Assembly: GCF_023055435.1 (NCBI RefSeq)
Contig: NW_025964372.1
Span: forward strand, 44,268,001-44,332,000
DNA from: Haliotis rufescens
Lineage: Eukaryota
Direction: 5' to 3'
Length of the DNA stretch: 64,000 bases
How positions within the stretch are numbered: position 1 is the first letter of the stretch; the number at the start of each line of letters is the position of its first letter. Of this stretch, positions 1 through 64,000 are shown piece by piece. A model generated the notes under the pieces. That model saw nothing but the letters and a program-made list of their open reading frames with translations. It was not told the origin of the DNA and ran no database searches. The position numbers were made by a program, and so were the translations under genes.

Positions 1-196
1 GAGAACTAAGATCTGAGTTTAATGAGATTGTTTTTTTCCTGGTCTCATCTGGAATTGTATGTTGACTCTCCCTCAGCCAAGTCACCCAATACAACCTTCT
101 GACAAACCCTGTTATGTGTCTTTTAGGGACTTGAGTTATCCTTGAAACTAGTGTTTATGAGTTTGCAAAGATTATTTGACATGTGCTTGTTTTCAG

Positions 197-337
197 AGCC
201 TCCAACGCCGACCTCACCTCGGCTCCAGCGCCAAGCGACCATCTGTCTGAGAGGGCACCTGTCTAAGCAGACGAGTCTTGATGACCCTGCCAGAGTGGTG
301 TTTGAGAATGAAGAAGTGGACACTGCCAATGGAGCAG
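197..337 (+). CDS. Internal coding exon of an unidentified gene (gene 1); low-complexity Ser/Thr/Arg-rich C-terminal region
   Basis: ttttcag| acceptor and G|gtaggt donor, phase 1/1. Encodes (E)PPTPTSPRLQRQATICLRGHLSKQTSLDDPARVVFENEEVDTANGA and joins the 509 exon in frame. Confidence 0.8.
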
Positions 338-508
338 GTAGGTTCTCAAAGTATTTCATTGTTGCGATGGTTTTCTTTTTCAGTCTTGTTTTGAATAATT
401 TGATCAGTGGAAATGACTCCTCCTAGGGCAAAAGGAATTGTTTCCGAATTCACGTTGTATGACATGTCACTCACTGCTTTCAACTGATTATCTGGTTCTC
501 TGTTTCAG

Positions 509-885
509 CCGGTGGTCGTCTGGCCGACCCGGACCTCGTGGCTGCACTGGCAGGGCTGGAGTCCGACCCAGGAACTCATCGCCTACAAAGACAAGATGCC
601 AAGAGCAGAAAGACCTTCAAAATCAAGCGTACCAAAACCAAGACCTCGACCAATATCCGGCGGTTCATGTCTGCGAGACGTGGCCGGTATGAAGTGAGCG
701 ACCATGAGGGAAGTAGTGAAGACTCGCCGATTCGGACACCAGGGAGAATGTCTGACACAGCGGTCGTGTTCCATGACCGATCGTCCTTCACGCTCCGCCG
801 CCCGGGGGTCGCAGTGGCCCGCTCTGTCGAAACCATTCCTGAATCTGTGGAAGTGAAGGTACACCCTAAAGCTGCACGTGTCTAG
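509..885 (+). CDS. Gene 1 exon; read through to TAG 885 (ends ...VHPKAARV*) or spliced at the internal donor after 858
   Basis: tgtttcag| acceptor in phase 1; GC/CpG-rich open frame AGGRLADPDLVAALAGLESD...SVEVK; in-frame phase-0 donor AAG|gtacac at 858/859. Confidence 0.78.
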
Positions 886-3800
886 TGTACTAATGAACAT
901 AAGAGTTCCAAGTATTCGGTTGTGTTGTTAACGTTGATGTAATGTACTCATTTTCTTGGTTTTTTTATCATTTAGCAGCCTAATGCTTAAATATTCATCT
1001 CTATTTTTGCTCCATGACGGTTATTTTTTACCAGTGTATCATGTCGCCAAACCATGTGTTGGAGATTTGAACATGAGAGACTTGAAGTAGATTAAGATTT
1101 TCAGCGTTATTGATGGTTTATTTGGCAAAGCTTCTGTCCAAGACTTGGATCAGGACAAGACGTAGTCTCTCTTGCAGACCCAGAGCTTATCTTTAATAAA
1201 TTCCTCCGGTTTGATAAAAAGTAGAATATGATAAAATGACAAAAGACATTTTGTATTTTATGAATGGAGACAAGCGAAAAAACCCAAGTGATACAATACA
1301 ATACGCTGTATCTCCAGAAAGTTCATTCTTGCCAAAACTGACTTGATGTGCTAAGTGGCAGCGTAAATTTTATGACACATTTTTCTCACTTCAAGTTGAG
1401 TTTGCCTCCAAATAAAACCTACTGACGAAGAGAACATGAGGATATTTTGTTAAATGTCTTGAACACAATCTATGGTTTAATGTCTCAGTATTATTCTTTG
1501 GGGTATTGAAGTGCTTCAGTGATTATGTAGAATCAAAGGATAGGATGGACTGAAGGTGCATGAGAGTTGTCTTCCTTTTGCTGCCAGGATCAGCTGGTCA
1601 TGAGTTCAATCTCAGAGTTCTGTGATTATGATCCTTGGTTTGTTGGCAACATGCCAGTACTCCTGGTTTCACACGTAAACGTCTACGATCAACATCACTT
1701 CGGGCTCTCCACCTTATTGAAACTGACACACTGTGACGTAACTAAATACTGTTCAAATGGCGTTAAGCACATCTAGCTCACTATATATTGTTCGTAGCAG
1801 TAAGATATAATGATGTAGCTTAGCGCCAAAGTAAGAGATCGATACTTAGTATCTAGATCTTCACACTTACTGGTGATCGTGTGACGTATACATGTAGTTC
1901 GAAATTGGTCAGGAATATTATTAATCCATTGTAGTTTTTGTCTAAACAGATTAATCATTCATCTTGTCCTTTTTCTCCAATTTTGCTCTTTTGAGATTGA
2001 TTTATCCCTTTTTTACTACGATTTTCTCATATTTTGATCTCACCAAGTCACTGCTGAAATGGGGAACCTGCTAGCATTGTTCCTCTGCTGTAGTGTTGTG
2101 GTGATCTGTGATCTGTGATCTGTATGTTCCTAGGCTGGGTTTGTAATACTGATATAGGCTTAAGGTGGAAGCAAGTTTTAAATGATAAGTTGTGAACTTA
2201 CAAACTGATTTAGAAGGACTAATATTTGATGTTAAACATTTAAACGTAGCTTGGCCTGAAGTTTCAAAGAAATGATAGACTTTGTACGCTTGAAAGGTAA
2301 AATTAAGTGCCTATCCATTCATACTGTGAGATTTATCTTTAGGGGTTTATAGTGAGGGTTGTTGTAAGTCACTGAGGCTAAACACACACATTTGATGTTT
2401 GTGTTTACGTGTACAGGTGATTTTCGTAATACCTATTAAATCACTACTTATGTCTGAATGTTCACAAATAGATCGTCTTAAGGCCATGATAAGTTAACTG
2501 ATTTTTTTCGAAATATTTAAAATAATTATGAGATTATTTTTAATGTATAATTTTATTTATTATTACTTACAAGGCGTTCAAGGCATCTGTGTACATTGGT
2601 GACAGATGTGATTCACATCAGTGTTCCCTTACGGTAATTACCAATATTTTACCGGTAAAATTAGGCTCGGATCAGTAATTTTTGTGAATTTCAGCCCCTG
2701 TGGTCCGGCAAATAAGGTATCTTGGAAATCTTTGTTGTTGAACAAAACATTGTTGATATTAAAAAAAATTATATTTTCGAACTAAGTCAACTTGGCTGTT
2801 ATCATCAGGGTTTCCCCTTGTCTTTTTTTAGCGCAAGGACATAATAGGTTAAGAAGTGAAAGTGAAATATTCAGAGAAAAAATTGAAAATTGTGATTGAA
2901 CTTTGTGTGAATGAATGTAGATATAAATAATTAAGTTACTTCAGAAATAATGTCACTGAATTTGTCAGACATGAAACTACACTGTATTGATATTGATGTA
3001 GAAAGAATTAAAACCAGAAATTTCATATGATTTTTATGTTTTCAAAGTTGGGCCTGACAAAAGTTGGTGGGACTGGTTATTTGTGGGGTTGCTGGTCATG
3101 GGGACTGGGGCTGGCAGTTGGAAAAGCCATCGGGAACACTGCACATGTAACATGGATGCCTTGTGAACTTTGGTATATTTCATGAAGTAAGGGAGAGAAC
3201 CATGTAGCGACTTCCATGGTGTGGAGGTACTTGCTGTGAGGAGGGTGTTTGCTTGTGTAAGTGGAAGTGATAAAATAAAAATCAATTGATTAATTTATAA
3301 TGACCTAAAGTTGAAATGTTAGACTTGTTGGAGGGTTTAGTTAATTTGCTATTGTAGCGTCTCGGTCAGAATCCAAGGAGTCACTCGTCTTGGTTGACTA
3401 TGAAGCTGATATTTACTTGAAGTCTTATTTGGAGAACTGCTGAAAGTCTATGCCTCTGATACTATCCTGCCAAGGGTTCAAACTGTTGTCATCAACAATA
3501 TATCATGTCCGCCCAATCGTTTTAGCCGAGTGACTGTATGATATAACAAACTGTTTTTGATTGGTTTGGAATGCAAGATTGAACCAATCAGTGTTTCCCT
3601 TGCTGAATACTCTTCACTTATCAAAGTGAGTGATGCATGGATAATTGTTGTGACAAGTCTGTGTCAAGTCTTATTGTCGGTTACATCTGAAACAGGCCTT
3701 TGACGTCTGGATAGTGCTATTGGGGGTATATTGTTCACATTGAATAAAGGAGAGTTATCCAAGGACGGTTTGTGACCATGGGACTCCAAATCAGTTACCC

Positions 3801-4388
3801 ATCATCAGATCATAACATGCACGAGAAGGATCAGCTTGTCATGTTTTCAAGTTGTAGGTTTGCTATTAGAGTTCAAATTGCAATGAAACAATTGTATTTT
3901 TATAACAGTAAATCTACACTGAGTGTCGAAGTAAATATAATAAGTGTTCACATTTTCTTCTAGACAGTTGGGCAGGTAGAGAGAAATTTTACCTTTCCCT
4001 ACAGAAATGTTACTAGTCACAGGATAGTGGGCAAGCAGATATTTCCGACACCGTTTAGTGTTTCACAAAAATGAGCACCTGTTACTGCAGTCTGCTAATA
4101 TTTGACACAGAAAGGTGACGCAATGCAAATAGAGCCAAGAATCAACCTTGGACATGTTGGTATCTCGATATACTGATGCATAAGAAAAACTGACACAATA
4201 TTGCAACATCACAAATGATGGTACACGTCAGTGATTGAGGTTGGTAAGGTGTAAAATTGGACATATTGTGTTTGTAATCATGGTAAAAAGTTCAGTTTGT
4301 GTGCATTTGATATGTTTGCATCAGAAAATACAAGAAAGCTTAGGCCAATGTTTGACGATGCTAATGTGATTTGAAACCTTCCCTGATG

Positions 4389-4444
4389 CATCTTCCGAGG
4401 CAAGAGAGTTAATAGTCAGTTAACTCACTTGCCTCGGGAAGATG
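4389..4444. mobile_element. 56-bp minimal derivative of the same MITE (TIR ends only)
   Basis: Same termini; flanked by TCCCTGATG direct repeats. Confidence 0.85.
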
Positions 4445-4924
4445 TCCCTGATGGGGAATTGGGGAACTAATTTTAAACCTTCCCTGATGGGGAATTGGGG
4501 AATTGATTTGAATCCTTCCAGGGGAATATTTTTTTAACCTATCGAGTGAGTAATTAATATTTTGTGAATTGAGCAAGTCCAGTGTATTTTGATCCATAAC
4601 TTCTCAAACAGGTCCATTGTTTGAACCCGTGGTTAATCAGTCTTTCAGCAGATATATACAGTGGAAGACACTTCTATGTAAAATAGTTGGTGAAAGTAAC
4701 AGTAATTTAGTAATAATTTAGTGAAATGACAATTGTACAAGTTGATTATTATTTCCTGTGTGTACTACTCATGGTTTAAATCTTAGAGGAGGTGTAGATA
4801 TGAACTCAGTTTTCTGGAGGTGAACTTCTGTATTGTTGTTTGGCACACATTTGTGGACAAGTCTTACTGCTTCATTGGGTCATAGACTTATAATTACTGT
4901 TCAACCAAGCCCTGTCTCTTTAAG

Positions 4925-5092
4925 TGAGTGAGTGAGTGAGTATGGTTTTACGCCGCTTTTAGCAATATTCCAGCAATATCACGGCGGGGGACACCAGAAA
5001 TGGGCTTCACACATTGTACCCATGTCGGGAATCGAACCCGGGTCTTCGGCGTAACGAGCGAACGCTTTTACCACTGGACTACTCGACCGCCC
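4925..5092 (-). mobile_element. SINE family A (tRNA-derived, ~165 bp), full length
   Basis: A/B boxes, (ACTC)n tail, TSD CCTGTCTCTTTAAG on both sides. Confidence 0.9.
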
Positions 5093-5219
5093 CTGTCTCT
5101 TTAAGAGAAGATTTTGTATTGCAATTTGATACCTCTCTCTGTCAGGATCTGACAAGGTCTCCAACAGATATGAACAGACAGTGCTGAATGGAGAATAATA
5201 AAAGCCATGCTATGTTCCA

Positions 5220-5460
5220 GAAGATCCGGGGTAGAACAGGCCTCAGCAACCCATGCTTGCATAAAAGGCGACTGTGCTTGTAGTAAGAGGCGACTAACGC
5301 TGACTTGGTTGATACATGTCATCGTATCCCTAGTGCGTATATTGATGCTCATGATATTAATCACTGGATTGTCTGGTCCAGACTCGACTATTTACAGACC
5401 GCTGTCATATAGCTGGAATATTGCTGAGTGCGGCGTTATACAACAAACCAAACCAACCAA
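5220..5460 (+). mobile_element. SINE-like family B (~250-280 bp, non-tRNA head)
   Basis: Matches the family B consensus; (AACC)n tail. Confidence 0.85.
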
Positions 5461-7859
5461 ATCTGGATATTTTATTGTCGTCATCATTTCTGACAACAAA
5501 GTATCTACGTCCAAAATGGTGCTGGGGCTTTTGTGATTTGTGTTGAGGCCAGAGTTGTTAAAGAAAGGAAGATGTTTCGTATTAGAATGTTGATGTCAGA
5601 TTAGCTCCAGAACCCAGAAACCTGTGTATGGTCAGTGTCCCCTCAGGGCTCACTTCATAAGACCTTCTACAGAGGTTGTCAGAAATGATGGGGGGAGCCA
5701 TCAAATGGGAGTGAAGGATCTGATTCAATGAGATTGAACAATCTGCAATGTTGTTTCAAGGTTTGTTTCAAATGGAATGTGAAGCCTGTGTGTAACTGAT
5801 GGATGAAGGAGTAAGGTTGTGTGCCTGCATCGATAAAGAAGTTGACATCCATTAAGCTTGGTTGTTGTTCCCTGCTTCTAGTGGCATAGTGCCTTCAGCA
5901 TCTAGATACCAAGGTCCATGGGGTGTTTGTAGACGCTCTGCCTTCGTGGAAATGTGATAAACATTATAGTTGGGTATTTGTTTTTTAGAAGAAGTGTAAC
6001 CACTATGACAGCAGTGGCACTGCTTTCAAATAATCAACTGTGATAACTCAGACCAAAAATTTGTAATTTTTCAATATATATATATATATGCCCTAAATAT
6101 ATTAGTTTGTAATAACTGAAATATTAGTATGATAGTATTGAGTATCAGAGGTTGATGAATATGTATTCATAAGCATGTGATATTGTCTGCTACATTTGCT
6201 CACATATAGGTTGTGATTAATGATGGCCTTGTATTTTACTTTGAAATTTGCCTGATATTTCAATTTAGTCATTTTGTATGTCTCTCTTGTCAAAACTAAA
6301 GATTGTTCCTTTACATTATACACTTCAAATCTTCCAAGTTAATTCCATAATATTTTAATGATACAGCATTTTTTGCTCCTTATTCAATGGTTATTTATTG
6401 TTTATTTATTATATTATCAGGCCAGAGGCTGTTGTGATTGGTAAACAATTTTACAATACTGTTGATGAATGTCTTGACCCTTATTAACTCTTTAAACGTG
6501 TGTTAACGTATATATGTTTATTTAACAGATCTAGTCAGATGTGTGTCGTATATTGTCCTGTGAGAATGGTGTTGGCATAATTTATGTATTAGTATATGAC
6601 TTCAAGATGGGGTCCATCCACAGTTGGTTGTTAATTAAACAAATAGCTAAGCCCTTTTTTTCAATTGGTTTATGGGTCCTCCAACCCAAAATACTAAAAA
6701 TTGGAACATATCATCAGTTTTAAACATATTTTTATCACTGCCTACTCTGGAAAACTTTTGTACTAGAATAAAAATAATGTATTTCAAGAATCTTGGAGGG
6801 TGGTTCTGAGATGACTTTGCCATCAAACTTGCTACTTACAGTGTTCACAGTAAGGGGTGGTTACTCTAGCTACATCTGGGTACTTGTCATATCAGAATGT
6901 GTTTTTTTCTCCGAGCAAACTGAATTTATTTTGGAAAAATCCATAAACCAACTGAAAAAAGGCCTAAAGCATCTTGTTGATGATTGTCAATACTTCATGG
7001 ACTTGTATAAGCACTCTTACATCCACCCATGAATACACAGGTCAGTGTGAGGGTGATGTGGGTCGGTATTTAGTCAGCTAATGAAATAACAGAATCAAAT
7101 AAGCCCTACTCTGTGCATGAACAGTGCACTAACCATTGCCCCATAATGAGACCATGTGCCACAATATAAATTGTCAATGCAAGAGCATAACCAGTCCAGA
7201 TTATCCACCAAAACATTCCATGTGGGGTAAAGGGCATGATAGCTGTGAAAACTAAACCTGAACCTCTGAAATTTAGTGGTGACACTAGGTGTTCGTGAAA
7301 GGGTATGGCACATGTTCACACAATGTCAAGAGATAACAGAGCTGTTGGTACAATGTTAACCTGAGCGCTCATTGGTCTGAATACTTCCTGGTTTCCCTCT
7401 TGCTAGAACCAGGCCCTCTCCTCATTGGTGACTCGTGCAAATGGCCGAATGTATTATCAGGTGATGGATGTATTCAAGCATGAAGTATTGACAGTGCTTG
7501 TTGATGAATCAAGTTGTTATGGAAACAGTTTATTTATCCGTTAGTCAGGAGTCCTTGACACCTGGCTCGGGTTTGTGTTTTTTTTGTATATAGCTTCCTA
7601 TTGGAATCCATTGGAACAGTTTTGGCTTAAGGTCAAGAACAAAATGATTACTTGTTTGTCAGAATCACTGCTGCTTTGTTCCCCCATGAAAATAATAATA
7701 ATCATCATCATTTGGTTGAGGTAGTGATGTAAATATCAATGACCATATAGTGCACAGAATTATCTCCAGTGCAAGAAAATATGCCTCAACTAACATGACC
7801 AAGATCATAACAGACTAAACAACCAAGTGCATGAACCTTCAAAATTTATCCAATATTTA

Positions 7860-8090
7860 TGCACAAGAACATGACTTCTTATATCCCATCTGAGGACAAT
7901 AGGTGCACAACAAATGACTTCTTATATTCCATCTGAGACATTAAGTGCACAACAAATGACTTCTTATATCCCATCTAAGACTATAAGTGCACAACAAATG
8001 ACTTCTTATATCCCATCTTAGACTATAAGTGCACAACAAATGACTTCTTATATCCCATCCAAGACTATAAGTGCACATCAAATGACTTCT
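7860..8090. repeat. 42-bp tandem repeat, ~5.5 copies
   Basis: GTGCACAACAAATGACTTCTTATATCCCATCTAAGACTATAA. Confidence 0.92.
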
Positions 8091-10849
8091 GAGACAACCA
8101 GGGAAAACAAAAATTATGTTTTTATGAGGAATTTGAAATTTAGAAAAAAATGCATCTCCAGCTCTTCGAACAAGCAGTTTCTGACGAACGATTGATGTAT
8201 TTGTTGTGGCTTGAATTTAAAATAATTTTGGATGGAACAGATATCCAGAAGGACCCCATCTTATTCATGTAGAAAAAATGTTAATGAAATTGCACCATGT
8301 GAATATTGAAAGCCTTAATTATGTCTGTTGTAATCATCATCATCATCATTTGATTAATTAAATGAAGTTTAGCATAACGGTTTTGCAGGTGGAAAGTTAC
8401 CAGCTGAAAACAGGCCATTCTGAGATGGGTGCTGAGCTGTTTTCTGTCCCTTTAAATATATTCTACACAAAGGAAGTTAAAGACAACCCAGATTTATATG
8501 GGAAAATATAGGGTGTTCTTTAACTTCTTTGAGTAGTATATTTGTTCGGGATTATTCTACAACATAAGCATATGCTTGTTGTAGGAGCTGATTAAAGTAG
8601 GGATTGGGTGGTCAGACTCTGTGATTTGTTGACTGCATGTCGTCATGCTGCGATGAAGTTGGTCAGTTTATGTTGCCACAAACATAATCTGCCCAAGTAT
8701 ATTATCAGGGTGCTGGTTGATAGAAGTTTAGAAAATCTCACAATGTAAAGCTCATTATGCGGTTGGTCTCAGGTGCTGAATTTGTCTTCATGTCTTCTAC
8801 ACAGTGTTACAGTGCAAGAACTCTTGACATTACAGTGAAACATGATGTTCTTGAAATTTGTAATAACATAAATTACTATTCCTTTCAAATAAAAATTGAT
8901 TCCTTTGTCAAGACTGTTATTAAGTTTCAGATTATCAGATTTTGAACTGATGAATTCTTGAATTGTCTGCCAAGTGGCTGACTGCAGGGTATTTCAGTAG
9001 GAATGAAGCACATTCACAACACAGAATCTCAGAGAGCAGTTCCAAAGTTGAATGTTGGTAAAAAATCTTAATTCTTAAGTTTGAAGTTTGGGGGTTAACT
9101 GGTCGGCAAGTTCTCCCTCTGACATAATTAACTCGATCAGGATGTTTACTGTTCAGTTAAATAAATGACAGATCATTTCGTCTAATTTATCTAGAAAATG
9201 AACAGCATCACTATCCTTGGTAAAAGAAGATAAAACACCAGAACAGTCATGCCAGTTCCAAAACGTGTGTTGGTGTTGGTGCTCCACATCTTCTCTTGTG
9301 CAATGGTTTTATTAACTTGTATATAGAGTGGTATGATCATTAATACTTTCTTTACTGTGTTTTTCTTTCTGAAAATCACCTGTCACAAGACAAGGTTTAC
9401 AGTATATTATTCGTGGCATGAAATGTGGTCAGTTGTTGAAGAATGTGCAAATATGTTCATGTTATTGAAGACTTTACGGTTTTGTTACTCAGAATATACC
9501 ACAATATACCTTTGCTGTACCATTTTGCAACTTCAGTCACTATTCCAAAGCCCAAAGTCTGGTAAAATTTTGTTAGGTTGAGCACACTTGGCATAATAAT
9601 CCATATGCTCAAAAATAAAGAAAATGCCAAAGACAATTTCGTACTTAAAGACTCAGAGGTGTTTTGCACAGACTGGTGTAACAAATAGCTATACAAGCTC
9701 TATTTGTCAACGGAAACGTCTGCTAGTTATGTCTCTGGGGTGTCATGTGATAATTTAGGTCAGGAAGCCTCCTCTAGGTCAGATGACTACCTCTCACCTG
9801 GAAGATCTCAATAAGCTTAGACACTTGGAGCACAGGACACCAATCACCCGTTCTTCATGTGCTCCCTTCTACTTTGTTTGTGATTATGGTGTCTACAATG
9901 CTAAAGTACTCACGGAAATAAAAAAACCCTGTTTTTTCGGTCTCAGATTTTAAATAAATGCAGTTATTATACAAAATATATAAATATTCAAACAACTCAA
10001 TTAGTACTAATTGGGCCTTGGCACAAATACAGCGTAGCAAAGGTTTTTATGTCTTTTTACACGTAAAAGTGTGTAAAAATATGAACAAAACAGACTATTG
10101 TGAAACTGAGCATAACCAGGTGTTAGTAGATCAAGGTGAATGTCCATGACCTATGACACCTTGATGACAGGTGAAAACAGGTGCTTGAAACCCACGTGCA
10201 TGTGATTTGTCAGTGGTTAGTGATTTGTGAGTGGCATTGTGGGATAGTGAATCATCGTCAAAATATCAGAACCTAAAAGTAACATATTCCCTTCTCAAAC
10301 AACAACTTACATGTCATTATTGTTATGTACATAAACATAGCTGTTATTTTTATTGTTGTTTTGATAACTTTTTTCCAGGCTAATTTGCATAATGCCTATA
10401 GCCTGTTTCTGCCATGTCAATTTGGACTTAGTTTTATTTTTGAATGTTGAAAGTGCATACAAATTACCTCCTGTAAAGTACATTTTGTATTAAGCACTGA
10501 GATAAAACTAGCAAATCCAGACTAGTACTTTTCCAGTTGTTTTGTTATTTCGTATTTACATCTACGTAATGCTTTGTGTCGATTATTAAATCCAGCAAAA
10601 CAGGTTTTTTTCATTTCCATGAGTACTTTAGGACTCGTCACTGTGTGGCTGAAATAATGCTAGTGCGACGGTAAATTTTAATTCACTCACCTTTGCTAGG
10701 ACAATATCCCCAAAATTGAAAGAATGTAAGCTTGTTTGATTGCCACAGTGCTGCTCATTGTTTGTGAGACACAGGTAGGGTGAGACACAGGTAGGTTAAG
10801 ACAATGGCACCATGCACAGGTGTACAGTTATGATGCTGGACTGAGGATG

Positions 10850-11250
10850 GGCAATCACTGTGTTAGGCTGCTTGTACATTGTATTAGTCCAGATTAATTC
10901 AGGTTTTATAGGGCTAGCCAACTGACACACCATGCCAAAGTTTAACATGGATACCCCTCTCAGACACAGTATACTGACTCCGAGCCGACCAGTCCTTGTT
11001 TTAGCCCCTTAATGGTGAGTGCCAGGCAGGGTAACACACCATGCCAAAGTTTAACATGAATACCCAACTCAGACACAGTATACTGACTCCGAGCCGACCA
11101 GTCCTTGTTTTAGCCCCTTAATGCCGAGTGCCAGACAGGGTAACAACAAGTACCATATTTTAACGTCTTGTGGTAAGACACAGCCGGGGATCGAAACACC
11201 AACCTTCCACTCTCTGGGCAGATGCTGTATCCATTACACCATAGAGACAG
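10850..11250 (-). mobile_element. SINE family D with an internal ~110 bp tandem duplication (other copies 41127-41378, 49355-49670)
   Basis: CAGACACAGTATACTGACTCCGAGCCGACCAGTCCTTG block present twice. Confidence 0.8.
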
Positions 11251-11765
11251 TCAGTTTTAGAAGGAAGAAATCCAGTTCCTTTTTCCTTTCATATTGACCC
11301 TTAGATAGCACGTTGTGAAATAGTTAACACGTCTACTTTTCCTAGACTATTACTAGATTCAATCCCTGCTTTATAAAGGACGAAAAGTATACAAGTGGTG
11401 ATGTGTGTTATACATGTTTACAGAAAAATACTTCTTTTAATTAGATCAGGCACATTGTTTCCTTGTTCATTGATTGAGCCTGCACTATTAACCAGACCTA
11501 ATGTTTGAAACCAAAAAGAAATATTTTCCATACTGTGTTTAAACAAGGGTATATTTATCTTGCAAATGATTTTGTTTTGTTTTTCTTGTTTCAAGAGGTT
11601 TTGTAAGGAAATGAGCCTCAATGAACCTTCATGATGGACCCAGATTTTTCTGTTCTAAATTTTACATCTTGCATCTTGGCATGTTCTCTAAGAAAGACAA
11701 GAACAACAATTGGCCTTGCTGAATAGCCCTTCTTATACAAAGAAATCATTGCAGTACACATGTAT

Positions 11766-12199
11766 GAGGGCTGGGACGGGTAACTCGGGTACTCGGGTAC
11801 TTGGGTTGGTACTGAGTAGGACCCGGGTACCCACAGGACTACCCTGACCCGTGGTTAGTCCCGTGATTAAATTGTTTAATGGCATAAATTATCTAGAACT
11901 CTATGGTTACACTGTAAGTGAAAAATGTTCACATTTCTTTCCGACTATGCACACATTCCTTCTGACTTAATTCACTTTTATATGTTTGCATAAGGATAAA
12001 ACTTCAGTCAACTTCGGTGTATGCATGACCAGATAATTTTATACCTGTATCTAAATACATTTTGACAGGAGTATGGTCAAACATTTCCCAATCGGACATT
12101 TTGTACCTCTCTCTTGAGACCTACAGTGTGTATCCGGGTAGGGTCGGGTAATAGGGGGTTAGGTACCCGGGTGATTAATTTGGACTCATCCCAGCCCTA
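11766..12199. mobile_element. hAT-like MITE
   Basis: TIR AGGGCTGGGA/TCCCAGCCCTA, subterminal CGGGTA/TACCCG arrays, 8-bp TSD ACATGTAT/ACATGTAC. Confidence 0.82.
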
Positions 12200-13267
12200 A
12201 CATGTACGTATCACTTCCATGTAAGATGACTGATTTTCAAGATGGCAGTCATGCTCTATCATATTGAGTGCACCTTTATTTAAAACTGCCAGTGTTAACC
12301 TGCTAGGCTGACACTGAATTCATTTTCCATGTAACATTTAACCAGTTTTTAATTTTGACTGGTTCACGTTGATTCATGAAGCCTACATTAGCTGGAATTT
12401 GCAATCACATGACAGTCATGTGACACTTTGTGGATTGTTTTGGAAAAGGTAGGTTTCATATTGATGTGGTGGCTTCTGGGTGCAGGGAGATTGATACTAT
12501 CTTGATATGCACTTCCCTTCTCAATACACTATAAACTTTCCTTTTATGATATCAGAAGAATAAAAACAGTTAATTCCATATATGTATTGAGAAGGAAATT
12601 GCATGATATATGTTGATGCTGATATTATATGACATTTGGTGGTGGGTTAGCAAAGAGGTTGAAATCCCATTTTCAAATTTTGAAAACTGCCGTTTTTCGC
12701 TAGCTTGGCCAGTAAGCAATGCTTCGCACATGATATAGTAAACATGCATGTTCCAATGTCTTTGCACTGTTTCTGCTAACCTTTGTTACCCACCCAGTTC
12801 TATCTATCTTTATTTGCTGTTGATGTAGAGCTTTGTGATAAGTGCTGGTGTTGGGACATAACACTGATAGTCTTGTACTGACACTCCCAGTTATATTGTT
12901 GTAGACTAAAACACTACCCTGTAGTACACCTTACAGATGACCAGTTAATTTATTATTTTCCCAATATCGTTATCCATTATTTTTTCTTTCATTCTGTTAA
13001 ATATCAAATTATATGAATACCTTTACGTAATTTGAGTATTTGTTTTTTTTGAGTTGGAGAAATGAAATAGCAAAAATCGTTACTGTTGAACAGAACGTTA
13101 ATAGTTTGTATTTAATTCAAATGTACAGAGGTCTGTTCATATGCTAATTTAGTTTTACCTTTACATTTATTGAAATCTTATCTATTTTTCCTTTAGTGAA
13201 AATGCTTACCCAACCTTTTCATTTTTTGTTATCACATGATAGTATTCACCACCGCTCAAACTATCCT

Positions 13268-15290
13268 GTCACCACAACCCCACACCACACAACACCACAC
13301 CACACCACACCACACCACACCACACCACACCACCAACAGCAACCAATCCCAAAACCACGCAGATTGACACCTCACTATTACCACAACACACAACCCAACA
13401 CCACAACCCTAATCCACGCAACCCCAAAACCACACATCCCAGACACAACCCCACACCACACAACCAACACCAACCAATCCCAAAACCACGCAGATTGACA
13501 CCTTGCTATTACCACAACACACAACCAAACACCACAACCCTAATCCACATAACCCCAAAACCACACATCCCAGACACAACCCCACAACACACAACCAACA
13601 CCAACCAATCGCTAAAACCATGCAGATTGACACCTCACTATTACTACAACACACAACCCAACACCACAACCCTAATCCACACAACCCCAAAACCACACAT
13701 CCCAGACACAACCCCACACCACACAACCAACACCAACCAATCCCAAAACCACGCAGATTGACACCTCACTATTACCACAACCCGCAACACACAACCCCAA
13801 CACCCCAAACCCAAAACCTCGCAGAATGGCACCACACTACCCCGACACCACACTATTACCACAACACACAACCCAACACCACAACCCTAATCCACACAAC
13901 CTCAAAACCACACATCCCACACACAACCCCACACCACACTACCCCGACACCACACTATTACCACAACACACAACCCAACACCACAACCCCAATCCACACA
14001 ACCCCAAAACCACACATACCACACCACACTATCTTGACACTAGAACCCCTCAGCCCACACCCCACTCCATACAACTAACTATTCCTCACAAACTTTCACC
14101 ACACTATCACAACACCACAACCCCACAGCACACCCAACAAACCTCACTCCACACAACCCTGACTCCTCACAACCTTTCACCACACTATCACGAAACCACA
14201 ACCCCACAAACCTCACTCCACACAACCTTGACTTCTCAGAACCTTTCACCACACTATCACAACACCAGAACCCCACAGCACACGCAACAAACCCCACTCC
14301 ACACAACCCTGACTTCTCACAACCTTTCACCACACTATCACGAAACCACAACCCCACAAACCTCACTCCACACAACCTTGACTTCTCAGAACCTTTCACC
14401 ACACTATCACAACACCAGAACCCCACAGCACACCCAACAAACCCCATTCCACACAACCCTGACTTCTCACAACCTTTCACCACACTATCACGAAACCACA
14501 ACCCCACAAACCTCACTCCACACAACCCTGACTTCTCAGAACCTTTCACCACACTATCACAACACCAGAACCCCACACCACACCCAACAAACCCCACTCC
14601 ACACAACCCTGACTTCTCAGAACCTTTCACCACAATATCACAACACAAGAACCCCACAGCACACCCAACAAACCCCACTCCACACAACCCTGACTTCTCA
14701 GAACCTTTCACCACACTATCACAACACCAGAACCCCACACCACACCCAACAAACCCCACTCCACACAACCCTGACTTCTCACAAACTTTCACCACACTAT
14801 CACGAAACCACAACCCCACAGCACACCCCACAAACCTCACTCCACACAACCCTGACTTCTCACAACTCTCACCACACTATCACGAAACCACAACCCCACA
14901 AACCTCACTCCACACAACCCTGACTTCTCAGAACCTTTCACCACACTATCACAACATCAGAACCCCACACCACACCCAACAAACCCCACTCCACACAACC
15001 CTGACTCCTCACAAACTTTCACCACACTATCACGAAACCACAACCCCACAGCACATCCCACAAACCTCACTCCACACAACCCTGACTTCTCACAACTCTC
15101 ACCACACTATCACGAAACCACAACCCCACAAACCTCACTCCACACAACCCTGACTTCTCAGAACCTTTCACCACACTATCACAACACCAGAACCCCACAC
15201 CACACCCAAAAAACCCCACTCCACACAACCCTGACATCTCACAACCTTTCACAACACTATCACGGAACCACAAGCCACAGCACACAAACT
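13268..15290. repeat. Compound CA-rich minisatellite: ~132-bp unit (x4), then alternating 69/57-bp units
   Basis: Periodic CAGATTGACACC, then CACCACACTATCAC units. Confidence 0.93.
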
Positions 15291-15425
15291 TACCTCAGCA
15301 CCACCAAGCCTACACAAGAGGATGTCCCGTGTTAGCTACCCACAAACCACCACCAGCGTATCATTCAGCTCCGCCTCATGTTCTACATGCCGCTACAGCT
15401 ATCTTCTGTCTGTTCTTTTCTGTAG

Positions 15426-15764
15426 ACAAGTCGTCCCCGTTTTGTGCCACGGTCAAAGTCCCATGACGACCCTTCTCTCGATCCTCGCCCTCCCACTGGA
15501 CGTATATATCGGCAGGGTGCTCGCATTGTGCGTTCCCGCTCGCCTTCTCTTAGCCCTGCCTCCAGCCCACAACCCACACGCAGACCACCTCCTCCGCTCG
15601 ACGCCGCATCACCACAGGCATATGTTGTCACTCGATGCGACTCCTCCGACTCTCTGAGTGCTAACGAGAGCTCCGCCCTGCTCCGAGATGACGACAAGAG
15701 CAAGTCGATGAGCTCATTGTACTATGCTGACGAGGATGTTCCAACCAAGACTCGTGTGGTGTAA
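15426..15764 (+). CDS. Probable terminal coding exon of gene 1 (TSRPRFVPRSKSHDD...ESSALL...TKTRVV*)
   Basis: Strong polypyrimidine tract plus tgtag| acceptor, phase 0, matching the 858 donor. GC-rich open frame to TAA, followed by AT-rich UTR-like sequence. Confidence 0.68.
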   Translation, partial: TSRPRFVPRSKSHDDPSLDPRPPTGRIYRQGARIVRSRSPSLSPASSPQPTRRPPPPLDAASPQAYVVTRCDSSDSLSANESSALLRDDDKSKSMSSLYYADEDVPTKTRVV

Positions 15765-16463
15765 TGTGAATATGTCTGATGTGTATTGCTACTGTTAACA
15801 TCCTAGTTGCAGTGTTGTGATGTCACGTAGACATGTGCTTCATTTTCTCACATTCCTACTCTGTCTAGTCCAAGTCAAAGGAGTACATACCAATAGACAT
15901 ACCGGTAGTACTCACATCAAGTCATGTTGTCCTTAATTTGTTTTCAAAATATGTTTTACATGAATATGTATTACCTAATGATATCAGAAGGAGGTGTCTT
16001 CTTGAGAATTTGAAATGCCCTGAAAGTAACTGTGCTTTGCAAAGTTTTTGTTAAATGTTTAATAGATATTGCGTTATAAACAATCATATGACATCAATGT
16101 GAAAAAGTATTTGTTTTTTAAATATGTTAAATTTTTTGTCGTGTTCAGAAAGTATTATAGATGAATCTTTTCATTCTTACAGAGATGCACGTCACTTATA
16201 CAATAAATTGTCTTGAAAGTTTTCTAAGTTTTATAACTATTTGAAAATATATATAAATGTTGATGATAAAGAAAGAATATTGTACAAATAAACAATATCT
16301 CCTGTATTTTCATGTAGTGCAAGTTCTTCAATGCAAAGACATTTCAGAAAAAAACATTTGCTAATATTTCGTGCTTCCTTCAATTTGTAGCCTGAAACTT
16401 ATCCCACGCTTGGCTTCCATTATAGCATTCAATGTGATAGCAGTGATCCTATTTCACACAAGG

Positions 16464-17083
16464 GCATATTGTGGTATTGTTAATCTATTGACTCTACACA
16501 TGGACATATTGCTGTGGTATTGTTAATCTATTGACTCTACACATGGACATATTGCTGTGGTATTGTTAATCTATTAACTCTACACATGGACATATTGCTG
16601 TGGTATTGTTAATCTATTGACTCTACACATGGACATATTGCTGTGGTATTGTTAATCTATTAACTCTACACATGGACATATTGCTGTGGTATTGTTAATC
16701 TATTGACTCTACACATGGACATATTGCTGTGGTATTGTTAATCTATTGACTCTACACATGGACATATTGCTGTGGTATTGTTAATCTATTGACTCTACAC
16801 ATGGACATATTGCTGTGGTATTGTTAATCTATTGACTCTACACATGGACATATTGCTGTGGTATTGTTAATCTATTGACTCTACACATGGACATATTGCT
16901 GTGGTATTGTTAATCTATTGACTCTACACATGGACATATTGCTGTGGTATTGTTAATCTATTGACTCTACACATGGACATATTGCTGTGGTATTGTTAAT
17001 CTATTGACTCTACACATGGACATATTGCTGTGGTATTGTTAATCTATTGACTCTACACATGGACATATTGCTGTGGTATTGCT
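16464..17083. repeat. 43-bp near-perfect tandem repeat, ~14 copies
   Basis: GACATATTGCTGTGGTATTGTTAATCTATTGACTCTACACATG. Confidence 0.97.
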
Positions 17084-17313
17084 AATATTTACACATAATG
17101 TTTTTCAGAGACTTGTGAACAACTTGTCTATGTATCTTATTTATCTGTTTATTTATGTAATATTTGCATGTGAGGCTTTGGAAGGTGATATCGTGAAACG
17201 TGCATGATTTTGTGAAACAATTATGGTGTATTATATTACTGTATGCTTGCTTTATGCTTTGAATGCTTTTTGCAAAGGTTTTATCAGTTGATATATGTTT
17301 CTCAGAGGAAATG

Positions 17314-17592
17314 GGGGGCACGGGTGGCCCAGTCGTCTAAGGCGCCGCGATTCGCTGTGCAGAGTTGCGTCCCTTGGGAACGCCAGAAACCTATGATTGT
17401 GGGTTCGAATCCCGGTTCGCCCCGATTATGTTTCTAGGTTTGTCAGCACCATACCCGTGCTCGTGGGTTTCACCGAAGTGGTAAACGTCTGAGACCTGCA
17501 TCAGTTCGGGCTTTCCTCCCACATTAAGCTGACACGCCGTGATATAACTGGAATACTGTTAAAAGCGGCGTTAAACCCAACTCACTCACTCA
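17314..17592 (+). mobile_element. SINE family C (tRNA-Leu-like head, V-SINE-like central motif), full length
   Basis: A box TGGCCCAGTCGTCTAAGGCG, B box GGTTCGAATCC, central CGTGGGTTT...TTTCCTCCCACA, (ACTC)n tail, TSD CTCAGAGGAAATG. Confidence 0.9.
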
Positions 17593-18467
17593 CTCAGAGG
17601 AAATGAGCCAGTGAGGGTAAGTGCAACCTTATCAGTCAAAGTATTTAAGGTCGTGTTCAAAATCTCCAAATATTGCGAATATTTTTTTCCGATTGCATAT
17701 TACTCAAAAGAAGTTAAAGAGCACTCATTTCTTCCATATGACTATAGTTAATCTGCCATGGCTGGTAGGTATTGCAACACACAGCTTTCCAATTGGAGGT
17801 GTTCTTTAACTTCTTTTGAGTAGTATATATACAAAGGGGCGTGTAGCGGCTTATTCTTGCCATCTATGGGGGATGTCAGTGACATAAGTTGGATGAAGGA
17901 TTTGGTGTTACAAGAATATTTTGTGAACATTTTTATTTATGGCCAATGAATTGCTTTCTTGCACTGAAGAACAGCAAGATAGCAAGACGCAGGATGAAGG
18001 GGGGTTGCACACACCACAAATCTCACGTCTAGTTTCACATTTCCTTAAGCACTGCTGCTGAACACATCAGTGATATGTCACAGAAAAGCTTTGAACTGTA
18101 TTGGATTCTACACAGCTTTTCGTCAACATGTAATCATTTCATGAATCATATCTTGAAGGTTTGTTTGCTTAATTTTCAGCTAGTAGTAAGAAATGAATAA
18201 TGTAGTGATAGGTTTATTAGTGTTATACTTGGCAGGTGTGTTTCTTATGTCTGTTTGAATTCGAAGGTAAGTACCCCATAACTTTAGCTATCCAGGGGAG
18301 GCCAGTCTCTACTATCAACAAAATCTGCAATCGTGTCAGCAATCTTTGGGTACCTTTTTTCATAAATTGACACGAAGAAAGCTCATAGGAAGAATGTACT
18401 GGGGTCATAATGGCCAACCAACCCTTAAGTTCAAAGGTGACCTAAAGGTTTCATCTCATGTATAAGA

Positions 18468-18600
18468 GTGAGTGAGTGAGTGAGTATGGTTTTACGCCGC
18501 TTTTAGCAATATTCCAGCAATATCACGGCAGGGGGACACCAGAAATGGGCTTCACACACTGTACCCATGTCGGCAATCGAACCCGGGTCTTTGGCGTGAC
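18468..18600 (-). mobile_element. SINE family A, 5'-truncated
   Basis: Near-identical to the 4925 copy; flanked by TCATGTATAAGA repeats. Confidence 0.85.
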
Positions 18601-19674
18601 GATCATGTATAAGATGTGGTAGGGGAGTAAAAATGACAATCAAGGCTAACAGCTGGCAACCAGAACCATGACTATGTTTATGACTTTGTATTGTCTATCT
18701 GCTCAAACAATAAATGCACATCTACTTGTATTGAATAGGAGTATATCAATTCATTTTTAGTCACGATCTTCACTTCCTGACAACATATGTTATGTGTATA
18801 TGGATAGCAGTTAAATGTTTTTTGCAGCAAGGTCTGTGTTTGGAAGGTTCCTTCTGTCACTGCATCATCTATGTTGCATTGTAACAGTCTATACCTTTTA
18901 TTTTTTCTTATGTGCGATGTTAAAATTCGACAAAGGAGTACCATATCTGTCCTAACAAGCACCATAGGACACTGCTGTGCTTTGTGAATGCCACCTCACA
19001 GCACTAATGATCACAAGACACATTTAGTTGCTAGTAAGCATGCACCAGTTAGACAATGTATGCTTCAGCTCAAGAGGGAGGGCCCTGAAGCAGAATATTT
19101 GCAGTGTTGTGGATTAATTTTTGAATGAACTGCACATGACAATTTTGTTCACAAATATTTTATTGACATTTACATATTATGAACTGAAATGAATTGAAGT
19201 ATTCTGGTATATAGGTGGAAAATGGTATCTTGTTTTGTATTGTTATGGAATAATGACTGAAGTAAAAAAAGGTTTAGCTCAAAAGAATTCAGCTCATATA
19301 ATTAAGATATATTATTGTATATGCACTTGTATGAAAACAATACGATCATGAAAGACTATGAGATACATATAGACTCACTCCCCGAGTATGTGTTTATTGG
19401 ACTGTGTAAAGAGCTTTATTTTAACAGTTGTGATAGTTCTCTGGAGAAATAACAAAATTATATGTACCAATTGTATATGAATGCTCTTATATATGGCTCA
19501 TTTTTACTTACTTTTGCATCAAGTACATACTGTTTGTTAAAGATATCTATATATTGATGTGATATCAGTCTACTTGTTATCGACAATCCTGCCCAATACA
19601 ACCTACAGTTTAATATTCAATGCAAATTTTCAACCTTATACTGACCATATTTAATCCAAATGGACCCAACCAAG

Positions 19675-20515
19675 GACACTTGTTATATTTGTAGCACATT
19701 TAAATCATAAAACTTACCTGTCAGCTCACAAGGTCTACTTGTTATATTTGAAGCACATTTAGATCATAAAACTTACCTGTCAGCTCACAAGGTCTACTTG
19801 TTATATTTGTAGCACATTTAAATCATAAAACTTACCTGTCAGCTCACAAGGTCTACTTGTTATATTTGAAGCACATTTAGATCATAAAACTTACCTGTCA
19901 GCTCACAAGGTCTACTTGTTATAGTTGAAGCACATTTAGATCATAAAACTTACCTGTCAGCTCACAAGGTCTACTTGTTATATTTGTAGCACATTTAAAT
20001 CATAAAACTTACTTGTCAGCTCAAAAAATCTACTTGTTTTAATTGTAGCACATGTAGGTCCTATAACAGATCCTTCAGCTCAAAGTCTACTTGTTTTATT
20101 TGTAGCACATTTAGATCATAAAACTTACTTGTCAACTCAAAAAATCTACTTGTTTTAATTGTAGCACATGTAGGTCCTATAAAAGATCCTTCAGCTCAAA
20201 GTCTACTTGTTATATTTGTAGCACATTTAGATCATAAAACTTACTTGTCAACTCAAAAAATCTACTTTTTTAATTGTAGCACATGTAGGTCATATAACAG
20301 ATCCTTCAGCTCACACAGTCTACTTGTTTTATTTGTAGCACATTTAGATCATATTACAGATCCATCAGCTCAAAGTCTACTTGTTTTATTTGAAGCACAT
20401 TTAAATCATAAAACACTGTAGTACATTTAGATCACAAGACAGATCCATCAGCTTACAAAGTACTTGTTATATTTGTAGCACATTTGGATCATAAGCAGAC
20501 CCTTCAGCTCACAAT
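19675..20515. repeat. ~59-bp tandem repeat, ~14 copies, with alternating variants
   Basis: CTACTTGTTATATTTGTAGCACATTTA... unit. Confidence 0.93.
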
Positions 20516-22293
20516 AGTGTACTCTTTGAATAGTGTGTAATTTCTGATTAATTATACTCTCAACACTGAACACAATGCGCCTGTTAGCAAATGGAAGTTC
20601 ACATATTTCTCAGTGTAGAGTTGTGTCCCTTGCTGCCAGAATCTTTTGATCAAGGGTTGGAAATTGTTCAGTGTTCCAATTTATTAAACTTTATGAAGTT
20701 AGAAACAAATTATAACACAATATTTTAGGTTGCAAGTGGTTGAATTAATTATTGAATCAAAGGGGATGCTTTTTAAGTAATCCGGGTTTTTTTCTGGTTT
20801 GGGGGCCAAAAACAACCACTTTCATCTCTTTGGGAAAACAAGCCTGCTACTGAACACACCCACAGCACCTGTTAGTATTTCTGATGGTCTTATGGTCCAT
20901 GGCAAGCAGAAATAACAGAGGGCATGCCATGATTTAAGGTCAGTGTGTCTGTCAGGGTCCTATACCCAACTATACGTGTACTGGTATAGAGTATACTCAT
21001 ATCTCGCGTCTCCAAGAAGCATGAAGCTGCTTCTTGTTGATTATACCTACCCATGCCTTTTTTTGGAATTGAGAAACCTAAACAAACCATCTACACATAA
21101 TCTTTATTTGTGAGTTGACAGGTCTGCCATGATTGTTAAACTTTAAAATAGTTAAAGTTATTTCAATCCCATCAGTGCCCATCAAATTACACTTCATATA
21201 TATTTTCACAAAACTGTAGCTCAAGTCATACTTTTGGTAAATACCAGTTTCTAGTATGGGTTTGTAGTTCACAAAGTATTTTGTACAAATATAATACATG
21301 TATATGTATGTTTAATATCTGAATAGTGAACTTCATTTTGAAATACTCATTACATAGTCAATAGTGATCTGTTTTCAGTTCTTTATGTTATTCAACAACA
21401 TAGATATTATTGTTGATGCATGTCATTTATCTCCGAGCTCAATTGTTATTCGTAAACGTCTCAAGAATAATTGTAAATATGCCTGAAAATTCATTGAAAC
21501 TTTGATTTTGAAATTCAAAGCAGATAAATAATTATAATTTAAACATTTGATTTGTGTCAAGCACAAGGCTTCAACTTGGTAGTCATATTTTGTGTGCTTT
21601 ATGCATAACTGATCTGTGAAATTTACTTCTTCTTTCTTTTTAAATTAAAAAACTTTAAATTATTTAATGTTTTGCCACTGAGATTATTAATGACACAAAA
21701 TATGTAACATGTAGCTATTTATTTTCACTTGACAAAAATATGTATTGTCAATTATCTATTATTTATTTAAACGTCTTTGTTATGGAAGTTTATTTAATGT
21801 TATTTTGTTAACTTGAAACAATAACATCATAGCAAGTAGCACTGTTATCATCAGCACCTGAGATATTTTATATGATTTATTAATTTTATACGGTATATGC
21901 AGTTATCAGCCATTTCATGGGAGTCTGTTTTGTATGGTACACCAGATTGGTTTTTTATATTCATAATTATGCATATCCATTTCTATAAATAGTTATATCA
22001 TAATGGTCATCAAATATGTACACCGAGAGAAAGTTGAGCACTATTTGCTAACTATTTCCATAAAATATAGCTCTTTTAAAAAATGCTATCCTGATCAAGT
22101 TTCTGACGAGACACAGTTGGTGTTTTTTACAAGGTAACATTCATATTGAAACACAAACCTAAACGGATTCTCGAATGATATGTTTTGCAAGATTTACATG
22201 AAAGTAGTTGTTAGACCTCCTTTTCCGTTGCTTCATATAATGACTATGTACTTAGTACCCTTGTGATACCAACCCTATGATCGTGGGTTTGAA

Positions 22294-22551
22294 TCCCGGT
22301 CAGAATAGGTCTTCAGCAACCCATGCTTGCCGTAAAAGGCGACTATGCTTGTCGTAAGAGGCAACTAACGGGAATGGGTGGTCAGGCTCTCTGACTTGGT
22401 TGATACATGTCATCATATCCCAATTGCGTGGATTGATGCCTGTGATGTCAATCACTGGATTGTCTGGTCCAGACTCGATTATTTACAGACCGCCGTCATA
22501 TAGCTTGAATATTGCTGAGTGCGGCGTTAAACAATAAACAAACAAACAAAC
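22294..22551 (+). mobile_element. Family B copy nested in a family C remnant (~22258-22665)
   Basis: C-head sequence upstream, and the C body resumes after the (AAAC)n tail. Confidence 0.8.
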
Positions 22552-23073
22552 TCAAAGTGGCAAACGTCTTAAGACCTGCATCACTTCGGGCTTCCATCCC
22601 ACATTAAGCTGACATGGGGGGATATAACTAGAATGCTGTTCAAATTTGTGTTTAACTCAGTCACTCTTGCCAACCTAATAAGCATCAATGGTATCTTAAA
22701 CATTTATTTACCTAAGATCAAATTCATATGTATATTTCAAATGATACATGGATGTTCGAAATATGTGAACAAAATAGATGTTGGTGCTTAACCTTTTCCC
22801 AGGTGTATATATTTTTAAAGTTATGATGAACAGAAACATTAATGTCTTCAGAAAAGTTTTCTTGGATACGGTACGTGTTCTTTAAGTAGAAAACCAAACT
22901 GAGATATGGTTAAATATGTTCAGCAATGCATGTCAGATATCTAAATGACATTAATGGTGTGGAGAAGCCGGTTATGTGTTGTCACCTTAACCTGGGTATA
23001 CACAAGCTATCCCAATACACTGTGAATGGTACATGTTTTTAGGGTTGACATTCATGACACAGAAACCTACAGT

Positions 23074-23621
23074 CATCTTCCCGAGGCAAGAGAGTTAACT
23101 GACTTTAAAAGTCCAGTTTCCACCCTTACTGAACTAGGCTGGTATTATGGAGTTATACTTTGGCTGGACTAACGTGTCTATGCATAGTCCAAACAAAATC
23201 GCTTAACGAAATCGAAATCCGGTTCGTAAACTGTCGCACAGATTTTGGTCGATTGCAAGATTTGCAAAGCATGTGCACCGGCAACTCATTGTCAACAGAT
23301 ATATTCCAAATCTTTTCACGTTTTTAATCAAGGTGCTCACGTGATTTGACGCACTTTGCGATTTAAGACCCGTTTTATCACAATATAGAAACCCTGATTA
23401 TCGATCAGATCATCTGGACTGGGTTGCCTCCATTTTGTTTGAAGCAAATGCAAGTGATAAGAGAGGTGGAATCTGATTGGTCCATAGGAAAGGCTTAGAA
23501 GGGATATAACTGGTAATAGCCACTGGTGGCACTACGATCGAGCCCAGGAATTTCAGCCTTGTTTGGCAAGGGTGGAAACTGGACTTTTAAAGTCAGTTAA
23601 GTCTCTTGTCTCAGGAAGATG
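23074..23621. mobile_element. 548-bp MITE with ~54-bp TIRs (CATCTTCC...GGAAGATG) and 8-bp TSD
   Basis: TSD CCTACAGT at 23066-23073 and 23622-23629; P- or hAT-like. Confidence 0.92.
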
Positions 23622-26240
23622 CCTACAGTAAGCCTTTAACTACTTGGCTTACAGATCCACCAGCACTCAGATGGGAAGCGGTTATGATTTTTGTAGGAAG
23701 TGGTTATGATTTTAGTATCTTGTTTTCCAGTTGCTGAGTGTGTGGTATATTTTTGGTACTGAGAAAAACTTCAATGTATGTCATTATTAGAAGTGAGGTA
23801 ATCCTTGTCATTCTAATAAAAATATCCCTTCTAACATTACTTTCTTTTCAGAAATCACTTGAAAGTTTAAAGCCTTTTTTTTTTTTACTTTTATATTTGT
23901 TTTGTACAACCAACCCTAATTTGTAAAGTAAATGATTATGAATTGAGACCTTACCTGGAAATGGCATTATGTTTGTTTGTGTGTGTTTCAACATAAAGAA
24001 TTTACCATGACATGTATGTAGAACCGTCGTGTCAGCATAATTGGGGTGACCTGGTTAAAATGTATTGATGATGATGATGATGATGTTGACGATGATGATG
24101 ATGATGTTATGACAGCATTCTGTCAGGTTTTATTTATTTATTGATGATGAGTGTGGTCATCATGATGCTTGATTTTGAACTGTTCACAGGACAACCATTT
24201 TATCCTTGATAAGGACATGGGATTTTTATTGTTATATTTTAATACATGCGATTTCTTATGAATATGGAAAGGATTTTGTCACTTTTTTATGTCAAGTGCA
24301 AGTGATCTTATTATTGCCCATCCATAAACCACTAGTAATTTTACAGCAAATTGTCTTTTCTTATATGTTTTTAAAAATATATGTCAGGGTGCAAGAAAGA
24401 TAAAATGGTTGGTACCTTCAATACAAATGATGCATCTGACACCATTGACACAAGGAAGGTTTAAGGGGAGTGCAATACGTGGTAAGAATTACATATTTTT
24501 TCTTTGAATGTGCATGGTGATCTTATGATCTTATGATCAATTTTAATTTCTACATAAGATTTGAAGCAAACATGGTTCCTATCACAGATGACTACAAGCA
24601 TATATCCTATACACTGTGTGATGAGAAATGAGTCCATGATATACAGACTGCAACTATAGGACCATCCAGACACTCAGAATATCTCTAGCAAGTGTTGAGT
24701 AGTATATGTGAATGTTATGTCATCTACTGCACTTAGTCTTCCTATAGGAAGGAATATGTGTCCACATTGTCATAGGTAAGATCCTACATGGTGACAGAAT
24801 CAGCAAGAATCCTGTGCCAATTTATCCTTGAATATCCTGGGTCTGACATCTCCATTCTGTTGGGATACATACCATGAACCCAATCGCTACAAAAATTAAA
24901 TCAATTATACTAAAAATAGCCATCCAATCAAATTACACAAATGAGCAAGGGAAATTCTGTGCTAAGTCAGAGAGATTGAGATGGTGACTTCTGTAGCATA
25001 GCTTTGGTGGCGAATGGGTCCAGGGTATTTTTCATAATTGATGTGTGAATTCCCTGTTCTTTATGAGCTAAAACTGGATTAATGTTCCCAAGCACCAATA
25101 TTAAACTCATTGATACGATGCATGTTCTGTATTGTCCTGTATCATTTAAAAAAATATATTTTCTGCATATAAGGTTTACAAAAGTTTAAACAATTTGGCT
25201 TAATGGTATGTATTTCATAACACAGTATGGCCCTGTGGTTGTCTTGAAATAATATCTGTAAGAAATATCAGTGATTGATTTTGACAAACAGCTGTTTTTG
25301 TTAAATATATTGACTTTTGACAACCATTTTCTCCCTAAGTGATGTTACTGATATCAACACGGACTTGTATATAGGTCCGTGGTATCAACAATACATTGTG
25401 ACACACAATTGTATATCAAACAGACCAGCATGCTAGGAATGATGTAAAAACGAGTACCGTGACTCCGGTGTATGGTTGCAGTTCTTTACACAATGGTAGA
25501 TTTGTGCTGAATATTGCCCATATTTTTAGATGAATGCTACTGCATCTCAAGTCCAAGATTCCTGTTTCACAACTCATTGTTAGGACAATAGAATTGTTAC
25601 AAGAAAAATGACAAATTGCATTGAATTGTTCTTGATTGGGACTCACATGAAATAGAGTTTCTTTTAGTAGTAGTTTTTGAAACAATTATACATGTATTCA
25701 TAATATTGACCAAGATATTCTGTAAAACCAGCAAACAAGATGGACTGGCCGGGCCATGCTAGGTCTCATTCGTGACAAACTCGTTTTATTCCGGGACAAG
25801 ACGAATAGCGACTCGTTCCCGCTCGACTGGGTTCTGTCTAAGCACAAACGGGCATAGTTATAGGGCGAGTGGAGACGAATGGCTCTGTCTGTGTGGTAGA
25901 GTCTTAGTGATGAGTGTGATGTATGAGTGAGGTAACTGAGACTAGCTGTAGGGCTATGTGAAACTGTTGGCCAAACTCCATGTTCTACTCAATCCCAATA
26001 GCATGTCAGGTTCCTGGCCAGTCAGGGCTTGTTGGGGTGTCTGCCAAATTCCCATGCCAGACTGTTAGGTGTTGTGTTTATACCTGTATCGTTGTTAGAC
26101 TTGGCAGCAGTCTTTTTTGTTGCTGTTGAAAAGTAATTTATTGCCAGAGAAAATAAACTGCTGTTTGTTCTCAGAATTAGTTTGTCATTTTTGTGGGCCA
26201 GACAAACCAGTGATTGATATTATGAACAACTTCCCATGAT

Positions 26241-26487
26241 TAGTTGGTTGGTTGGTTTGTTGTTTAACGCCACTCTCAGCAATATTCCAGCTATATGACG
26301 GGGTCTGTAAATAATCGAGTCTGGACCAGACAATCCAATGATTGGTATCATTAGCATTGATCCACGCAATTGGGATCGATGACATGCATCAACCAAGTCA
26401 TCGAGCCTGACCAACCGATCCCGTTAGTCGCCTTTTACGGCAAGCATGGGTTGCTGAAGACCTCTTCTACCCCGGATCTTCACGGGT
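26241..26487 (-). mobile_element. Family B, full length, single-hairpin head
   Basis: Reverse complement of the consensus. Confidence 0.88.
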
Positions 26488-27344
26488 GATGTCTGGTACC
26501 ATGCATCAATTTGACCAAGAATCCGAGAGGGATCCACTCAGTCACCTCTTTCAGCAAGCAGGTAGTTGGAGACCCAATTCATCTGTTTGAGGAGGTGGAT
26601 GTGGTGACGTTACTGTTGCAAACAAAACATTTTTTTGTTTTTGTGATCCAAAGGTGTTTGTGTGTGCGGTGTGGTTTTGGTGGGGTGGGGGATGCCAGGT
26701 GTTACAAAAAAACCAAAACACTTCCACTCTCCCAGAATTCGCAAACATACCTTTCTTGTTGCATGGTTGTATTCTATATTCTAGCGCACATTTGCCTGCA
26801 TACAATTTCCTGACTATTTGTGTTGGCATAGATTTTTATGATCATAGTCACAAAACATTGTTCATTTAAATATTTCCAGGACAAAAAGAATTCATTTCCT
26901 GTGTAGTCCTTTTATCCTGATGGTAAGGTGGAAATGGTTATTTATTTACTGAGACTGAAATCGCATTGGACGATTTTGAGGGCCCCTTTGTTTAGGCTTT
27001 GTAATCTATCGGATATCCTTTGTTAACAATGTAACTAGGCACAGAAGCAGGTAATATCGGACCAGCTGCCAGTCTGCGAATCCGGATCATGTGCCGAACC
27101 AATGTCAACTTACTGTAACACATAGCTTTTTGTGTTTTTTCAGCACGTTCTGCGAAGCACAGATATTTTATAACTGTAGCAAGTATTGATAAGAATTGGC
27201 ACGGAGAGTCGTCCCGTAAGCCATACTTGTTCGGCATCTATACTGGTTGGGTGCACGTGGTCGGACTCGGTTACTTGGTTGACTGCTAGGGACATTGCTA
27301 GTACAGCCATTCACTGGTTTATCTAATCCAGACTCGATTATGTT

Positions 27345-27600
27345 TTTTTTTGTATTTTAACGCCGTACTCAGCAATTTTCAGCTATATGACGGCGGTCTG
27401 TAAATAATCGAGTCTGGACCAGACAATCCAGTGATTGATATGAACCTCGATCCACTTATATATGATAGGATAGGATGACATGCATCAACCAAGTCCGCGA
27501 GCCTGACCACCCGATTCCGTAAGTCGCTGCTTACAAGCAGAGTCGCCTCTTACGACAAGCATGGGTTGATGAAGACCTATTCTAACCCGGATCTTCACGG
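27345..27600 (-). mobile_element. Family B
   Basis: Reverse complement of the consensus. Confidence 0.85.
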
Positions 27601-28044
27601 TAAGACTCGATCATGTCCAGGCCGCCGTTGGCATATTAGGGAGTGCAGCATAAAACATAAAAAAATGGCCTGGAGAGACCGTGAAAATCTTTGGAAAATG
27701 TTTAAAATTTGAATGTCTGGATTGAGAAGGTATGAAAATCCCAAACAAAAATTTGACGAAGCCATTTTCTTCTTTTTCAGCATATAACATTCCCCCACCT
27801 CACACAAACAGGGTAAATGCCTGACTTATTTAAACATGAACGCGTAAACAGATTATGTGAAAAAAGGCTGATATAACACCTTTTATAGTGGACAAAAATG
27901 GCGACAGGGCTTTGAAAAGTACAGATATAAAAGTCATTTATTCTCCACTGACGTAACAGAATGTTATGAGGTTCATGACTAGACAAACGTTTTTTCCCCC
28001 CTCAAGTTCTGTGATTCAACCGTAACCATTATGGATTTCTGATT

Positions 28045-28365
28045 TGAGGTGAAATGGGGTTTAACGTCGCGTTATTGCACTTGTGTAGTGATGTGCATGC
28101 AAGTATGTGTGTGTGGCTGCTTGTACTTGTCCGGATAATGCCGATTTTATAGTGCTAGGCCACTGTGATATTGTGGCATGAATACCCTACTCAAGACACA
28201 GTATACTGACTCCCTGACTAATAGTCCTTGTTTTAGCCCCTTAAACCCGAGCGCCAGGCAGGGTAACACCAAGTACCTTTTTTAACGTCTTTTGGTATGA
28301 CACGGCAGGGATTCGAACCCTGACCATCCTCTCTCCGGACGGGCGCTCCACTAGACCGTGCAGGC
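28045..28365 (-). mobile_element. SINE family D (tRNA head plus Meta/MESC-like central domain)
   Basis: Minus strand reads GGTTCGAATCCC..GTCATACCAAAAGACGTTAAAAAAGGTAC..CCCTGCCTGGCGCTCGG; (CACCT)n tail. The domain name is from recollection. Confidence 0.8.
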
Positions 28366-28599
28366 GTGCTAATAACGCACCCAAATGACCCCTAGCCACT
28401 GCGCGTGCCAGTGCGTATTGTTTTGACATGTGACAATGTAATCGCACTGCCACACGAGACCAAAATATTCAACAATAGTCTTTGAAATGTTGGTGTATAA
28501 TGTAAACAACAAATTCACTCGTTAGAATTCATCTCTGTTTTTTTTACGATTTTTAAAATTTATATTATTTTCTGCATTCACTGCACCCGTCGGTCTGTG

Positions 28600-28801
28600 C
28601 GCGTGCATACATATTGCTGTCGTCTGCTAACTTTGAAACGCGTCCTTTTGACAGCGGATAGGCAGAAAGAGTTCTCTCGGCAGGCGTATTTAAAAGCAAT
28701 CTAACTGCAATTTAATAGGAGTAATGTTAAAAGTTCTGGAACATTGCGTCTTATTTTCTCTACGAGATAACTCCAAGAATCGATCAGGAGAGGTGAATAA
28801 G
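28600..28801 (+). promoter_or_regulatory. Candidate promoter and non-coding first exon of the ADAMTSL2-like gene
   Basis: CpG-rich GCGCGTG motifs, TATA-like TATTTAAAA at ~28687 and a consensus donor AAG|GTAAGT at 28801. A candidate acceptor ttttccag| at 39835 precedes the ATG exon. Inference only. Confidence 0.35.
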
Positions 28802-29339
28802 GTAAGTAAATAATAATTATTTCGTAGACGGAAAAATTATGATCAATATTCCAACAGCAGAACATATCCATTTAGCATGTCAGAAAGCAAATATATATTT
28901 ATTTATTTTTCCGATTATATTTCGTCGGTCAAAAACGGTTGGAAGGCTGCTCATTTGTGTGCTAAAAGCTTGTCAATTAGCCCTCAAACCCAATATCTGT
29001 CTACAGATGGTATTCACGCCTAGCATAGCTCAGTGTTGCATGGAACCCGTGGACATTCCCATTTTAAATAAGTCTCTAGCAAGTTAAGCTTGTCGTAAGA
29101 AGCGACTAAATGGATTGGGTGGTCAGGCTCGCCGATTTGGTTGCTGAACGTCATCGTTTCCTATTACGTGGATCCATGCTCATGATGTCGATTACTGGAT
29201 TGTCTGGTCCAGATTCGATATATAGCCGGAATATTGTTGTGTGCGGCGTTATGCAACAAACAAAACAGTGTTGTATCGAACGCAAACTAGTGCATCTATA
29301 CGCATAACAATTGAAAAATGGACGCAATTCATGTTAAAT

Positions 29340-29596
29340 TGTTTGTGTGTTTGTTGTTTAACGCCTCACTCAGCAATATTCCAGCTATATGACGGCGGTC
29401 TGTAAATAATCGAGTCTGAACCAGACAATCCAGTGATTGATATCATGAGCATCGATCCGCTCAATTGGGATATGATGACATGCATCAAGCAAGTCGACTT
29501 GCCTGACCACCTGATCCCGTTGGTCGCCAAGCATAGTCGCCTTTTACGGCAAGCATGGGCTGCTGCAGACCTATTTTCTACCCGCATCTTCACGGA
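29340..29596 (-). mobile_element. Family B, inverted relative to a decayed copy at ~29045-29270
   Basis: Consensus match. Confidence 0.85.
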
Positions 29597-29619
29597 TTTA
29601 TGTCACATGTTAATAGTCA

Positions 29620-30300
29620 CATTTGCTTATAGAAATGGATCACTGTCTGCCTCAAATGCCTCCCACCAAAAGAAAACAACCCGAAGACATTTTTGAAAAA
29701 AAATGGCGGCCAATATCACTGCTAATTGGTTTTTCTAAATATGCATCAAATACATTTAATTTATTAATATGTATTAATATGATATATTATTATATCAAAT
29801 GGGATTAAAACATATTATCTGATTGATTATAATTGAGGATCAGAAAGGTTTTCATTGGGCCGGTATATAGGAGAAATAACCGAATTAATGTGATTTGAAA
29901 CTGAATTGAAAAGGCATTGACACAGTTGATAGAAAGTGTATTTAAAATATGCTGCAATTTTCGGTCCAAGTATTCAAAAATGGATAAGAACACTTATAAT
30001 TATATAAAATCAAGTGTTTTGGAAAATGGATTTTGGAGCCCTTTCTTTAATATCACAAGAGGTTCTTGCCAAGGATACCCATATATCTGAAATATTACTT
30101 TAATCATGAGAAAGGATAAAAAGATACCGGGAATTAAGATGGGTAATATTGAGTATACTGACGCTTACATTAGATGGATCTGAAAAATGCCTCTATGCAG
30201 AAACGACTACATTAAAGTATTTTGCCAGATTTTCTGGACTAAAGGTCAATACAGACAAAACTAAACTAGCATGGAATAGATTAAACAAAGGGATCCCGCC
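29620..30300 (+). mobile_element. Decayed L1/Tx1-clade LINE ORF2 reverse transcriptase fragment
   Basis: Frameshifted but ordered motifs KWRPISLL, EDQKGF..GRYIGE, EKA.D.V, FGPSIQKWI, NGFWS.FF.I.RG..QG.P, LDGSEK and FSGLKVN.DKTK. Confidence 0.82.
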
Positions 30301-31623
30301 ATAAACTATATCGAACCCGGGCCTTCGGCGTGATGAGCGAACAGGTTAACCACTAGGCTATCCCATTACCCCCGCAGCATAGTCTGATTCATGACATGCG
30401 AGTGATATAATTGTGATATTTGTATCCATAATAATTCAAGGTCTAGTATGCTATTTGTCTACTTTTCTTTGATTCAGAAGCAGAAATAAGTGAACTGTTA
30501 AAGGGTCCTAGGTACACAATTCACATCGAGAATATCTAAATGATTAGATATTACATACTGTATAAATTTTAGATTGTGTCCTGCTGCAGATCATTCGTTC
30601 TTTGGTAACTTCAATTTAATATCTAAATATAGTAATCCGTTCATGATCCGAAAATCTCCACCAAACTAAACAATGTGTCATGTTTTGAAAAGGTTAAGAT
30701 TCCGAAAAAACAGCTAAGTACATTTTCATACTGTTGGCTAATGACTGAATGAGATTTTACACTGCATGCAACATTTATGATGGCTGAGTGTTAGACGGAC
30801 AGACCAATGCGTTCATTTAAATAGTTTCAACCTGTCGGAAATTGGAATGACTCTTAAAAGAACATACCACTTCTTAAATATGCGATAAATTCAATGCACA
30901 GAGCCTAGAAATTACACAAGACCATCCATTCCAAGGTAATCAAGACAAGTGAAGCAACCCTATAATATCCAATGCAATACAAAGCAATCCAACTTTAGAA
31001 ATAGTATAAGGAATTTATTAGTTTTATGAAATTAATGGAATAGGCGATCAGTTCTTAAATGGACAGTTTGGATTGAACATTCATTTAATGTTCGTTGCAG
31101 CTTGGAAATACACCTGTTTTCTTCAAGTACGAGTTTAGACTTAGTTTAAGAAAACAGTTTTCTCATGTTCTAATGAACGCATTTCACCATCGTGACAAAA
31201 ATGATTTCCGATGCTATTCCCTATTTTGACTTGTACCATATGTATTCGTGGATTTTTTTTCAGGTGAACAATTGACTTGCCTTTGCATGTGTTTGTGACA
31301 GGTGCCATCTGTGGGACAGGATACGCTCACCTTTTCGCTAACACCAGGTATCATCACTTTTTATAGAGATTCATAAACACATGTTCAGGATATAGTCGGA
31401 ATCGTACAATCGACTCGGCTGTTGGCAGAGCTTTCTTATGATAATGGAGATGGTTTTGCCATATTTGTATCTTTAATCTCAGTCGTCTTTTTCCTCCTAA
31501 ATGAATGAGCTGTGGTCCAGTTGGAGTAAAGTGGTGGTATCTACCCCTGCCCTTTCCATGGCCCTTGAACTCTACTCAAATGTGCCTTGTGAATATCAAT
31601 TTCCCGAAATTTCCACTTTCATA

Positions 31624-31781
31624 GGGGCGGTCGGGTAGCCTAGTGGTTAAAGCGTTCGCTCGTCACGCCGAAGACCCGGGTTCGATTTCCGACATGGGTA
31701 CAATATGTGAAGCCCATTTCTGGTGTCCCCCGCCGTGATATTGCTGGAATATTGCTAAAAGCGGCGTAAAACCTCACTCAC
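31624..31781 (+). mobile_element. SINE family A, full length
   Basis: GGGGCGGTCGGGTAGCCTAGTGG...GGTTCGATT head; TSD TCCACTTTCATA. Confidence 0.9.
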
Positions 31782-32204
31782 TCCACTTTCATAAATGAAG
31801 TGGAGATTCTTCAGTTTGAAATGGGCTACCGTGTTCACGTTGGACCACCCAATTAAGAAATTCGCCAGTAAAGCACTGAAAATCTTGGTTGTCGTTATGA
31901 ACCTTTTTCTGTTGGAGGCCTGAAATATGATATGTAGGTCTACTTGTGTAACGAATGGGCAGCTTGCGAACTGACGTGCAGGACAAGTTAAATATGAGAC
32001 ATTGTGTAAATAAGAGAATTTTTTATCTACCTGACATTTTTGCACATTAAGGCGTAACCTTACACATTAGAAATTTATGTAAATGACGGTGGTTCAGTGG
32101 CTTGTTGCCCTGCAGGATTAAATTGATTTTGCCCAATGTTGCAATTCCATGCGTCACTTGTGATGGACGAGGTGGTGATCTCCGCTGTGATAACTATAGC
32201 ATGT

Positions 32205-32333
32205 NNNNNNNNNNNNNNNNNNNNNNNNNNNNNNNNNNNNNNNNNNNNNNNNNNNNNNNNNNNNNNNNNNNNNNNNNNNNNNNNNNNNNNNNNNNNNNNN
32301 NNNNNNNNNNNNNNNNNNNNNNNNNNNNNNNNN
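32205..32333. other. Assembly gap or masked Ns
   Basis: Run of N. Confidence 0.99.
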
Positions 32334-33924
32334 TGAAACACAGTCGAAGGACTTCCAAATAGGGACATCATATTTCTGTTTTTGTATTGTAGGTTTTGTC
32401 CTAGATTTACGTCTCGTATATTAGGGAGCAGGCGGGGTTCCGGTTCGGTCTATCTGACAAGTAATATACACGTGGCCTCAAAGTAGCGCTTGAAGGTTTA
32501 CTAGCATCGTGGGAAGTATGTTATTCATGATCGCGCTACGACGTCCTACAGCAAGCATATGCCTCGGCTTATGATTGCATTATATTTTCACAGTGAGCAG
32601 ATGCTGTTTTATACATTTCATACACAGTTCACTGCGGCATGAATGTAGGGTATGCCTTTGTGTAACTCGGCCCTACATAAAACTTGTTTGTTTGTTGTTT
32701 ATCGCTGCATCTATGTGAAAATCCAGTGATTGACATCACTGAGCATCGAACTACGCAATTTGGATACGATGCCATGGACCAACCAAGTCAACGAACCTGA
32801 AAACGTTTTGGAATCTTGGAAAAAAAGCGACAACTCTGTTAGGTGTTAACAAGGCACATTGGGCTTAATTTATAAGTCTTTGTAGCCTATTAATGATACC
32901 ATTTTGTTGTTCATATTATCAATCACTCGTTTGCCATACTCAATTATTAACAGGAAGTCGTCATACGTCGAATATTGCTGCGTGTAGCGTTAAACGATCA
33001 GCAACACATGACCAGGTAAAGAGTGAGTGTGGCTTTAGCAATATCCCAGCAAAATCACGACAGGAGACACCACAAATGTGGGGGGAATCAAACCTGGCCC
33101 TTCGGCGTGACGAGCGAAGAACGCTTTAACCACTTGGCTACCCCACCGCCCCTTTAGCGATGTAAAACCTTGAAAGTTGAATAACATTCTCAAAGAAAAC
33201 GAGTAACCTTGAAAAACTGTTCCCCCGAGTTCATAGACTTGCAGTCTCTTACCCGCTTATTCGTTTTACATGTAAAGTAAATGACTTAATAGTTTGGTGA
33301 TGTATATATAAATTAGTTAATTATGAAGCATGTCTTAGTTAACCATATTTACTATATCTTTTTTCAAAATGGTGTAAATGGCACTGAAGTCGGCCTGCTT
33401 CACACAGATATTGACCTATCTGTGTCGCAGCAAGGGCAGTCGGGTTCAAAGAACCAGTTCATAAATCAACAGATCAAACTAATTTATGGTTTACCGACAT
33501 ACCTAATTTCGCATTTAATATGGAGAGTGTTCCAGTGTAGAACTTTAATCATTCCTGGTGTTTGATGTAGATAATTATATATAGTTCTGGCACAGTGTAT
33601 CTACTGCCCTCCTCTTTTCATAGCACGCGTTTCCACTGACGAATTCCCAGGTAATTGAGACTCATTGAATACTTACCTGATATGCGGACTACGCTGAAAC
33701 GGTGCGGCGAGATCAAAGCGTGGACTGTCGGTTAGGTTATCATGTTATAAATAGGTTTCAATAATGGGGATTTAAAGGCGCTAGATCCGGTACGAATTAC
33801 AGTGGCATGAGCTTCATTTCGAAGACGAATGAAGTTGCACTTGTGATCAGTAAGCATATATTCTATTAATACCTTCATGTTATCTTATTTAACTCGTCGG
33901 AGATAGTTTTCGTTTCGTTTCTTT

Positions 33925-34160
33925 ATTGTTTAACGCCGCACTCAGAAATGTTCCATTTACATAACGGCGGTCTTTGGTAATCGAGTCTGGAACGGACAAT
34001 CCAGTGATTGACATCATGAGCATCGATCCACGCAATTGGGATCGATTACATGCATCAACCAAGTCAGCGAGCCTGACCTCCCGATCCCGTTAGTCGCCTC
34101 TTACGACAAGCACAGTCGCCTTTTAAGGCAAGCATGGGTTGCTGAAGATCTATACTACCC
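33925..34160 (-). mobile_element. Family B
   Basis: Consensus match. Confidence 0.85.
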
Positions 34161-34196
34161 TTGCAATACCCAACCCTAATGCTGTAGAGACTACGT

Positions 34197-34352
34197 GGCG
34201 GTGTAGCCTAATGGCTGAAACGTTTCATCGTCACCCCGAAGGCCCGGGTTTGATTACCCACATGGGTGCAATGTGTGAAGCCCATTTCGGGTGTCCCCCG
34301 CCGTGATATTGCTAGGATATTGCTAAAAGTGGGGTAAAACCATACTCATTCA
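34197..34352 (+). mobile_element. SINE family A, diverged
   Basis: Alignable to the family consensus. Confidence 0.8.
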
Positions 34353-34662
34353 TTCCCTCTCCCACACACGAGGTTAAGTAATACAGTCATGTTGTACGTG
34401 AAGCGTGGTCAATCAGCCTGTTGAATTAGAAGATGTTCCTTCCACATATAGCTTCAAGGCAAAAAGCCGCACGCTTTTCCCGTGTCAATTGAAGTCACGT
34501 GAAGTCAGTTTACCTCAGTTCAATCGAACAGCTGTTTTCTATCAATTTTGAATTTGTGTTAGTTCTTTTACAATGTCACATTTAAAGATCACTCGGCCTC
34601 CGGCTCATGGTATACAATCTAACGCGGAACGCAGAAAACCCCATGTATCCCTCGTGATCCTC

Positions 34663-34820
34663 GGGGCGGTCGGGTAGCCTAGTGGTTAAAGAGTTCGCTC
34701 GTCACGCCGAAGATCCGGGTTTGATTCCCGACATGGGAACAATGTGTGAAGCCCATTTCTGGTGTCCCCCGCCGTGGTATTGCTGGAATATTGCTAAACG
34801 CGGCGTAAAACCATACTCAC
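34663..34820 (+). mobile_element. SINE family A, full length
   Basis: TSD CCTCGTGATCCT. Confidence 0.9.
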
Positions 34821-35656
34821 TCCTCGTGATCCTGCAACAACTTATAGTTGTGCCGGTCATTGCGATTGCTTTCATTTTATCACGAAAGGTTCGTTTTATA
34901 CTTAATAGATTGTCTTTGTTGTGCTCGATACTTGAGGCTTGGTTATTATCCGTTACGCCAAATAGAATCTGTTGCAGTAGATAATCAAGATTGGTTATTC
35001 TCATGCATTGACTTTCTATATTATTTACTTCAAGCTTGTTGTGTCGTTCGACATCAGCCGTAGTCTCGTTCGACAGATACAAATAGTTTTGTGTGCCAAT
35101 CCAGATCTATCAGTGACTTTAAATGAATTTATATTAGGTGGTGATCAATTGTGTATTTCTCACACAAAAAGATGCAACACTCTAGAATAACTTACAAACG
35201 TCTAATCCTAATTTTTCTATTCGGCTTCTCTCGCCCTTCTTTGTGCTATTTTCATTGGTTGTTGTAAATATTATAGAGATAGTGTTGGACAACTCGTCCC
35301 CAATCTGTTTCAAGGTTGTGAATAAAATATATTTTAAACAAAACAAGGAAATGGACATACTAATTGTTATGGGAGAAATATGTTTAACCAAATTCTGATT
35401 TCTTATGAAACCTATCTAGACCTGACTCAACGCCATGTTAAGCAGTAGTTGTTGAAGTGATGCAGGCCTTAGATGTTTACCACTTTTGTTTAACCCTCGG
35501 GCATGTGTAAAGCTGCTGACAAACCAAGGAACACTATTACGGCGAATCATATCCTGGCATGCCTAAGGGACACGACTCTGCTACGAATTGCGGCGCGATG
35601 GATGACATGACCACCCGTGCCCAGCTACAATCAGACAATGCAGATTGTCTTGTTCA

Positions 35657-35886
35657 AGCCATGCTTGCCGTAAAAGGTGACTATGCTTGTGGTAAAAGGC
35701 GACTAACGGGATCGGGTGGTGAGGCTCGCTGACTTGGTTGATGCATGTCATCGATCCCAATTGCGTGGATCGATGCTCATGATTTCAATCACTGGATTGT
35801 CTGATCCAGACTCGAATATTTACAGACCGCCGTCATATAGCTGGAATATTGCTGAGTGCGGCGTTAAACAACAAACCAACCAACCA
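35657..35886 (+). mobile_element. Family B, 5'-truncated
   Basis: Consensus match; flanked by TCTTGTTCAAG repeats. Confidence 0.87.
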
Positions 35887-36189
35887 ATCTTGTTCAAGGC
35901 CAACGTCTGACGTACCTAGCACTCTATGCACTCAAAAAAAAGTTGTGAATCTTAAGGGAATCGTACTTTGAGAAAAAATGTTCTCTCGAGACGACCTTGC
36001 TGTACCGCTTCTCGTAACGCGTGCTATGATGTTTCAACATGTTAAACGTTGCCCAGGAACGTATATTTGTTTACTTTATCATTTCAGAGGCTTCGCATCA
36101 TTCCGCTAATTTCCTAACATCTGCAATCAGCAATATTTAACAAGATAAGAAACACTACTAGTCATCAACCTGATTGAAACAGATGATAG

Positions 36190-36468
36190 TGAGTGAGAGA
36201 GTTGTTTTTAACGCCGCTTTTAACAGTATTCCAGTTATATCACGGCGTGTCAGCTTAATGTGGGAGGAAAGCCCGAATTGATGCAGGTCTCAGACGTTTA
36301 CCACTTCGGTGGAACCCACGAGCTGGGGTATGGTGCTGACAAACCTAGAAACATAATTGGGGCGAACCGGGATTCGAACCCACAATCATAGGTTTCTGGC
36401 GTATCCAAGGGACGCAACTCTGCACAGCGAATCGCGGCGCCTTAGACGACTGGGCCACCCGTGCCCCC
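36190..36468 (-). mobile_element. SINE family C, full length (remnants also at ~1545, 35440, 37810, 47545, 47875, 59735, 60245, 61145, 63650)
   Basis: Near-identical reverse complement of the 17314 copy; TSD GAAACAGRTGATAG. Confidence 0.9.
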
Positions 36469-36866
36469 GAAACAGGTGATAGAATGTAGGGTACTACTTG
36501 AAGTCACCACTGAGATCTATAAGGGAGGCCACGCCGTGTGTATCGGCGGTAACAAAAAAAGTTCCCACAATGACAATTTAGTTACCATAATTGTGTAATA
36601 TGTTTTAAAAGAAATGGAGTTGAATATTTGTTTATTAATAAATTCAGTCACGTTCTCTGGCGACCCGTGAAGGTAGAGTAGGTCTTCAGCAACCTATTCT
36701 TGCCGTAAAAGGCGACGCACCACACTATCCCGACACCAGAACCCCACACCACACAACCCGCGCCCCACAAACCCCACTCCACACAACTCCGATTCCTCAC
36801 AAACTTACACCATACTATGACGACACCACAACCCCACATCACACAGCCCACAGACCTCACTACCCG

Positions 36867-37098
36867 GACCCGTGAAGATCCGGGTAGAAGAGGTCTTCAG
36901 CAACCCATGCTTGCCGTAAAAGGCGACTAACGGGATAAGGTCGTCAGGCTCGCTGACTTGGTTGATGCATGTCATCGTATCCATATTGCATATCCATATC
37001 AATCACTGGATTGTCTGGTCCAGACTTTATTATTTACAGACCGCCGTCATATAGCTTGAATATTGCTGAGTGCGGTGTAAAATAGCAAACAAGCAAAC
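36867..37098 (+). mobile_element. Family B, full head
   Basis: Starts GACCCGTGAAGATCC. Confidence 0.87.
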
Positions 37099-38169
37099 AC
37101 GTTCTCTGGCACCATTTCGGAACTTGATGAATTTAATTATCTTCGGGAAACCAACTGTGAGAGAATTATGCCATGTATTTGGAAGGACAATTATAGTGAA
37201 TAAAAGCGGCAAAACCTTTTCCGTATTCGTGAGAAATCACTGCCAAAAACAGTCGATTGTACGATTTTGACTATATTATAAGCATGTGTTTATGAATAAC
37301 TATCAAATAGTGATGATACCAGGTATTCGTGAAAAGGAGAGCGCATGCTGTCCCACCAGTGGCACCCGTCACGAACACATGCAGAGGAAAGTCAATTGTT
37401 CAGCTGAAAAAGCACGGGAACAAGTCAAGATAGGGAATAGCATCGGACGTCTTGTTTGATGCGTCAAATTTGGAATTGTCCTCCACATGTCTGAAAGAAA
37501 GTTTAACTGAGGCCTTGAATGTTGTAACCTTGATCAAAAAAATTCTGAGCAAGAGTTGATTGATGCTCTTTGAAATCTTGGTTGAAAGGGCATGCTCCAG
37601 TGAATCTAAAAAAATGTGAATTGTGAATATTGCATTAGCTGCAGCGTGATTATACCCAAGAGAGTGAGTAAGTGGGTTAGACCTTGCTTTAAACAGTTTT
37701 AATTACATACCGCGTTTTAAGCTTTACGTGGGAGAAAAAAGATATATCAACGTTACCCGACTTCCGGGGTTAACTACTTATAAATGAAGAAACATTCTGC
37801 CGTGATCCGTCTCAGACCTGCATTACTTCGGGCTTTCCTCCCACATCAAGCTGACACGTCGTGATATACTAGTAAACGGTCCAAAGAGACGTTAAACCCA
37901 ACTCTCTCACTCACTCTGTCGTGATTCTGCATCATCGTCGTCAAAACCATACATCGAGGTAACGAAGAATGACATCGGATAGCATGGTAGCCTAGTTGGT
38001 ATGGTCCCAGCCGGTTACATGGCAACACATTGAGTCCTTCAAAGTGGCAGTATTATTAGGTATATTTATTAACTGACTCCCAAGACAGTTGGGCTAACAC
38101 ATTGATACACTTTCAGTAAACTCTCACATAATTGAAATGCAATACACAAAGCATTTCATTTCATTCTGT

Positions 38170-38402
38170 ATGGTTGTATGGTTGTTTAACGCCGCACTCG
38201 GCACTATTCCAGCTATATGGCGGCGGTCTGTGAATAATCGAGTATGAACAGTGATTGACATCATGAGCATCGATCCACACAATTGGGATATGATGACATT
38301 CATCAACCAAGTCAGCGAGCTTGACCACCCGATCCCGTTAGTCGCCCCCTACGGCAAGTATTACTTGCTGAAGACCTATTCTATCCCGGATCTCCACGGG
38401 TC
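38170..38402 (-). mobile_element. Family B
   Basis: Consensus match. Confidence 0.83.
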
Positions 38403-40078
38403 AATACACAAAGCAGTTGCAATTACATTCATCAAACCGACGACACCAATGACACCAGCGACTATTGGACTCCACCCAATGAGTTTTATTCAGAATATAT
38501 CATTCATTAACAATTCACACGTTTCTGTTAAGCATCATTCAACGTTTCCGAACCGTACGCCTAAAACATCTACCTACAAATATACATATGAGGTCAACGC
38601 TGCTATAACTGGTGCATGGTGTTTCAGAACAGCGTGATTCATCGCCTAAAGATGACATACAACTGTTATAATATGTCCCAGTGTTAACGAGCGTTAACGT
38701 TTACCCCATGTATAAGAAGATTAACAGGCGCACGGTGCCTCTTGACACTGAGACAGTCTGTTTTTGTTGCCACCCGGGCGTCTCATAATTCTTAAATCAT
38801 TCACCTTTCAGACTAATAGGGTAGTAGATCCCTACCAGGTTGAATAATCCGTCGTAAATAATTATCACAATAACGTTCACATACCGTATGCGTATATGTC
38901 ACATTACGCATCCCGTTTGGCACGGGATGAGCAAGGTGGTGACATTTATGCTCGAGTGGGGTCCGCGAGTGACACAGGCGAGCCCGTATCGAGAATAAAT
39001 AGTGTTTTCCTCTTCACTGTGGTATCAACTCGTGTATCCTTAATTAGGGCCCGTGTTGGAGGCTGTTCGGCCCTGAATGGTAATTACAACGTGCCGGCGT
39101 GTTCACCCCCAGGATCTCGTTACCCAGATTTGATACGGACTATAGCTCGACTAACGAGACGTGAAGCCAGACCACACGTACTCTCAACCGCTCAGGTGTT
39201 AACCAACAGGTAAACCGGCGTTCTTCATTTACCTGTGCTCACACCTGGTCGGAGGAGGGGACATGTGTTGCTGAATCAGCTAAAGAACTGCCCAAGACAG
39301 TGGTTCGTTAGAGTTCTTGGACGAATTAAGAGTTGACTTTAAGTTGACGACGATTTGTGTTTGTCTTTCGCTTTGGGGATGTCATTGGAGTTTAGCATTA
39401 TTAAAGAAAACGGATAACGCCAACAAGTACACGAAAGTCCTTATACGATTGAAGGATCATCAATTAAAAAAGAACTTATTTACAGAAACTCAAGCAGCAA
39501 AAGTACGGGATATCCATTGCAATGAGTACGTCGCTGAGATCCCAGAGAAGAAACCAACAGACAATTAAACGTTTGTAATTACACAGTGTGGAGGAACGCA
39601 AAACACCCCTTTGTGGTTGAAGAAACTTCGTGTGATACAGGCAATAATGTCAGTCTTAATATCAGAACAGATGGAAGTACATTTTACAACACCAAACAAA
39701 GGGTTTATGGCAAGAGTTGATTTTGTTCGTGAGTTCCTCGCAGTTTGATTGTCAACAGTTAAGAAGTGTATTGAATAAGCCCAAATTTCAACTGAGTTTC
39801 AACATAAACCTATATTTTTTATGGTTATTTTCCAGTTTGATCGTTTTTGTTTGTTTCTTAACTGTGAGTGTAATCATATTTAACGAGAGATAATTTCTCG
39901 AGAAGATTTCCCACCCGGTTTACGGCGCTGAGAATAAGTACTTTCAATTATTTGTTTATAAAATACACCCGGATTTATTTCTGAGATGTGGTGGGACTCA
40001 TGTGGGATACGACTAAATTACGTTGGAAATTAATAAAGTTAACCTACATTAAAGATTCGTGTGCGAAGAACTGAGAAG

Positions 40079-40189
40079 ATGAACTCCAGACAATGTATGG
40101 GCATACTCCACGTTATCACAGTGTGTTTTGTATTCAGCCATACTGGAGTACAGTCACGTGATAGAACAAAGGGAACAGACCATAAAAAG
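40079..40189 (+). CDS. ADAMTSL2: ADAMTSL2-like coding exon 1: signal peptide MNSRQCMGILHVITVCFVFSHTGVQSRDRTKGTDHKK
   Basis: ATG, hydrophobic core and AAG|gtaggc phase-0 donor matching the next exon. Confidence 0.75.
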
Positions 40190-41940
40190 GTAGGCATTTG
40201 ATATACCTCATAACGCAACTGTGTAATAAAGTGGTTGAAGATTAGTGCTTTTATATCAAGTGAAATATGAGAACTTCATCGGAATGCTATAAAGCTGTCT
40301 TATCTTTCTCTCTTTGGGTTTAATGTATGTATATGTGTGTATATTTTACACAATAAACAGAACATTTGGTGTTTCCTTTCAAATAAAATGTTTTATCAGT
40401 CGCCCTTATAAAATGGAAAAGATATTTGACAAGCCGATGAATTAATCTTCGTCTATTTTCGTCTGCATATGAAAAATCATCACATTTTAGAATGTGTCAA
40501 ACATAAGCTCCAATGAATTACATCTCAAACAGCTGTCTAAATCCTGTAATTTAATCCCACAGTAAAAAACTGTTTTATATGTAAAAGTGTACGGGTCCTC
40601 TTCCCAAGAGTTTAGTAAATCACCATGCTGTTTCCAGCCATATACTTGTGAGGTCCCCGCGTTGCCTCAGTGACACTGACAGTCAGTTGTTAATCTTCTC
40701 AGCACCCCAGTGATATTTGTTCCCCTAACGTGTCAACAACCCGGATAAAGCATTGCGGATTGTCCGAGACCCCGTCTGTCATTATTTCAGCAATAGCTGT
40801 GAATTTAAAAAAAATGTTTGATGTCGAGTCTCGGTTTCAATGCAATATGTAGAAAATCTACATGAAAGAAACGATTTGCGTCTTTCCAACTATTGTTGAC
40901 TGACACGTTTGAGCGAGCGTCTGGGGTTATGTATTGCAACCACTTTCAACATTCCATAAAACTCACAAAAATGTTAGAACTAATTTTAACTGTATGAATA
41001 TATCGTCTTTTGTGTTCATTCTCAAGGTGAATTCTAATAAATACCTACATATACGTAATCTCAAGCCTTCAAGACTTTCGGCCTTCATCGAATAACCTCC
41101 TTTGGTTGAGCACTACATTTAGTATAGGTGAGGTGAGGTGAAATGGGGTTTAACGTCGCGTCCAAGATTATTGCACTTATATAGCGACGTGCATGTACGT
41201 GTGTGTGTTTGTGTTGCTGCTTGTACTAGTCCGGACTGATGCCGATTTATAGTGCTAGCTCACTGAGATACCATGCCACAGTTCAACATGAATACCCCAC
41301 TCAGACACAGTATACTGACTCCGAGCCGACCAGTCCTTGTTTTAGTCCCTTAATGCCGAGCGCCAGACAGGGTAACAACGTTATAACGGTATGGCGTTAT
41401 AAAAATGCAAATATAGGTCAGGTTAAACAAGAAATAGAATCTAACCAACATCAAAGAAACACCTACCAAAGATTAAATGGTTTGGGCCCGAGATCTGAAC
41501 GAAACTGTCAACAAATATCGATGAATTAAACACAATCCTGTCTTTAAGTGAGATCAGTTAATGTAAAGGCAGATTTTAGCAGCAAATTGGTCAATTATAG
41601 AAGCAAAAGTCTTCAGTCAATTAAGATCATCATCTAAACAGCCTGGTAAAAGAGCGTATGCACCCCGGTATTATGGTGACTAAAGATGAAACCATTTAGA
41701 AACAGTTATTCAATGATAATGTATTTGATACAGATATCCTAGTTGTGTTTTGGACCTGAATTGTGAGACTGTTTTATGTCTAATAACATTTTGATAACGT
41801 TTGTAATTGTTTGGGTCAAATCCAATGTTCAAGTGCATAGCTTTTTTTGTCCGACAGTTAAACCTTCAGCATAATAACTTTTATCATATAATGAATAGTG
41901 TAATCGATCCAATGAACCAATCCATTTACTGAGTATCACG

Positions 41941-41943
<3 letters not shown>

Positions 41944-41991
<48 letters not shown>
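41944..41991. repeat. (TG)n microsatellite
   Basis: Seen directly. Confidence 0.97.
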
Positions 41992-41992
<1 letters not shown>

Positions 41993-42556
41993 CATAATGC
42001 ATATTTCATATTTCTAACTGTATGTTTTTTACGATACGGAAATTACTCGGATGTTCTTTAGGCGAGCTCACATGGATGTTCATTAATCGTTACGACACTT
42101 ACTGTAAAGCTATTAGCTAGATCGTCCTGCTCACAATCAAGCTGCTATCCGTTAAAGAGGCGGACATTTCCTGTGAGATAACTGTTGGGACTGTTGGGAC
42201 TGTTGGGAAAAGAACCATGGATAAATTCATAACTTGAAATTACTTTGATCACCACAGCATATCCCTTAATTTTCTATCCTTCTTGTTAAAAAAGAATTTA
42301 GATTAAGCTACGTTTATGATTCATATTGTTATGATATACTTTATTCGTTATGAAACGTCAAAGACGGCGCCAAAACGACGCTATGTCAGCACATAATAAT
42401 GGACACGAAATGTATTTTGCTGTTATTAAACTTAAGTGTTATGACTGTCGTTCTTAACAGCTTCTATTATATTTTGAATGGCCGACGGTAGTTAGGCTTA
42501 ATGTGTTGTAGATTTCATGGGGAAATAAGGCTTTTGAGGCAAACGTATTTTTTCAG

Positions 42557-42660
42557 ATCTCTTGTGACTTCCGGTGGAGCGCCTGGAGCGAGTTCTCGCC
42601 ATGTTCTCGTTCGTGTGGTCTCGGCATGAAAGCTCGTCACCGTACGTGCTACGAGTATGG
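42557..42660 (+). CDS. ADAMTSL2: ADAMTSL2-like exon 2: TSR1 N-half (ISCDFRWSAWSEFSPCSRSCGLGMKARHRTCYEY)
   Basis: WSxWS..CSRSCG.G..R.R.C thrombospondin type-1 motif; tttcag| and |gtaagt; phase 0/2. Confidence 0.93.
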
Positions 42661-42773
42661 GTAAGTGGCAAGACCAGGCTATTCATGTGACCAAAGACGA
42701 AACGTGTAACGATGGGAATAAAACTATAACCTCACATAATTCAGGGTTCGCATGCACCTTTTTACACACAGGT

Positions 42774-43015
42774 GACCCGTGAAGATCCGGGGTAGAATAG
42801 GTCTTCAGAAACCTATGCTTGCTATAATAGGCAACTAACGGGATCTGGTGATCAGGCTCGCTGACTTAGTTGATGCACGTCATCGTATCCCAATTACGTG
42901 GATCGATGCTCATGATGTGAAACACTGGATTGTCTGGTCCAGACACGATATACAGACCGCCACAATATAATTTAGCTGGAATTTTGCTGAGTGCGGCGTT
43001 AAACAACAAACAAAC
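42774..43015 (+). mobile_element. Family B
   Basis: Full head; TSD ACACACAGGT. Confidence 0.87.
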
Positions 43016-43104
43016 ACACAGGTATGTAAGTATGATGCATAAGTACAAGAGGTAACTTGCATGTATGCAAACATAAACCGAAGACCTAAACGTTGTTTTG
43101 TTTT

Positions 43105-43351
43105 GCTTTTTGTTTAACGCCGCACTCAGAAATATTTCAACTATATGAACACGGTCTGTAAATCATCAAGTCTGGACCAGACAATCCAGTGATTGATATC
43201 ATGAGCATCGATCCACGCAATTGGGATACGATGACATTCATTAACCAAGTCAGCGAGCCCGACCCCGTTAGTCGCTTCTTACGACAAGCATAGTCGCCCT
43301 TTACAACATGCATGGGTTGCTGAAGACCTATTCTACCCCGGATCTTCCCGG
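43105..43351 (-). mobile_element. Family B, inverted partner of the 42774 copy
   Basis: Consensus match. Confidence 0.85.
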
Positions 43352-44035
43352 ATACCAAAACGTATAAATGTACATCGGTTTCTGACGCAGAATTGACCAC
43401 AAAACGTCTTCAAAGCAAGCTGACGACATGTCCATTCCTCTTTTGTACTGACTTCTAGAGCTACAATCACATCCCTACAAAGAAAGATGTGTTGTATGCC
43501 CAGAGAATAATTACAGGTTTAGCCACAATAAATGATTCTACAATATGCAAAGTATTTGCTGAAATATTTGCAATCTCAGAAAAGAACCAAGTTCAATTCT
43601 GTCAAATCATTTGATCTTTTCACCCTGTAATCGCACACGCCAAATTAGAAAAAAGCTTAATTCCTTGACCAGTGTGTATTTGGCAATAAACATGGTGACA
43701 ATAGATAATATTGCACTGACATCTCTGTCATAAAAGGTTCAGGACAACTTGTCAATAATGAAAGCAAATGTCGAATGCATTTCACTGTGAAACACAATAT
43801 GTAATATCCTGAACTTTCTCAAATGTAACATTGTGCGGAATTTGGGGATAGGACATTAAGCCAAGAAGTAGGCATCCCAATTGGCACCGATTATGCTCCC
43901 CCCCCCCCCCCCCCCCTGCTGATCTGTTTCTTTGTGTATATGAATCAGAATTTCTGCTCTGATTGGTAAAATCAAAACAGAGGCATTTACCCACAAAGTT
44001 TAGCTTCAGGTATATCAATGATCTGATATCGTTCT
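43352..44035 (+). mobile_element. Decayed Penelope-like element RT fragment
   Basis: Ordered motifs KSFDLFTL, QEVGIPIGTDYAP..ADLFLCVYESEF and FRYINDL (PLE GIPMG.N.AP..ADLFL and RYIDD). Confidence 0.8.
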
Positions 44036-44059
44036 AGACAAACATATTGTATATGAAAT

Positions 44060-44900
44060 CTTTTTTTACACATTCCCGTGGTTATTGAGGTGGTCACTTG
44101 ACTTTCCGTTGCATGTGTTTGTGACACTCACCTTTTCGCGAACACCTGGTATCATGACTATTTTATAGGTTTTTTTTACACATTCCCGTGGTTGTTGAGG
44201 TGGTCACTTGACTTTCCGTTGCATGTGTTTGTGACACTAACCTTTTCGCGAACACCTGGTATCATCACTATTTAATAGTGATTCTTAAACACATGCTTAT
44301 GATATAGGTAGAATCGCACAATGGAATCGTGAGCATATTTTAACTCAAAACTATGTACAAATCAGCCAATTGACCTTTTGGCTATCAATACTTGAGAAAA
44401 CAAAGTCCAACTTTGATTTGGATGCAGGAAGTACATTATTTGCATGTGCATGTGCATGTGTGCCTCTGCATGTGTTTGTGACGGGTGCAACCAGTGGGGC
44501 AGGATGTGCTCATCTTTTCGCTGACCCGTGAAGATTCCGGGGTAGAATAGGTCTTCAGCAACCCATGCTTGCCGTAAAAGGTGACTAAGCTTGTCGTAAA
44601 AGGCGACTAACGGGATCGGGTGGTCAGGTTCGCTGACTTGGTTGATGCATGTCATCGATCCCAAACACGTGGATCGATCCCCATGATAATAATCACTGGA
44701 TTGTCTGGTCCAGACTCAATTATTTACAGACCGCCGTCATATAGCTGTAATATTGCTGAGTGCGGCGTTAAACAACAAATCAACCAACCAACCAACCAGC
44801 CAATCATCTTTTCGCTAACACCTGGTGTCATCACTATTTTAGTGTGATTCATTGACATGTGCTGACGATATTGGCAGAGTCTTTCTGTGGACTCTGCTTT
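44060..44900 (+). repeat. Repeated non-coding tail downstream of the PLE RT (110-bp tandem duplicate plus a third copy split by family B); another copy at 31265-31460
   Basis: TTGCATGTGTTTGTGAC...CACCTTTTCGCDAACACCWGGTATCATCACT recurs four times in the window. Confidence 0.7.
44523..44803 (+). mobile_element. Family B, full length
   Basis: TSD TCATCTTTTCGCT; inserted into a Penelope-tail repeat. Confidence 0.92.
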
Positions 44901-45749
44901 CAGCAGAGATCTCATATGGACAATATGGTTAAGGGTAGGTTTATGATTGTCGCACAGACAATAATCATTAATGTACGAAGACACACCAAACATATTTTAG
45001 CTTGAATATACCTTGGGTTCTCGTCACTCTTGTTCGAGATATGGAGAAAGCCGTGAATATTTTTAAAAAACAACCTTTTTCGGGAACTTTGAATTCAAAG
45101 TGAAACAAAAACATTTTCATTAAATTTTTAATAAGGAAATATTTGTCCGGTTTTTATTATCGCGACCCTCTCCAAAGTTATTTTTCATGACTCTATGAAA
45201 GCACATGTTTGACCTTATGATAGACATACATTCTTTAGGAACCTTTTAATAGTGTCACTTATGCACAGGCGGATTCAGGCACAGCTGACACAGGCTTACA
45301 CTTAAGGTGTCTGGAGCAAGGTAGTGGGGCATGTATATTCACCCAACTCCTCCTGTCTCCGGGGAAAGTAAATTATCCAAAACATTCAACGCAGTATGTG
45401 TATTCTTTTATACATTTATTTATCGCAATAGTTTCGCAATTAGGTTGAATGTCATGTCGACCGAATACCGTATTTGTTTCAAAGAGAAACCTGTAAACCA
45501 TGTAATGTTGAAAGGCCTAAGTGTCTTATTTAAGCCTCAATTTGATGGGGAACTAGCACCTGGTCCGAGAAGGTCGTCCCGGTAAACTCAGTCCTATAAA
45601 ACCCCAGCAGGAACTCCCATGACGAAGAATACCCTGCTCACATCAATGTTATATATTCATCGTCACCTACTGACACAGAACAGGAATACTGATACTTTAA
45701 TACAGGGATATGTTCCATCCGAGATATTATCAGTGGAGATGTTGATAAG

Positions 45750-46145
45750 TCCGACTGTGGCACTGTCTCTCCTTGCGTGACGTGACGATTGGCGACTGTC
45801 TCGGGCGTACGATCGCCATTTGTCGGTCCAACTGTGGCACTGTTTCTCCTTGCGTGACGTGACGATGGACCTCAATCTCAGGCCTAGGATCGCCATTTGT
45901 TTGACCGACTGTGGCATTGTTTCTCCACGCGTGACGTAATGATTGACAACAATCTCAGGCCAAGGATCGCCATTTGTTTGACCGACTGTGGCACTGTCTC
46001 TCCTCGCATGACGTGACTATAGGCGACAGTCTCAGGCCTAGGATGGCCATTTCGGCATTTGTTGGTCCGACTGTGGCACTGTCTCTCCTTGCTTGGCGTG
46101 GCGATAGGTCACAATCTCGGCCTATGATCGCAATTTCGGCATTTA
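45750..46145. repeat. ~77-bp GC-rich tandem repeat, 5 copies
   Basis: CCGACTGTGGCACTGTCTCTCC at 45751, 45828, 45905, 45982 and 46067. Confidence 0.9.
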
Positions 46146-47647
46146 TTTGCCCACAATACACACACCCCCCCCCCCCCCCCCCCGCCCCCGTGACTACACA
46201 GCCTCAGACCTAGGCTTTGGCTTTTTTCCACTGTGAAATACGTTTTGATGTAGCTTTAAACGAATTCTTCTCTGTCGATGAGTGTTTTAAAACTAAATCT
46301 CGCACAAACTGTATATGTTACAATCTGGTTTAGTTCTATTTAGCAGATATTCAATGAATCACACACTAGAACGGTGACGTATATTCCATAATTTTACAAG
46401 CATATGTTATGGTTAATAACTAATTTTAGTTTAATCAACCTGGCGTATATACCATAATTGTATAAGCAAGTTATAGTTAATTCATAATTGTAATCGGAAC
46501 CCGAGTGAGTTAGGTTTAACGCCGTTTAAAACGATGGTACAGTTATATCACCGCTAGTCAACTTTTTAATATGGGAGCACAGCAAATTGCGGCGCCTCAA
46601 ACGACTGTCAGACACATGTGAAATGCTGCTGCCTATGTTGAAAGCATAGATGTATAGAAGAAAAATTTTGAACTTGAACCTGGGAAATGAAAAGAGGGAT
46701 ACAGACTGCGATGTGCGCCACTGCTTTGGCAGCATCAGACAAATCTATGTGAAAGTGTAAAAACCCACAAGGCACAGCTCGTCATGATTGATATGAAGAC
46801 CTGTTTAACGCCTGTTGTGAAATAAATGAAGGCTTTGTCCGCCAAGGCTGAAGTCATGTGTGCACATTGCAAGCCCAAACCCCAGACAGACACAAACTGC
46901 AGCATCACTGTGTTTTTTCCAGGGGTCAGTGGGTGCAGACGGGCGTATACCCTTACAGATTACGGGGGTGTTAAAGCAAGGGACACGCCCTCGGGACTCA
47001 CAGGGTCCCCGGTAGACAGAGGCCTTTGAAGGCTCTGGTTTCAGCACCCTGGTTTTCCCAAGGCTTATCCACCGTCTGTAATCACAGGCACTGACTCCGA
47101 TATAACACAACGCTTGCGTTATCATTGTAAGTTAACGAACCGCGAAAGGAGCTTGGTGTTTGGTTCGCGTCATGAAAAAGTACGACAGCCTTTGATGTTC
47201 GGACAATGGGGTAAGTATTGGGAAAATGACACAGTCAAAGTGGGTTGACTGCCAAATAACAGGTTGGGGTATTCTGTCTGCACCCCCATGAGCTGCGGTC
47301 ATGTCTGAAGGACAATAGACCCTTATGTGAAGTTAGTGAGTGAGAGAGACAATAGTCCAAGAGACAATGGCATGGGTTGCACCCCAGTGGCGCATTGCCA
47401 CATCTGTAGCGACACCCACGGATTCAATATGCATCATAGGTGCTTTTCGGGACTGAAATAGGACGGTAATGATTTGAGGTAGTATCGGTATATCGCTATA
47501 CCTTGCAGAGGTTTGTGTCATGTGACACATTGGTTAACGTAATCCTGACCTGCATCACCTAGGGCTTACCTATAGTTATCTGACACCCCTGATATAACTG
47601 AAATACTGTTCAAAGCGGCGCTAAACCAAACTCACTCAGTCGTTTAA

Positions 47648-47802
47648 CTTCTTTGCGAGGCATTTAGAAGTTGGAGTACTAAGTAAGGATAAGATATATG
47701 GATGAACAACTTATATATTACAATTATTGATAACCTACACGGAAACGTCGCTCCTAATTGTAATAAAGAAGTTGTTCAATCCATATATATTTTCCTTACT
47801 TA
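47648..47802 (+). mobile_element. Second copy of the foldback element, opposite orientation, internally deleted
   Basis: Shares ~65 bp with the reverse complement of 53770-53838; core TTGATAA..CGGAAACGTCG. Confidence 0.65.
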
Positions 47803-48559
47803 TCACTCAGTCGTGCAATGTGTCGTCATGATTAATAGGTGTATGAAAACTTATACTTGTGTACAAATGAGAAAGTGTGAGTGAGTTTTGTTTAACGCCG
47901 CTTTAAACAGTATTTCAGTAATATCAGGGCTTGCCAGTTTAATGTAGGGAGAAAGCTCGAAGTGATGCAGTCTTAGACGTTTACCACTTTTGCGAAACCC
48001 GCGAAAACGTGTATGGTGCTGACAAACCAAGAATATTAATCAGGATGAATCTGGGATTCAAACCCACCTCGATGATTCAGGTGCTCCTGAGGGTGCTCTA
48101 ACCCATTTACACACAGAACACAGGTACTCCATGTATTCTTAGATGTGCACCCAATGCATTATCTGAGCCTTTCGCACATGCACGTCGCTGTCATATGCCT
48201 CCGATTCAAATAAAATACAACTGCCGATATAGTTAGGCTCTCACGAAGGAAGTTCTTCTGTTGCTACATGATCACGTGAACCTGGCGCATACAAAGCCTA
48301 CGATATGACACGTCCACTGTTGCACCAATGTGTATCGGTGGACCGATACTTCGTTGAACCATTATTGTCAGCGTGAGTGAGAACGGATTTGCGCCACTAT
48401 TAGCGATACAGAGGCAATCAGAAATCAACTTTGTATCCATGTGAAGAATCGAAACCAGGCCTTCGATGTGACGAATGAACACTGTCACTACTAGGCCACA
48501 CCCTTTCACCATTGCCATCTGCATCATTTCATAATATAAGTACGGTGTTCCTGTTCCAG

Positions 48560-48632
48560 ACCCGACCCCAGACCAGTTGATGGCAAGAACTGCAAGGGAA
48601 AGACGCGGGATCACCAGGCATGTAATACTCAG
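48560..48632 (+). CDS. ADAMTSL2: ADAMTSL2-like exon 3: TSR1 C-half (GPDPRPVDGKNCKGKTRDHQACNTQ)
   Basis: G..C.G......CNTQ motif; ttccag| and |gtaggc; phase 2/0. Confidence 0.9.
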
Positions 48633-48714
48633 GTAGGCTGTTTATTTCGTCTGCTTAAATCAGACATATCTAATAAATATTTGACCATGACATGGGTTTG
48701 TTTCCATCACCCAT

Positions 48715-48882
48715 GGGGGCGGTCGGGTAGCCTAGTGGTTGACGCGTTCGCTCGTCACGCCGAAGACCCGGGTTCGAATCCCGACATGGGAAAAATGTGT
48801 GAAGCCAATTTCTTGTGTCCCCTGCCCTGATATTGCTGGAATATTGCTAAAAGCGGCGTTAAACCATACTCACTCACTCACT
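48715..48882 (+). mobile_element. SINE family A
   Basis: Consensus match with (ACTC)n tail. Confidence 0.88.
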
Positions 48883-49097
48883 CCTCTGTGCCTTGTGCCT
48901 CGGATAGCACTGGATTAGCCTTCATGCATGATTTTGCTGTATAACGACTAAACCTTCTTCATATAGTTTGTACAGCAATTCTAATATATAGTGGGTACAC
49001 ATTTTGATTTCGAACAACGTTTATTTAACCGGGTAATGCGATAGTCACGTGAACTTGCGAAACTACTGAACCTAATTCTGGTATGTATTCCCCTATA

Positions 49098-49259
49098 GTG
49101 AGTGAGTGAGGTTTTACGCCGCTTTTAGCAATATTCCAGCAATATCACGGCGGGGGACACCAGAAATGGGCTTCACACATTGTACCCATGTCGGGAATCG
49201 AACCAGGGTCTTCGGCGTGACGAGCTAACGCTTTAACCACTAGGCTACCCGACCGCCCC
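49098..49259 (-). mobile_element. SINE family A, full length
   Basis: TSD GTATTCCCCTATAG. Confidence 0.9.
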
Positions 49260-50579
49260 TGTATTCCCCTATAGCTGGCCGCGAATACCTATGGGTTTAG
49301 ATGAACCGGGTGACATTGTTATATCACCCCGAAACAACATGACCGGTACCGTCATAGGTGACGTAAAATGGGGTTTAACGTCGCGTTAATGATTATTGCA
49401 ATTATATAGCCCCGTGCCTACACGTGTGTGTGGTTGATTGTACACGTCCGGACTTTTTCCAGTGTTAGGTTTTATAGTCCAAGTTCACTGAGACGTACAA
49501 TGCCTTAGTTTAACTCGCAGACACTTAAATATACGTATCGTGATCCGACCAGTCGTTTTCTGCCCTGAATGTAGAGCGCCAGACAGGGAAACAACACGGA
49601 CCTTAACGTCTTTTCGTATGACATGGCCATGGTATTGAACCACCGGCTTTCCGCTTTAACCACTGCACCACGGAGGTGTTTCGTAAGGGGAGCATCCTCC
49701 GTTGCCATAAAATCATGTTATTCTGCCTTTTCAATCAGGCTGTATCTCCATGGAGAATCCAAGACAAAAGGTGCCGAGTAACTCATGTTTGTTGTAAGAA
49801 ACGACTATAATGAGGATTGGGTGGTCACAATGTGCTTCCTGGCTGATCATGTGCGAGGGTTCATTGGTTAGTTCTGAGCTGTAGTCTTTGGTTGTGGACA
49901 TTTTATAATGTCTATCCACAAAAAATGGAGTCAATTGAACAGATTGTTTCACTGTGACAACAGGAGGAACGTGCAGTGATCAAGTACCAGCAGATAAAAG
50001 CCTGTGACGCAAGGAACACCAGAAATGACCCAGAGAAGCCATGATAATGTGCTGACCGGCGAAAGACTGAGTGTCATATTGCTGGTTATGTTGGCATTTT
50101 CCAGGAGAGAGTACATTCAATAGCACACACACTTCAGCAATATAGAAAGTATCAGTTAGTTGTGTTCCAAAGCTTCCTATGTCTCAAAAACGCACCAGGC
50201 ACGACGTGTCTCTTTATAATCTAGGTCTGTTTGAAGCTGAACCAGAAAGGTTCTTGCAACGATTTGTATCTTTGGATGAAATCTAGGTTCACCACTTCCA
50301 GCCCACATCAGCTGGACACGTTTTGGCCTCGTGTTTTGGGATGCCCAGCTGTCAACATACAGGACTATCTTTAAAAGGCCAAACATTAAACGGAACCGAC
50401 TATGCTGCACATTTGAGTCAATTACGGAATGAAATTAAGACTACAAGACATGGGGAACTGAGAAAAGGTGTGCTTTTTCAGCCACGAGAAGGACTTCTAT
50501 GAAACTGGGTTTTACTATTGTTTTTTTCACTTTTCACAATGAGCCCTTTACATCGATGAAGTAAGCCTGTTTACTGACG

Positions 50580-50730
50580 ACCGATATGTCCAAGATATGA
50601 CCGATATGTCCACGATATGACCGATATGTCCATAATATGACCGATATGTCCACGATATGACCGATATGTCCATGATATGACCGATATGTCCATGACATGA
50701 CCGATATGTCCATGATATGACCGATATGTC
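50580..50730. repeat. 20-bp tandem repeat, ~7.5 copies, abutting the exon 4 acceptor
   Basis: CCGATATGTCCANGATATGA. Confidence 0.95.
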
Positions 50731-50739
50731 TTATTTCAG

Positions 50740-50842
50740 CCCTGCTCGCCAGGTTCACGCGACTTCAGAGAACTCCAGTGCTCTTTCTTCAACGGGCAGA
50801 CATACAGAGGGAGAGTTCACCAATGGAAGGCTTTCACTACAC
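50740..50842 (+). CDS. ADAMTSL2: ADAMTSL2-like exon 4: start of the Cys-rich module (PCSPGSRDFRELQCSFFNGQTYRGRVHQWKAFTT)
   Basis: DFR..QC...N....G....W ADAMTS motif; tttcag| and |gtgagt; phase 0/1. Confidence 0.93.
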
Positions 50843-51327
50843 GTGAGTCTCAATCATGGCACTGTGCACGTGTGTGCCAGGTAGGGTTTGCTGGACCAAC
50901 GTTACATGGACAACAGACCCGCTACTGAAATTCCATCATATATGTGTAGAATAAAACAAGACCGAGGGGTTTTATGATATATTAAATGTCATAAAGACTC
51001 AAGGGGAAGTGCTTTATCTCATATATACACCGACAGATAAATCTGAAAATAACATTTATCAGCAATTTTATGTTTCATTCACACGTTCCATGATTCTTAT
51101 GAACCGGACGTAAAATATCTTTTACTGGCGCACTTATTGCTGGTGTAAGTATGGCTTTACGCTGCTGTTAGCAACATTGCAGTAATATCACGGTGGGGGA
51201 AACCAGTCATAAGATTTACAGTGCACTCACGTGGATATTCGAACCCAGACCGTATACACAAAATATGTTATAAAGTGCAAAATCAATTAAAAAAATATCA
51301 AAATGGCTGTCAGCAACCTAAGACGAG

Positions 51328-51586
51328 GCCCGTAAAGATCCGGGGTTGAATGAGTCTAATTTGAAAGGCGACTAAGCTTGTCGTAAGAGGCGAGTAACGG
51401 GATCGGGTGGTCAATGTCGCTCACTTTGTTGATGCATGTCGACATTCCCCAATTGTGTAGACCGATGCTCATGATATCAAACCCTGGATTGTCTGGTCCA
51501 GACTCGATTATTTACAGACCGCCGTCATATAGCTGGAATACTGCTAAGTGCGGCGTTAAACAAACAAACAAACAAACAAACAAAAC
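51328..51586 (+). mobile_element. Family B
   Basis: TSD TAAGACGAG; (AAAC)n tail. Confidence 0.85.
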
Positions 51587-51787
51587 ATAAGACGAGCTCC
51601 TATGTATCAAACGTCAACGCTAGAGAATAGCCAGTCTCGATTATCTGCCCGAACAGATTCCACCGACCGTAAAACAGCGTTGATAATGTACCTTCTGGGG
51701 ATATTATTGATTTGCTTTAAAGTGATTCTTATTTACCAATGTCTGTCATTAACATACTGGATATGTTGCTTTATTCCGTTTTTACAG

Positions 51788-63446: not shown

Positions 63447-63605
63447 TGTTCTGGCATGTGTGGTGTGCGGAAGCGGAAGGTGTATTGCCGGGACAACCAA
63501 GGCCGGGCGGTTGACGACCGGAAGTGCGACTACAATACCAAACCCCTCACTGTTCACGCGTGCGGTCACTGCCAGAACAAGTGGGTGCCCCAGGAGTGGG
63601 GAGAG
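63447..63605 (+). CDS. ADAMTSL2: ADAMTSL2-like exon 15 (CSGMCGVRKRKVYCRDNQGRAVDDRKCDYNTKPLTVHACGHCQNKWVPQEWGE); gene continues beyond the window
   Basis: TSR with VYC...GR.V...C...TKPL..H.CG; tttcag| and |gtgggt; no stop reached. Confidence 0.93.
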
Positions 63606-64000
63606 GTGGGTTAGCAGGTTTTACATGTCATCGACAACGTGATAGGGTAATGGGTAAACAGCGTTATATGGCTTTGAGCAGTATTTTACTTACATCACAT
63701 TAGGCAGCATCATAAGGGAGGCAATCCTAGAGTGATCAGGTGCTAGACCTTTTCCAGTTGTGTGATACTCACGCTGGACCAAGGGTCTTAATGAGGGCGA
63801 ATCTGGTATTCGAATTTGTGACCAGAGGTCTCATCATGCAAGGGAAGAAATCTGCTCGTTGCTGTGATTTAGACCAACCACCAGTGGCCTCACAAGTGTC
63901 ATCATAATTCAGGTATGCGGACCCAGCACGGATCCCCTATAATCCATAGACATATCGAATCTTTTCTTCGGTTATCATTTCGGAGGCACATGTTGCCATG

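Follow-up and report, generated by a model that had tools for sequence, protein, structure and literature searches.

The repeats closest to the one studied here are the LP ('LINE promoter') SINEs described in Haliotis, Littorina, oysters and scallops by Matetovici et al. (2016; PMC4758252), with Hdi/Hmi_LP, Lsa_2, Sgl_LP, Oco/Oed_LP and the pectinoid MESC SINEs as members. Their first ~70 bp are common to the 5′ ends of Nimb-17_LMi, I-3_DR and RTE-9_CPB, and in the passages of that paper cited here this module is read as a promoter, a role called untested there, with a ribozyme named just by analogy with Pr77 (PMC4758252). The same genomic place, the 5′ end of a LINE, is occupied by HDV-like ribozymes in R2, R4, RTE and ingi/L1Tc elements (PMC5786205; RF00094, RF02682, RF01787). 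A third relevant group is that of the exoribonuclease-resistant RNAs (xrRNAs), which are typically located in 3′ UTRs and depend on pseudoknots (PMC10321173). We analysed the head of an abalone SINE in relation to these systems and propose, at a probability of about 0.5, that it is a candidate xrRNA, predicted to fold as a double pseudoknot, that stalls 5′-to-3′ decay and thereby sets the 5′ end of the SINE.

Judged by sequence, the head of the abalone repeat is the published LP module of mollusc SINEs and Nimb/RTE LINEs. Homology was established from the scallop 'Nimb-17 homology' rows (Suppl. Fig. S2), which contain the same AGAAT strand and hairpin core, and the repeat combines a Nimb-17-type head with variable target site duplications (TSDs), terminal tandem repeats and a tail shared with a LINE. 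As in the published LP SINEs, a ~70-nt module is accompanied by TSDs and a tandem-repeat tail, and homology is confined to the first ~70 nt (PMC4758252). Publication thus already covers the SINE family and the module as a sequence, whereas the structure, the viral copies and the LINE carrying an HDV-like ribozyme plus the module are absent from the cited passages of that account (PMC4758252). Searches with the core sequence as text gave no match in the literature searched, in which the 2016 paper was the only relevant one on LP SINEs. Similarly, no account of the fold, of the viral copies or of a LINE combining HDV-like ribozyme and module came up in Rfam or in the openly accessible article text searched, whereas figures, Repbase, Dfam, subscription journals and large supplementary motif catalogues could contain one. 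The original prediction for this locus had proposed a non-tRNA head inherited from a LINE 5′ end, which is borne out by the homology to the LP module, and had named an existing annotation that explains the head as grounds for rejection. This applies by half: Rfam holds no family for the head (no window match at gathering score), but the head turned out to be published as a sequence module, without structure or tested function in the passages cited (PMC4758252).

The first 14 nt of the head occur nine times in the window (the whole 64-kb stretch of DNA analysed) against 0.16 expected, and 18 copies with a body, besides partial copies, were found there. A density of 124 copies per 1.014 Mb of sampled genome leads to an estimate of ~100,000 copies or more genome-wide, a rough extrapolation from non-randomly chosen regions. 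TSDs of 10-17 bp flank 24 of 60 full-length copies. They end directly before the first nucleotide of the head (G1) in 15 of these, and four more show 1-nt microhomology, so that 19 of 24 copies begin at G1; in the other five the TSD ends at −1, −2 or +5, two rows representing one duplicated locus. The same counting applied to a control tRNA-derived SINE gave 21 of 35. Copies end in (CAAA/CCAA)n repeats. With regard to the hairpin of the head, 43 of 76 full-length copies have two units, 17 have one and 16 are unclear; the two-unit form, a 22-nt tandem duplication of the hairpin unit, is thus the commonest (43 of 60 classified). The abundance, the microsatellite tail and the common start at GACCCG had all been predicted and were confirmed, the start in six of the seven copies named (the one at 26488 has C for G).

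The absence of Pol III boxes, also predicted, held for the A box, which was found in none of 60 copies within the first 100 nt, and did not extend to the body, where a B-box-like 9-mer is present at +100 to +150 (41 matches among 60 copies). The control tRNA SINE has A-box matches near +10 in most of 65 copies. Accordingly, the LP-SINE head falls outside the definition of a tRNA-derived (Pol III) SINE, which comprises A and B boxes and a tRNA-like head. ARAGORN detected no tRNA genes in the window, a weak test that missed the tRNA SINE too. In the SINE body (window 44620-44680), the B-box-like 9-mer lies ~33 nt 3′ of a possible decayed A box; the arrangement suggests that the LP module may have joined an old tRNA-like head, which now forms the body; pectinoid MESC SINEs and locus L124 are comparable. 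The tRNA-derived SINE with A and B boxes lies at window 31624-31780, with ~7 more copies and 85 in 1.014 Mb, and it has a 3′ tail in common with the LP-SINE.

The LP-SINE shows no sign of an internal cut site, since a seeming cluster of 5′ ends at +60 to +69 proved to be an artefact of BLAST with one-unit copies. There was likewise no excess of LP-SINE starts at the HDV-like position 8. Small-RNA runs contributed 40 and 6 reads in total, none at G1, and are uninformative on the SINE 5′ end because such libraries exclude a 270-nt RNA. Loci L010, L009, L011 and L019-L021 include full heads fused directly to internal fragments of the LP-SINE, as well as an amplified tandem pair of copies on several contigs; template jumps or segmental duplication may have produced these arrangements.

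The copy at 36867 is atypical, with one hairpin unit instead of the usual two. The TSDs predicted for the family were found at the 24 copies mentioned above, but not at 36867 itself: a 13-bp TSD (36649-36661, plus strand, and 37098-37110) flanks a composite insertion at 36662-37097. Its 5′ end is a partial head with an internal deletion (36662-36716, plus strand), separated by a C/A-rich filler of 150 nt (36717-36866; 74 C, 50 A) from the one-unit LP head (36867-36935, plus strand), which is followed on the same strand by the SINE body and a LINE-like tail ending in (CAAA)n-type repeats (36936-37097). Low-complexity stretches at 12001-16000 and 54001-56000, with a GC skew of −0.39 to −0.77, are similar to the C/A-rich filler. 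The full-length copy at 44523-44803 is typical in having two units, and its 13-bp TSD abuts G1; the TSD-flanked head of another two-unit copy lies at 52426-52522, and both are on the plus strand.

To derive the fold, at least 120 metagenome loci were retrieved with a 20-nt core pattern, and further lineages were added from viral and GTDB scans. Among the matches listed, an upstream AGAAT strand and a 7-bp helix emerged although the pattern did not require them. Pairing was evaluated in 24 lineages by comparing each strand with its own partner against the partners of other lineages, using 33 hand-picked rows (one or two per lineage) from which nine were removed where automatic helix assignment failed preset rules (L128, L123, L065, L034, L104, L051 twice, L296 and L373). 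The resulting z values, which overstate independence and are not probabilities because the lineages are related, were 5.9 for P1 (5′ strand with loop strand), 8.0 in a non-circular test for P2 (7 bp), 5.2 for P3 (3 bp) and 6.9 in free register for P4 (a strand inside P3 with the 3′ end). P4 was 61% paired in one fixed register; it reaches at least 4 bp in 17 of 24 lineages and is weak or absent in the other seven. The LP head is thus predicted to consist of two pseudoknots in tandem, a model supported by covariation (z 5.2-8.0). P2 contains 17 G-U against one A-C pair, which assigns the fold to the plus-strand RNA.

In the copy at 36867, the covariation, the alignment and the homology to the published Nimb-17 segment place the predicted elements as follows, all on the plus strand. 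The P1 5′ strand ACCCG (36868-36872) pairs with CGGGT (36881-36885), with 89% paired and two-sided change in two of four pairs. A single U at 36873 bridges P1 and P2; it is conserved in 16 of 16 alignment rows and was also a selection criterion for most of them. P2 (36874-36880 with 36892-36898) is 92% paired, with two-sided change in all seven pairs. Pseudoknot 1 is closed by a conserved A-rich strand (36886-36891), AGAAUA in most lineages and AGAAGA here, which precedes the core in most of the 103 distinct matches. P3 (36899-36911; AGC at 36899-36901 with GCT at 36909-36911, 94% paired) encloses the P4 5′ strand ACCC (36903-36906), whose covarying partner CGGGA follows a UAA strand in 36928-36935, UAA being variable in the HDV-headed LINE described below. 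Between them, the P5 hairpin (36913-36927) has a GUCG/CGAC stem in nearly all lineages, GCCG here, and a 7-nt loop, U-A-N-R-A-R-G with its variants, which we take to fit the T-loop consensus. Pair counts for P5 are uninformative because the search patterns fixed its stem letters. Its register was deduced from the adjoining base pair (G-C in L373 and the HDV-headed LINE, A-U in L297), and an A-C mismatch in one scallop family leaves some doubt.

The original prediction of a compact pseudoknotted plus-strand RNA is upheld by the covariation and the G-U bias, though as two tandem knots, and only one of its helices, GAAGATC/GGTCTTC, survives across the 24 lineages. Two of its four pairings are wrong: the proposed closing helix CCCG(T)/(A)CGGG appears in the single-sequence minimum free energy structure but has a z of −1.7, and the GGGT/ACCC loop knot fails in covariation (z −0.2). 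The TTGYC/GGCRA-type hairpin is likewise present in the single-sequence structure. The supposedly single-stranded CTAA and the analogy with the HDV P4-J4/2-P2 arrangement built on it do not hold, since its C closes the GUCG/CGAC stem as the final base and the bases after it vary. The single sequence yields that fold because CCC as well as GGG stands at both sites in the abalone head. When 16 rows were aligned with MAFFT without guidance, the revised fold was 86% paired with two-sided change in 14 of 23 pairs, against 48% for the earlier closing helix and 62% for the earlier knot, with two-sided change in none of eight pairs.

The module is not restricted to SINEs. It heads three LINEs (L072, L097 and L105) that have an endonuclease ORF directly behind it (Pfam) and are RTE-like by layout, and it lies at the start of an RLE-type LINE inserted after a (TAA)n run (L104, presumably R4/Dong-like), in which RT, a CCHC knuckle and a PD-(D/E)xK-like motif were recognised by eye (P0001). 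In this RLE element after (TAA)n, in the scallop alignment and in two further SINE-like lineages (7 and 6 loci), the module boundary lies 5-6 nt before the conserved U. An RTE endonuclease search recovered no LP-headed LINE among 30 loci. Tandem heads were observed as well: L149:700-970 (minus strand) is a head-only array of three near-identical 74-nt units within a larger repeat, and at L051 two diverged heads lie upstream of an endonuclease-like ORF. LP-headed elements in bacterial MAG and symbiont assemblies (L291-L297) resemble animal retrotransposon DNA and are probably contamination. Accordingly, the eight GTDB matches, seven with the fold that look like animal DNA in assemblies and one chance-like, were not taken as bacterial, and 12 short matches in a phage collection were dismissed as chance.

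In viral contigs, 8 of 13 matches to the widest pattern had the fold and comprised one large DNA virus and seven RNA-virus-like contigs (six distinct); matches lacking the fold (7/12, 43/51, 5/13 and 2/9 in the viral scans) were attributed to chance. Four contigs encode an RdRP, toti-like in L300 and tombus-like in L301, L308 and L373, and two carry only a capsid, with an S-domain in L298 and peptidase A21 in L303/L307. The module is on the sense strand and 3′ of the last ORF in all seven RNA-virus contigs, starting 4, 9, 22, 72, 99 and ~120 nt past the stop in the six distinct ones, two of which (L298 and L373) have tandem modules. The 3′ UTRs measure 137-280 nt in the contigs, and the module core ends 14-119 nt from the contig ends. 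In the DNA virus, a 212,482-bp contig with an NAD-dependent ligase, the module (L299:6981-7054) lies between genes, ~145 nt upstream of a 1046-aa ORF, and its P4 is weak.

These viral copies bear on the reading under which the module was named, an internal Pol II promoter acting at the DNA level, with the RNA fold perhaps as a second function, as in trypanosome Pr77. Tandem 5′ copies would be in line with it, since monomer promoters occur as tandem 5′ copies, and so would the 5′-end position and the precise starts. It is the reading put forward in PMC4758252. On the contrary, a DNA promoter cannot account for the viral copies because RNA viruses have no DNA stage, and the covariation with its G-U bias would be left unexplained. 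We consider this the least probable of the readings weighed here, and very unlikely.

A LINE family of the same genome, located with a pattern that excluded the SINE body, provided a further comparison. The intact element is an I-group LINE of 6.14-6.18 kb (L451:615-6794; also L452-L455 and G000:C334:45117114 onward), with an ORF1 of 462 aa, an ORF2 of 1230 aa containing APE, RT and RNase H, and a TSD of 12-13 bp; a first look gave >2,000 candidates in the genome. By sequence, its first 58 nt read as a canonical minimal HDV-like ribozyme, with the LP module directly 3′: P1 has 7 bp with G1-U, P3 has 3 bp, L3 is 7 nt long and pyrimidine-rich, GG is available for P1.1, J4/2 is GCUAA and the element starts at G1. 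Three HDV-type Rfam models match this head, the best at an E of 0.004, below gathering score. The 5′ end of the LINE therefore reads as a putative HDV-like ribozyme. Its tail aligns with that of the LP-SINE, and we infer that this LINE may be the actual partner of the SINE. Across 42 distinct LINE loci, one P2 pair of the module is C-G or, with both bases changed together, A-U (24 and 18 copies); 13 of 69 sites are variable in the module (UAA included), 5 of 59 in the ribozyme and 17 of 168 in the UTR.

The starts of LINE copies were determined with a query downstream of both ribozyme and module. Among the 30 copies closest to one young subfamily, 28 begin at the HDV G1, one at +2 and one at +34, inside the ribozyme, and none at the module. 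Were the module to cut, or to start transcription, at its 5′ edge, the ribozyme would vanish from new LINE copies; the 0 of 30 starts at the module thus argue against a 5′-cleaving ribozyme as well as against an edge-starting promoter, which would give HDV-less copies.

The former of these was the lead of the original prediction, a new self-cleaving ribozyme, which would cut at the foot of P1. The precise 5′ ends, the compact fold and the invariant loop bases fit such an activity, as does the resemblance of SINE pseudoknot 1 to the HDV scaffold of the partner LINE. RTE-like and RLE-type LINEs also bear the module where other LINEs have an HDV-like ribozyme (PMC5786205), and UTRs of toti- and tombus-like viruses are known to contain ribozymes (PMC13725137). 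Nevertheless, a 5′ cut would strip the upstream HDV ribozyme that 28 of 30 LINE copies retain, would sever the viral 3′ end when placed 4-22 nt past the last stop, and is at odds with the persistence of tandem heads (L051, L149, L298 and L373). In addition, the C that would have to be catalytic is base-paired, and P3/L3 and C75 are missing from the HDV-like part. A self-cleaving module is accordingly judged very unlikely.

The exoribonuclease stall proposed above would operate differently. A SINE copy would be transcribed within host read-through or intronic RNA, an Xrn-type nuclease would trim the uncapped upstream RNA until it halts at the base of P1, 5-6 nt short of the conserved U, and the stable product would be copied by an I-group LINE enzyme, which would recognise the tail common to LINE and SINE. 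A viral copy of the fold would give rise to a short subgenomic RNA from the 3′ end, and where an HDV-like ribozyme lies upstream, the ribozyme would set the end and the module would be a mere back-up. The SINE ends are exact without a 5′ A box, and as sharp as those of the tRNA-SINE control, which speaks for the stall. Furthermore, only a stall fits a module that forms the 5′ end when it comes first and never when another end-former precedes it, because none of the 30 HDV-LINE starts is at the module and tandem heads persist (L051, L149). Stalling is the single function that fits exact ends, silence behind another end-maker, the inheritance of heads in tandem and the location in viral 3′ UTRs, and we give it even odds. 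In its favour, too, R2 template efficiency is raised by a stable 5′ fold (PMC11331408).

It has to be noted that several observations speak against the stall. Xrn1 is not stalled by ordinary H-type pseudoknots (PMC10321173), and the LP fold is none of the xrRNA classes 1-3 or coremin as presented in the cited sections of PMC12397905 and PMC10520033. The commonest SINE form has a duplicated P5 unit, and 7 of 24 lineages have a weak P4 or none. With the short viral 3′ UTRs, the three of six copies located 72-120 nt past the stop fit a 3′-terminal translation or replication element equally well. Finally, compensatory changes are kept behind the HDV ribozyme, where a stall seems redundant.

This last retention is better explained by the main rival of the stall, a cap substitute, that is, a fold binding an initiation factor or the ribosome, which would act as a 3′ cap-independent translation enhancer (3′-CITE) in viruses and from the 5′ leader in LINEs, while SINEs would ride ribosomes and capture nascent LINE protein. 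The module, compensatory changes included, persists downstream of a ribozyme whose product would lack a cap, it lies near viral 3′ ends and it precedes an ORF in the large DNA virus. Several hosts are tombus-like or toti-like viruses, and totiviruses use cap-independent translation. In the Tombusviridae, 3′-CITEs serve the same purpose (PMC6299227). On the other hand, no known 3′-CITE family was matched in Rfam, and translation alone does not explain base-precise 5′ ends of SINEs that have neither ribozyme nor A box. We regard a cap substitute as rather unlikely on balance; translation and stalling may also act together.

Alternatively, the module may be recognised by a protein of the host or of the element, or may serve reverse transcriptases and viral RdRPs alike as a template signal for packaging, localisation, end-joining or replication. 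The module lies where the polymerase finishes in LINEs (5′ end) or near where it starts in viruses (3′ end), and the invariant T-loop-like bases suggest a docking surface. The module is common to unrelated polymerases (APE-RT, RLE-RT and several RdRP groups), however, which makes a common element-encoded partner unlikely, and a shared host partner would again be the nuclease or the ribosome. Such a site or signal is deemed improbable.

Retrotransposon 5′ ends are known from promoters or ribozymes, and a nuclease roadblock, if true, would be a third way of making them; it would also explain how 'LP' SINEs reach an estimated order of 100,000 copies with neither promoter nor ribozyme. A 70-nt fold common to animal retrotransposons and to toti-, tombus- and tetravirus-like RNA viruses points to an exchange of RNA parts. 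The LP lineages offer naturally occurring covariation from which a new fold could be solved, and the LINE with an HDV-like ribozyme before the module is a ready internal control. That putative ribozyme would extend HDV-like ribozymes to the I group, a clade absent from the six listed in the cited part of PMC5786205. A small portable RNA that protects 5′ ends, if true, would be useful for RNA-templated gene insertion.

In comparison with known structured RNAs, Rfam gave no window match at gathering score and only chance-level ones at the focal and viral copies. Hammerhead, twister, pistol, hatchet, twister-sister and hairpin ribozymes had no Rfam match even at an E of up to 10 or, in a further search, 5. 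A minus-strand hammerhead (CUGAAGA) and permuted twister or pistol folds, compared by eye with the known folds, were discarded since their cores are not conserved across lineages. HDV-like ribozymes have the helix order P1-P2-P3-L3-P1-P1.1-P4-J4/2-P2 and an unpaired catalytic C75 in J4/2, whereas the LP head is predicted to be two tandem H-type knots, with the corresponding C paired at the end of the GUCG/CGAC stem; moreover, the module has no Rfam match and sits downstream of a canonical HDV-like ribozyme in the I-group LINE. Pseudoknot 1, on the other hand, corresponds to the HDV P1/P2 helix order minus P3, L3 and P1.1. Pseudoknot 1 of the SINE (window 44523-44555) aligns to the HDV scaffold of the LINE (L394:1465-1523) with the P3/L3/P1b and C75 segments missing, at a score of 25.8 against 7.1 ± 3.6 in 2000 shuffles and ≤20.0 in other lineages, a likeness noticed first and tested afterwards with loose gap costs. 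Pseudoknot 1 may have descended from the ribozyme, or knot and ribozyme may have recombined in the abalone lineage.

The mobile stem-loop s2m is also a short structured RNA found in 3′ UTRs of unrelated virus groups and reported from animal genomes; its sequence and fold are unrelated to the LP module, and we know of no retrotransposon family headed by s2m. With viral xrRNAs the module shares a compact pseudoknotted RNA in 3′ UTRs and a 5′ boundary at the foot of P1; like coremin, it has a pseudoknot plus a downstream domain, and like class 3 xrRNAs, exemplified by ST9a, SCNMV and PLRV (PMC12397905), it has a loop resembling a T-loop and a helix followed by an AGY-like triplet. The class 3 layout given in the cited part of that source (P1-J1/2-P2, an apical loop with the pseudoknot strand and the L2B T-loop, and the partner after AGY) differs from the LP module, in which the partner of the loop strand is the 5′ end (z 5.9) and not the strand that follows AGY (z −0.2). 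Coremin, as outlined in PMC10520033, has a YGAD/YGNNAD loop on hp1, a spacer and hp2, whereas the LP loop U-A-N-R-A-R-G is carried by GUCG/CGAC on the 3′ side. The three-way junction with double pseudoknot of flavivirus class 1/2 xrRNAs is absent from the supported LP helices and has no Rfam match. Altogether, the LP module differs from known xrRNAs in helix order and in its additional occurrence in retrotransposons and a DNA virus. At somewhat less than even odds, it may be a new class of xrRNA, the first one exchanged among RNA viruses, a DNA virus and several unrelated retrotransposon clades, through which the host 5′-to-3′ nuclease would carve SINEs and LINEs that have neither promoter nor ribozyme, and whose pseudoknot 1 may be an HDV scaffold stripped of its core.
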